This document shows positions 1-64,000 of a stretch of 64,000 bases of DNA, one piece after another. The stretch is from Heptranchias perlo. Lineage: Eukaryota. Both the position numbers and the translations under genes were made by a program. The notes below the pieces were generated by a model. The model was not told the DNA's origin and made no database searches. It worked only from the letters and a program-made list of their open reading frames with translations. The stretch spans positions 4,712,001 to 4,776,000 of the forward strand of contig NC_090370.1 of assembly GCF_035084215.1 (NCBI RefSeq). The letters run 5' to 3'. Numbering within the stretch: position 1 is the stretch's first letter; every line of letters begins with the position of its first letter.

Positions 1-361
1 CCATTAAAAAATACATATATGGACAGTGTCAAGCTTGGCTATGGATCTCCATAGTTGAGTAATTGTCAATATTCATACCCGGGTTAATAAAGAATGACCA
101 CTTGGGCAAAGTACTAAAGGAATGTCGCCACCTGTGGAATCATACATCAGCACGAGTCATTGACTTTAGGAGGGACAAGAGGATAAAACGGGGTGGGACG
201 GGAGGAAGAATAGGATTTTAAGTTCATCTCTAAGACTTTTCACATTATAAAGTCCCAATGTTAGCTGCAAAACAGGAGGAATCACAAAGTGAAAACCTGG
301 TGTTTACTCACAGAGCGACAGAGAGAAAAGAAATCAAAACATAATTTACCCTCCCTCATAC

Positions 362-425
362 CTTTAAGTGACCAACTAAAGCTTGCTGCTTACTCCACCT
401 CTCCAATGGCAAAAGATGCAGTGAC
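362..425 (-). other. Putative 64-nt non-coding exon (exon 2) of an unidentified leftward-transcribed gene that continues beyond the window start
   Basis: On the - strand a strong polypyrimidine acceptor (ttttccttctttctctttag|GTCAC) and a donor (AAAG|gtatga) bound the segment; no ATG inside. Confidence 0.55.
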
Positions 426-559
426 CTAAAGAGAAAGAAGGAAAATAATAACAGTTACATTTGTAAATAAATTTTTAAATCCAGTTGCCAAGTAAGATTT
501 TTTTTAAATCAACCATTTAAAACTTGTTTCTTTTGAATCACATAACCAGATAGACTTTT

Positions 560-915
560 AGGGCTCCATTAGCTCAGTGGGTAAATGCATCAGCTGGTGT
601 GGTACTGCACTACATAGACCAGGAAGGTTTCAGCTTCAATCTTCAGTCATAGCTGAATTACCTGATTTCATTCATTCAAACTACACTGTTTGTATCATTC
701 ATGTCAGTGAGTTAGGGAAGGACAGGGTTCTCACTCCTTCACTATCACTGACGCCTGCTGGATCAGGCTCAGCTTTGACGATCTTCTCCTTCCCCAAGTT
801 CAACAGCCTGCCGACATTCACTATGAGGACTCAAAAATGAAGAATGGTGTATAGCCACTTGGGTGAAGCACCAGAGAGTAGGCAGCGACCTTGGTACTAT
901 ACCCCAGCAGGCTAG
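560..915 (+). mobile_element. tRNA-derived SINE (family A of this window)
   Basis: tRNA-like head (agctcagtgggtaaatgc...) and body motifs (agcctgccgacattcact, gccacttggg, tactatacccc) shared with many copies, e.g. 41800-42180. Confidence 0.7.
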
Positions 916-1469
916 CAACAGAAAACTAGCTTCTGGAGCAAAAGTAACCAAGTGGCTTCAAATAATTTTTAAACAGGAAAGTTAAATCAAAATGTAAAAA
1001 TTATATTGGAATCTCGTAATTGAAAACGATACCATCAGCTTGGGTACTTTTTAAATGCTCCTTATTTAGATTTTAATTTAGACATTTTTTACACACTGAA
1101 TCCACTATCCCTTTCTTTCAAGTCGGTCACATCAGGGGAGCACTACGGTTGTAAGCTTCAACATAACATTGGACATGACTGCTTTCCTCAAACAATTCGC
1201 GTTCTTAGGCCAACCGGCATTCATAGGAAACTCGCGCGAAATCGTGATGTTGACAGCTCTGGTGGGGGAAAGTTCTCGAACTTGCTGCGAGGCTTCAATT
1301 GCGCTTCTAGGCCTCAATTGACTTACACAAATTGACATAACTTCCAGCGCATAAATGAGGAAAAAATACCCTCCTTCATTTTTATTTTAACCACAGAACC
1401 AAATAATTATACTCGACCGATACTGGAATAAAAATAATATATAAAACACAGAAATAGGGGCACATTTAC

Positions 1470-1560
1470 CCGCACGGTTCAGCTTTTTTTCACTCAGTCC
1501 TCCAAACACAACGAACATCGACTCAGGTCCTCCGAGACAAGAGCAACCGCAGAAGACGCT
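1470..1560 (-). other. Putative first (5'UTR) exon of the leftward gene; 5' end approximate
   Basis: Donor CGTGCGG|gtaaat at 1469-1464 (- strand) inside the CpG-rich region; it could splice to the 362-425 exon. Confidence 0.5.
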
Positions 1561-1774
1561 ATCGAAGCGTCTCTACAGCCATCGTTCGATGAACAACAAC
1601 CCGTTTAGCAGCTGGTAAAGTCTGTGTGGTTGGGGATTATTTTGCGTTACAGCATTTTCAGACATTTAATTTCAAAATTTATCTTTGGGGGAATTCAGTT
1701 TAAATAACAGTTTTAATTTAAAATAGTGGATCAAATTCTTAATCTGACCGAAAGAAATTAAGCATACGAGTCGC

Positions 1775-1859
1775 AGTTCTTCGGTGCTAAGTCGCTCTTG
1801 TCTGGGAGGACCTGTTTGATGCTCGTTGGAGGAGTGAGTAAAGGAGCTGAACCGTGTAT
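1775..1859 (+). other. zc3h10: Putative non-coding first exon of zc3h10; 5' end approximate
   Basis: CpG-rich, with candidate donors gtgagt (1834) or gtaaat (1860). The zc3h10 coding exon has an acceptor at 8614, so an upstream exon is required. Confidence 0.45.
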
Positions 1860-2234
1860 GTAAATATGTCCCTGTTTTATGTCTATTGTGTAACCGTTCC
1901 GACCCACTTTGTTAATTACTCCGACAGTTTAAATGTTCCAAGTGAGGGTTTAATTCCGTGTTCGTGTGTATGGCAGTTATTTCATGCAGCAGAAAGTTGA
2001 GGCCTAGAAATCCCATGACAGCCTTCGAATCCTCGGCAAGCCTGTTACTGTATAAGATGTGATTCACAATAAACAGCTCTATAAATCAGACTTTATAAGC
2101 ATTGTTTTGAGAATTCATGGATCACCCATGCATTTGAAACACTAAGGATTTAATATCTGCTATTAATAGGTTGTATGACTTGATAAGACTTTTGTTTCTG
2201 GGCGAAATGCTTTAAAGTTTGATTTTTATTTAGT

Positions 2235-3065
2235 ACAATAGCTTGCACTTGTATAATGTAACAAAACGTCTCAAGGGGCTTCATGGGGAGGGGGTTGGAC
2301 ACTGAGTGAGAGTTAAGTGAGGTAACTGAAGGTGTGATTAAAGAGATGGGTTTTGAGGAGGCTTTTGAAGGAAGGGAAAGGGGTAGCAAGGTGGAAGGGA
2401 TTAGTGGTGCCAGGGGGTCTGTGATGCACAGGTAGTCCAGGCTCAGAAGAGCAGAAAATGTGAACTGAAACCTAGGACTGGAGAAGATTCCAGAAGTAGG
2501 TTGGGGGTGAGGCCATGGAGAGATTTGTAGATGAGAATTTTGAAATCGCTGTGCTGTGACTAGCCAGTGGAAGTCGGTGAAGACCTAGGTGATTGGGACT
2601 TAATATGGGCTAGGATGCTAGCAGCAGAGGTTTGAGTAAATTGGAGTTGGAGTTTGTGTAGGTGGAGTTCTGGGGGCCAGTGAGGGTAGCATTGGAGAAG
2701 TCAAGCTTGGAGGTGATAAAGACATGGAGGGGAGTTTCAGCAGCAATGGGGATGAAGTAGTGATGGAAGTGGTTTTTGCAATTAATGCAATATGAGGTTT
2801 GAAACTCATTTCAGGGTTTAACAGGGTGCTGAGGTTATGTGCTGTCAGGTTTAGCCTGTGTATAGTGAAATGCAAGCTAGGATGCAGAGTTCTGGGTGGG
2901 AGCTGAACAGGATGGCTTTGGTCTTGTCAATGTTGAGCTGGAAAAAGTTTTGGCTCATGATTTGATATCAGACAAGCAGTTGGATAACACAGCAAGAATC
3001 ACAGGTAATGCTGGAGAGGTAAAGCTGAGTATCATCAGCATATGAAAGCTGACCCCATGCTTGCA
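2235..3065 (-). mobile_element. L2/CR1-clade LINE 3' fragment, decayed
   Basis: The - strand encodes degenerate RT C-terminal motifs (HNLSTLLNPEMSFKPHI; an ADDTQLYLS-like stretch; QLNIDKT) followed by an L2-type tail. Confidence 0.7.
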
Positions 3066-3344
3066 GGTAATGTAATTTTCAAATGAAAATATTTTAGATT
3101 AGAGTACAGTACTCAAAATATAACTCTTTCTTAAACATGTTGGGGAAATTCCTCTTCACGGTCTTGCTGGATAGATTCATTGTCAAATGAAGCAAATCAG
3201 CTTTCTAGAATTTGCTAGTGGATTATTGTCTGGAAAAGAGAGAAAGGCGCTGGGGATGAAAATGACCCTAAATATTTGTTTCTCAGACACTACTATACAA
3301 CTTTGAATACGTGCTTGTGCATAAGAGGTTACAATTTATTTTTA

Positions 3345-3710
3345 TCAGGGCTAGACAGACTGGATGCAGGGAGGATGTTTCCCCTGACGGGGTGGGGGGG
3401 GGGTCTAGAACGAGAGTTCACAGTCTCAGGATACGGGGTAGGGCATTTAGGACTGAGATGAGGAGAAATTTCTTCACTCAGAGGGTGGTGAACCTGTGGG
3501 AATTCTTTACCACAGAAGGCTGTGGAGGCCAAGTCACTGAATATATTTAAGAAGGAGATAGATAGATTTCTAGACACAAAAGGCATCAAGGGGTATGGGG
3601 AGAGAGCGGGACTATGGTACTGAGATAGAGGATCAGCCATGATCATGTTGATTGGCGGAGCAGGCTCGAAGGGCCAAATGGCCTACTCCTGCTCCTATTT
3701 TCTATGTAGC
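3345..3710 (+). mobile_element. CR1 LINE 3' end
   Basis: HSLRIRGRAFRTEMRRNFFTQRVVNLW motif plus the 3'UTR ending gggccaaatggcctactcctgctcct. Confidence 0.85.
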
Positions 3711-3879
3711 TAAGCTATTTGACATGCACTAACTCATGTCACTCTAGTAGAATAGCTTTTATGCAAATTAGATACTCATGGGAAAAGAAGAGGTGAATCC
3801 TTAATTGATAACTGAAAAATTTCATAACTATGATGCGTATTTGTAACAAGTTTTTTTGAAGCACTCCCCTTTTTTTCCC

Positions 3880-4260
3880 TCCTTCGTGCCAATCTTTTCC
3901 TGAAAACAGTGACTCATCTGGATGTACAGTTCCACAGGTGCTGGCAGCCCTCTGGTGCTTCACCCAAGTGGACATTCTTCATGTGTGAGCCTGAGCAGTG
4001 AGTACCAGTAGGGTATTTGACCATGAGGAGTATTGCAGCCTACCTGATCCTATCCTTACCTAGTGTCCACATATGCACATTTCCAGCAGGTTAACAGAAT
4101 AATAATCAGGGACAGGAACTCAGCCACACAATGTCACCACTCTGGAGATGCTGATAGCTATTATAGTATCAGCCTCTCTGTACAGACCAGGGATTGAACC
4201 TGGGACATTACTGCCTATAGGCTGTGTGCCTGATAGTAGGGAGCATTTTCCTCCTGAGCT
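3880..4260 (-). mobile_element. tRNA-derived SINE (family A)
   Basis: Reverse complement of family A body and head motifs (cccaagtgg, ttccagcagg, gggattgaacctggg). Confidence 0.65.
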
Positions 4261-6049
4261 GCTGATGGTGAAAAACTTTTTTAAAAAATTATTTCTTCCA
4301 GCAAGTTGCAGTTTCCGTACTCGTCACTGTCCTCTGCTCTTTGCCCCTAAAGTGGTGGTTTGATGTTTGCTAGGAACCCAGTGGAAAAGTGTGGAGATCA
4401 GCAGTACAAGTGCACAATCCAAATGTTTTCTGAAATTAGATAGTTGCATACAGCAGTATTATAGTCACCCATGCCTCTGCCAATGCCATGATGTACGGTT
4501 TGCTAGGAGGCATGTGGTTTGCTTCCCAATGTTTTTCTTGCTTCCCACTCTGAGGAAGAACCTGGCTTTTGCTAAATGATGTGACTGAGATCAGGAAACT
4601 TAACATTTGGAGCGTTTGCAGGTGCGAGCCTGCATTCTAGCATTCCATGGCCCAACATATTGGTGTGCTAATCCTGCATGGCAATCTGCAGTTGATTTCA
4701 ACCCTTCCCAGGGTCACTGAGGCCAAATGTAGCATCCTTGCTGCTGCCCTGGCTGGGAACAGCTAACTCAGCACAGACCGAGGGCCAAACCTGAGTCTTT
4801 GTCCATTTGTATGGCTCAGTTTCTCAGTGGATTAAAATCCTTGAGTATCGGAGGAACCCCTAGTCTTTCCAGTAATCCTGTTTTTCTAGAATTTCACACC
4901 AGTTTACTTGGTGCAATTATGTATTTGTTTACATAGCATTTTAGGATCATACGTTGATGCAATAAATCTGTTGGTATATAGTTATTTGGCATAGTAGTGT
5001 TGCACACTTCCGAATTATGATATTTTATTGGTGGTGGCCATGAGGAAGGTGGGTAGCTAGGCAGAGGCTGCAAACTGATTACCCTACCTTCTTTGGGTGT
5101 GTGGCTGGTTTGCTGTTCTTGTGATGCTTAGAGCGGGTGGTATCTTGATATATAGTATGATCTTTTAAAAATCATGTATGGTATTGTGGGGCGCAGTTCC
5201 TCCTGATTTTTTCCTTTTTATCAAAGCACGTCTGGCCTAAATTTAATTAGGAGGTTATGGTCTCTGACCTACTATACATTTTTGAGGTGTGGAGGATTTC
5301 CCTCAAAAACTAAGGTTGAAACTTGTAAATCTATTACTGAATTTGAACTGATCTAATGTTTTGTTAGCATCTGTCACCCAAGGTATCAGCAGTTGTTATG
5401 GCTTACCATTATTGCAAGAGGAAAATAAAGTGCAAAATGCAGGCTGGTTATTATGGGTTTTATGCATTAATATCTCACTTGCTCATGAGTGTGCTTTATT
5501 TTGAAGGCTGCTTTCTGCGCCTTCACGAACCTCAGGGCTTGCTGTTTAACCCTGGATTTAGCTCAAGGCGCCAAACATCTATTTGACTTGTCGTTCTCAC
5601 CCCTCCCCTCCCTTTAATGCAGCTGTATTCATGAGCATCCAGTCGGTTCCACTTGTCAAGCAAGTGCTGCTGTTGAAACTCTTTGTGCAACTACAATGAC
5701 AGCTTTTTACAAATTTGTGGGGATTGCAGTTCATCTTATTGAGAGCTGATACCCTCTACTTCTGCTACAAGGATGCTTCCAATAATGGGGGGGGGGGGGA
5801 GGGTGTTGGGAGATGTTATTAACCAGTCTTGACATTTATAGTTCCAAAAAGAATTATCAAAGAACATTTGTCCACACTACTGAACTTTCATCATAGTTGA
5901 TATGCTACAAGGAATAGAGTGTATGCCCTGTACTTCATTCAGAAGAAGGAGGATCAATTCTCTATTCTGCTGTTGGTGTGAATTGTATTATTGGTTTACA
6001 GGCTGCAGTGGGAACAGATCAGAAATGAACAGCAATCATTCTATGATTC

Positions 6050-6670
6050 TAGAATCATAGAATGTGACAACATATTTGAGACACCAAGCCTGTGTTTGTT
6101 TTTCTTCACAAGCCACCTAGTCTAATCCCACCCTCCTGCTCGCTCCCCATATCATTTAATATTCCTCCTCTTCAAGAACTTTTAAAAAATTTATGGCTTC
6201 AGCTTCAACAATGGTTTGTGGCAGAAAATTCCACATTTTAATCACCTTCTGTATGAGACATTTTTCAAACCTCCCTTTTATTTCTTTTTGTGATTATCTT
6301 AAATTTGTGCCCTCTCATTACCATCTCACTGACCAGTGGAAACAATCGATCACTATTTACCTTATCATAATCCTGAAGACCTCTATCAGGTCACCACTCA
6401 ACCTTCTCAGCTCCAGTGAAAAAAGCCCTAACTTCTCAAGTCTCTCTTCATAACTGCAACACCTCATCCCTGGTAACGTCCTAGTGAATTTACGCTGCAC
6501 CTTCTCCATTGCTTCTATATCCTTCCTATAATGGAGCGCCCAAAACTACATCCAATACCCCAACTGCAGCCTGATTAAGGTCTTGTACAAGTTAAACATC
6601 ATCTCCTTGCTTTTGTATTCTGTGCCTTTGGATACAAATCCAGGGATTCTGTTTGCTTTTTTTATGACCT
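6050..6670 (-). mobile_element. CR1 LINE 3' fragment
   Basis: Antisense CR1 signature (gacctctatcaggtcacc; the + strand reads ILKTSIRSPLNLL). Confidence 0.75.
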
Positions 6671-7549
6671 TAAGTTAGTGTAACTGAAAATATTTTAATA
6701 GTGAATATACTTGATGTATCTTATCTGCAGAATCAGCTTTTCACATGTAAATGTACTTCAACTTTTTAAAAATAGCAGTTTTCCACACTTATTGTATGAG
6801 GTGGTGGAATAATTTATATATATTCAAAATATTTTCAATTTACAAAGCTTTCCCCCAATGCAGTACAGTTTACTCTACAAATATTTTATATATCTACTTG
6901 AGTTGTCTTGATGCCAATGTCTATGGATATATGGAGGTCTACTGAAGCCACTTTTTGTTAGTGAAATCAGTTTGTGATCAATCGAGTAAGTCAGGGATCA
7001 CAAATGTATTTTTTAATGTGTTACTGACCTAGACACGATGATAAATAATTACTTTTACCTTTCTGGGTTGCTATCATAAATGGGGCAAGGAGCTTCACCA
7101 TCCGTACCACTTTGAAAAAAAATTAAAGAAAAGCATTATTTTTTTTAAAAAAGCTAAGTTATCAGCATATTTGTCCCCCAGAGTGCTTTAATAATCTTGT
7201 TATTTCAGCTGTGTACATTTGTTCAGTTCCCTGACAGACCGGTTAGGGCTTCAAGTCAATTCCTTATCTAATATCAAAGGCACTTACTATTTTGACAAAC
7301 AAATACACCAAAAAAGCAAAATAATGCTCAAGGTAATCATCATTTTTATCAATCATTTTTTCAAATGGATATTCCTGGCAAAAGTACATTTCTGGTCTTG
7401 TTCCCCCAAATACTCTCCATTTTCATCATTTCACTTTCTTGTGTGTCCTCTCTTATCATGTTTCTAGTTCTCTGATGCTTTAATTTTTCCTGTTTCTTTA
7501 GGTTAATACTTGTTAATCATGATCGCAAATTTTGGATCCCACTTCCAAT

Positions 7550-7830
7550 TATTTTCCCTCTTCTCCTGAAAGCGCTAACTCTTGTTGGGGTGCATGCATC
7601 AGCCTCTTTCCCAAGTAGTGGCCATTCCTTATATGTGAGCCTGGATAATAATTATTGGCAGGCTATTTTATCATGGGTGGTATCACATCCGAACCTGGCC
7701 TGTGTGCACCCAACATCCACAGATGTACATTTTCCAGCAGGGATCGCTAGATTGGAATCAGAAATGGGAACTCTGGCTATGTTTTTTGTTTTCCTTCTTT
7801 AGCCTGGGGTGCAGAGGGCTATTGTCATCA
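7550..7830 (-). mobile_element. tRNA-derived SINE (family A) fragment
   Basis: Contains ccaagtagtggccattccttatatgtgagcc and ttttccagcaggg. Confidence 0.6.
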
Positions 7831-8661
7831 AATTAATTCCAAACAAGCAGTTGTTTTTGCCATAGTCAGCTGGTCTTATTTTTAACTCCTTATTTCAGTT
7901 TTCTCTCATCTTTAGACTTCTCATACCAATGCTAGGGATCATTCCTCGGCTGAAGAAACATATACCTTCCTGCAGACCTATTAATGCCATACAGCAAGCA
8001 GTATCTGGAGGTGTGTGAAATACTATGTGGTGACATGCCCTCTGATATTTTTGAAAATATGCATATAGATTGGGTGGGGATAAGCAATTCACAATGAAAA
8101 TCCTTAATCTAAAAATTACTTTTCCAGAATTTTATATTGGCCTGCATATAGATACAGTTGTTTAATGTATCCCAGACTGATGAAGTGAATAGTCTCCTTT
8201 CTCTGCTGGCTATGATGTCCAAAATGAAATAAGTTTGGCAAATCTCAAACAAGCTCTTAATGGACATAAATCAACAGCACAAAACAACCTATAATTTAGT
8301 ACAAATTAGCACTCTTCATTCCCCAACTCAGATAGGCCCCAAGGATCAATGATTGGGGAAATGGAAGTGTGATACTGGTAGTTTTCTGACGTTCTAGTGA
8401 AGACAAATTGTGGGGAAGCACATCTAACCTGTAGTACAACTAACCTAGTAATGTTTGATGCCAACACCGGACACACACATTTGGAAACCTTTTTCATTCC
8501 CACCACAATCATCGTTCAGCTTGCTGAGCACAAAATGCAGTGATTCAAGTGACACTTACTTTGTGGATTAATTCCTCCTTCTCTGTAAAGACGTACCTTG
8601 ATTTTCTTTTTCAGATGTTTTTGTGTACAGTGGCTGAGAAGCACAGAAATAGTCTGTGAAG

Positions 8662-9867
8662 ATGCCGGATAAAGATAATTTATTTAACAGTGGTAATGAC
8701 GAGGCTGGCCACAGTTCAGATGATATTTGCCGAGACTTCCTGCGCAATGTCTGCAAACGTGGCAAGCGCTGCAAGTTCTACCACCCCGACATTAATGAGG
8801 TGTCCGACTTGGGCGTAAAAAAGAATGAGTTTGTCTTTTGTCATGACTATCAGAACAAGGAGTGCACTCGCATCAACTGCAAGTTTATTCATGGGACAAA
8901 GGAGGATGAGGAACATTACAAAAAGACAGGAGAGCTTCCCCCACGCCTGCGCCTTACAGTGGCCATGGGTCTTGGCCTTTCGCCTTCTGACCTCTCTTTT
9001 AAAAAAGGTGAGGTTCCAATCTGCCGAGACTACCTGAAAGGTGACTGTCAAAGAGGATCTAAATGTAAATTCCGGCACTTAAAACGTGATGAATATGAGT
9101 ATGAAAACAGAACTTTGGAGAGATTGTCACGCGACCAAGTGCTTTCTCCTGTAGTGCGTCGATATGACCCATTCACTGACCTCTATGACAGTGATCGCTA
9201 TACTGACTACGACCATGTTCTAAAGAGGAGAAGAGTGGATGGCTTGCGATTTGAAACATATGATTTTAATATCCCAAACCCACGTCCAGTTGACCATCGG
9301 TTTCTAGAGGAGGAGAACTTGATGCTCCGAAAGCGTGTTGAGGAACTCAAAAAGCAGGTCTCCAATTTGATGGCAACTAATGAGGTACTTTTGGAGCAAA
9401 ATGCACATTTCCGCAACCAAACTAAGGTGGTGACGCTGACCTCCACTCCCACAGCGACAGAGCAAACACTGGCAGCACCAACTGTGGGCACAATCACCAA
9501 TTACAACCACGGTATAGCACAGACTCACACCACTTTGAGCAGCCAAGCACTTCAACCGCGACCTGTCACCCAGCAAGACCTAGTGGCAACTGTTGGAGCT
9601 TCTGCTGCGCCACCTACCAATGCTGCACCCCCAACAGCACAGCATCTTAATCCTGAGATTGCTTCTCTCCCGGCTGCGCTTGCCCAGACCATTGCCCAGG
9701 GGCTGGCACCTCCAGTTTCCATGGCCCCGGTGGCTGTCTCTGTTGCGCCAGTGGCAGTATCAATTGCACAAGCACTGCCAGGAATCACCATAAGCCATGC
9801 CACCACTCCAATGGTTACTTATCCAATTGCATCACAGAGTATGAGGATAACAGCAATTCCTCACTGA
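8662..9867 (+). CDS. zc3h10: Zinc finger CCCH domain-containing protein 10 (401 aa, single coding exon)
   Basis: Three CCCH fingers (CRDFLRNVCKRGKRCKFYH, CHDYQNKECTRINCKFIH, CRDYLKGDCQRGSKCKFRH), a coiled coil (LEEENLMLRKRVEELKKQVSNL) and the C-terminus PMVTYPIASQSMRITAIPH, all matching vertebrate ZC3H10. The true ATG is at 8662 (MPDKD); the ORF track starts at a GTG. Acceptor ttttctttttcag ends at 8614. Confidence 0.97.
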   Translation: MPDKDNLFNSGNDEAGHSSDDICRDFLRNVCKRGKRCKFYHPDINEVSDLGVKKNEFVFCHDYQNKECTRINCKFIHGTKEDEEHYKKTGELPPRLRLTVAMGLGLSPSDLSFKKGEVPICRDYLKGDCQRGSKCKFRHLKRDEYEYENRTLERLSRDQVLSPVVRRYDPFTDLYDSDRYTDYDHVLKRRRVDGLRFETYDFNIPNPRPVDHRFLEEENLMLRKRVEELKKQVSNLMATNEVLLEQNAHFRNQTKVVTLTSTPTATEQTLAAPTVGTITNYNHGIAQTHTTLSSQALQPRPVTQQDLVATVGASAAPPTNAAPPTAQHLNPEIASLPAALAQTIAQGLAPPVSMAPVAVSVAPVAVSIAQALPGITISHATTPMVTYPIASQSMRITAIPH

Positions 9868-10374
9868 GGAGCCTTGAGATAAAAAAAAGAGTTGCATAAA
9901 GGCTTTAGAAAAGGTTCTGTGTTCCTATGTTGCTTCCCATGATGCGTGTTATATAAATATACACGCCAAAGCCAAATAGGATTCTGATCCAGCATTTAAT
10001 TCTATTTGTACCAAAACTATTCCTCTTCAATCCATTATATATTATTTCTGATTTCTGAATACTTGTTTTACCCCCTCCTGTTTTAGTGCTCAGCTCACCA
10101 ACTCTTGTAAATCCATTGCCTAACTTAATGTAAAAACAACTGCACGTGTCACAGGAACATTTTCTTATAAAAGGTTTCGTGTTTAGAATAAACTAGTCAC
10201 TGGGCTGTGGTGCTGCGCAAAATATTCAAACCTCCTCTTCTTCTTTGTCTCCCATGCTTGGCTATTTGCATTCTTGACGCAAAAATAAAATTTCATAGCA
10301 TATGAACTTGTAAATTTTCCTGGCAATAACGAGCAAAAAAGAATTAATTATTTTGAAACTAGGATTTTTTGTGG

Positions 10375-10505
10375 ATGTTGCTGGCGCTGAATGACTGCCG
10401 CGTTTTCCCAGATAGTAGTCATTGCAATCCAATAAGTAATTCTCTGTGAAGCTTTTTGGGATGTTTTGATGATGTAATGGGATGCTATATAAATACAAGT
10501 ACTTT
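10375..10505 (+). mobile_element. Deu-type SINE 3' tail fragment
   Basis: ctgccgcgtttt...gctttttgggatgttt...gctatataaatacaagt tail. Confidence 0.55.
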
Positions 10506-13500
10506 TTAATCCTCATCAACTATCCAGATATTACACTTTAGTCCTCTCTCAATTTTGGAAATACTCATTATATTGCTTTTCCAAAGTGACTGTAATTAAC
10601 TTGGAAGCCATTACAATGATCTTATTTCTGAATGAACCTAAAGTGTACTTTCAACTTTGTCATTCTTGGAGCACTGGATGTCCAGTGTGTAACATAAAAG
10701 TCTATTCAAATCCAGCCACACTGATGGGATTAAAATCTTAGCTCTTTGCTAGCTGCAAGGAAGATACATGAAGTGAGTTTAAGGAATCTGAATTCAATTT
10801 CTGCTGGACACCAGTCTACAACACAAAACTGTCCACAAGTTGGCAGTTTTACTTGGGCCAGTTTGCTGGAAGAAATGGGAAGGGGTTGGGGATTACGCTG
10901 ATTCAGTAGGGGTGCTCTTCTGAGCTTGAAGTTAAGGCACATTACCAAGACATAGTAGAGGGAGCATTACTCTGCATCTAGCCTGTCTCTGCTCAATGCC
11001 CTCAGCACTGATGTCACATATCTTGAGTTGTGAATTCACCAAAAATAAAACAAAGGAAGTTTCTGTTTACCTGATGCTGGCAGTAGTGGCAATAAGGGAA
11101 ACCAAAAGTGGGGGTGGGTAAAAGTGGTTAAAGAACAAGTGTCAATGATGGTTGCTCTGCATGCAGTTTGGGTCAGCAACACAGGAAATGCAAACCTTTT
11201 GCAAATCCTTGTTGAAAAAGAATATGTATTTCCACACCAAATATTGTAATTTGTATATGAATACAAGAAATGTATAAATTGTTCTATAAAATGTATGGAA
11301 TATTAAAAAGATGATACTATATAGTACACATAAGACAGCTTAACCGCTGACTTATTTGGGACCAGAATGGAAGCTGCCTTTGAAGTATGCTGAGCCAAGC
11401 TGTAACAGATTGGTACGTGAACATTCACATTCAAGATCTCTTCCTTTTTTTTAAAAGCGACTTTGTAACCAACTGCACTAGGAACAGAGTTTGCCTTTTG
11501 CCGGCCAGCTGGCTTCAAACCAGAAATTATCTTTAAAGGCATCGTGAACACGGTGTATGTTTTTTTTAATATCGATTAACTCCTGGAAGTCCATAACCAG
11601 GTTCAATAGAAAACTACAGGAAATTAGGGTAAAATCTATTGGGATTTTGTGTTCAATTTCTGATCCATTTTAAAAACCCTGTGCAAACCTTTCCTATACC
11701 CACACGACCAGATGATTGATTTGTCTACATTTTCTTTAAGTTTGCTAAGATTATCTTATTAAATTTCAACATAATTAACAGTGTGAATGGTGAAAAATGG
11801 ATTTTGTATTCACTGTTAAAACACCCTGATGTAACTGTGTGACAATTCAATTTCATTGAGCCAGGTGCTCATTTTTAAAGGGGTAGCTGTGACAGGGAAC
11901 CCTAAGGTTGGTTACACTTGTGTTTTTATTTAATCAGCTAGTTATTGGGTACATTTAACCTCAATTGTTGCTTTTCTGTTAACCTTGTCTCCAACTTGTA
12001 TATAGTAGCTGTTTAGTCTTATGAAATCTGTACGTGATGCTTGTCGGATTCTTGTGGGGTCTGGAAATTAGAACCATTGATCTAATCTTGCACAATTGAA
12101 AGAAGCTTAAGTGAGCAAATGTGTTTTTATTTGCAGTGTTTCCAATGTAATCCAGATAACTGAAACTTCTACTAGATACTTGTAGTAGCTCTTCAGCTAC
12201 TGTGCCACAATTTATATTTTTCAGGGGTGGGGGGGAGGGAATTTTCATGTCACTAGACACCCCTTCCCCTTTCCTCATGCTGCAGTTGTGAACTTCCAGG
12301 ATTCCCTGTGACTGACATTTACACAAGTACAATATTGTGTATGTAATTATGCTTATCAAACCATGAATGTTCAAGAGCCCTTCAAAATCAAAAGGGAGTC
12401 CTAATTTGTTTGATTTGATTTAAGAACGCAAACTGCCTCTTCACCAAGAGCTCCGGGGACATCACAAACTAATACCACCATGTCACGGTGGTGTCAGCAG
12501 TTAAAATAGTGCAAATAATAGATATTGCATTATATTCAAGGAATGTTCAAACTAGTTTGTGGTTTTTAGTTATAGGATTGACATATACGAGTGAATATAA
12601 GTATTATTCAATGTACAGTGGAATCCTGTTGTATGTAATGAGTCAGAATATGACAAACTTGCATAAATCAAGAATCGCTGTACCAGTACTGGCTAAGTCA
12701 GGATCAAATTGCAATTTATAACCATTTGCTTATATCAACAGAGTTTGTTTGTACTGCATCATATTTGCAGATTTGACTTTGATTCCTAGCAGACTATCTT
12801 CACGTTGTTGAATTAACATCGCTGTCATTACTAATGAAGTTTTTACGATATTCTGTTTATGGAAAACATTGAGTTACTGTTTTATAAAGTAGTATTTGGC
12901 TGTGGTATCATCTATTTGAGGATTGTAGTGGAATTTTTTCATCCTTCATAATATGCCAGGTTGGAGCAGGTTATTAACAATTGCTAATATTTGTATATCT
13001 GTTGAAACGTATTGACTTTTACACTTGGATAACTGATAATTTGGCAAAGATTGTAAACAAAAACGTGTTCCCCCACCCCCACCAAAATTTCAGTGTTGCC
13101 TAACCTTAAATTAACTTGTTGAGGAAAGGGTCTATTTTGCCCTGTGTGTAAAGTGAAAGTTTTTAGTAAAATAATTCTGTCATTATGAACCAATTTAGTT
13201 TTGCTTAGATATTCAGGAATCATATTAACCCTTTCTAGCCATAGACAGCTTTGGAAGGTAAAGACCAACAGCCCAAATATGGATATGTAATTCTGAATAA
13301 AATATCCTGACATGACAATGAAAACCCCAGACTTGCATAGTAAGGTACAAAAGAAATACCAACCAGATGAAAGAATCTCTCTCTCAAAATCTACGGTGTA
13401 TGTAACATACACTAAACCTGTAATTATGTTGATGCTTATTATTGTGTCTTAAAATCTTTGGCCTACGTGGCACTCGACTGTACTCTGTTCTATGATAAAA

Positions 13501-13789
13501 CATTTTTAAAAAGGTTTCTAAAGGCTGTAATCAAGTCTCTGAGCCTGGATAAAGGTGGTTAACGTCCCAGTAAAAATTAATGTAAAACTTTCAAACTAAT
13601 TTGTATTTTTTTTATTAAAATGTATTTTGTTGTTTCACAAATTTCTGTGGATGGTGCAGCATGTTGCAACCATAGTGAGCTGTGCCACAGAGTGTTGGCA
13701 CCTGCAATCTTTTACCCATTAAGTTCCTGATCTCTAAAGGCACCCTCACCAGGATGGCCTGCGGGCCCTCACTTCCTTGACCAGTGGCC

Positions 13790-15820
13790 CAACCAGTCTC
13801 CATCCACCTCCACCTTCCTCCGCCTGGCTGATCTTTTCCTTTAACTCCACTCACTTCCTTCAAATAAAAGGTGTCGCTATGGGAACCAGCATGGGTCCTC
13901 ACTATGCCTGCCTTTGTGTGTCATATGTTGAGCATTCTTTGTTCCAGTCGTGCTCAGGTGCCCTCCATGATCTCTTCTGGCATGTAGATGACTGTGTCGT
14001 TGCTGCTTCCTGTTCTTGCCTAAGCTGGAGAATTTAATTAATTTTGCTTCTAACTTCCACCCATTCCTTACCTTTACATGGTCAATCTTTGACCCTGTCC
14101 ACCTCTGGGGATAGACTGTCCACTGATATCTACTACATGCCCAACAACCTTGATTATACTTCTTCCAACCCAGTTTTTCTGTCTCCGTTACATCCGCTCT
14201 GACAACGCCACTTTCCACACCAGAGCATCTGAAATGTCCTCCATTTTCCTCAGCCGAGGATTTCCTTGCACTGTGATAGACATGGTCCTCAAAACAGAGT
14301 CCATCCCATTCCCTGAACTTCGCCCCTCACTCGTTCTACTCCCCTCTCCACCCCCCACCCCCCACCCCCCCAGAACTGTTATATGGTGCCCCTTGGCCTT
14401 ATCTTCCACTCCACCAGCCTTCGCATTTGACAGATCATCTTCCGCCACTACCAACGTGATCCCACCACCAAACGTATCTTTCCCTCTCCTCCGTTTTCAG
14501 CATTCCAAAGGGACCAAACCCTCCGTGACACCCTGGTCTACTGCTCCATCACCACTAACTCCCGCTCACCTGCCCTTGCAAGCGCAAGAGATGTAACACC
14601 TGCCCTTTTGCCTCCGCCCACACCACCGTCCAGGGCCCCAATCACTCCTTCCGAGGGAGACAGTGATTTACTTGTACATCTAAGTATACTGTATTTGCTG
14701 CTCATGATGCAGTCTCCTCTATGTTGGGGGACCTAACGTAGTTTGGGGGATCGCTTTGTTGACCACTTCCCTTCTGCCCATAAGTGTGACCCTGAGCTTT
14801 CGGTCGCTTGTCACATTAAGCACCTTGGATGTTTTACTATGTTAAAGGTGCTATATAAATGCAAGTTGTTAATTCTCCATCCTACTCCCACTCTGACCTC
14901 TGTATTTGACCTCTTGCATTGTTCCAATGAAGCTCAACGTAAGCTCGAGGAACAGCTCCTCATCTTTCTACTAGGCACTTTACAGCCCTCTGGCCTTAAC
15001 ATTGACTTTAACAACTTCAGACTGTAACTACCACTCCCATTTTCTCTCAGACAACAGGTGCTGCTAATGGAGGATGGCTGCACCAGCATTTCCAGGAATG
15101 AGGGATGTTATAAATTGGATAGCCAGGTGTTGATGGATAGAATTCTAGAGCCTAGTCTTCAGTTGCTTCAAAGCCTTTATTCACAGAGATCCCCCTTACA
15201 TGTTGTACACCACCGAGATCAGCTCACTTTTATAAATGGATACGAGAGTCCCCAATTGATACCCACCACCTGAATACAATTAACACTAATTGATATAAAT
15301 CACATGGATACAATTAACAAGGGAGGCTGTGGGCAGGTGCTTGGGATGGGGATCCCCTATCAGTACATGGCCAGCGAGGTGGTATGCACCCCATGGGGTC
15401 TACCTGCCTTTTTCTTCCACCACATTCCCGGGCCACTGGAGCTTTCTCCACTTTGCCAGATTTTCCATGCTTCCCTCCCCTTTGCTATTCTGCTGTAATC
15501 ATTCATATCCTCTGGGTCTCCGGCACATCTTTTGTTTCTCTAATTTCTCTCATTATTGCCTCCTTTTGTATCACACCATTATAACTTCTGTCATTTAATC
15601 ATCTCCTGACCTTCACCTAATTGGTTCACAGATTATTGTTTTCCTTGTGTATGTGATAATTTTTTCTCCCCACCCCCTGTTCCCATAAGCTGCTGTTCTG
15701 TAACATCTTTCGGTTCTAATGAAGGGTCAAAGACCTGAAACATTAACCCTACCTCCCTCTCTCCACAGATGCTGCCTGACCTGCTGAGTGTTTCCAGCAT
15801 TTTCTGTTTTTATTTCAAGT
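13790..15820 (+). mobile_element. Penelope-like retroelement remnant with small internal insertions
   Basis: RT motif FSFNSTHFLQIKGVAMGTSMGPHYACL; endonuclease-region C-terminus RKLEEQLLIFLLGTLQPSGLNIDF; terminal gatgctgcctgacctgctgagtgtttccagcattttctg. Contains frameshifts and stops. Confidence 0.8.
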
Positions 15821-18800
15821 TCCTGCTCTCAGTTGTGCCACACTCGGGAGGTGCCAAGCTGAAACCAGATACTTCCTCATAAGGAGGCAAGTCATCACAT
15901 TAACACTATTCCACAATCTGAACTGCATTTGCGTCCTTTCCAATCCTAACTTCCAGTACTTGAAATGCTCATTTATCCAATTATTTCACTACCATTCCCA
16001 AAACAGTTGAGATCTGTAAGGTGTAAGAACCAAACCACAACCTATTTTGACATTCTTGCACTTGACTCAATATTTTGAAAAATATTAACAAAATGGACAA
16101 CCAGTGCTGCAAACAGCATCCTGCTGTAAATTGAAAGGATTAATATTGTGTATATATTGTACATATTGTTTGCTATGCTGTGTTTGACAATTTTTTAAAA
16201 ATGCAATTACCCTTAGAATATACTTCCAAACAGTAGTTTAATGTTTCAACTGATACAGGTCTCCAGGACAGTAGAACTTATACAGTCCATGTGTATACTT
16301 TGTTTAATTGTGGACTGTTTAAAAGGAGAAAAAAGTATCTGCATTTATTTGTATGGAATCCTGTCAAATGTAGAACAATAAAGAACATTTTAATTTAAGA
16401 GTAAGCTTCCTGTCCAACCCTCATTTATTTTTGAAGTGTACATTAAAATAGTTGCTGAAAACGTCATTTTTTTGTTCTTAAAGTTGCATGTATGAGAGTT
16501 TAAGTGATGTCAATGTTTTATTAAAGGAGCAGTTGACTGCTTATTGTGTCTGAACACAGGTAAGCCTGACTTTCTGTTGAGCATGCTGATAAGAGACTTG
16601 AGAAGGAGCTAAGTGTGCTTATTGGATGACCTTTTCTATTGTTCAAATGCCTGATGAAATTAAACTTTTCTGGTAAGAACAGGCATAAAAAAACATTTTT
16701 AAGTGACGTGGCACAGCACACAATGTTGTTTCCAATTTCAGCTATGCCAGTAGTTAGTGGAAGGCAACTACATTCCCACAAGAAAGGAAGAACCATAGTG
16801 TCCTGCACTTCTTAGCAGCTGGTTTCAGGGTGGCAGCGCATTAGCTAAATTGTTACATCTTGATTGCTTATAGTCAGGTAGAGCGTAGGTCAGATGCAGG
16901 GGAATGACCCTTCCACTCTACCCCATCAATGTGCCTCAATTCCAAATTTCATAAATACAGTCTCTACTGTACCAGTGCCACATTTTCAGTTCCAGCACCA
17001 GGTATACTTATTTGTGCAGCATCTTTGTGCTTTGGACTCATGCTTACTTGGAACTGGATTGATAGCGGTCAAATTTGTTACACTTGGGATCCTTCCCCTA
17101 CATCCCAAAACTAGAAAATAGATATGAATCCCTTCAATATGAATTCAAATTGAGGTGCCAGAGATAAAAGGACAATGTTTTAACGTGGTGCCACTGTAAA
17201 GATTTTTTAGTAATGTGGTGGAACTATGGGTCAGTGTAGTTCCTTAGTGAATTGGAGTAGTAGGACCCTGGTTCCCAACTGCAATTACTCATGACAGGAG
17301 ACAGGTTCTTAATCTTGCTTGTACTGTCTTGGAGAATCAGCAGCAGAAAAGTGCTGCTCATCAGGGAGAGAAATCTGAGGACAGGTCACCCCAGATTTCA
17401 GCACTTGGTTACAAAGTGAGATTGACAGATAGTTAGCAGGGCACCTGTTTACACAATTTCCCAGCAAAAAGGGTTGGCAGTGTGGCGAAGGGAGGGAAAG
17501 GTAGCACCCAAAAAGGGGATAAAAATAAATCGATTGATCTTGAGGAGGATTTAATCTGAACAGGTTTCCTTTAGGTTTTTAGTTAAAACCATTGTAGACT
17601 TTGGACTTTCTAAATCTAATTTTGGGTTGGCACCTGAAGTGGGTCAAAGACAAGTCTGGTCCACTTGGCACAAAAGGACAAATGCCACAATTCAAGTTGT
17701 GTAGGATTTATTTTTTTTGCTTTTTTTTTGCTGATGTCTACAAGTTACAAACACTGGTAAACATGAAGGAGGTTTGAACCTTTACATCAACTGTTTCTAT
17801 AGTAACAACTAAAAAATACACAAAGTAATATATATTGTAAGGCCTTATACATACATGATTGTGTGGTGCTTATAAAGAGTTGGTATTGTGTTTCTGTAAC
17901 TTGTAGAAAAGAATCCATTTTGGTCACAAATTACTTTAGCAATAATGGATAAGAGCATGTGTCTGTGAGCAGGTTTTTTTTAAGGCAGGCAATAAAAAAG
18001 TAAAATAAGACTCAAAAATCCCATGCTATAAATTTAACTTGGGCTTGAATTTAATAATGTTCCACATTCACTACAGGCAACACAATCGAATTAACTGCCA
18101 AGTTGTTTTCCAAGTGCTGAGTTGGACGAGGAAGTTCTATAACAGCAACTCATTAACCACCTTTAGTATGCAGCTCATGAGAATTTCAGTAAATCTGTAT
18201 AGTCTATTTCATTTTTCCCATAGGTTTCTCGCTCCTTTGACATCTTGCTAGAGAAGGTGAGAAAACAAATGATTGTAGCAGGATGTTCGAACAGCTTAAG
18301 CTGTTACCAGTCGAAATATGATTTTTTTAACAGACACACTATTTTTGAAGAGTCGAAATTGTGAGTTTTCAGTAAGCGTGCCATTGAACAAAATACCTTC
18401 CCTTCTAAAGCAATCTGCAAAGACTGTGAAAAGGGAAATTTAAGCATTTAGCAATTTAAGGAAATTCAAATGACTGACTTGCTTAAATGGTTAAAGCATT
18501 GTCAATTCAGTGAAAATTTTGAGGTAAGGAGGCATCCTGGATCCCAAATTAGATCTTGATTACTTGACTTTAAGAATGAGCAAAGAATTTTATTTAACTT
18601 GTCATTTTAAGTCTACCTCCATTTGATGTGCTATGACTTCATCAAATTTAAAGTCAGAACCGATGTAAACTTTCACTAGAATAATGCTGTGCCACTTTTT
18701 AAAATTTATTTATTCAAAATATATTGCCTTAATGATGAGAATTTTTTTTAAATGAAGGAAAATACCACAAAGATGCACTATTTTAACAACTGTAGCGTCA

Positions 18801-21674
18801 CTCCCAATTCAAAAAGATTTGATTGAAAAGACCAAAGTGATTACATGTAAGGAGTTGCTCTCAAAAGGGCAAGACAAGTCCAAACTGTTTGCCCATGCAT
18901 ACAAGAACTGATCCTAGTAACAGTGGCAGTGTTAAATTGACGTTTTATTTCAGATGACTAGAAAAAATAATCTTTTTTTTCTCCATTCCGAAACGAACAA
19001 GGGCAATATTCGTCCTTCTAAAAGCAACTCCACCACAAAGCACAAATCTCACACAGCTTGTAAGAAATCCACATGTGCAAATCCAGAGGTATGTTACAGG
19101 CAAAAGCGTTTACAGTAATGCTGATTAACTCTGAATTTTGTTTAAATATTCTCCTCATCACCTTTTGTCAGTTAGCACTCACTCTAGCCCAAGGAATTCA
19201 TAATAGGGAACAAAATGACATGGATTTATCAGTGAAATTTACACTTAAGTTTAGCACAATGCAATATGGAGTGCAAAAATGGACACTAATCTTTCAGTTC
19301 ATTTATTGCCATTAAATCAGAGCGATTTTAATGTATTTGTTTCTTTCCTCTCCCTACCTCCTGCTGCCTCACACTGCTGCTTTTTCCTTCAGCCAAGAGA
19401 TTGGAAAGGTCTGAGCTACTTCACAGGTGCCATCAGTGCTGTCCTAGAGATTGGCTAATAGGAGGTGCACTTTGTGAGGTAGGAGTGTTCATCCCTTCCC
19501 CCGCCTTGCAAGATGCTAATACTTGAACATCATGCAAGGGTCTCATCTAGCAGCCTCAGCAAGAAGTGGCAGAACTTACCCAATGAGGACAGATGAGTTT
19601 GTATGTTAGAGTGGGATTCAAAGTTGTAACTCTCGGGATTAGGAGCCCAATGCTCCATTACTAAAAACCCTGCACTCCAACAATGCTGGTATTGGGGCCA
19701 CTGCATTTTCAAATCTTGGGTTTTAGTCGTCTTTTTAAAAAAAAAATAGGCTCAACAACAGAAAAAGTTGGATGAACAGATCTATTTACTTTTTTGCATT
19801 ATTGGTTTTGTTTGGGCTTGAATACTTTACACAGAAAATGCTGAGGTACGGTTGATGTTGCTGCTGCCCCCAATGGACTAATACAGTTACATATCTGTTT
19901 CCTGGTATACCAAGCATGAAGCAGAAAATTCAAACAACCCTACAAATGAGAAGCAAAAGATTTGTCGGCAGATTTGGTGAAACTTTGTTCACTTTTTTTT
20001 CAATGGATTGTGTGGCATTATTAGCTATATACTTAAGAGTTTGACCATTCAGAACTTGTCCTTAACTTGTGAAATTCAGGTTTCTGGATCTTTCTTAGGC
20101 ATTCTAAAACCATCAAAAATTTGGCTTCAACCTTTCAAGTCTAAAGGCGCAAATGCTCATCCCTAGTTACAAATTTTCATAATATTTTGTTCATAACCAA
20201 GGGGGTGTAAACTTATACGTTTGTTTCCTTCTGTCTCTATGTTTTTCATCTGATTATGTCGAATAGTGCTGATTTTCTGAGAATTGTGAGGGTGTTAGAC
20301 TTGATGTGATGATTAGGGATCAGTGTTGTAGTTTCCAAATTCAGATCAGTTCAGACACCAATTTTCCATTTTCAGGTGAGTGCAGCAACGAGTGTTGCAG
20401 GAAAAAAAACCTGGCGCCTGTGCCATAGATTTTTCTATGGTTAAGAAATCCATATTTAAACTTCAGATTCTCACGACTCAAGCTAATGGTGATGCAATAT
20501 CAAAAACGAGGGAACATGCCCAAAATCAGCTGATGTGTGGGCGAGACAAAAATAAGTAGCAAATCTAAACTAATTTTTAAAATAAATTACTTAAGTTCTT
20601 AGCATTACACTTTTGTTTGTAAAAGTAACAATAGGATGATAATATTAGATTGTTGTATGTATAACTTTTCATCTAGTAAAAGGTTTTCGTCCTAGTCACA
20701 CAATCATTTTGCTGCCTTTTTATAGTTATCTTAAAGGAGTTATGTTGCCTTGCAAGACCATCTAATCTATTTGTAAATATTTTGTGAGGGTGCCATTACA
20801 TGCTGGGTTGGGATCATTTGAATAAACGTTTCTGAAGGTGACATTTTTACTAATTTTTAGTATAAACTACTTGGAGTGGTAGGGGAGGGATTGAAAGTGC
20901 TCCACAGCTGACCAAACACTAGCTGTAATGTGATGTATTAGCCGGAAAGGAACATTTTCCAATAAACCAGTTTACCAGCAAAATTCTCCAACACGCCCCT
21001 ATTAAAAATTTTTCCTTATTTAGTAATCTTTCAAAGTAAGCTTCATGTTCATGTTGGGGTGGGGGGGCATTTAAAAAAGCAAGTTAAAAGAAGAGCCACA
21101 AAAATTCATCCTCCAAAATAGTAGATTTAACCAGATGTATCCGACTTTCATTGCTGGTCTTCACTAATATTAAACTTGCTCGTGAACTTCAAGACTCAAA
21201 AAAAAATCACTTATGTTTTTGTCCCATCAAAACAACTCATTATATGATATTTCAAGCATAAGATTCTGTAATTAGTAAACATTTTTAAAAAGCAGATTAT
21301 AAATTTAATGTAACTGTTGTAAAGTATAATTATAGTCAAATAAGCTCATGATGAGAACCCATTTCTAAATAGGATTTTTTTTTGCCAATTAATGAGTGGA
21401 TTATTACATTCAAACCCTGAATTTGAAGAATCCTAGAATATTGAACAAATTTGAGTAATTAATCTTCATTTGCTCTTTTTTCAGATACCTTCCTGTCTGT
21501 ACAGTAATTGTAGATATAGCCTCTGTTCTATAATTCCCTGCTCAGGGACATTAACAGCATTCATATTCTTTCAAGCACGCCTTCAGTAACAACACAGTAA
21601 ATTTCACAATGTCATTTGGTGATGATAGGATAGTTCTTGTGTTGTAAACTCCTTTTTTTTTTAAAAACTATTTT

Positions 21675-21860
21675 TTATAAGGCTTGTGTTTTGAGTTCGA
21701 TGGGATCACTCCTAGATTCCTGTTGTCCCTCAGCTTCGGGGGGATGAGCTCCTTTAAGAATAGCCAGTCTCTCTGAGAGACCTCTCATCCTGGGGAAGAG
21801 GATAAAATCGTACAGCAGTGCTGCTATAGCACCCCCTATCAGAGGACCCACCCAGTACAC
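21675..21860 (-). CDS. mip: Aquaporin-0 / lens major intrinsic protein, exon 4 (186 nt incl. TAA)
   Basis: Acceptor tttgcag|GTGTACTGG; encodes [10 protein letters not shown]...[16 protein letters not shown]...PIELKTQAL*, the typical MIP C-terminus. Confidence 0.96.
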
Positions 21861-21934
21861 CTGCAAAGATAAAGAAATAATAAGATTGAGACACAAAATA
21901 GTATTAACAAATCAGAATTGAGCACTTTTCCTCA

Positions 21935-22300
21935 ATCTTTTACTTTCCTAAAGTTGGTGACTGAGCTAGGGTATGGTTCTATAGGTGTTGATATCCCATC
22001 AGTAGCTCGCCCAAGTGGCTATCTTTGTGTGTGAACATAGACAGTGTTGGTCGACAGTGTGGTCAGCAGCTATTGTACCATGGAAGCATCACAGACAAGC
22101 CTGATCCTGTTCTCATCCAACATGTGCACATGTACACTTTCCCGGAGGGGTCACTTGTGATTAGGAGCAGAAATCCTGGCTTAATTTTTTCATCCCTAGC
22201 CTAAGGACACTTGACATCCTGGTTGCAATCAGCTAACTCAGCTCGAACCACGGAACTTACTGATCTGATGGTTCAGTACCACTCAGCCATTAGGCCACCC
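21935..22300 (-). mobile_element. tRNA-derived SINE (family A)
   Basis: cccaagtggc, cctgatcctgttctcatcc and cagctaactcagc motifs. Confidence 0.65.
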
Positions 22301-23274
22301 TGAGTTAAGCATTTTAATATATTTGGCACAGTACACCACTGGCATGTAAAGTCTGTGTAGTCCCATCAGTTGGGTAGAACTTTGAAAAGAAGTGGCTGTG
22401 ATAACCTGGACAATCCCTTGTTCCCTCCCTTATCCAGACAAAATAAGATTTTCTGATTCCCAATGTCTGCTTGCTTCAGGATTGCTGAATGCTTACCCTT
22501 TGCAGTTTCTACAGTAGCATCCATCTTTTCCGCTGCTTTAGATCTTTATTTAAATGTTTTTAAAAGTTAGTGAACAAATAAGATTACCTTCTACCAGACC
22601 AACTTCAAGAGCATCCCTTAGTGCTTCAGTGAGACCTTTCCATTTCTCATGACAGCCTTCCTTATGAATTCTCTAAATGAGATTGCTAACTTAATGACAA
22701 TTTGTGCTGAATTATGGACAATTTTGCTTTTTAATTAAAACATAAACCTCTTTTTAGAATCTTGGAGCACAGGAGGAAGCCATTTAAACTAGTCTTTCAG
22801 ATTACTCAGGAATTAAGGGTATGTTTAAAAATGCATACTTCATTTAGAAGGTGAATAGCTTGCTCGTAACTAATATATAGGGATAGGGACTCAATAGAAC
22901 TTTTGAAGTTTCTGAACTGATGCATCCTCTAAACTGCAGCATGGTATCGGTTGTTAACATTGCCCCTTTAAATAAAAAAAATTAAAATGGTGCTCACATA
23001 CATGTGACAGTAACTGGAGTAAAAATTTGTTTTGCTGGCATTATGAGGTATGAAGTTATTTGGAAGAAATATTTTTATTGCAAGTTTTGTGTGATCTAAG
23101 GAAGAATAGGAAGCTCAGGTAACATGATTATGATGCATTTCAGAACAGTTTTATATGTTACCATAGTGACATTATAGATTTAATACATTTAGAAACTGTG
23201 ATAGAATGGAGCTTTTAGTACAAGTACATTTTTGTAAAAGTTTAAGAAATATGTGGGGGGGGGGAAAAAAAAGA

Positions 23275-23445
23275 AAGACTTGCATTTCTATAGCGCCTTT
23301 CATGACTTCAGGATGTCCCAAAGCCCTTTACAGCCAATGAAGTACTTTTGAAGTGAAGTCACTGTTGTAATGTAGGAAACCTGGCAGCCAATTTTCGCAC
23401 AGCAAGCTCCCACAAACAGCAATGTGATAATGAGCAGATAATCTG
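23275..23445 (-). mobile_element. Deu-type SINE 3' part
   Basis: aaagacttgcatttctatagcgcctttcatgac...gcaagctcccacaaacagcaatgtgataatg, as in AmnSINE1/SacSINE1-type tails. Confidence 0.75.
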
Positions 23446-23919
23446 AACATCATATCCAGTGCTGAACAGGTTTTATATAAAGATCCCACTTTTGAAATTC
23501 ACTACCAAAATCGAATGGATTGCTTCAATTCGTGAACAGAAAATACTGACAACTTATGGCCTTTAAGAACGTCACAATTAAGTAAAATAAGATCAGATAC
23601 ATACTGGGACAAAACGACCTGAAATAAGTACCCTGTCCCCATTGTAATAAACTTGAACTCAGAGCTATATTGACAACTCTCCCAGTGGAATTATCAGGAA
23701 TTCTTGGCCATAGGTTACAGTGATGGGTAACTTACTCTGCAAAGTTATTGGGTTATAAAAATCCCCATAGTTCCTAACTTGGTGGTTTCTGGTTAAATAG
23801 TTGGTGATTGAAGCAGTTTTGGTGCATTTTATAACAACCTTTCATGTTTTCATTTTTTTAAGCAGGTGTTCTTTGTTCAGCTGCCCACTGTATTTTAGTT
23901 GAATTCAGTTTGTTCTTAC

Positions 23920-24000
23920 CCAGTGATTTCCAAAGTTTCTAGTGAGCACAGCTGGTGCAAAGGACCGTGCTGGGTTCATTCCACACCCTGTGTAATACAG
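23920..24000 (-). CDS. mip: Aquaporin-0 exon 3 (81 nt)
   Basis: ctccag|[27 protein letters not shown]|gtaaga; contains the second NPA motif. Confidence 0.96.
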
Positions 24001-24245
24001 CTGGAGAAAGCAGAAGACAGTCTGGTATTATTCCATATTATTCCAATCAGACATAATTTCAAACAAAAAAAGTTTTAAAAAATCAATTCAGAAGAAAAAA
24101 GGTGTTAATTACAACTCTGCACCACTTGACTATCAAGAGACATGTTTAATTACCTGTCGTGATTTCAACAGTCAGTACTACACAAGACAGTATGAGAGGA
24201 GAAAAGGCCATTTGCCAATCAAACCTAATTCTTCCAGTAGACCAT

Positions 24246-24873
24246 GGGGTCTATTTTGACTTTTGGGAACACTGGTTGGCGCCCATTCTGGCGGTGAAGT
24301 GGCCCCCTGTGATTTTGATGCTCCGGCCTTGTTTACATTTGCCAGGCGAGCTGCAGAGCACCAAACAGACATCCTGACGCAGCTCACCACATTCGGCAGA
24401 AGAAAACAGGCCGGAGCCACTGCCAGGAAGGTAAGTTGCTTGGTGGGGTGGGGGGAGGCATGATTGCATAGGGTGGGAGTACTGGGGCGGCACGGCCCAG
24501 ATTATTTTTGTGGGCCCCACAGGTGCACTCCTGCTCCTCTGAGGCCCACAAAAATAATTCAAGACATACCTTTAGAGGACCTCTTCTCTTCCATTGCCCA
24601 TGGAACTGACCAAAACTTGCACTGTGCAGGCTCCGACCAGATCCTACCTAAAATGGCACTCAGGGTCTTATTTACGTGATAGGACCCTGATTTCCATATT
24701 AAAAGGGGCTTATTGCCTAAAACAGGCAGGTGCTTAGGACACCTGGCGGTAGGCCCTCTTTTTAAAATGGAGCTGGCCGCATCGCTGGTGTTAATGGGGC
24801 GGTAAGGCTATTCCCCATTTTGGGGACTTTACTGCCCCATTAACGCCAGGTGAAGCGAGTGAAATTCGACCCT
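24246..24873. mobile_element. GC-rich non-autonomous DNA-transposon-like insertion (MITE) in aqp0 intron 2
   Basis: GC-rich island in an AT-rich intron with imperfect terminal inverted ends (ggggtctatttt ... aaattcgaccct). Confidence 0.45.
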
Positions 24874-25029
24874 CGTGCCGTTTGCACTGTCATAGACTCT
24901 CCCAAGCTTATTTATCATCCTGAAGGTATATAATCATGGGTAAAATGCCCAAGACAGAATTGGGATTTGGATTGATGCAGTAAAAATCAATTAAAATTGA
25001 TGCTCTAAGGAGGCTGACACATCTATAAT

Positions 25030-25262
25030 GGCCACCTGTCTTTGCTTGACATTCATACGTTCCAGCAGGAGTCACTGAATAGTGATCAAGAGCATGAACC
25101 CTGGCTAATTTATTTCTCCTTCCTAGTCTGGTGGGGTATGAAGGCCAATTTTAGAGCCTCAGTTGTGCCCCAGCCAAGATAGTCTAACTCAGTACACACT
25201 GGGGATCTTCTTGATCTGTATGGCTCAGTGCCACACTGTGGCATTTAGCAACTAAGCTGTTG
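25030..25262 (-). mobile_element. tRNA-derived SINE (family A) 5' half
   Basis: tccagcaggagtcactgaatagtgatc and tatggctcagtgccacac. Confidence 0.6.
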
Positions 25263-25381
25263 AGAGAACATTCGTTACCTTTTAGTCCAGAGTTGAGTAT
25301 ATCCTCCATGTGTGACTCTGCTGTTATTTATTTTAAAATCTACTCCTTTGGTAAAGTTGAGGTAGAAATTTGCAGACTTAC

Positions 25382-25546
25382 CCCAAAGAAGTGACCCACA
25401 GTGAGGGAAAAACCAATGATCATGGCTGCTGAGCCCATGAATCCATTTCTGCGAATGTCTGTTGTAGCAAAAATACAGAGAACGAACTGAAGAGTAAGGA
25501 ATATCTCCACAGCTGTAGCCTGGCCAAGACCCACTCCGGCATGCAG
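25382..25546 (-). CDS. mip: Aquaporin-0 exon 2 (165 nt)
   Basis: tttag|[35 protein letters not shown]...GHFFG|gtaagt. Confidence 0.96.
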
Positions 25547-27287
25547 CTAAAGAATAAAAAGAAACATCACGAAGAGAAATGTAAAATATTAACAGACCAG
25601 AAATGAATATAGAGGGGAATATTTACAGGTGTCTTTACCTGCTGACAAAGCCGTTGAACCACACAGACCCATAAGTATACAAAATTCTACAGCCCCGCTC
25701 CCCCCTTAACACTGTACCCGGGTCTGAACTCATGCTCGTGTTTGAATTCCATCTGAAACCACAGGCACTTTAATATTAGTGGATGCTACATGACAGAAAG
25801 GAGTGCACACTTTAGAAAAGAGTGGCTTAGTGAGAGGCCATTACTGAATCTGACTAAGTGTCATTGCTTCAGGAGCCAGGCAATCAATTAATGAAATAAC
25901 CCAATGAGTACAATCTGATCAGTGGAGTCAAGCTCACTCAAATGGTTTTTTTACCAATCTCCATAGCATCTTATTCCCCCTTCCTTTGTGAATCAAACAG
26001 CCAATAAACAAGAGCAAACAACCTGTGTATTGGGCTGAGAATTTTTTTTGGTGAGTTTTAGTGTTCATCAAGTTGAAGGATGTTGGTGCTGGATGCAAAA
26101 TGGAACTGTTTCACTTTTGGAATGAGTGTCAGCATCAAACATCTGGGTAAAACCAAAGCTCTCTCTACTTTGCCCCAACGGTATGCCTTAACCTTCAAGC
26201 TCAGAAGAGCATCTTGTAATACACCAATTGGATTTTTTCCCCATTTTTCATAGACGACTTTTACACTCTGTATGAGAATGACAACTTGTGCTAAATTAGG
26301 CGCAGTTTAGAGTTGTGGAACCATGTTCACGTGGAACTGGGTTGAGACTGTCCAAACTTGTTTCACAAAGGATCCTTGCAGCTAACAGAGACTGTGCAAT
26401 GAGCCATGATTTCAAGGAGAAGGAAGCCATATTTGAGGAAAAAAGTTAAATAATTAAAAAGTAAAACTTTAACCTACCTCCCATCAGGAAAAGAGTTGAA
26501 TTATGACCTCCTTCCACAACTGTCAAGAAAAATCTATGTGTGTGAACTCAACACTGGAATATGTATTACATGATAAACTAGGATTTTCTTCAGCATATAG
26601 GAGACTTACAACATCCTATAATTAAATCATAACCACAAAGAAATTTGGCCAAATATCGAAGAACTTTTACACTTAATTTTTTTAATACCTGTCCTCTATG
26701 AAATCCTTGTCATCTCCTAATTCCCATTTACCCATATGTCCAGCAGAATATTTTTGAGGAAAAGTTGCTTCATTTTCTAAACGTGCACTAAAATTTCAAA
26801 TTTTCCCGCATCTGATAGCAAAGATCCATCATGAATCTAATTGTTCTTCATTACAATGTGCCCACTCCTCATTCTCTTGTGCATTCCACGATATATAACA
26901 TTAAGAACAATAGGAAATAAAACAAAAAAAAACTATTATTGTTTGGGAAAACCAGATAATCAAAAGATGAATTACTAAGGCATATATGGTTCTCTGATTG
27001 TACATGCACACTATGCTATAGTGCATAAACAGTAATACTTGTTATGCCTATCATAAGCTTACTGTACATGTATCATACAGCAATGTTATACCATTTTTAC
27101 AAGAGTCAGACCCCATTTGTACATATGCTGTTTTCTTGGCTGATGTACACATCTGAGATGCCAGACAAATTGCAACCCATTATCAAGACAGTTTATCCTA
27201 ACAAATGCTTTGCATTTTTTTTGCAGTTCATGGAAGGGATCAATGCCAATTGAATTGGAAATCCAAAGTGATCCAAATATATATGAA

Positions 27288-27560
27288 AAGACTTACATTT
27301 TTATAGCGCTTTATTATATCTCTCAAAAAAAATCTCAAAGTACTTCACGTACAGTGAATTACTTTGAAATCCAGTGACTGTTGTCATGCAAGCGAATGTG
27401 TACAGCAGTGTGATGAATGACCAGTTAATCTGTTTTGGGTGATGTTGGATGGGACCTGGGGAACTCCCTGCTCTTTGAATAGTACCATGGGATCGTTAGC
27501 ATCCACCTGAACCAACAGAACAGGTAGATGGGACCTTGGTTTAATGTTTAAGGATGAGTG
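27288..27560 (-). mobile_element. Deu-type SINE, partial
   Basis: Tail plus Deu-domain segment gggaactccctgctctttgaatagtaccatgggatc. Confidence 0.65.
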
Positions 27561-28199
27561 TGACACTTCAGGCTCAGTAGTAAATACCTAGATTTGATTT
27601 ACTTCAAGCTATTTTGGTCTGAATGTATCAGTCTCTTTAAATTAAAAAAAAAAAGACTTTTTATTAATATAATAGTACACAGACAGCGAAGCAAAGTGTA
27701 ATTTGCCATGTTCTATCACAGCAGTTGATGCATGGAAGGGCATAATGCATTTTGCATCCAGTTCTTGGTGGGCTAGTGGCTAATTGTACATTTAATCCTT
27801 GACAGGTTATACATCTGAGCTCTGGCTAGCTGTTTTGGATTATGTCTTGATTGTTGGCACGCTAGTAGTGAATTATGTGTCCATTTCTTGAAAGGCTAAT
27901 GGTGGCTTGTGTGTCTGTGCTATCTGAAACTTAGGCAGTCAGCTGAAGGAATGGTAGTGGGTATCCATGTGAATCCTGGGGAAGAGAGAAGGAGAGAAAC
28001 TCCAGCCATTATTCCCGGTAGCCAGGAAAGACTCACACTAATTATCAGTTTATAGTTTCAATCCCCAAAAATTCAAATCTTAGGACCACCAAAATCAAAA
28101 CCTGAAAAACCTTGATTACTTATTCCTATGGTATATCACAGAGGCACTGAAAGGTAACACTGAAAGATAATACCTGATGTGATTGAACTTTCTTTTAAA

Positions 28200-29230
28200 G
28201 AAACATTTGTATTTATATAGCGCCTTATCATGTCTTTCAGATATATCTTAAAGTGCTTCATATACAATAAAGTACTCTAAAGTCAATTGACTTATTATGT
28301 AGGCAAATGCAGCAGCTATTTTGTACACAGCAAGATCCCAAAAAGAGCAATGAGATCAATGACCAATTAATCTATTTTTGGTGGTATTTTGCGCACAAGA
28401 TCACAAAAACAGCAATGAGATCAGTGACCAGCTAGTCTGCTTTGGTGGTGTTTTGCGCACTATAAGATCCTAAAAACAGCAATAAGATCAGTGACCAGCT
28501 CGTCTGCTTTAGTGGTGTTTTGCGCACAGCAAGATCCCACGAACAGCAATAAGATCATTGACCAGCTAGTCTGCATTGATGATAGTTTGCATACAGCGAG
28601 ATCCCACAAACAAATTAGATCAATGACCAGCTAGTTTGCTTTGGTGTTTTGCGCACAGCAAGATCCCACAAACATAAATTAGATCAATGACCAGCTAGTC
28701 TGCTTTCGTGTTTTGCGCACAGCGAGATCCCACAAACAAATTAGATCAATGACCAGCTAGTCTGTTTTGGTTTTTTGCGCACAGCGAGATCCCACAAACA
28801 TAAATTAGATCAATGACCAGCTAGTCTGTTTTGGTGTTTTGCGCACAGCAAGATCCCACAAACATAAATTAGATCAATGACCAGCTAGTCTGTTTTGGTG
28901 TTTTGCGCACAGCGAGATCCCACAAACAATGAGATCAATAACCAGTTAGTCTGTTTTGGTATTTTGTGCACAGCGAGATCCCACAAACAACAATGAGATC
29001 AGTGTCTAGTTCGTCAGTTTTGGTGTTTTGCACACAGCATCATCCCACAAGCAGGAATGAGATCAGGAACTATTTAGTCTGCTTTTGGTGATAGTTTGCG
29101 CACAGCAAGATTCCACAAATACCAATGAGATCAGTGACCAGTTTGTTTCTGGTGGTGATGGTTGAGAGAGGAATGTTGGCCAGATCACAGGGCAAACTCT
29201 GTACTCTTCAAATAGTGCCATAGGATCTGT
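28200..29230 (-). mobile_element. Deu-type SINE containing an internal tandem expansion
   Basis: Tail at 28200-28320; the SINE resumes at 29160-29230 (tcttcaaatagtgccataggatct). Confidence 0.7.
28321..29160. repeat. Minisatellite, 13 copies of a ~61-69 bp unit
   Basis: Unit approx. tgcgcacagcaagatcccacaaaca(taa)attagatcaatgaccagctagtctgttttggtgttt; copies counted by eye. Confidence 0.92.
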
Positions 29231-29711
29231 TAGTCTATACTGTACATGTGCCATAATTGACACTGAGACATATACTAGCCATAGAGTAGCAGATGCAAGT
29301 GAGTTGTTACTTTTTACCGAATGCGTCCACAATATGAATACACTGACCTGAATTACACACGTTGACCGGGTCTTGTGACAGAGACCCTGTTCATATTGTA
29401 GCCTTTATTCTGGGGTAAATCAAGTACAGATTCTAAAGGCAGTAACTGCTAACCATTTATTTGTTTCTAACCAGTAAATATTGTTCTGGAGGAAGCAGTG
29501 ACATCATGTTAGAGCACTGCTTGTACACTTGCTTTGTAGCACTGCAAGGCATGGACAAAATGTGATTCTATTTTAAACAGCCAGAGCTTTTCCCAGGTTA
29601 TTCCAATCGTGATATCAGCATCTCGACAAACTCGCAGAACCGTATAATCCGTGGTGTAAACCCTGGCAAAATATCTGATTCCAGCATAATATAGTTTCTA
29701 GGCTTCTAACC

Positions 29712-29912
29712 CAAGCTCTGGAATTCCCTCCCTAAACCTACCTACCTCTCCTCCTTTAAGACACTCCTTAAAACCTACATCTTTGACCAAGCTTTTGTCC
29801 TAATATCTCCTCATGTGGCGCAGTGTCAAATTTTGTTTGATAACGCTCCAGTGAAGCGCCTTGGGACGTTTTACTACGTTAAAGGCGCTATATAAATGGA
29901 AGTTGTTGTTGA
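29712..29912 (+). mobile_element. L2-type LINE/SINE 3' tail
   Basis: aagctctggaattccctccctaaacct...aaaggcgctatataaatggaagttgttgttg; same family as 40750-41180. Confidence 0.75.
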
Positions 29913-31413
29913 TACTTTACTGGTAGATTGGTGGCTTCACTTTGAACTGATAATAGGGTGCTCAGAGCTCCTAATATGAAAACTGACCCGCCTACCTGTG
30001 GGTTCAATTCCTGTCTGTTACATTAGAGGGGGTTTTTGGTCGTCTCCACATGCCTCCAGCAGGCACAAAGAAGATTTAGCTGTGACTGTACTGGCATCTG
30101 TTCTTCACGACCATGTCATTAGACTTTAAAGGTCCTAGGCCTGCAGTACTGTAAACCATGCAGACCCCAGAGCCATTCCAGAGTCACTGCAGCTAGCAAT
30201 GCAAACGCGCACACTATATAGGGAGCTTTTGAACTCAATCAGCTGTATCTCCAGAACGAACATGAATTCACAGCTGAGTGAAGCTTTGCTTTTGTCTTTT
30301 TTTTTAACTTTATTTTCCATTTTGAACTCCAGCAATTTACAACAATAACAAATGTGTACAAAATCAAAAGCACCGCGTGCTCCCTGTCGCACCAGCTAAT
30401 ATCTCAAGCAGACTGGAGGTTTCATAAATCTTTAGATATATTTATAAGACCCTGAAAACGTCCAGGCTATGTAATGGTAGATTTAACCCACGAGGCCTTT
30501 ATTTAAAATAAAATTCCGAAGTAATGTAATCGCATAAGATAAAAGTAACACTCCAAATAAAACCACAAGTCAACAAACTCCATTATTTTGGACCTGAATT
30601 GAAACAGAAATTAAGATTTCCCCTTAAAATGATTTATCGTTTGAAATACAAGAAAAAGGGTATCCATCAAATTGATGGAGTATTCCGAGGCTGTCATTTT
30701 GGATTATCCGAATAAATATTCATCTCAGAACCACTCAAAATAAATCAGCAAAGATCTCAAAACACACCAGATATTTAACTTGCACTGTAAAATAAGAATC
30801 ACGAAAAACTACTGTTACTAATGATTTCAGTAATAATTTTTAAAAAGCAAAGCGAGCATCGGGTGTGTGTTTAAGGATTAACCCATTAAATACTGTTTAC
30901 ATGTTTTCCTCTTTGGCCCATAGATTAAGACTAGAGTTATACTGCATTCTGTGCAATCTCAAACCCTTGCATTATTATTTCCAAAAACGTTTTACCAGAG
31001 TTCCAAATGTATTTTTCTTTCAAACATTAATTTGCCAATTAGATAAAGTTTAATTTTTACAACAGTTTTGTTTCACTGTCTGTATAGATTTCTGATTAAT
31101 TTATCCTATCATCTTTACTACTTCTTAAGATGTTAGTTAATGTTACCTCAATCCATTCTCCAGGATATTTCACATCTCAAGCCCGTTACTTCAATAAAGA
31201 AAACTTTTAAGAGTCATATTTTGGTCTCTACACGTTTACACTCGTTATATTAACTGCTTCTTGTTACTATCCTTTTCAAACATTGATTTTCCAGGACATT
31301 TACCATTTTGCTTCCCACTTTAATATTTGTTTTCCTAATAGGGTTTTAGTTTGTACAAATTCATATTTTAACTTTTTTCCTCCGTATAAGTGCATGTTTG
31401 CCAATATATTTAC

Positions 31414-31776
31414 CGTGTTGAGCCCCAGGTTGCCCCGTACCGATGGAGGGGTGACCCCATACAGCACAGCTGCCCCCGCCACTGCCCCCAGGAGCTGAGC
31501 TGCCATGTACATTACACAGCGGAACATGCTCAGCTGCGCCCCCAGCAGGAAGGCGAAGGTAACGGCCGGGTTGAGGTGCGCCCCGCTGACATGTCCAACC
31601 GCCTGTACCAGGGCAGCCAGGACAAAGCCAAAACCCAGAGAAACCAGCAGCACGTTCACGGGGCCCGGAGACCATCGCATGGTAAAGCCCAGTCCAAAAA
31701 ACACGAAGAGCATGGTAGCAAAAAACTCTGCAAAGACTGCCCTCCAAAAGGGCATGGATTTCAGCTCCCACATCAT
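31414..31776 (-). CDS. mip: Aquaporin-0 exon 1 (363 nt; canonical MWEL start at 31773)
   Basis: (M)[20 protein letters not shown]...[16 protein letters not shown]...VRGNLGLNT|gtaaat. Exon sizes 360/165/81/186 give a 263-aa MIP. Confidence 0.97.
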
Positions 31777-31891
31777 CCCGATCTTCGAAAGAGCAGACTA
31801 TTAAAAAAAAACAGAAAATAAAAAAAAAAGTGATGGAATTGTCTCCTGGCTCCTCAAACGTTTCCCCCAATTTTAATTGCACAGAATGAAG

Positions 31892-31899
31892 TATTTATA
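31892..31899 (-). promoter_or_regulatory. Candidate TATA box of aqp0
   Basis: TATAAATA on the - strand ~120 bp upstream of the ATG. Confidence 0.55.
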
Positions 31900-32039
31900 G
31901 GGGACTCTGAATCTGACAACATTATCTGGGGGAGGGACCTGTCCAGTTTGTAACTGCATTTAACTGTTTCATCCCAGGACACTGGGCACATTCCAATGAT
32001 TTCCATTTCCAGCACCCTCGGTCTGCAATCGACTATAAA

Positions 32040-34335
32040 CTTGGTAACTATGTTAAAAATACGAGAACAATTAGGAAGGAACTACAAAATGAAATTATCA
32101 AATGTAAAAAGAAATAGTAAAGTATTTTACAGATACATAAATGTCAAAAGGAAAATTAAGATATTGATAGGGCCACTAAGGGATGCACAAGATAAACTCA
32201 CAGGTAATGACAGTAAAATAGCAAAAATATTGAATAATTGTTTTGCCTCACTCTTTACCAGGGAGACTAACAAGGTGGACATGAAGTGATCAAAAAAACA
32301 TCAAGACACTTAAGATAGAAAGGAAGGAGATAATTGATAAACTAGACAAGCTTAATGAGGGTAAAACCCCTGGTCCGGATGGATTGCATCCGCACGGACT
32401 AAAAGAAGCTGAAGAAGAGATAGCAGAGGCACTATTATATATGTATTCAATAGAAAATGGAATAGTGCCAGAGGACTGGTGGACAGCTAATGTTATTTCT
32501 ATATTCAAAAAGGGGGATAGAACAAATCCAGGGGACTATAGACCAGTTAGCTTAATGTAGGCAGTATGAAAGATATTGGAATCTTTAATCAAAGATGTGA
32601 TAGAAAAACATCTAGAAACTGAGAATATAATAAAGAATAGTGAGTACAGATTTCAAAAGGGAATGTCATGCTTGACCAACCTTATTGAATTCTTTGAAGA
32701 AATAACAAAGAGTAGACATGGGTAATGCAGTGGGTGTGATATATATGGACTTTCAAAAGGCCTTCGATAAGGTACCGCATGGTAGACTCACGACTAAGGT
32801 CAGAACATGTGAAGTCAGGGGATAAGTAGCAGAATGGATAGCAAACTGGCTACAAAACAGAAAACAGAGTAGGGGTTAAAGGTAGCTACTCAGACTGGCA
32901 AATGGTGTGAAGTGGTGTTCCACAGGGATCGGTGCTGGGACCACTGTTGTTCACAATTTACATAAACAATTTGGACTCAGCAATCGGAAGAACTATATCA
33001 AAATTCAGAAGACAAATTGGGGGTATAGTTAATACTGAGGAGGACTGCAACAAAATACAAGAAGACGTTAACAAACTTGCAGAATGGGTGTGTAAATGGC
33101 AAATGAATTTCAATATAGATAAGTCTGAGGAGGTGCATTTTGGTAGGAGGAATAAGAAGGCCACCTACTCCTTGGAAAATACGTCTAAATGGGGTCGAGG
33201 TGCAAAGAGATCTAGGGGTACAGATTCATAAATCATTAAAAGTAGCAATGCAGGTTAACAAAGCCATAGAAAATGCAAACATAGCACTGGGATTCATTTC
33301 TAGAGGAATAGAATTCAAAAGCAGAGAAGTTATGTTAAACTTATATAGACCCTTGGTTAGACCACACTTGGAGTACTTTGCACAGTTCTGCTCTCCATAC
33401 AACAAAAAAGATATAGAAGCATTGGAGAAAGTGCAAAAAAGATTAACTGAGAGGGTACAATTATAAGGAAAGACTGAACAGGCTGGGGTTCTTTTCTCTA
33501 GAAAAGAGACGCTTGGAGGTGACCTGATAGAGGTCTTTAAAATTATGAAGGGGCTCCTTCGTAGACGTAGAGAGGATGGTTGCACTTGTCCAAAACTAGG
33601 GGCCATAAATCTAAGATAGTCACTAATAAATCCAATATGAATTCAGGAGAAACTTTTTTACTCAGAGAGTGGTGAGAATGTGGAACTCACTACCACATGG
33701 AGTGGTTGAGGTGGATAGCATAGATGCATTTAAGGGGAAGTTAGATAAGTATTACATAGAATGTACAGCACAGAAACAGGCCATTCAGCCCAACAGGTCC
33801 ATGCCGGTGTTTATGCTTCACACAAGCCTCCTCCCACCCTTCTTCGTCTAACCCTATCAACATATCCTTCTATTCTTCTCCCTCATGTGTTTATCTAGCT
33901 TCCCCTTAAATGCATCCACGCTAGTCGCCTCAACTACTCCTTGTGGGAGTGAGTTCCACATCCTAACTACTCTCTGGGTAAAGAAGTTTCTCCTGAATTC
34001 CCTATTGGATATATTGGTGACTATCTTATATTTATGGCCCCTAGTTTTGGGCTCCCCCACAAGTGGAAACATTTTATCTATGTCTACCCTTTCAATATCG
34101 TAAAGACCTCTATCAGGTCATCACCCATACTTCTCTTTTCTAGAGAAAAGAGCCCCAGCTTGTTCAATCTGGTAGGTATAAACCTCTCAGTTCTGGTACA
34201 TGAGGGAGAAAGGAATGGAAGGAAATGGTGTTAGGATGAAATGAAGTAAGGTGGGAGGAGGCTTGTGTGGAGCATAAATGCCTGCGTAGACCTGTTGGGC
34301 TGAATGGCCTGTTTCTGTGCTGTAAATTCTATATA
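32040..34335 (+). mobile_element. CR1 LINE, 5'-truncated ORF2 (RT) plus 3'UTR, interrupted at ~33752-34195
   Basis: KTPGPDGLHP-like, DFQKAFDKVPH, SGVPQGSVLGPLLFTIYINNLD and LVRPHLEY motifs, with frameshifts. Confidence 0.9.
33752..34195 (-). mobile_element. CR1 3' end inserted in reverse into the preceding CR1
   Basis: The - strand encodes FPLVGEPKTRGHKYKIVTN...RNFFTQRVVRMWNSLP and ends in the same tail as the host. Confidence 0.85.
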
Positions 34336-34564
34336 GTTTACAAACACTGGCCTTTTTACTCCGAACGAGACAAATCACCTGTCAGAATCGCCCAGTGCCT
34401 TCTCTATGAGCTCCAGTTTACTATATGATTATTATACATTGCGTAATTGTGTCTCCTCCACCAATAGACAAGCTTTGACAATTCTAAATGTTGAGAGTTT
34501 TTTTTGTTGTTAAAACAGCATTTTGTGATTCTATCATTTTAAAAAATAAATGCAACATTGGCGA

Positions 34565-34727
34565 GGTGAAGTGAAACTTTGGCGAGGGCACAAGATGGGC
34601 AGTAGCAGAGTGGTTGCCCGTTATACATACCCACCTGATTTCAATGGAAAGGAAAGTCGGGCGATGTACAACATGCGGCTGATACCATACTGCCCATTTT
34701 GCACCCCCGTCAAAGTTGAACTTCACC
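34565..34727. mobile_element. Small palindromic MITE-like element
   Basis: Ends ggtgaagtgaaacttt / aaagttgaacttcacc and inner atgggcagta / tactgcccat are inverted. Confidence 0.6.
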
Positions 34728-34858
34728 GTCATCATCTTTAAGAGGCATTATCAATTCATTCATTCGCTAGCTGGCTTTATTTACCCTGAGCTCTGTTAAA
34801 TAATCCTCTACATATACTTCACTCTGAGCTTTGTTAAATAATCCTATTAAGTAATGCT

Positions 34859-35000
34859 GTGCACATTCCATCTAGGGAGACCTGAAACAACAGTGCACAT
34901 TACACTCAGGAGAGTCCTGAAATAACAGTGCACATTGCATTCAAGGGAGTCCTGCAGTAACTGCCCATTCTATCCAAGAAGACTTGCTGTAAAGATGTAC
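34859..35000. repeat. Degenerate ~34-bp tandem repeat (~4 copies)
   Basis: gtgcacatt...ggagtcctga..aaca recurs. Confidence 0.55.
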
Positions 35001-35609
35001 AATGCTTTGTCATAATCCTAAGACTTTCTTTAGTTTTTTAATTGATCATGTGTACTTTTTATCAATTTGCCCATCAATCTTACTATTATCATGTGCGTCC
35101 AAGAGTAGTACAACCCGATAAAATGTTCTCTTCCTGTTATGTGTTGCAGAGCTATACAACAAAATATAGAGGTCATAATGGTGATGGTTAGCATCATGAA
35201 GGAAAATTGGCATCAATAAGGAACTACTGTCCCTGAATAGAAAAGCTGAGCAGTAGGGAAAATTTAAAAATTGTACAGAAATCCTTACCCACTGGGTCTA
35301 ACTGCCTGTATACATCTCTTTGGTGTTGTAGAGGATGGACTCTGTCATGGAGTATGTTATTCTCATTTGGTCCACTGACCTGTATGGCTTTGGACTGCAC
35401 TAGCTCTAGAATCAAGACAGGGATTTTCTCTGCAGTGTGCTAAATAGAACTATATTTCACCATTGACTCAATGTGTGCTTTGTAGAATACTGAAGTTGCT
35501 GACCGTGACAAGTATTGTTGAGCTTTTTTGATGATTTCCCCTGTTCTATTTACTTTTCCAGCCACTTCCATCATGTGCTTCCTATAGTGTAATTAGTAGA
35601 TTCTAAGGA

Positions 35610-36590
35610 CATAAGAAAGCACAGGACAAGAAAAGGCCATTTGGCCCTTTAGACCTGTTCTTTCCACTGATCATGCACAATTTTCCCTTTCATGGAGTCT
35701 ACCCAATTTAATAATCTCATGAGTGAAGGTTGTGTAGTTTCTCTCTGTCCCCCAAAAGTAATCAAGCAAACCTCCAAAGTCTCTATTTAACTGTACAACC
35801 CATATTATTCATCTTTGACCAGATTTTCTCTATGGGATCACATGGCTATGGCCCAGCAACCATTATATTGCAAAGAGTACTTCATTGTTCCAAGCTATTC
35901 TAATACATAGAATCTGCAAACCTGTTCCTAACCAGACATTTATCAATTTTTTTAAAGGAATTAATCAACAAGCCTTAATTGCTTTTGCTGGGAATCTGTT
36001 CCACTTATCCACAATTGTATGGGGAAAAAATCTTTCCAATCTTTACTGTCACATAAAGCACTTTCATGCAATCTAGTTCTATATACACTGTCCAGGTAAA
36101 TTGCCTGCTTACATTTACATTTATCAATGCCTCTCAACATTTTAAAGACAAGGATCATGTCCCTCTTAATGATTGTTTCTCCAATGAAAAACAAGTACCG
36201 TTCTGCGAGTTTCCCATTATAACTTAGAGCTCTAAATCAGAATTATCCTTGCTTTTATTCTCTGAATTCTCCTCAATGCTTCAATATTCTTGGTGCCCAA
36301 AATTGGAAACATGAAACTATATATGACCTCACCAATGTTCTATACAAGTTAAAATAACTTGTTTTGACTTATTATCAAACGGCCTTGAAAAGCATCCCAG
36401 TACATAGTTAGCTTTGTTGCTAATAGCTTCACATTGATTTGATACTTTCAGTGAATGGCCAATAATGACATCCAAATCCTTTTCCTTTTCACCTTTGCTA
36501 ATGTTCATCCCTTCATTTTCTATACATTTTATGTTTCCTGTTTCAATATGCATAATCTTACATTTGTGTATGTTAAAATCCATCTGCCGT
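35610..36590 (-). mobile_element. Old CR1 LINE fragments
   Basis: - strand MDFNIHKCKIMHI...EKEKDLDVII and RDMILVFKMLRGID. Confidence 0.7.
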
Positions 36591-37039
36591 TCCTTAGCCT
36601 ATAAGGCCCATAAATGTAATTATGATGTGAAGGAGGTGAATAGTTATAGATGAAGAGAGCTTGATACCTTTGATGAAGAGGGTGGTTGGTGACATCATGG
36701 TTAAGCATTCTGAACAGGGTTAGCACCTTAATGGTCTTAACATTGAAAATAACACCCTGCTTGTCTGCTTACTTTCCAACTCTGTCTATATCTGTCAATG
36801 GTAATTCAGTCACTACTTGCCTTTCAGATGGTGAATTAATTACTCCTGTAGAGGATGTCACATCAACAAAAGCAAGATATTTTTGATGAGATCCAACAAG
36901 TTCCTGATGAGAAACCATGTAAGATTACGCATGCTTTCCTATGTGCAGATGTGACTTGAAGATGAACATCTGTTTGTCATGACCTGGCAATTGAGTCCTC
37001 TGTGTCCTGCATTTGATTCAACAGTTGGACAGATATGCC

Positions 37040-37400
37040 ACAAGAGACCAGCTTTACAAGGATGCTGCAATGCCACACTTATTGAATCCTCAAAATTTTA
37101 CGGGCTGCTCCTAGGACTTCATGCTGGACATCAAGAGAATTGTTCCATTTCTGGATCATGAGTTTAAGACTATCGCAACTTGACTGCTTTGCTCTGTACA
37201 CAAATTGGTGACTAGAGAGCAAGTATTTGGCATTGAAGTGTTTCTGCAGCTTGTCACTCACTATGGCCTGCACAAGCTTTGATGCATTTGGCAACAGGGA
37301 TAGTGGTCTTAAACTATCTGGGTATGACTTTGATCACTTTTTGTCAAGAAGCACAATCTTTCCTTTTTGTTTTCTTCTCAGATGGGACAACAACAGTTGA
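37040..37400 (-). mobile_element. Non-LTR RT fragment
   Basis: - strand SKLVQAIVSDKLQKHFNAKYLLSSHQF..RAKQSS resembles the N-terminal RT domain. Confidence 0.55.
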
Positions 37401-37684
37401 CGATGACCAGTTGAAGTAAATGAGCAAGAGATTAGCTAGTTCCTCAGGCAGGGGGTTGAGTCCCCAATCTCTTGTCTCATTCAGGTCAGTTTTCTGGGAT
37501 CAGACATTTTAATGAAAATGCTTAACATTCTTGTGTCTGTTGTTAAGTCACTCTCACTGGGTTATTGCACTTTGATAGAACTCGATACCGGACCTTGGAT
37601 TTCAGATGAATTTCAGCAAATGGAATTTTCAACGTCCTCTGCCTTATTCATGGAGATGTAACCTGTGATTCTACCCTTAAGAGA

Positions 37685-37920
37685 GAACTTGCATTTATAT
37701 AGCACCTTTCACGTCCTCAGGACGTTTCAAAGTGCCTCACAGCCAATGAATTACTTTTGTAGTCATTGTCATTACGTAGGCAAACGTGGCATTCAATTTG
37801 TGCTCAGCAAGGTCCCACAAACAGCAATGAGATAATTGACCAGTTACTCCATTTTTTGGTGATGTTGATTCAGTGATTAATGTTGACCAAGACACCAGAA
37901 GTCCCCTGCTTTTCTTCAAA
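37685..37920 (-). mobile_element. Deu-type SINE, partial
   Basis: aacttgcatttatatagcacctttcacgtcctcaggacg tail plus Deu segment. Confidence 0.7.
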
Positions 37921-38759
37921 TAAGAGATAGGATTGTGGGGTTGGGTCCAATATTAGATACATATCTTCAACCAGTCTTTGGCCCCTGTCTGGAAACATGC
38001 AACTTGGAGCTAACCTTTGACTTGTACCCCTGGAGGCAGGGTGTTTTCACATTGGCATGTAATATAGGGATAGGCTTCCTTGTCCTTTTGGTTCTACAAG
38101 AGCATTTTTGCTTCTTGTCTACTGCTACAACACACTTTTCATTAAACCAGGGTTGTGAGACAATCCCAGAGAGTAGCTGCTTAGATGGGATATGGCAGTA
38201 CTTTGCTGGAAATGATCTGTTTGGTCTGAGGCCAATTCTGAACCTTTTGACTGATGAATGGTGTGCTAGTCCAAGGTAGCAATTTCCCACTTGAGACAAT
38301 TTCAATTTTTCATGTCACTGAGCCACAGTTTGCATTTAATATTCCCTTCAAGATACTAATGAAAGGTTAGCCAAGATGAGACACACAAATTGGTGCGGTG
38401 CAAAGTGTTTTCAGGTGATCAGGGGAGTCAGTCAATACTAAATCTAAATAGATTGACTTAGGAATGATTGGTAGTGACAATGTGAGCACCAAAAAAACAT
38501 TTTAAAAGAATATTTCAATATCAGATGTGAGTTTTTATTCCAAATTACAATTATACTGAAGTCGCACACCTTTTATATAAATTTGCGAAAAAAAATTGTA
38601 ATTGTTCAGATTTATTGTAAATGAAGTTTTTGTTCTATTCATAAGGTTCATTTCCTGACAACTTGTAAAATTTATTATCCACTTAAAGATGGACTCTGTC
38701 TTATTTTAATAAATTCTACATTTTTGCCCAGTTTGAAACAGATCCATCGAGATGAAAAA

Positions 38760-39055
38760 GGTCTAAGTTTGATTTCTCGTCTGTGCCAAGTTAGTGGATT
38801 GCAGACAGCTCCAGCTCGTGATCACTGTCCAGTGAGCCCCGCTGGAGAGTGCGTATGTACGGGCATTGGGTGAACACAAGATGAGGCTCGGCTGTGACGA
38901 CCCTCATGATTGAAAAGCCTGCCGACACTCACTGTCTCGGCTCACATATGAAGAGTGCTCACTTGGGCAAGGTACTGAGGCCCCCAGGGCCCATGGTCCT
39001 GTACCACAGCAACAATCAGTGCTTCGGGAAAGATGAGGAGAAAATCAGGGGAAAA
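38760..39055 (+). mobile_element. tRNA-derived SINE (family A), partial
   Basis: agcctgccgacactcactgtctcggctcacatatgaagagtgctcacttgggcaaggtact. Confidence 0.7.
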
Positions 39056-40749
39056 ATATGAATTTCAATAGTTTACCCACAAACAAAACTCATGTGCTGT
39101 GCTGTGGTGGAGAAATCCAGCTTGTAACCAGCAAAGGGGAAGTTGCTATTGTTTTACTTTCATATAATACATTCTGGGAAGAATGACATCACTATTGAAC
39201 AGCTTTTGCTCCTGTATTGTTTAAGATGAACTATTCTTAAAATCTTATGTAGGGCACACATTTCCTGGCCACAAATCTCATTTCCGGTTGTAACAATTTT
39301 TGGTTATGCTTTTCTGTCAACGTTAACCATTGTAAACTGCAATGCCAATATTTCCCATTCAATTTTGTTATGTCAACTGTCAAAGTGTAGTTGCAGCCCC
39401 TGGCCATTATGTGGCACTGTGGAGCAAATTCCAGAAGTTTCTCTCCCAACTCCATCGCCATTTTGTATATAAAATGTGCTTAGATTTGTCAACTGACCAT
39501 GGGCACTGTACTATTATTATGTAAATACATATGTATTCATCAGAGGGAGCGAGTCAGGTAAGTGATATTCATTGGGTAATCTCCTAGCTGACATGTGGGT
39601 AGTCAGCAAATTAGAGCATGTGCTGCTGAAGGAATAAAAACAAAGACAGTGATTTTGCTAAATTTTGCTTTGCACAAGCTGGCTACAATTACATCATCCT
39701 TTCCAGAATGGACTGTACGGAAAGAAACAATGGCATGTGCCTGATGCTGAACTAAAATGCAATGGTACAAACTGCATTTCTCCACCATACAGCATTGAGT
39801 GGATTACAACACTCGGCACAGGATTTCTTCCATACACAAATTGTAGAAAAATAGGGTATTGTCCCCTTTTAAACATTCAGATCCATTTAACTTCAGTTTT
39901 GGTCAAAAATTTTAGATGCAGTTAAAGGAAATTGCCATATTGGTCGTTCAATAAAATTTAATATTGAATAGCTCAAAAAATTTTGGAGTCCCTAGTACTT
40001 AACATAGACCTTATATAATGTTGACCCACCTCTCCCTTTTGAGTGAATTGTCTCATTGCATAATATTAAGAGCCGAACAAATAATGTGGAAAGTATCGGT
40101 TGAATTCAACTCATGATAGTGGAACAGTCCATTTAGAGTAGATGATCAACATAAATGTAATAAAATGAACTAAGTAATCGTAATCTTCATTATAATTTAA
40201 TGATGGGATTCTTCACTTGTCAGAATTTTTTAAAAGTTGGTGGAAGAGTTCCTCTGTGGGTTAATTGTAGTGAAATCATAAACACAAAAGTATTTTCTGT
40301 TTTTATTAAAGAATGTATTTATGATTTCACTACAAATATTGAACAGTGGAAATCTCCCCTTGTCATTCTCAGTAATGATGAGGAGTTACTTGATGCCCAC
40401 AGCAGGCATTTCCATTCTTTTGGATCACATCTGGTGACTGCTATGGTCATTGTTTACACTGAGAAATCCTGCTTGACAGAACAAGAGCAAAACTGGAGCT
40501 TTTTGTGCTGCAAGAAAGTATATGAGATGAGAAGTGTGTACCACAGAGCAGAGGAATGTGGGTTTGTGCCTGCGATTGGCTACATGCTGAGTTCTTGATC
40601 TCAACAAAGCTGTTGTGTGTAGGCAACAACCAGAGACTAGGCAATTCCTACATGAGGGAGGGAGAAGTTGGACGGACAATTACCCTTGGCTACTCTCATG
40701 CATTTCCTAGTGGCCTATAATGGAGCAGCATTGGACCAAGCCTTTTATT

Positions 40750-41180
40750 CAATCACCCCTGTGCTCGCTGACCTACATTGCGTTCCGGTCCACCAACGCC
40801 TCAATTTTAAAATTCTCATCCCCGTGTTCAAATCTCTCCATGGCCTTGCCCCTCCCTATCTCTGTAACCTCCTCCAGCCTTCCAAGAGCTCTGCGTTCCT
40901 CCAACTCCGGACTTTTGTGCATCCCCCACTCTTTGCCCCATCATTAGCAGCCATGTCTTCAGCTGTCTAGGCCCTAAGCTCTGGAATTCCCTCCCTAAAC
41001 CTCTCCACCTCTCTCTCCTTTAAGACCCTCCTTAAAACTTACCTCTTTTATCAAGATATAGTCACCTGGCTTAACATCTCCTTCTTTGGCTCGGTGTCAA
41101 TTTTTGTCTGATTACGTTCCTGTTAAGCACCTTGTCATGCTTTACTGCATTAAAGATGCTATATATAAATGCAAGTTGTT
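40750..41180 (+). mobile_element. L2-type LINE 3' end
   Basis: SITPVLADLHCVPVHQRLNFKILIPVFKSLHGLAPPYLCNLL plus tail. Confidence 0.85.
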
Positions 41181-41799
41181 GTATTTCTTTATTTTGACAT
41201 TGGTGGAAAATCATGAGTAGCAGCAACCACTTTCATTAACTTAGCATTTCTAACATAGCTGCAAGAATAGATTTTGTAGCAGCATAAAAAAATACATAAA
41301 ATATATATGGCCTGTTGGGCTCTGCAGTGTATTTGTCTTTTGCTATTGAGTGTTGCCAGTTGGAGCACAATGAGTGAGAACAGTGTGGACCTGATTAGGC
41401 AAATCTATTGTACTGAGAGTTTATTTCAGTAAAATTCTGCTGACGGTGACAGAGTTAATGCCTGGATTTGAATACACCAGCTTGCTATTGGCTGGAGAAC
41501 TAGATAAAATCTGTCCAAATGGCAGCATATCCCTGACCTTTCTGCAGAGTTTTGACCCGCCCCCCCCCTTACAATAGATGTCAAAATTAGGGAATTGCTA
41601 AAACCTTGTTTTATTCTTACCTTAAATACCAGGGACTCAGTTTCTTTGAAATTACATGTGTTATAAGAAGGATGGTGAATTCTTCTGTGCTTAAGCATCC
41701 AAATAAACTTGATATTGTGTAAGGACCTCTGTTACAGACTGACATCCTGTGAGGACCTGTATCACTCAGCACTAATCCACAACAGCTGCTTTAATTTTT

Positions 41800-42180
41800 A
41801 AGTGAGTATGGGCACTATCCAGTCTGGTACTAAGCCATGCAGACCAAGAGGACCCCATGTTTGATTCCTGGTCTGTGCTGAGCTAACTGATCTCAGCTGG
41901 AACAGTAGATAGGGGTGCAACAATTGGTCTCAGCATTCTGGGCTAAGAAGGGAAAATTGTCCATTGTTCCTGCTCCTGATCATTACCTAATCACTCCTGC
42001 TGGAAAACAAGTATGCGTGGACATCAGGTGAGGACAGGCTCAGAGGCTTTGTTGCCCGCCATGGTTAAATAGCCTGTCACTCTCACTGTCATGGCTTACA
42101 CATGAAGGATCGCCACTTTGTCACCCATGGAACTGTACCCCAGTATGAGTCAGTGACTTCAGGAGAGGAAGGAAAATTGT
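41800..42180 (+). mobile_element. tRNA-derived SINE (family A), near full length
   Basis: Runs from head (ggtactaagccatgcagacc...tttgattcctggtctgtgctgagct) to tail (ttcaggagaggaagg). Confidence 0.75.
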
Positions 42181-42754
42181 ACAACAAAAATTAGGAATGA
42201 ACTCCATATAATATACACAATATTAGGTCCCTCTGGGGGATTACAGGCAGTAATCCGATCTAGGGGTTCAACTGACAACGATTCAAAGTTCACTTTTGTG
42301 GTTTATGATGTCATGTAAATTCCTTAATTAGATTACTGCCAGCCAGCCAGCGTCCTCTATGTGAGATGAGTATGTACAGAAAGTGTTGTATTTTTGCATA
42401 ATTTACTGTATTAAAAAAAATTGGTATTCTGTGAGGCCCAATGTCACAAAAGTCATTATCAGTGTCACAGAGCATTACTTTAATGAAGATAGCCATGATA
42501 TCAAAACAATCATATTAAAAACTATTTTTGAGAAATATCAAAACTGACTATGCATTAACTGTAAGTAATAGTGTCCGACTGTCATTGAATTTGGGATAGT
42601 AATTCAACCAAGATGATTAAAAGAGAGCAACAACAACTTGTATTTATGTAACCCCTTTAACTTAGGAAAATGTTGTTTGAGTTTCAGCTGTTTAGTGCTG
42701 TGTGTTCATGCACCAGCGCCATGATTGGATTAGTGTCTTGTCATTGTCATCTAA

Positions 42755-43182
42755 AGAAAGAAAGAACTTTCATTTATCCAGCACCTGTCACTTCCTCAGG
42801 ATGTCCCAAAGTGCTTCACAGCCAATGAAGTACTTTTGAATGTAGGAAACACAGCAGCCGATTTGTGCATAGCACAGTCCCACAAACATGAATGAGATAA
42901 ATGACCAGGTAATGTGTTTTAGTGATGTTGGTTGAGGGAATGGCCAGGGCACTGGGAGGACTCTGCTCTTTTTCAGAGAGTGCTATGGGATCTGTTATGT
43001 GCATCTAAGAGGGCAGACAAGGTCTTGGCTTAGTGTCTCATCCAAAAGACAATGCAGCATGTCCTCAGTACTGCACTGAAGTGTCAGCCTAGATTTTGTG
43101 CTCAGGTCTCTGGAGGGGGGTTAAACCCACAACCTTCTGACTCAGAACTAAGAGTGCTACCCACTGAGCCACAGCTGACACC
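42755..43182 (-). mobile_element. Deu-type SINE, near full length
   Basis: tRNA-like head (tgtcagctgtggctcagtgggtagcactctt), Deu domain and tail. Confidence 0.8.
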
Positions 43183-43699
43183 TGTAGAGGCTCTAAACAT
43201 AATGTGCATGTGAGGTTAGTGTGTGAGGAATATCTCTGTATTAACGGAAGTGTGAGGTTAGTGTGACTGGATTAATGGTAGTGTGAGGTATATCGCCATA
43301 TTAACAGCATTTGAGTTTAGAGTGTGTGTGGGAAATACCTCTGGCGTAACAGAAGTGTGAGGTTAGATGGGTAGTTTAAGAAAACCTAACTGCCGAAAGG
43401 AAGGCAGAAAATTAGTCACAGTGCTAGTCTAATTTCTTTATTGTCTATAAAGAAGCAAAATGAACACAACACTGTATAATTCAAATAACACTGAAAGAGT
43501 TATTACTGAGATAAATGAGAATAAAACTGAGGAATATAGTGCTGACAAGCTTTACTGATTCATTCAATTGCTCAAACAGAAATTTGCTATCAATATATAA
43601 ATTGAGTACCACGAGAGAGGTAGTACCAATAGTATTGAATGGGGTCAGGTAATAGCAGTTAACAAAACGCAAATAAAATGGCTACTTCTTATAATACTT

Positions 43700-44010
43700 A
43701 GATAAATCACACCCCTTCCTATGCACTTTCTGACATAACATCCCCTCCCTATGACGTTTGTTGATATATCATCGCTCTGATACAACACAGATTGATTAAA
43801 GCTCCCCACTCGCTGTAACACTGATATGTCATTCCCTCAAGGAAACTACTGACAGATATATCACACCTAACTACAACACTGTTCAATATCCCACACCCTC
43901 ACTACAACACTTAAATATCTCAGACAATCACTACAATGCTGTTTGATATACCACACCCTCGTTCTAACTGGATATCACACATCTAATGAACTCCCAGATA
44001 TACCACATCA
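43700..44010. repeat. Degenerate ~30-bp tandem repeat
   Basis: gatatatcacaccctcactacaacact-like units recur. Confidence 0.5.
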
Positions 44011-45339
44011 TATGACATAACACATATTCATGACTCTCAAATAGAAAATTCATATAATGGAGCCAGTGTAGAACATTTTTTACAGCTCCTAATGACAGTT
44101 ATAGTTATGGTTTGCTACAGTAATAACTATTCCCATTTTCTTTTCTGATAATTGCAAGTTTGTTCTTTATTCACCTGTACTCACAAGGGGCTGAAAGGAT
44201 GTTATATTCAATTTTTATTTCAACAAATCTGTATCTAATATCTGTTACTAACAGTAGATTCTGTTTGGTTCTTTCAGTGAAACACAAAACAGTTATAAAA
44301 AGTCTTAGAATGCTTGTTATTACAACCTAGTATTGCTGCTGTGAAAATATGAAAACTTAAATATCATAAGATTTATAATAGGGTCAATGCAAGGATTAAA
44401 AATTAGGTCTCCGCATCTATTAAGGGAAGAGTGGGCCTAAAAAGTTAAGTTTCCTTTCCCAAGAGTGAGTCGGGTACAAGAATATTTCATTGGCCATTCA
44501 TCCCTGGGAGCCCAAATCTTTAAAGTGAAAATGACCTCTCCGATAGCTGCGAAATGGGTTTGGGGTATTCTCAGTCTAATTCCCAGTGGAGATGAGCCCA
44601 CAGCACAAAAACTGCTGACAATTTGGCACAAGATGTGAAATCCATTCAGAATGACTTGCGTGGAAAACAGAAAAATCACATCAGTGCTCTACTAAGGCTG
44701 GGGTTACGGCACATTGTTGAAGCAGAATAGATCACCCTGGAGCTATACCTGATCTGGGAGTGCTTAAGGCTGAGTAACAAATTCTGAAATTATTCCATTG
44801 CTTTAGGAAAATCATCCCTCACAATGATGAGCTGAAAATTTGACAAAAAGAATTTCTTGTTTTCTGGACAGTAACTCAAACCTGAGAGTCTTTAGAACAA
44901 GCTATCTGTATAAATATTAGTGTAACTTTGTATCTATAGTGAAGTACAGGAAGTTCCCTGACTGTTCCTTCTGACCTGGAGGTGTTTGAAAGCTGTACGT
45001 AGTGTAGCTGAAATGGTTGAACAACACACAACATGTCTTTTTGATATGCTGAAGTCTTTTCTCGTTTGTTACCAACTGAACTTAATAACAAACCTTACAT
45101 GGCGTCAGATTTAGAAATAACTCACTTTAAATCTACCAAAATCTTTTTAAAATGAGATACAGGAGAAAAAAAGAGAATATTTGAAGTCAGCTTTTATTTT
45201 ATTTTCAACTGAGCGCTCTAAACTGATCAGGGACTATTTCTGTTTGACTGTATCCTGCTCTATGTGACTGACTATATCCTGCTGTATGTGATTTGATTAG
45301 CTGAGAAGTCATTTAAAATAGAAAATTAAAGTGTTAAGC

Positions 45340-47110
45340 ACCAGGAATGAAGCCACTGAACAGTTCTTCAAATCTATTATTCAAAATATACCGTTCCCAG
45401 CAAAACTAGAGATGGCAGGTAATCTAGCTAGCATTTGGAAAAGCTTCAAGGAAATTTGGGACAATTATGAGATTGTATCATATTTCATTAAGCAGCCAAA
45501 TTATGTCAGAACTGCTACACTAATTACCAGTATGGTCAAAGAGGCACTGTAAATACTTGTTAGTCTTCAGTTTAGGACGGATGAAGACAAGCCTGATATA
45601 GAGGTTGTTCTTAGAAGATAGAATAGGTTTGTGTTAAAAAAAAACGAATGAAACCTTATAAGAAATTTTGGAACGTTCCTGAATTAGACTGTATGAAAAA
45701 GAAAGAAGCCTGTACTGCATGGGGTCAGAAGTGTACAGAACAGAACTATTTCTCAGCCAAATGTCCAATGTCCAGAAATTGAAACAAAGGCAAACAGCAG
45801 CTACATACTGTAGATGAAGCTTTTTGTATCTTAGATGAAGGTTACATTCTCTCAATTGAAATTGTTGGATCTGTAGAAGACCAATATGCCAACAAGTTAT
45901 TTGCCAACATAGTTATAAACAGCAAGCATGTTAGATTTCAGCTTGATTGTAGTGGTGCTGTTAACGTTCTACCTGAGAATGAATGCCTGGGACTGTTTGA
46001 TGGAAGAGAGGTTTAGTATTTTAACACTTCAGTGCTCATGTTCAACAAAACAAAAGTGAAACTATTGGCGAAGAGTTAGTGTTAAAAACCCTGAAGACAA
46101 AAGTACACCACTGAGATTTAATAGTGCCAAGTGGATGTGGACTTGTTCTAGGTTCCAGAGTCATTAGGTTTAGTAGAATGATACCCGGACTTCAAGGGTT
46201 AAGTTACGAGGAGAGATTACACAAATTGGGGTTGTATTCTCTGGAGTTTCGAAGGTTAAGGGGTGATCTGATCGAAGTTTATAAGATATTAAGGGGAACA
46301 GATAGGGTGGATAGAGAGAAACTTTTTCTGCTGGTTGGGGATTCTAGGAGTAGGGGGCACAGTCTAAAAATTAGAGCCAGACCTTTCAGGAGTGAGATTA
46401 GAAAACATTTCTACACACAAAGGGTGGTAGAAGTTTGGAACTCTCTTCCGCAAACGGCAATTGATACTAGCTCAATTGCTAAATTTAAATCTGAGATAGA
46501 TAGCTTTTTGGCAACCAAAGGTATTAAGGGATATGGGCCAAAGGCAGGTATATATATATATGGAGCTAGATCACAGATCAGCCATGATATAATCAAATGG
46601 TGGAGCAGGCATGAGGGGCTGAATGGCCTACTCCTGTTCCTATGTTCAACATATGCAACTTGTGACAGTAAATCACAAAACAAGATGCAGCAGTCAAATA
46701 CCAGGATGTTTTCAAAGGAGAGAAGTTAGAAGGCACTTTTCACCTTCAAATTGATCTCAAGGTATCACTACACAGTTGCCAGCTAGAAACCTTCCTCCAG
46801 CTGTAAAAGAACTTATTAAGGACAATAATGAGATTATTGATAGAAAAGTTCTTGCAGTTCCCAACTTACTGGATCTCTTCAGTGGTGGTAATGAAAGGGA
46901 ATGATAAAGTTTGCCTCTGCATTGATCCCAAGCCACTTAACAAAGCCCTCAAACATGATCACTACCCACTTTAGACCATAGGTGATGTTCTGCCTAAACT
47001 AGTAAAAGCAAAACTATTCATAGTTGTGGCTGCAAACAATGATGTATTGTATTAGATGAAGAATCAAGTTTTCTGACTAGCTTTGCAACACCATTTGGAA
47101 GATACAGATG
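45340..47110 (+). mobile_element. Gypsy/Ty3 LTR-retrotransposon internal remnant (gag-protease-RT)
   Basis: gag-like LEMAGNLASIWKSFKEIWDNYEI; protease-like VRFQLDCSGAVNVLP; RT-like WISSVVV..KVCLCIDPKPLNKAL and FLTSFATPFGRYR; many stops. Confidence 0.75.
46165..46645 (+). mobile_element. Young-looking CR1 3' end nested in the Gypsy remnant
   Basis: Uninterrupted RMIPGLQGLSYEERLHKLGLYSLEFRRLRGDLIEVYKI...HFYTQRVVEVWNSLP. Confidence 0.9.
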
Positions 47111-48479
47111 TAAATACACAACAGGTCAGTCAGTATCTGTAAAGAGAAAAGACTTCACATATATACCCTTCATTATTTCAGATTTCCAGTCTTTTCAGTT
47201 ATTTTTACTTGCACTCCCATCTGACCTTAGGCCAAATTCTAGAATATCTGTATCATTGTCAAAAGGCTCTTGCTTTGTACTGCAGGACACGAGCACATTT
47301 TGGCATAGAGCAAATGATTCTCCCTCTGTTTGCTGCTGTGTATCTTTTCAGCAGTGTGTCATGATGTTTAAGTTGACTTGATATGGCCTGCCTTCTTGCC
47401 CACTCCCCCCAGCTGATTTTATCTCTTTAAAGATGACACACCCTCGTGCTACACAATACTCCCGTGGTCTGCCAAATGTTGATGACACATCTAATAAACA
47501 CTTAATAATAAAAAGACATTTTAAAAAATTACGGGAACTTGTATCAGCTTTTCAAAATTATCTAAAGGAAAAATAAAGCAAAATTATGCAAAGCTATCGC
47601 CTTCTTGGCAGCCCTCTGAAATTGTTCCATTGAATTAAAATTTGAATCTTTATTCAGTGTTATGAAGGATCTCACAGCGCCAATTAAAATAAACTGAATC
47701 TGTGTCTTAAAGTGTTATATCGCAGGGGTAATCAAAGCTCAAACTGATTCTACCTTAATTAATAGAATTTGGCCCAATTAGTATAAACTGCATACTTATA
47801 ATACTTTTGTAATTTTGTTAAAAACAAATCCATAATATTTTGGAGAGATTTAAAAGGATTAATTAATGAGGTTGTGTACATGCTGTTATGTTTTTGAGGT
47901 TTTTCTTTTGATATTTTTGGCCTCCATGCTTCAGATTACACTTATAGGCAAGCCCCAGTTCCCTTTGTGCATAGAGAGTGTTTTCACTTGCCAAATAGCT
48001 AGGTACATCTGTCACCCCCACGGTATGAACACAGAATTTCAGCTACTGGTTTTAGCACATGACCCTCCTTGTCTTCGGAAGGTGGCAGAATAACACTGCA
48101 TTAGACTTTAACTTATGCTTTTGCTACCAAACAAATTTACTAACCAGTAAAAGAACAAGTGAATATTAGCAGTGACACAATTTTTTTTGTAGTAGGTGTT
48201 AAGCTTAGCCAGCTCCTCAAGTAGTAGAAAATAATAAATAGACCTTGTTATAACTATGCAGATTAATTGGCTTCCAAGGATCAGTTTTAATGAGGATACA
48301 ATGCACTGCAAACTATTTATTTTTTAAATCACTAATATTTTGTAGAGTTCCTGTTCTGCTCTGAGGGGTTTTAAACAGAAACTGCTTTCTTTCACAACTT
48401 TTGTCTCCCACTACCTGTATCAAAAGTGAATCATAAATCTGATGTGGTACATAAGGCTAATGAAAATACATGAGGTTCC

Positions 48480-49400
48480 CCTTTCTTCCCAAACAAATTT
48501 TATCTCCTCTTCTGAAAATGTTGAGCTCTTGCTGGGATACGTTCCATTAGCATCAGCAACTTCCTTGTACTGACCCAAGTGGCCATTCTTCACATGTGAG
48601 TCAAGACAGTAAAAGGACTGATAATGCAATGGTATAAATGTGTGGAGGCCTAAGGCCTATCCCACACCTGATGCATTTAGTGCCCTAATGCGGCTGGCCA
48701 GCACACAAGCTGTGCACAAGGCTCATTAAGGCCCCATATTTTATTTAAATTAGGGAATTTCCCTGTGATGTGACATGTCTGGTGTGCCTGAGCAGCACTC
48801 CAGTTACACAGCCCCTATTTGGGACGAGCATTGAATAAAACGCCTATTTTTTAAAAAAGATTACTTGTTGGCCCTTCCCACTCCCTCCCTGTTGCCACCT
48901 TTCCCCTTCACCTCAGGAAAAACTGCTGGTACTCCACATGCAGCCAAGGGCCCTTCACTGGCTGCTGTTAACCAAAATTCCAGCTGTGCCCCCCTGCCAA
49001 AACCTAGCACACTATGAGATATACAATGAGAGCACCAGAAAAATATTTAAATGAACTGACCATGCATTATTGGGCAAGTTCAGCATATTTGTACACAGGC
49101 ATAGCCAGTGCTTAAAGAACATTGTTAGCGGGTCATTCAACTATAGCAGATATCGCAGCCCAGCTGACGTTCATGTGTGTACTTTCTAGCAGAAGGTCAA
49201 TGAACAGGAGCGGAAACCTGGCTGATATTTTGCCCTCCCTAACCCAAGAGCCCTGACACCAATAGAAGTGCCCCAACTGCTGGCCTGGTGAGATCAACTA
49301 ATTCAGCACACCATGGGGGATTTGAACTTGGAACTTTCTGGTCTGTATGGATCAGTACCCACTAGCCAGCACACTCACCAACAGAGCCATCAGGGGTGTT
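48480..49400 (-). mobile_element. Family A SINE split by a ~0.5 kb insertion
   Basis: 3' half at 48480-48630 (cccaagtggccattcttcacatgtgag) and 5' half at 49130-49400. Confidence 0.55.
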
Positions 49401-49526
49401 AACACTAATTGACTTCCATATGTTAATATTTGTGACAAACCATGTCTCTAGCACAGATTCAAGAAAGAAATCCCTTTAAGGTCAGGCTATCTATATAGGT
49501 AAGTAGATAAATGTATAATGTTAACT

Positions 49527-49745
49527 TTAGTTGTGGTCCTGCACTTTTGCAGTCTGTTTAGCTCGCATTGCGGACTGAGTGACCGTGAGTAAGGATGATC
49601 GGGACACGCTGGCGGTTTCCACAATTTCAATATCTTTGCAGGTGATACAGGCAATGAGCTTTTCTTGGGATGCGCTGGAGGCAAAAAAGAACTCATAAGA
49701 AATACCACCGAGGACAGCACCAAGGATAGGGCCAATCCAGTACAC
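49527..49745 (-). CDS. aqp14: Aquaporin-14 exon 5 (219 nt incl. stop)
   Basis: ttgcag|VYWIGPILGAVLGGISYEFFFASSASQEKLIACITCKDIEIVETASVSRSSLLTVTQSAMRAKQ...; Aqp14-type C-terminus. Confidence 0.92.
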   Translation of the reverse strand: MYWIGPILGAVLGGISYEFFFASSASQEKLIACITCKDIEIVETASVSRSSLLTVTQSAMRAKQTAKVQDHN

Positions 49746-51059
49746 CTGCAAGAACAATGAATAGAAAGTTCCTATTAATATTATTAGCAGTCACTGTTTT
49801 ATGTGGTGGCTTATCCATGCATTAGTTACACCACTGTTAACTTAACCTAATAGCATTGAGTTCTAGGCTGGTGCCTGTCACTTGAATCCATCTGCTACCG
49901 TTATTTAAAAAATAAATATTCTTCATTTTCAACCAAGCCACTGAAATAAGACACTTCATTAACAACCATGTACACGTGCCACTGAGAACCCCTGCCAAAC
50001 ACAGTTAGAATCCAGGGCTGGAATGGAGGTCTGCGCCATGAGAGCACAAACTTCACATTACTGAAGTTGACCTTTGTTGCGGGAATGTTTGAACAGATGG
50101 TGTTAGCTTGGTCCCAGGTCCCTGGAATCTCGTTCCATAACCCAACACTATAAGTGGTACAGGAGAGATGGTCATGGTGACTCTCTCTAATTTGCTTTCT
50201 GTCCTGGTAGGAGAAATGACCTCTGTTTGGTACTTCTTTAATGACTTGGACTGAAAACTCACCACATGAGGAAATTACTTTTAAAAAAAGAAATGCTCCA
50301 AACTCTAGAGTAACAGTAAAAAAAATGTAAATACTGCTAGGGGTAAAATGAGCAATAAACCTGAAGGCAACAGAAGGGGATTTCAAAGCAAACAGCTTTG
50401 CACTCTGCACAAGCCCTAGCCGGTATTGCATTGTTAATGCTGTTGGCATATCTTCAGTAGACGGCCTGACAAAGATAACATTAGAAAGTTTTCCTCAAAG
50501 GCAAGGGAAGTACATGATTTTTTTAAACATCCTTTGGGTAAGTGTACCTTATTGCAAGTACCTCTTCCCCAGTATTGTTTCTTTAACAGAGATTTTATTG
50601 GGAACAGGGAAAGGCCATTTGGTATATCAAGCTTGTCACTTTTTCAAACAACAGTCCCACCACTCACTTTGTCACCATATCCCTCAATCCTTTCTCCAAA
50701 ATCATTTCTCCAAAATCATATCTAGTTGTCTCTTGAACTCATTCATAGTGTCTGCTTCAATGACCTTCGCTGGTAACATTACCCTTTCATCCCCCAAAAA
50801 AGTTCCACCTTCCATAAGACTGAAGAATGTCACCCCTTTGAGTATTTAATGAACATTGTAGCTTTTAATTGTAAATAAAGTGAAACTGGCCTCACAGATT
50901 ACTTGCATAGAAATCACTGACGTAACTTTGGCTTAAGTGTGGCGGAAACGGGGTTTCCAGTGAACTTCCGGCAGCAGAGCAGAAGTAGTTCCGTGGAAAC
51001 TCCCGGCAATATTGAGCTAGGAATGAAAATCCTATCTGACTCCAACAGGCTTTTAAAAA

Positions 51060-51480
51060 TCATGCTCCCCTCCTCTTCTAAAGGCGCTGACTTATGATGA
51101 GGTCTGGTTCTACATGGCCTGGCAACCTTCCATTACCTCACCCAAGTAGCCATGCTTAGCACATGAAGCCAGATGATAAATGTTGGCAGGCTCCTTCACC
51201 ATGGTCCCATCAAAGCCAAGACTATTCTCCCCTCACCTGATGTCCACACATTTGTACTTTTCAGCAGAGTTCAGTGAATGACGATCAGGAGTGGAAACCC
51301 TGGATTATTTATTTCCCCTCTTAACAAAGGGGCAAGTCAAATTGTAGCACCCCTTCCCCCACTACATGGCTAAAATCAGTTAAGTTAGCACAATCCAGGA
51401 TTGAACCTGGGACTTTCATGGTGTGTATGGTTCAGTACACCACTGGTACATTTATCCTCTACGTGACTAGAGGTGCTTCT
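51060..51480 (-). mobile_element. tRNA-derived SINE (family A)
   Basis: cccaagtagccat and ccaggattgaacctgggactttc motifs. Confidence 0.65.
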
Positions 51481-52011
51481 CTATCAGTTTTTGAAATAAA
51501 CTTCAATCTGGCTTAAAACTGCACTTTGTTGAGCATCATTATCAGCTAGAATCAGGGGCTGTCAAGAGACCAAGGCTAGGGATTGTAGCACCAGGGTACA
51601 TTTTTCGGCCACAAGCACAGAACAGTCCTGTGACAAGAACAACGGGATCGATTTGTGTTGCATTCGATCTTCCGGATGGCCTAAAGTGTTCTGATCTAAA
51701 ATGTGCGAGAACTTCATTAAAGCCCTGATTGCTATGCAAATACAGAGTATTTACCCGATTGAATGATTTCCTGATTTTTGCCCCAGGAATGTATTGCGTG
51801 CTTAGTTCGCCATTATAAAGTGGGTGACAAAGGGCAAGTATGATCTGGCCTTTGGGGAACTGAGTACTTAAAAGTTGCAGAGTGAATTGATGGGGCAAAT
51901 ACCCAATCACCTCCATTCTGGCCGGGAGTAGTGGTATCACTATATGCAGCCCCTTTGTGTTGCTGGATTTTGATCTCTGGAATTTTACTTGCTGCGCTTC
52001 TCATTACTGCA

Positions 52012-52230
52012 ATTTTTGCTTTCTCAATTTTCCATCCCTAGATTTTTGCTTGCTGCGTTTTGCTTTTCTGCACTTTTGCTTGCTGCGTTTTGCTTTTCTG
52101 CACTTTTGCTTGCTGCGTTTTGCTTTTCTGCACTTTTGCTTGCTGCGTTTTGCTTTTCTGCACTTTTGCTTGCTGCATTTTGCTTGCCGCATTTTGCTTT
52201 ACTGCATGTTTGCTTTTCTACATTTTGCTT
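52012..52230. repeat. 30-bp tandem repeat (~7 copies, central ones identical)
   Basis: Unit ttttgcttgctgcgttttgcttttctgcac. Confidence 0.92.
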
Positions 52231-52500
52231 AAAGCTACCGATCTGTGCCAAATATATTTCAGAATTAAAGATAAAGGAATTTTTTTTTATAAGTACATGA
52301 GGATGCAGCCATCATGGGGCTTATCGCACAGAATTCCATTAACCACATGAGCAGAGTTTTTATTTTACATTTCTCTTGAAAAATGTTATTGATAGCTTGT
52401 ATCAAAACATTTGTGATGTAATGGCCACAGAGTTCCAGTGAAGGCATTCACAGATGAAAGTGCTGCCATATGTAATGGGCATTGAAAACCTTGATTTTAC

Positions 52501-52581
52501 CCAGTGATGCTCCCAGAATCCGGTGATTAGCGCTGGTCCGAGAGATCTTGCGGGGTTCAGGCTGCCTCCTGAAAACTTACC
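52501..52581 (-). CDS. aqp14: Aquaporin-14 exon 4 (81 nt)
   Basis: ctgtag|GKFSGGSLNPARSLGPALITGFWEHHW|gtaaaa; contains the second NPA. Confidence 0.93.
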
Positions 52582-53617
52582 CTACAGAAAATAAACAAAC
52601 ACAGAAATCAGTGAAACCTGCTGCTTTCCGTGGAGCTAAAGAGGCCATTTTACAAATGTTATGCTTCCATCATGGAGCTTCATTTGCTGCCAATGTGTAT
52701 CGGGAATTCAGACGCATGTTCCCCAGGATCGTCTGTCCATAATGGTCTTGGGGACTGCCTGCCTGAATCCCCGATATGCACTCTCGCTCTGCAAAGCTCC
52801 ATGGTGGGAGCACGAATTAGTAAAATTACCCGTTAAATTTGATCTGATTTTAGTGACTGAATAGGAAACACAGACCAATCCCAGCACTGCTCCCATACTT
52901 AAAGGCAAACAGAGTCTGCTGAATCACCTTGGGACCTTAAATATTATAAAGGAAAAAATATTTACATTTACTGGTGCTTTTCAATCATCCCTCTCTGTCC
53001 TATTTTGTGCTTTAGAACTGTTGGTTAAAGGTAGACATTTTTTGTAGATCTCCCCAGCACCAGAAGGACACCTGCAACCACACCACTGTGACATTTTTCA
53101 ATTCCTATACCAGCCCATTCTTGTGGCATCTCTGAGTGAGATTGCCAACTTAGGGACAATTTTGTGTTGTGGACCCATGTATACTCGGAACTGGATTGAG
53201 ATTCCCCAAACTGATTTCATGTTGGGCCCTTGTTGCTGAGCTAGGATTGAACTAGGTGAAAGGACAGTGCGCTAACCTCTTGCACCACACAGTCCCCCTG
53301 AACTCAGAATTATATCTCAAACCATATCACTATGTGCTCAATGTTGAATTGCCCTATGGATCCAAGGGACATTTACAGTTCAAAAGCCTGGAACTCATAG
53401 CTTATGTGCTGAACTTAGATAGGAGTTGGTCTCTAAAAGCACAAAACAATGGGACTTTCTTATTACTATTGCACTGAAAATTGGCCCAGTGTGTAGTGGG
53501 AATCCATTTCCCTCTGCCATTCACTGTGAAGGAAGCTTGTTTCTTTGATGTAGAGGAAGCTTTTTTGTGCCATGGCACAGTACCACTGGTTAAACAGCAG
53601 ACATTTGTGGTTCTTAC

Positions 53618-53782
53618 CGATGCCAGGATTCCTGCTGTCAGGCTGAAGGCTATTGCCAGACTGCCAGGTTCTCCCACTTCCCTACGTCGATGACCATCCA
53701 CAGCAAATATAGTGAAAACCAACTGGAATGTGGCAAAAGCCTCCATTGCAAGTGCTTGGCCAGCATTTCCATCTTTGTTGAT
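53618..53782 (-). CDS. aqp14: Aquaporin-14 exon 3 (165 nt)
   Basis: gagcag|INKDGNAGQALAMEAFATFQLVFTIFAVDGHRRREVGEPGSLAIAFSLTAGILAS|gtaaga. Confidence 0.93.
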
Positions 53783-53944
53783 CTGCTCGGAAACACATGA
53801 AATCATATAATATTGACACTCCCAGGATACATAGAGGAAACCATGTCTGCATAATGAGAGCAGAATTTCTAATTACTGATTGAGACTGTAATAAAATGCT
53901 TTGCATAGATCTTGTATGTTACACAATCATACAATCATGAACTG

Positions 53945-54640
53945 AGAGACCTAGGGGTTCAAATATATAATCCCCTGAAGGTGCGAGTGCAGGTAGGTAA
54001 AGCCATAAAAAGGCAAATAGCATTTTGGGTTTTACAAATAGGCCATAGAGTACAAGAGTAAAGAGGTAATGATAAATTTGTACAACGTATTGATTAGGCC
54101 ATAGTTAGGAGTACTGTGTGAGGTTTTGGGTGCCTCATAATAGAAAGGACATTAAAGCCTTAGGGAGTGTACAGTGTAGATTCACCAGGATGACGGCGGA
54201 GATGAGAGACAAAAGTTATGAGGAGAGTCTTGAGATACTAGGACTACTTCCACTGGAGCAGAGAAGGCCAAGAGGAGATTTATTAGACATTTTTAAAATT
54301 ATGAAGGGTTTTGATATAGTGAATAGGGAAAGATTATTTCCTCTGCTTGGGGAGTCAGTGACAAGTGGCCTACGATGTAAAATTGTCACTAAGACAGCGA
54401 AGAGAGAGGTTAGGAGAAATATCTTTATGCAGAGAGTTGTTGGGGCATAGAATGCTTTGCTACAGGGAGTAGTTGAGGCAGAGACCATTGGATCTCTTAA
54501 GGGAAAAATAGATACAATTTGAAACAGAAGGTGGTACTGGACAATGGGGAGAAAGTGGGGCAAGGGGATTATATTTCGATTTTTGTAGCCAAGAGGTGGC
54601 ACAGAAACAATGAGCCAAATGACCTTTCTGTGCTTCAAAC
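53945..54640 (+). mobile_element. CR1 LINE 3' fragment
   Basis: FWVPHNRKDIKALGSVQCRFTRM...RGDLLDIFKIMKGFD. Confidence 0.85.
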
Positions 54641-55899
54641 TTCCATAGTTTTAAAACAAAAGAAGTTCCAGCACAGATCCCTGGGGCACACAACTACCCA
54701 CATCTCAAATAATCTGAAAAACATTCATTTACCTCTACTCTTTCCTTTCACCCCGGATATCTATTGATTCATGTGGCTACAACTCCTTTAATGTCGTGAG
54801 GTGGATTTTCATCTTCACCGCCTGGGTGGTAATCTGGAGGGGTGGATTGCCTGCCCTTTATAGAGCCCGCCATGTGTCTTAATTTTTGTAATAAGTCTCT
54901 TATGTGGTACCTTATTAAATGCTCTCTGAAAATCCATATGTACAACATCCACTACATTCCCTTGATCTATACACTCTTAAGTTCCTGTTACTCGGGTGCT
55001 CTCACAGCTCAAGTGGCTCTCAGTAGTTTACCGCTTCATATTCCACTTAAAGCGTAGCTAAGTGCCAGAGTTTAATCAGCTGTAACTATGCAGTTAACAA
55101 TTAACACCTAACTGTCAGTCACTCAGTCCCAAGTTCAGCACTTTTTTACAGGTTTAGACCAGTTGCTAGTTTCTGTGAATCAACAACTGAAAGTTAATCA
55201 ATATCTACCGCTGAACTCCTGTTCAAAACCAAACTCTGTCATTAAGTCAAACTCACTCTATTGCTCCTCACTCGGGTAAATTATTGTTAAGAGAATTTTT
55301 AAGTGGTTGTTTAGTTGAAGTTTGGGGGCTTATTTTCAGGGGGGTTTCTCTGGAGCATGTCTGCTCTTATTGCTGTTGGCAAGCTTAAATGTGCAGCATA
55401 AGTGTTAGTGAGGGCAGCAAATCAGAACGATTGACACTGCCATTTTCTTATTTAGAGGTTACAAATTATAGCATAGAGGAGGGTGGATGGGAGGTAGTGT
55501 CACAGGAAACTTTAATTTAAAGGAAGTAAAGAGGAGTGGGGGGAGGGGGATAAGTAGAGAAAGCACAGCAGGAAGAAGAGTTAATTGAAGTAAAGGGGAG
55601 TTTAGGGCTGAGGGGGAATGAGTAGAGAAAGCACTGGGAGGAAGTTCAATGGAAGGAAATGAAAGGAGACAGCGGGAATGAGTGGAAAAAGCAAAGAGGA
55701 AGAAAGTTTAAAGGGAAGAAAGTAATGGAAATGGTAGGAGGGCAGCTGGGAGTGAGACAGGGAGTGGAATGAGGATGGAGTTGTGTGATGATGTAGTGGG
55801 CCTGGCTGGTGGAATCTGTTTCGTGCCTCCACGTTGATTTCTTTTCAGTTTGTTTTTACCTGACATTTCTCTCCAACCCAATCCCTCCCCACCCCCGAA

Positions 55900-57010
55900 C
55901 ACTTGTATAAAACGGGCACTGGGAGATCTGCAAGCTGTTCGTTGAAGATCTCCACCACTAAAGCCAGGTTGCCATATTATTGAGATTCATATTCTGACTG
56001 CTGTTTCTGACTTGAGTAACTGAACTTTGTGCATTGGGAGATTTTTTTCCCCTCTGCTGCTTGCTGCTGTTTCCCTTCAGAGCACACCAGTTCATCCCTG
56101 CAGCTGCAAGCAGCATTGACCATGGCCTTTCCACTGGACGTGTTAATGGCAGTGTTGGAATTGGAGGAGGACAAGGAATACCTGAGGAGGGAGGAGAAGC
56201 AGGTGCATTGCCTAAGCAGACACCTGACACCCCCCACAGACAGCCCAGGAATCACATCATATGACCCAGGGACAACTACTTGCACATATTGGAAGAGGTT
56301 ACCTGCAACTCAGCAGCGATGCAGTCAGCAGGTTGTGCTGTCTACTGGAACATGACTGGGGCAACACATTTTTCCACTTTGCCAATGGAAAGGAGGGAAC
56401 AACTGGAGAAGGTCCAGCACTTCCATCAGGTGGCTGAATTCCCAAGAGCGCACAGCGTCATTGATGGTACCCACGTTGCTATCAGGATGCCAGACAACAA
56501 CTCCATGGCATACAGGAATAGAAGAGGATTTCATTCAATCTACGTGCAGGTGGTCTTAGACCGCCATAAGTGAGGGTGACTGCAAGATACCCTGGCAGCA
56601 GCCATTACACTTTCACCTTGTGATTGTCAACAGTGACACAACTGTTTGATGGGGGCCAGCCTAGCTGCCCTGGCTATTATCAGTCTAGAACCTCCACACT
56701 GGCACCAAAAGAAAATATAGTGAGACTCGTGCCTCCACCTGAATTCTCATAGGATATGTCATCGGGATGCTGAAGCAGTGCTTCTGATGTCTGGACATAT
56801 CAGGTGAGGCCTTACTCTGAGAAAGTTGCAAAAATCATTTGAGTCTGCTGTGTTCTGCACAACTTTGCTATGAGAAGGGGGAAACTCATGCAGCCAGAGG
56901 GGCTGCAAAGTGAGCCTGCACCCTTGCCTGATTAGAAGGAAGAAGAAGAGGAGGAGGAAAGAGAAGTGGCCCTGGTTCATGCATGACCAGGCAGACTGGT
57001 GCAACAAGAA
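55900..57010 (+). mobile_element. PIF/Harbinger transposase remnant
   Basis: AEFPRAHSVIDGTHVAIRMP...YRNRRGFHSIYVQVV followed by an ARYPGSSH-like motif (HARBI1-type DDE); disrupted. Confidence 0.8.
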
Positions 57011-57507
57011 CTGACTGACCAGACTTTTAGTCGAAAGTAGCCTTGCAGCCCCTACAAAAGCAGTCCTTCTGGCCGCTCTGTTCTCCACACCCCCCACACC
57101 ATTATGCTGGGTCAAATCCCCACTGCCTTCACTACAATACTTACACTAAATGTGTTTTCTTCTTCCTGGTGCCAGTGCCCAATTTGGCTGAAAACAAGTT
57201 CCAATGGCAATTTTGTCAGCCAATCAAAAGTCCAAAGATTAAAGCAAGGCTGTATCATAGACATTACTAGGTCAATATTTGATACATCTTTACTCATCAG
57301 ACAAAGAAGGGCTGACAACAGATGAATGAACTGGATCAATTACATAGATGGGTTGAAATATGGCAGATGGATTTTAATATGGATATAGATGTAGGGTAAT
57401 GCATAGAGGAACCGCTAACAATAAATGTACATAATGTGAAAGGGTCTAATGGTCTAGCATGGTAGCTATCAGAGGACCTGAGACCATGACTTTTAATGCA
57501 GTTTACA

Positions 57508-57800
57508 AGGGTACAGTAGTACAGTGGTTATGGCACTAGACCACCTAACCCAGAGTTTGAGAGTTCAAATCCTACTGTGGTAAGTTGTGAATTGAATAAA
57601 TCTGGTAATTTGTGGGTAAATGACTATGACAGCTGCCAGATTGTTGTAAAAATCCATGTGGTTCACAAATGTCTTTCAGGGAAGGTCTGGCTTGCATGTG
57701 ACTGTAGTCCACAAGACATGGTTGACTCTTAATACCCTCTGAAGTGGCCTAGCAAGCTCACCATCATCTCAGGGCAAATAGGGATAGGCATTAAATGCAG
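57508..57800 (+). mobile_element. tRNA-derived SINE (third family)
   Basis: Head with A/B-box-like motifs (tagtacagtggtta, gagttcaaatcc), then tggttcacaaatgtctttcagggaagg. Confidence 0.65.
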
Positions 57801-57961
57801 CCACCTCCCAAAAACAAATTAAAAAAGCATTTTGTCTGCAATATCCCCGGTGAAACAATTTTTTTTTGTTTTGTTTGGGCTCCATTTTGGGAAAAATGCA
57901 TCTCTATTGTAAATCAACAGGGAAAATATTATGATAAATGCAGTAACATAAATGGACTCAC

Positions 57962-58318
57962 CATGTTAACTAAATGCCTTGATGTTGACTTGATCGGCAG
58001 TGACATGTAGATTATTCCTGATCCAATCACAGCTCCAAGACACTGAGCCAAAAGATAGGACACAAACTGGAGAAAATCTAGTTTCCTGGTGCACAAGAAT
58101 GCGAGTGTGACAGCCGGGTTCACCTGGGCACCACTAATCTCTCCAAAACAGTGAATCAGGCCGACAGCAGAAAACCCAGCAGCTACAGCCACCTGCATCA
58201 GCACTGGAACTCCATCTTCCTGTCCAGGGGCAGAGGCACCCAAGATAACTGAGACCAAGACCATGGAACCAACCAGCTCTGCTAAGACTGAACGCCAGAA
58301 CCTGCGACTCCTCAATTC
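57962..58318 (-). CDS. aqp14: Aquaporin-14 exon 2 (357 nt)
   Basis: cttag|ELRSRRFWRSVLAELVGS...CFGEISGAQVNPAVTLAFLCTRKL...RHLVNM|gtgagt. The GEISGAQVNPA motif is characteristic of Aqp14. Confidence 0.93.
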
Positions 58319-60693
58319 CTAAGACGAAGAAAGACAGTGTCACCGTGGAAATTCTTTTCTCTTTTAGATGTTATTTCCTTGCAAACTGATCTTCATTTAG
58401 CCAAAGGGTGAAATAATCTGCTGTGTGCACTTTTCCACAGCTATTCTCAACACTCATCCCATTGACTTCCACTGTTACTGCTATCACTACTTAGATAACC
58501 TTCATCCCAAAAACCTAAACTCTGTTATTACCAGTGGCTTCATACTTCCTCACAAGGATGATTTAGACTCCTGAATGAGGACTCAGGCCTTCCTCACAAA
58601 AATACTTTACATATCTCAGGTAAAGCCTGCAGGTTTTTCTACAAGAACTCAGCACAGATCCTAGATCCCCATATGAATGTTCCATAGACGCCATTAGATG
58701 TCCCACTTGCCCTAGTGGACAAATCCTGCAATTCCATAGCCCTGAGACTGATGTCAATTCCCGGCTTCCTGTAAAGACCTTCCTGCCTGAACATTTCATG
58801 TTTTTAATCAGTACACTGCTGACGCTATCTTGCAAAATAAGTGAAATCCCGGGATAGTTGGCATTTTAGTTAAAAAATGGTTTAAAGATGCCAGACACGA
58901 GCTTACAGGAAAGCATTTCAATTCTGGTCTTTTACAATCCAACATTGTGGTTTGGTTCTCTGCTCACCCCAATGAGTTTAGATGCTTATGCAATTCACAT
59001 CAGCCAGTGATGTTCTGTTTCTCTCTTTTTCTTTTCCTCTTTCTCTGTCACTCTGTCTTTCTCTCCCTCTCTCTAGCCTAAATTTTGCAAGTCAGTGGCG
59101 ATGCGACTTGCCCACCACGTCAGCAGACACTTGCGGGTATGCTGTCTGTGATTTATCGTCACGTCACCAAAGCATATCGGAATGTTTGTGGGGTATAGAT
59201 TCGGGAGTCTGCTTTACACTCTGCCAGAGTTTGTTTTCCATTAGTCAAGGGACAAGAAAATTGGGCGGAGTATAAGACAGGCAGCCAATTCGCTATCATC
59301 CGTTTTGCGCTATCGCTCGAGATGGATTTATACTCTTGTCTCTACTTGCCTTTAACTTTGTTCTCTTCATTGCACTCTTGTTCTGTCTATCTTTCTCGAT
59401 AGACTTTCTCTCCATCTTTCTATTTCTCTCTCTCTCTCTATATATACCTCCCATTTCTTTCTAGCTACAGTACAAACATCATGAAAGGTAACATCATTAC
59501 ACATGTATCAGAGGGCCATTTTTCAGGAGACATACATAGATTGATTAGACAGCTTTTATACCCACTTTAAGCACTATACAGGGAAATAACAGATTCTCCA
59601 TTGTCAACACAGACTTTCAAGTTCTCAAACACTGTCCCCATGCTGAGATGGGAATTCAGTTTATGTAACTTACATTGCATACAGATTACACCTATGATTA
59701 AATTCCCTTCCATCAGCTCAGCAGCGACGATGGGGCCGAGCATAAACAATAAAATGAAACCTCCCAAGCTATCCTACAGGAGCTTCATACCATCTGTACA
59801 TTACACTTATGGCTTTTGTACAGGAAATGTGCACCATTTATGCCACTTCTACATCCACCCGAGAACTTGAAAATGAATACCACCCCCTCCATCACCAAAA
59901 TATTTCATCCAGCAATTAAGTATCAGCTTTGCTATGCTGGACATATCATTTAATCAATTTACAGCATCTGCGTACAGGAGAGAACACTGCATATAACAGC
60001 CATACAATACCAAATAAAATTGAGTCGTTTTACACAGTATACACAGTACAAATGGATGAGATATGCAGTATATTAATCTTATATAAAAACTCATAAACAG
60101 GTATGTATGAATTGTTAACCGTTAAATTTATGTGCACCATATTCATTTAGACATCTATCACGTCTGTCAATCCTTTTCAGTTTTGCCTGCCTCTGAGTTG
60201 TTTGTTTATATCCATTTATTCAATAGCCTGGTATTTATCCTCTTCATTTATAGTCATTTATATAAGGTTCATCCATTGTCTTTTTGTTTATCTATTCCTC
60301 CACGCAATGATACATGTCTTGCTACCCCTCTCACCTGCATACCCATCTCCCTGTATTTATTCATCATTTTGTCTTTCAAGCTAGTGTCTAATTTATGTTG
60401 TCTTTTGATTCACCTATTCATGTCTCTCTATTACCCACTATCCATCTATTTTCCCCCTTTATCTGCCACTCTAAGACAAATCTCTGGATAGTTCAAAAAT
60501 ACAAGTTTAAAGCCATAATCGGCAGAAAAATGGGGAGCACTTCAAACCACTTGTTAAGCACGTTTGAACGAGATCATTTAGCATCCTACGATGAACAAAC
60601 TACAATCGCAAACAAATTGCCTTCAAATTGATAATATTCCCAGATTGATCGGGGGGGGGGGGGGGGGGGGGAAGATTAAACCCCTTTCCTTAC

Positions 60694-60708
60694 CTCTCGG
60701 AAGGACAT
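60694..60708 (-). CDS. aqp14: Aquaporin-14 exon 1, coding part (15 nt, MSFRE)
   Basis: ATG TCC TTC CGA GAG|gtaagg; phase 0 joins exon 2 to give MSFREELRSRRFW. Exon 2 has no ATG of its own at the N-terminus. Confidence 0.8.
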
Positions 60709-60999
60709 GCTGACTGCCAAGGGGAGATGCTTCTGTTGGCTGATCTCACTCCAGAATATTTTTCTGAGCTGTATCTTTCAACAGAACCACAAGGGACCCC
60801 CAAAGAGCTCAAGAGTAGGAAACAGAAACCAACTGGCAGACCTATCACTCTCAAAAGAAACAAATTAATCAATTTAATTCTGCAACCTACCAACCTCCTC
60901 CGCCCCCCCCCCCCCCTCATACTGCTTTAATCTGAAGAGGATAGAACAGATTGCAGGATACAGTCAGTTAGATCAGCTCAACATTGGTGTAGCAGAAAC

Positions 61000-61005
61000 T
61001 TTATA
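61000..61005 (-). promoter_or_regulatory. Candidate TATA box of aqp14
   Basis: TATAAA on the - strand ~290 bp upstream of the ATG; positional evidence only. Confidence 0.3.
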
Positions 61006-61541
61006 CAGAGAGTACACAATAGCTTTGACAACATTTCTTATAATTATCAGTATATTACAGAACTAGGTGAGAAACAAAATGTAATGACATAAGTCCTGGT
61101 TCACAAATCTACTGTTAGAAACTCAAAAAGGACCAGACTGGCAAAACTTCCTTCTTATCCCTTCGCTCTCCCATTGAACAGAGCTTTTTACATCTTTCCT
61201 CTTCCCACCAAAAAGATGTCACAATCTAGAGTTCCGGCACTGTGTGCATCAACTCACATTCATGCCATCTCATCAATGCCACTTCCAAACCTTGCCAAGA
61301 ACAGTATCTGTACATACAACAACTTTAGTAATCTGTACATACAACAACTTTAGTACTACCATCATTTACAACCTTACCACTGTGTTTCCCCTTGGTGCAG
61401 GATGATGCTCGACCTAATCTGGTGCCCCTCCTAGACGTTACCTGAGTGCCAGGAGTGTATGAAGTAGCTGGCTACTGCATTCCAATAAGAAGCACCCTGG
61501 TCATCCAATGGGGCTGGCAGGAGGACACACATATGCTGTTA

Positions 61542-61772
61542 TCTTAAGAGACAGCAGCATCATGTGAGCAAATTCCTGCTGTGCCACTAGTACTGGCCCC
61601 TGGTTCTGCATAGCCACTAATCTGTAGGAAAGCAGACCTAATGATACCAATCAGATGAGTGCAGCCCTAGGAGATACTTATCCATATCCCATCCTCATAC
61701 ACTTGGAGAACCAGGGGCCAGTACTAGTGGCACAGCAGGAATTTGCTCACATGATGCTGCTGTCTCTTAAGA
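61542..61772. repeat. Perfect 66-bp inverted repeat with a 99-bp spacer
   Basis: 61542-61607 is the exact reverse complement of 61707-61772. Confidence 0.95.
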
Positions 61773-61834
61773 CAGTACTCTGCAATCTAGCTCATAAAGC
61801 TTCTATGGCAGAAGTCTGTGCAACATGGCAGAAG

Positions 61835-62245
61835 CGAAAGAAAGAACTTACATTTATATAGCACCTCAGGACATCTCAAAGTACTTCACAGCCAATCAAT
61901 TACTTTGGAAGTGCATTACTGTTGTTATGTAGGTAAACTTGGCAGTCAATTTTGTACACAGCAAGGTCCCAAAAACAGCAATGAGATATTAGTCTGTTTT
62001 GGTAGTGTTGGTTGAAGGATAAATGTTAGCCAGGACATCAGGAGAACTCCCCTGCTCTTCTTCAGATAGTGGCCATGGGATCTTTTACGTCCTGAGAGGG
62101 CAGACAGGGCCTCGGTTTAACATCTTATCCGAAAGACAACACTCCCATAGTACTGCGCTGGAGTGTCTGCCAAGATTACGAGCTCAAGTCCTGGAGTGGA
62201 GTTTGACTCCGAGGTGAGAGTGCTACCCACTGAGCTAAGGCTGAG
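61835..62245 (-). mobile_element. Deu-type SINE, near full length
   Basis: Same organisation as 42755-43182. Confidence 0.8.
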
Positions 62246-62299
62246 GGAGTAGAGTTCCTGAGTGACCAAGAAATGCAGGTGTAATGATCCCTGGAGTGC

Positions 62300-62860
62300 T
62301 TTGGTCAAACCCGTCACTACCCCGGGACCTGTGGCTCTAGACCCTTCCACATGTAGCTAGACATGCTAGAAGATGTCTTTTCCGCCTCCATTTCACAACA
62401 CAGGCTGTCACAGTGTTGTGTAATCTGCTGTATGATGACAGCGACAGCTCGTCCCATAGAAGTGAAGGTTTCCACAGCATGAAGCTTTCATCCTATCACA
62501 TCCATCCAAGCCACCCCAGGAGACAGCTGCCACATCAGGCAGTCTGCTATACACATCTGTATCAAGGAATTGACAACTACTATGTTTGCAAGGGGCAACT
62601 CCGTCATCAATTTTCCTTGTGGAAAGGAGGCATCAGCTGGACAGGATGGCAGGGTCCCCTCGAGTGCAAAGAGTCACACTTGGTACTCGTGGGTATTAGG
62701 GTGCTTCATGTCAGCCCCCAGAGTTTTCATGAAGAAGAAGGGTTTGTTCGGATGGTATCTGCCCACAGAAACATCAATTTGCACATTTGTGGTTGTTATC
62801 CAGGAAGCAGCCATGATATCTTTATTGTGTGGCATTCCATGGTGCCTGCATTACAAGATT
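62300..62860 (+). mobile_element. PIF/Harbinger transposase remnant
   Basis: HICGCYPGSSHDIFIVWHSMVPAL matches the Harbinger YPGSxHD motif; frameshifted. Confidence 0.6.
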
Positions 62861-64000
62861 TTGTGTTCCGCAGCCAAATGTGCTACAAGTTCTTTGGGCA
62901 AGCCTTTCCTATACCTGTAGTTTATTCAAAATAGGAGGTATGCCTTAGATTGCAAAGTTTGGTGTGAGCTGCCTGCTCCCTCCTCCCAGCCACAGATGCA
63001 TGCAGTCCCAATTTTGCTGTGATTACAAAATCAGAGCTAAGACGTTTATGGTACCGGCAATACTTTGAAAGTGAAACTTAAAGCCACAGAGATCACTCAT
63101 TCCCCAAGCTCCTCAGTTCAAGGAGGCTGAGTGAGTTGTGGATTAGATGAGAGCCCTTGAACAGGGAAAATTATGCTAAAATGTAGATTTAAAGATAAAT
63201 ATTGAACTGATGCACTATTTTCTTCAACTAAAAGCAAGCAATAAGCAGCCATCGCCTCCTTTGAAGTACACAAATACATGATCAGTGTTTGATCTGCCCT
63301 GTGCTGAAATCACATGGTTCTACTGAAATACAACAAAGCTTGCAACTTTAATTTTTCTTCCCTCTTGTGCTGGGCTCTGGTCCAAAACCTCACCCAAGCA
63401 GATATTCTTCATGTGTTAGCCTAGTCAGTCAAGGTCAGCAGACTATTTGACCATAAAAGATATCACAGTTAAGCCCAATCCTGTCCTCACGCAACATCGA
63501 CGTATGCGATATATGCAGTAAGCTGCAGTACTGCAAGGGTTCGATTCCTGGGCCTTGCTACATTTACCTAGATATTAAGTGGGTAAAGGCACACTTTGGT
63601 TTGTAGGGGATGTGAATGACCGGTGACACTGAACCGAAGGACCCAGAAACCTAACGCTCACAGGTTAGCCATGTAGTTTGACACTACATTTCAACAAATC
63701 TAAGGCAATTCAAATGTTTTTTTAACCATCTTTTGTTGCCAATTTAAATGAGATTGCTAGTAACACTTCACTTCAAATCTCTTTTCGCCTAAACTATGTC
63801 TTGTTATTCCTAAATACAAGATAGCTGATCTCATAAAGGTTCCTGATTATTATCGAGTAATAACTCTTTATTCAGCTTTACAAACAAATTTCACATAACA
63901 ATTCTGGCCCTGGCTAGAACTACGTGTGTACTCACCTGTCCCTAACCATAGTGATCATATGGTCATTAATCTAACCCTGTCCTGATTTCTAATTTGTACT

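Follow-up and report, generated by a model that had tools for sequence, protein, structure and literature searches.

How two divergent genes came to begin with mirror-image copies of the same first exon is the question raised by a 64-kb stretch of DNA (the window, G000:C49:4712001-4776000), near whose left end two inverted arms, modules L and R, flank a short spacer upstream of zc3h10. ZC3H10 is a CCCH zinc-finger regulator that binds RNA and DNA, with roles in mitochondria, thermogenesis and interferon responses. We favor, with a probability of about 80%, the reading that the arms are spliced first exons of zc3h10 and of a paralogue, P1, that an ancient whole-gene inversion-duplication likely set the two genes head to head, and that promoter conversion has likely taken place in the surrounding cluster of paralogues.

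Transcripts of the two arms

We compared the arms by local alignment, with dinucleotide shuffles as the control. Read on the minus strand, 1290-1556 aligned with 1778-2024 on the plus strand with 174 of 237 aligned bases identical and 40 gap positions, and the score of 122 was matched by none of 300 shuffles (mean, 35.8; sd, 4.0; maximum, 53). The colinear inverted arms that a preliminary description had placed at 1305-1544 and 1794-2009 are thus real, and its four anchors (20/21, 12/12, 13/13, and GTAAAT 6/6) are exact at their coordinates. It was also right that the arms are unlike the repeats elsewhere in the window (score of at most 40 against 34 other 1.7-kb pieces, both strands) and that they are CpG-rich, the observed/expected ratio being 1.0 to 1.08 in 1001-2000, where the GC content is 40%, versus mostly 0.05 to 0.35 in the flanks. 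The spacer's self-complement score of 40 came from an AT-rich match and fell inside the shuffle range of the arms, a range used here without a matched control. A perfect 28-bp palindrome is present at window 6037-6064. Searched with Rfam at the gathering threshold, the 64-kb window gave no matches, snoRNA and snRNA families included.

We then used contigs from four runs (two studies, organisms A and B, with X1 to X3 representing one sample) aligned to 1-12000; the runs were taken as RNA by a tool's guess, none being on record as RNA, and the joints have GT-AG ends. On the left, a joint from 423 to 1468 with CT..AC ends was present in 4/4 runs and delimits intron 426-1469. A 580-nt X2 contig consists of 130 nt of the P1 exon, 62 nt of exon 2, and 388 nt corresponding to 1468-1855. 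The loose end of an X2 record having the same run, length, and depth as this contig matches the P1 coding exon with 0 mismatches, and 130 nt is the exact distance from the AG acceptor at about G000:C49:4704930-4704931 (the P1 ATG is at 4704882). From this match and the fitting distance we identify the left gene as P1; a transcript from the left arm reaches the coding exon of a zc3h10 paralogue, one of the possibilities raised earlier. On the right, a 1,390-nt X1 contig joins 1562-1855 to 8615-9710 with 0 differences and is the sole contig with the zc3h10 joint. The single-exon reading frame of zc3h10 (8662-9867) is the only intact plus-strand coding unit nearby. Contig joints on each side thus show, as had been proposed, that both arms are first exons spliced outward. 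Of the GTAAAT donors proposed for the two arms, the left one (1469) held, but the right one did not: the spliced contig ends at 1855, with a GTATGT donor at 1856 rather than at 1860.

The spacer, too, is covered by unstranded contigs (1562-1855 in X1, 1468-1855 in X2, and 1468-1614 and 1586-1855 in X5) and so is not untranscribed throughout. Since these contigs span it, the 5′ ends of both transcripts probably overlap around 1560-1615, as judged from contigs that carry no start-site information. The coordinates of the features are collected in Table 1.

Table 1. Features of the zc3h10 locus (plain positions are those of the window)
Feature	Position	Strand	Remarks
Exon 2 of the left transcript, non-coding, 64 nt	362..425	-	Spliced to the P1 coding exon
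Left arm, module L	1290..1556	-	P1 non-coding exon 1 (3′ part), donor, ~180 nt of intron 1
AGGCCTAG in left arm	1307..1314	-	Sequence
Left splice donor GTAAAT	1464..1469	-	Contig joints; ends intron 426-1469
Spacer	1557..1777	strandless	Centre of CpG-rich bidirectional promoter, contig-covered
Right arm, module R	1778..2024	+	zc3h10 non-coding exon 1 (3′ part), donor, start of intron 1
Right splice donor GTATGT	1856..1861	+	Intron 1856-8614, X1 contig
AGGCCTAG, ZFX/ZNF711-type motif in the conserved intronic 13-mer	2000..2007	+	Sequence; candidate site
zc3h10 coding exon	8615..9867	+	ATG 8662, 401 aa, three CCCH fingers
Alternative downstream exon start	36828..36857	+	Likely non-coding; X2 loose end, 0 mismatches, AG acceptor
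Another alternative downstream exon start	49642..49671	+	Joined to right donor, loose end
P1	G000:C49:4703239-4704882 (L002:1239-2882)	-	548 aa, six fingers, about 7.1 kb left of the window
P2	G000:C49:4667888-4668464 (L006:5888-6464)	-	Broken: stops and frameshifts
Module E	G000:C49:4647551-4647790		Inverted copy of 1768-2007, 235/240; in intron 1 of P3
Tandem exon-1 motif	L008:6345-6434 (D) and L009:1090-1174 (F)		
C41 copy	G000:C41:22101592-22102560 (L024:5592-6560)		GC-rich, near contig end, lacks finger 2, two fingers

Paralogues and their upstream modules

A tblastn search with zc3h10 returned five copies on contig C49 and one on C41. On C49, zc3h10 lies on the plus strand and the four copies to the left of the window, P1 to P4, are all on the minus strand. 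P1 shares 57% identity with ZC3H10 and reaches six fingers because its first CCCH finger is present in four 53-aa tandem copies. A protein search found a record identical to it, named "zinc finger CCCH domain-containing protein 10-like" (Heptranchias perlo), and its orthologues in sharks and rays are 86 to 93% identical, despite the long branch that separates P1 from zc3h10; their accession numbers often adjoin those of zc3h10. P3 (226 aa) lacks finger 2 and has two fingers, P4 (279 aa) has three, and both have truncated C termini; their orthologue clusters comprise 13 and 16 sequences, respectively. Coding DNA is 69 to 77% alike among the five C49 copies and 72% alike between P2 and P3. The P2 C-terminal remnants resemble a 248-aa chimaera paralogue, and its promoter tract is 99.8% identical to that of P3. 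In the four runs the P3 contig (L008:3098-4227) had a depth of 115 to 741, versus 6 to 57 for the zc3h10 contigs; P3, with its two fingers, may be the copy chiefly expressed in these samples, contig depth being a poor measure.

The arm itself proved not to be the two-copy feature described at first. A sensitive search of 464 kb found it six times (R, L, C, D, E, and F), within about 81 kb of this locus, and nowhere else. All five coding copies are preceded, in their own orientation, by a homologous module: C precedes P2, D and E precede P3, and F precedes P4. D is the spliced first exon of P3 in X3 and X5, and C, which precedes P2, is identical there; no second module besides C was found upstream of P2. 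The exon-1 motif GGGAGGA(CC) occurs twice in tandem in D (and C) and in F, and once in R, L, and E. A plus-strand exon with a donor also lies within the C/D tract (L008:6520-6824; L004:1780 onward), spliced in X3 to an exon at contig position 4683780 that, by eye, resembles a decayed DDE transposase. Since this plus-strand exon splices out, the C/D promoter is bidirectional too.

This distribution bears on whether the arms could be the terminal inverted repeats of a decayed DNA transposon or MITE co-opted as a promoter, an origin that inverted arms flanking a short spacer would fit. Genome-wide, with very common words skipped, the left arm had one match, the right arm two, and the D tract four (three in the cluster and one 46-nt piece elsewhere), and the copies occur one arm at a time, in each case ahead of a zc3h10 coding exon and enclosing a splice donor. 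Dispersed copies in large numbers, with their arms paired, were looked for and not encountered, and we regard a transposon origin as scarcely tenable.

The coding exons of zc3h10 (plus strand) and P1 (minus strand) are homologous, in keeping with the old inverted duplication first proposed, but the acceptor regions are homologous as well, so whole genes were duplicated and not, as had been suggested, a promoter/exon-1 unit alone. The same finding argues against capture of a promoter through an inverted copy of the exon-1 unit. For such capture, or for palindrome-like conversion from arm to arm, speak the exact blocks shared by R and L (20/21, 12, and 13 nt), which are longer than those of either with D or F, and a pairwise R-L score of 68 bits versus 37 to 57 for the others. 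In the shared columns of a four-way alignment, however, R-L identity was 142/239 and R-D identity 149/239, so the special closeness attributed to the two arms disappears, and R-L module identity (156/219) equals the coding identity of zc3h10 and P1 (801/1,121). We therefore consider capture or arm-to-arm conversion, judged from one genome, very improbable. Because R-L identity equals coding identity and R is no closer to L than to D, the mirror pair needs only descent plus selection on short blocks; as these alignments read, the mirror is ordinary paralogy following an old inverted gene duplication.

The duplication appears to be very old. On one Callorhinchus scaffold, three adjacent accessions correspond to a P3 orthologue (74%), the 248-aa copy, and zc3h10; a six-finger P1 from chimaera was absent among the matches listed. 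In a 34-row tree, from which P2 was left out and in which P1 rows were trimmed to the last finger-1 repeat, P1, P3, P4, and the two chimaera copies formed a clade with support of 97/95; the P1 and P4 branches are long, and the inner tree is unsure. Since this clade holds chimaera copies, we infer that the cluster predates the chimaera-elasmobranch split and that the duplication separating the arms is likewise older, the split being put at about 400 My in PMC5519329. Beyond P4, the minus strand carries exons that match the SMP/C2 part of a bird ZC3H10-ESYT fusion model, and from this placement the minus-strand copies likely keep the ancestral orientation, so that the most conserved copy would be the inverted one. 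With vertebrate ZC3H10, the locus shares a single coding exon, CCCH fingers, a conserved coiled-coil region, and an ESYT-like neighbor; it differs by the extra paralogues of cartilaginous fishes, with six (P1), three (P4), or two (P3 and the C41 copy) fingers.

The C41 copy has orthologues in sharks, rays, and chimaera and is possibly a whole-genome-duplication copy. We considered and rejected a retrocopy that carried exon 1 along: there is no module match within 30 kb, the copy has its own acceptor, and its orthologues include chimaera. A long tandem repeat elsewhere on C49 (G000:C49:4557051-4560044) has three minus-strand frames open for 920 to 998 codons. Among the papers listed, our search of the literature on zc3h10 and on sharks found no description of the cluster, although supplementary gene-family tables may list the expansion. 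It comprises strongly conserved paralogues, in cartilaginous fishes, of a gene that regulates mitochondria, thermogenesis, and interferon responses, and orthologous proteins are present in about 20 shark and ray genomes.

Near-identical promoter tracts

Two pairs of modules share tracts of much higher identity. R (1768-2007) and E, 66 kb apart, are 98% identical, and the 5 of 240 sites that differ all lie near the edges, with 0/190 in the center; the C/D tract, in the P2 and P3 promoters 32 kb apart, is identical at 958 of 960 positions. Both tracts end sharply, with flanks that have no detectable homology. Apart from the internal repeats of P1, they were the only matches of at least 84% between paralogous units; the other matches at this level look, by appearance, like interspersed repeats. 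Sharply bounded tracts of such identity (235/240 and 958/960) inside paralogues with 69 to 77% coding identity point to conversion restricted to the promoter modules.

The flanks can also be taken as insertion-like, since those of E and C lack detectable homology to the flanks of their partners, and ordinary paralogy would then suffice, with E and C as small, recent, one-off duplications and no repeated conversion behind them; for C/D, there is no sign that an older module once stood at C. Comparison of the two organisms weighs against this. In organism A, unspliced contigs cover both E junctions with 0 differences. Organism B has E as well, on an X6 contig of depth 3.1 that reaches 35 nt into E's own flank, so E joined to this flank probably predates the A-B split. 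Relative to R and E of A, B's R and B's E share four substitutions (1888, 1895, 1909, and 1957), a 1-nt deletion, and a 6-nt longer form; these differences are among those listed, and B's E derives from that one contig of one run, whose middle may be a mosaic of R and E reads. Because the 6-nt longer form is also present in L, A's R and E share a derived 6-nt deletion, which B's R lacks. The deletion postdates the A-B split and the pair of loci is probably older, and copying between R and E would therefore be required; a mosaic would make the shared B variants less telling, whereas the argument from the derived deletion would stand. Paralogues closer within than between species, as expected of concerted evolution, were thus found for R/E in one relative.

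For C/D, organisms A and B disagree at 13 of 354 sites of the D tract, versus 2 of 960 between C and D. At the A-B rate, differences this few have a binomial probability of 2e-4 for R/E and 2e-13 for C/D, with A-B rates drawn from two short low-depth contigs; C is known from the assembly alone, and only D was seen in organism B. C sits upstream of P2, where a module is expected and where no second one was found; P2 is 72% alike to P3 in coding DNA. Taken together, these data make the insertion-only reading unlikely. Conversion may also reach further back: D and F are 84% alike, and the module quartet favored RL|DF by 30:3:4 sites versus a star-like 9:12:15 for coding DNA. This grouping of modules, which coding DNA does not support, suggests an older exchange between D and F. 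No splice joint from E to P3 was found in the 4 runs, in which short branch contigs may be filtered. A low-depth E-type variant at 1785 was considered as a sign of transcripts starting at E and rejected, as the contigs run unspliced into D's intron.

We propose that zc3h10 and P1 would have stood head to head on one CpG-rich promoter since the ancient inverted whole-gene duplication, with selection on the exon-1 motif, the donor region, and the intronic AGGCCTAG site keeping the arms ~70% alike. Repair of double-strand breaks at open CpG-island promoters would copy short tracts between paralogous modules, with exchanges between R and E, between D and C, and earlier between D and F. With a paralogous module as its template, such repair would leave all but the promoter tract unchanged, so that one promoter could be reset to another's with the proteins left untouched. 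According to PMC5519329, open CpG-island promoters attract recombination where PRDM9 is lacking or partial, and the SSXRD domain of PRDM9 is missing in some cartilaginous fishes. Our genome search for the SSXRD domain gave no match, and its control likewise matched nowhere.

The nearest precedent is SIGLEC11/SIGLEC16 in primates, head-to-head paralogues with conversion that includes upstream DNA and first exons and, as here, high within-species identity per lineage (PMC5701461). There the tract is about 2 to 3 kb long, includes coding exons, and belongs to a long homologous block 9 kb apart (PMC5701461), whereas the zc3h10 tracts measure 240 and 960 bp, are non-coding, lie 32 to 66 kb apart, and have unrelated flanks. 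The zc3h10 paralogues, moreover, diverged about 400 My ago, and the pair that was converted is not the one that stands head to head. From the sequence comparisons, the mirror is explained by known processes, and promoter-restricted conversion around it would be a new variant; the literature on conversion of non-coding exons, as searched, yielded nothing. The locus would provide a clear natural example of conversion limited to the non-coding promoter modules of very old paralogues. It opens to direct comparison both promoter-directed recombination as a way of reshuffling regulation among duplicates and the 240-bp piece from exon 1 to the ZFX site as a portable promoter unit.

The conserved intronic motif and alternative exons

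The 3′ end of the R/E identity tract falls exactly on AGGCCTAG. The 7-mer AGGCCTA occurs in 6/6 modules, and at 7 columns it is the longest stretch of intron that R, L, D, and F share unchanged (permutation p 0.002, a post hoc value, the motif having been seen already and the modules cut to end at it). In F the sequence is AGGCCTAA in place of AGGCCTAG, and in D the complete 8-mer is found only on the opposite strand. Within 464 kb, 7 of 15 AGGCCTAG sites fall inside modules or tracts, 4 of them independent, and the genome has two Zfx_Zfy_act genes. PMC5848610 reports that this ZFX/ZNF711 motif is enriched at 240 bp to each side of the start sites in CpG islands, with binding mainly at +240. 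The zc3h10 modules resemble the promoters described there (PMC5848610) in having AGGCCTAG downstream of the start region, in CpG-rich bidirectional promoters and in both directions; they differ in that the published promoters were described in human cells, whereas the zc3h10 island, a candidate, has only 40% GC. The candidate motif lies 195 to 228 nt downstream of the exon-1 GGAGGACCTG, but contigs reach further 5′, and the zc3h10 contig extending back to 1562 would set the right motif near +440, not +240. On balance we lean slightly toward AGGCCTAG being bound by ZFX/ZNF711 about 200 to 250 bp downstream of the start region. It is plausible, as the preliminary description held, that the conserved short blocks are retained regulatory motifs.

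The right donor is also joined to exons other than that of zc3h10. Besides the two in Table 1, two lie beyond the window, near G000:C49:4788408 and 4788551 (76408 and 76551 on the window scale); loose ends of X5, X2, and X6 gave the 49642 exon and these two. Each of the four was found in one of the four runs, and they are likely non-coding. X6 (organism B) has a further loose end at the P3 acceptor, 66 kb away, carrying an exon-2-like 25 nt (23/25 versus 364-388; one run only). First exons may be common to more than one paralogue. Chiloscyllium plagiosum records name P1 "isoform X1" and P3 "isoform X2," and those of C. punctatum label P4 "X1" and P3 "X2." Such labels would fit gene models with common 5′ exons, but they also occur within one gene (Hemiscyllium and Stegostoma rows) and most listed rows are unlabeled, making them a weak hint.

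If a non-coding 5′ exon is indeed spliced to two or more paralogous coding exons of this tandem cluster, the arrangement recalls OR5V1/OR12D3, clustered single-coding-exon genes that share 5′UTR exons according to PMC3566163. Exon sharing in the zc3h10 cluster may be a minor route. UGT1 and PCDH clusters combine variable first exons with constant last exons; the layout here is reversed, and each zc3h10 paralogue keeps its own module. A broader reading, in which the locus is a promoter-exchange cluster with interchangeable modules, splice routing to several units, and repeated copying of 240- to 960-bp CpG-island tracts, is tentative, and we think it rather doubtful. If it were true, the chondrichthyan zc3h10 locus would be a set of four or five single-exon units with differing finger numbers and interchangeable modules. 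The copied module would span the exon-1 motif to the ZFX site and pass between genes whose proteins split 400 million years ago, and expression programs could move between paralogues independently of protein evolution.

Aquaporin (MIP family) exons lie at window 31300-31797 and 57929-58318 (minus strand) and also at 53402-53872, a region crossed in antisense by plus-strand exons that are spliced to the zc3h10 first exon. For several sharks, a 358-aa isoform of zc3h10 is annotated (P0139 and related) that has another N terminus and lacks finger 1, which implies splicing inside the coding exon.
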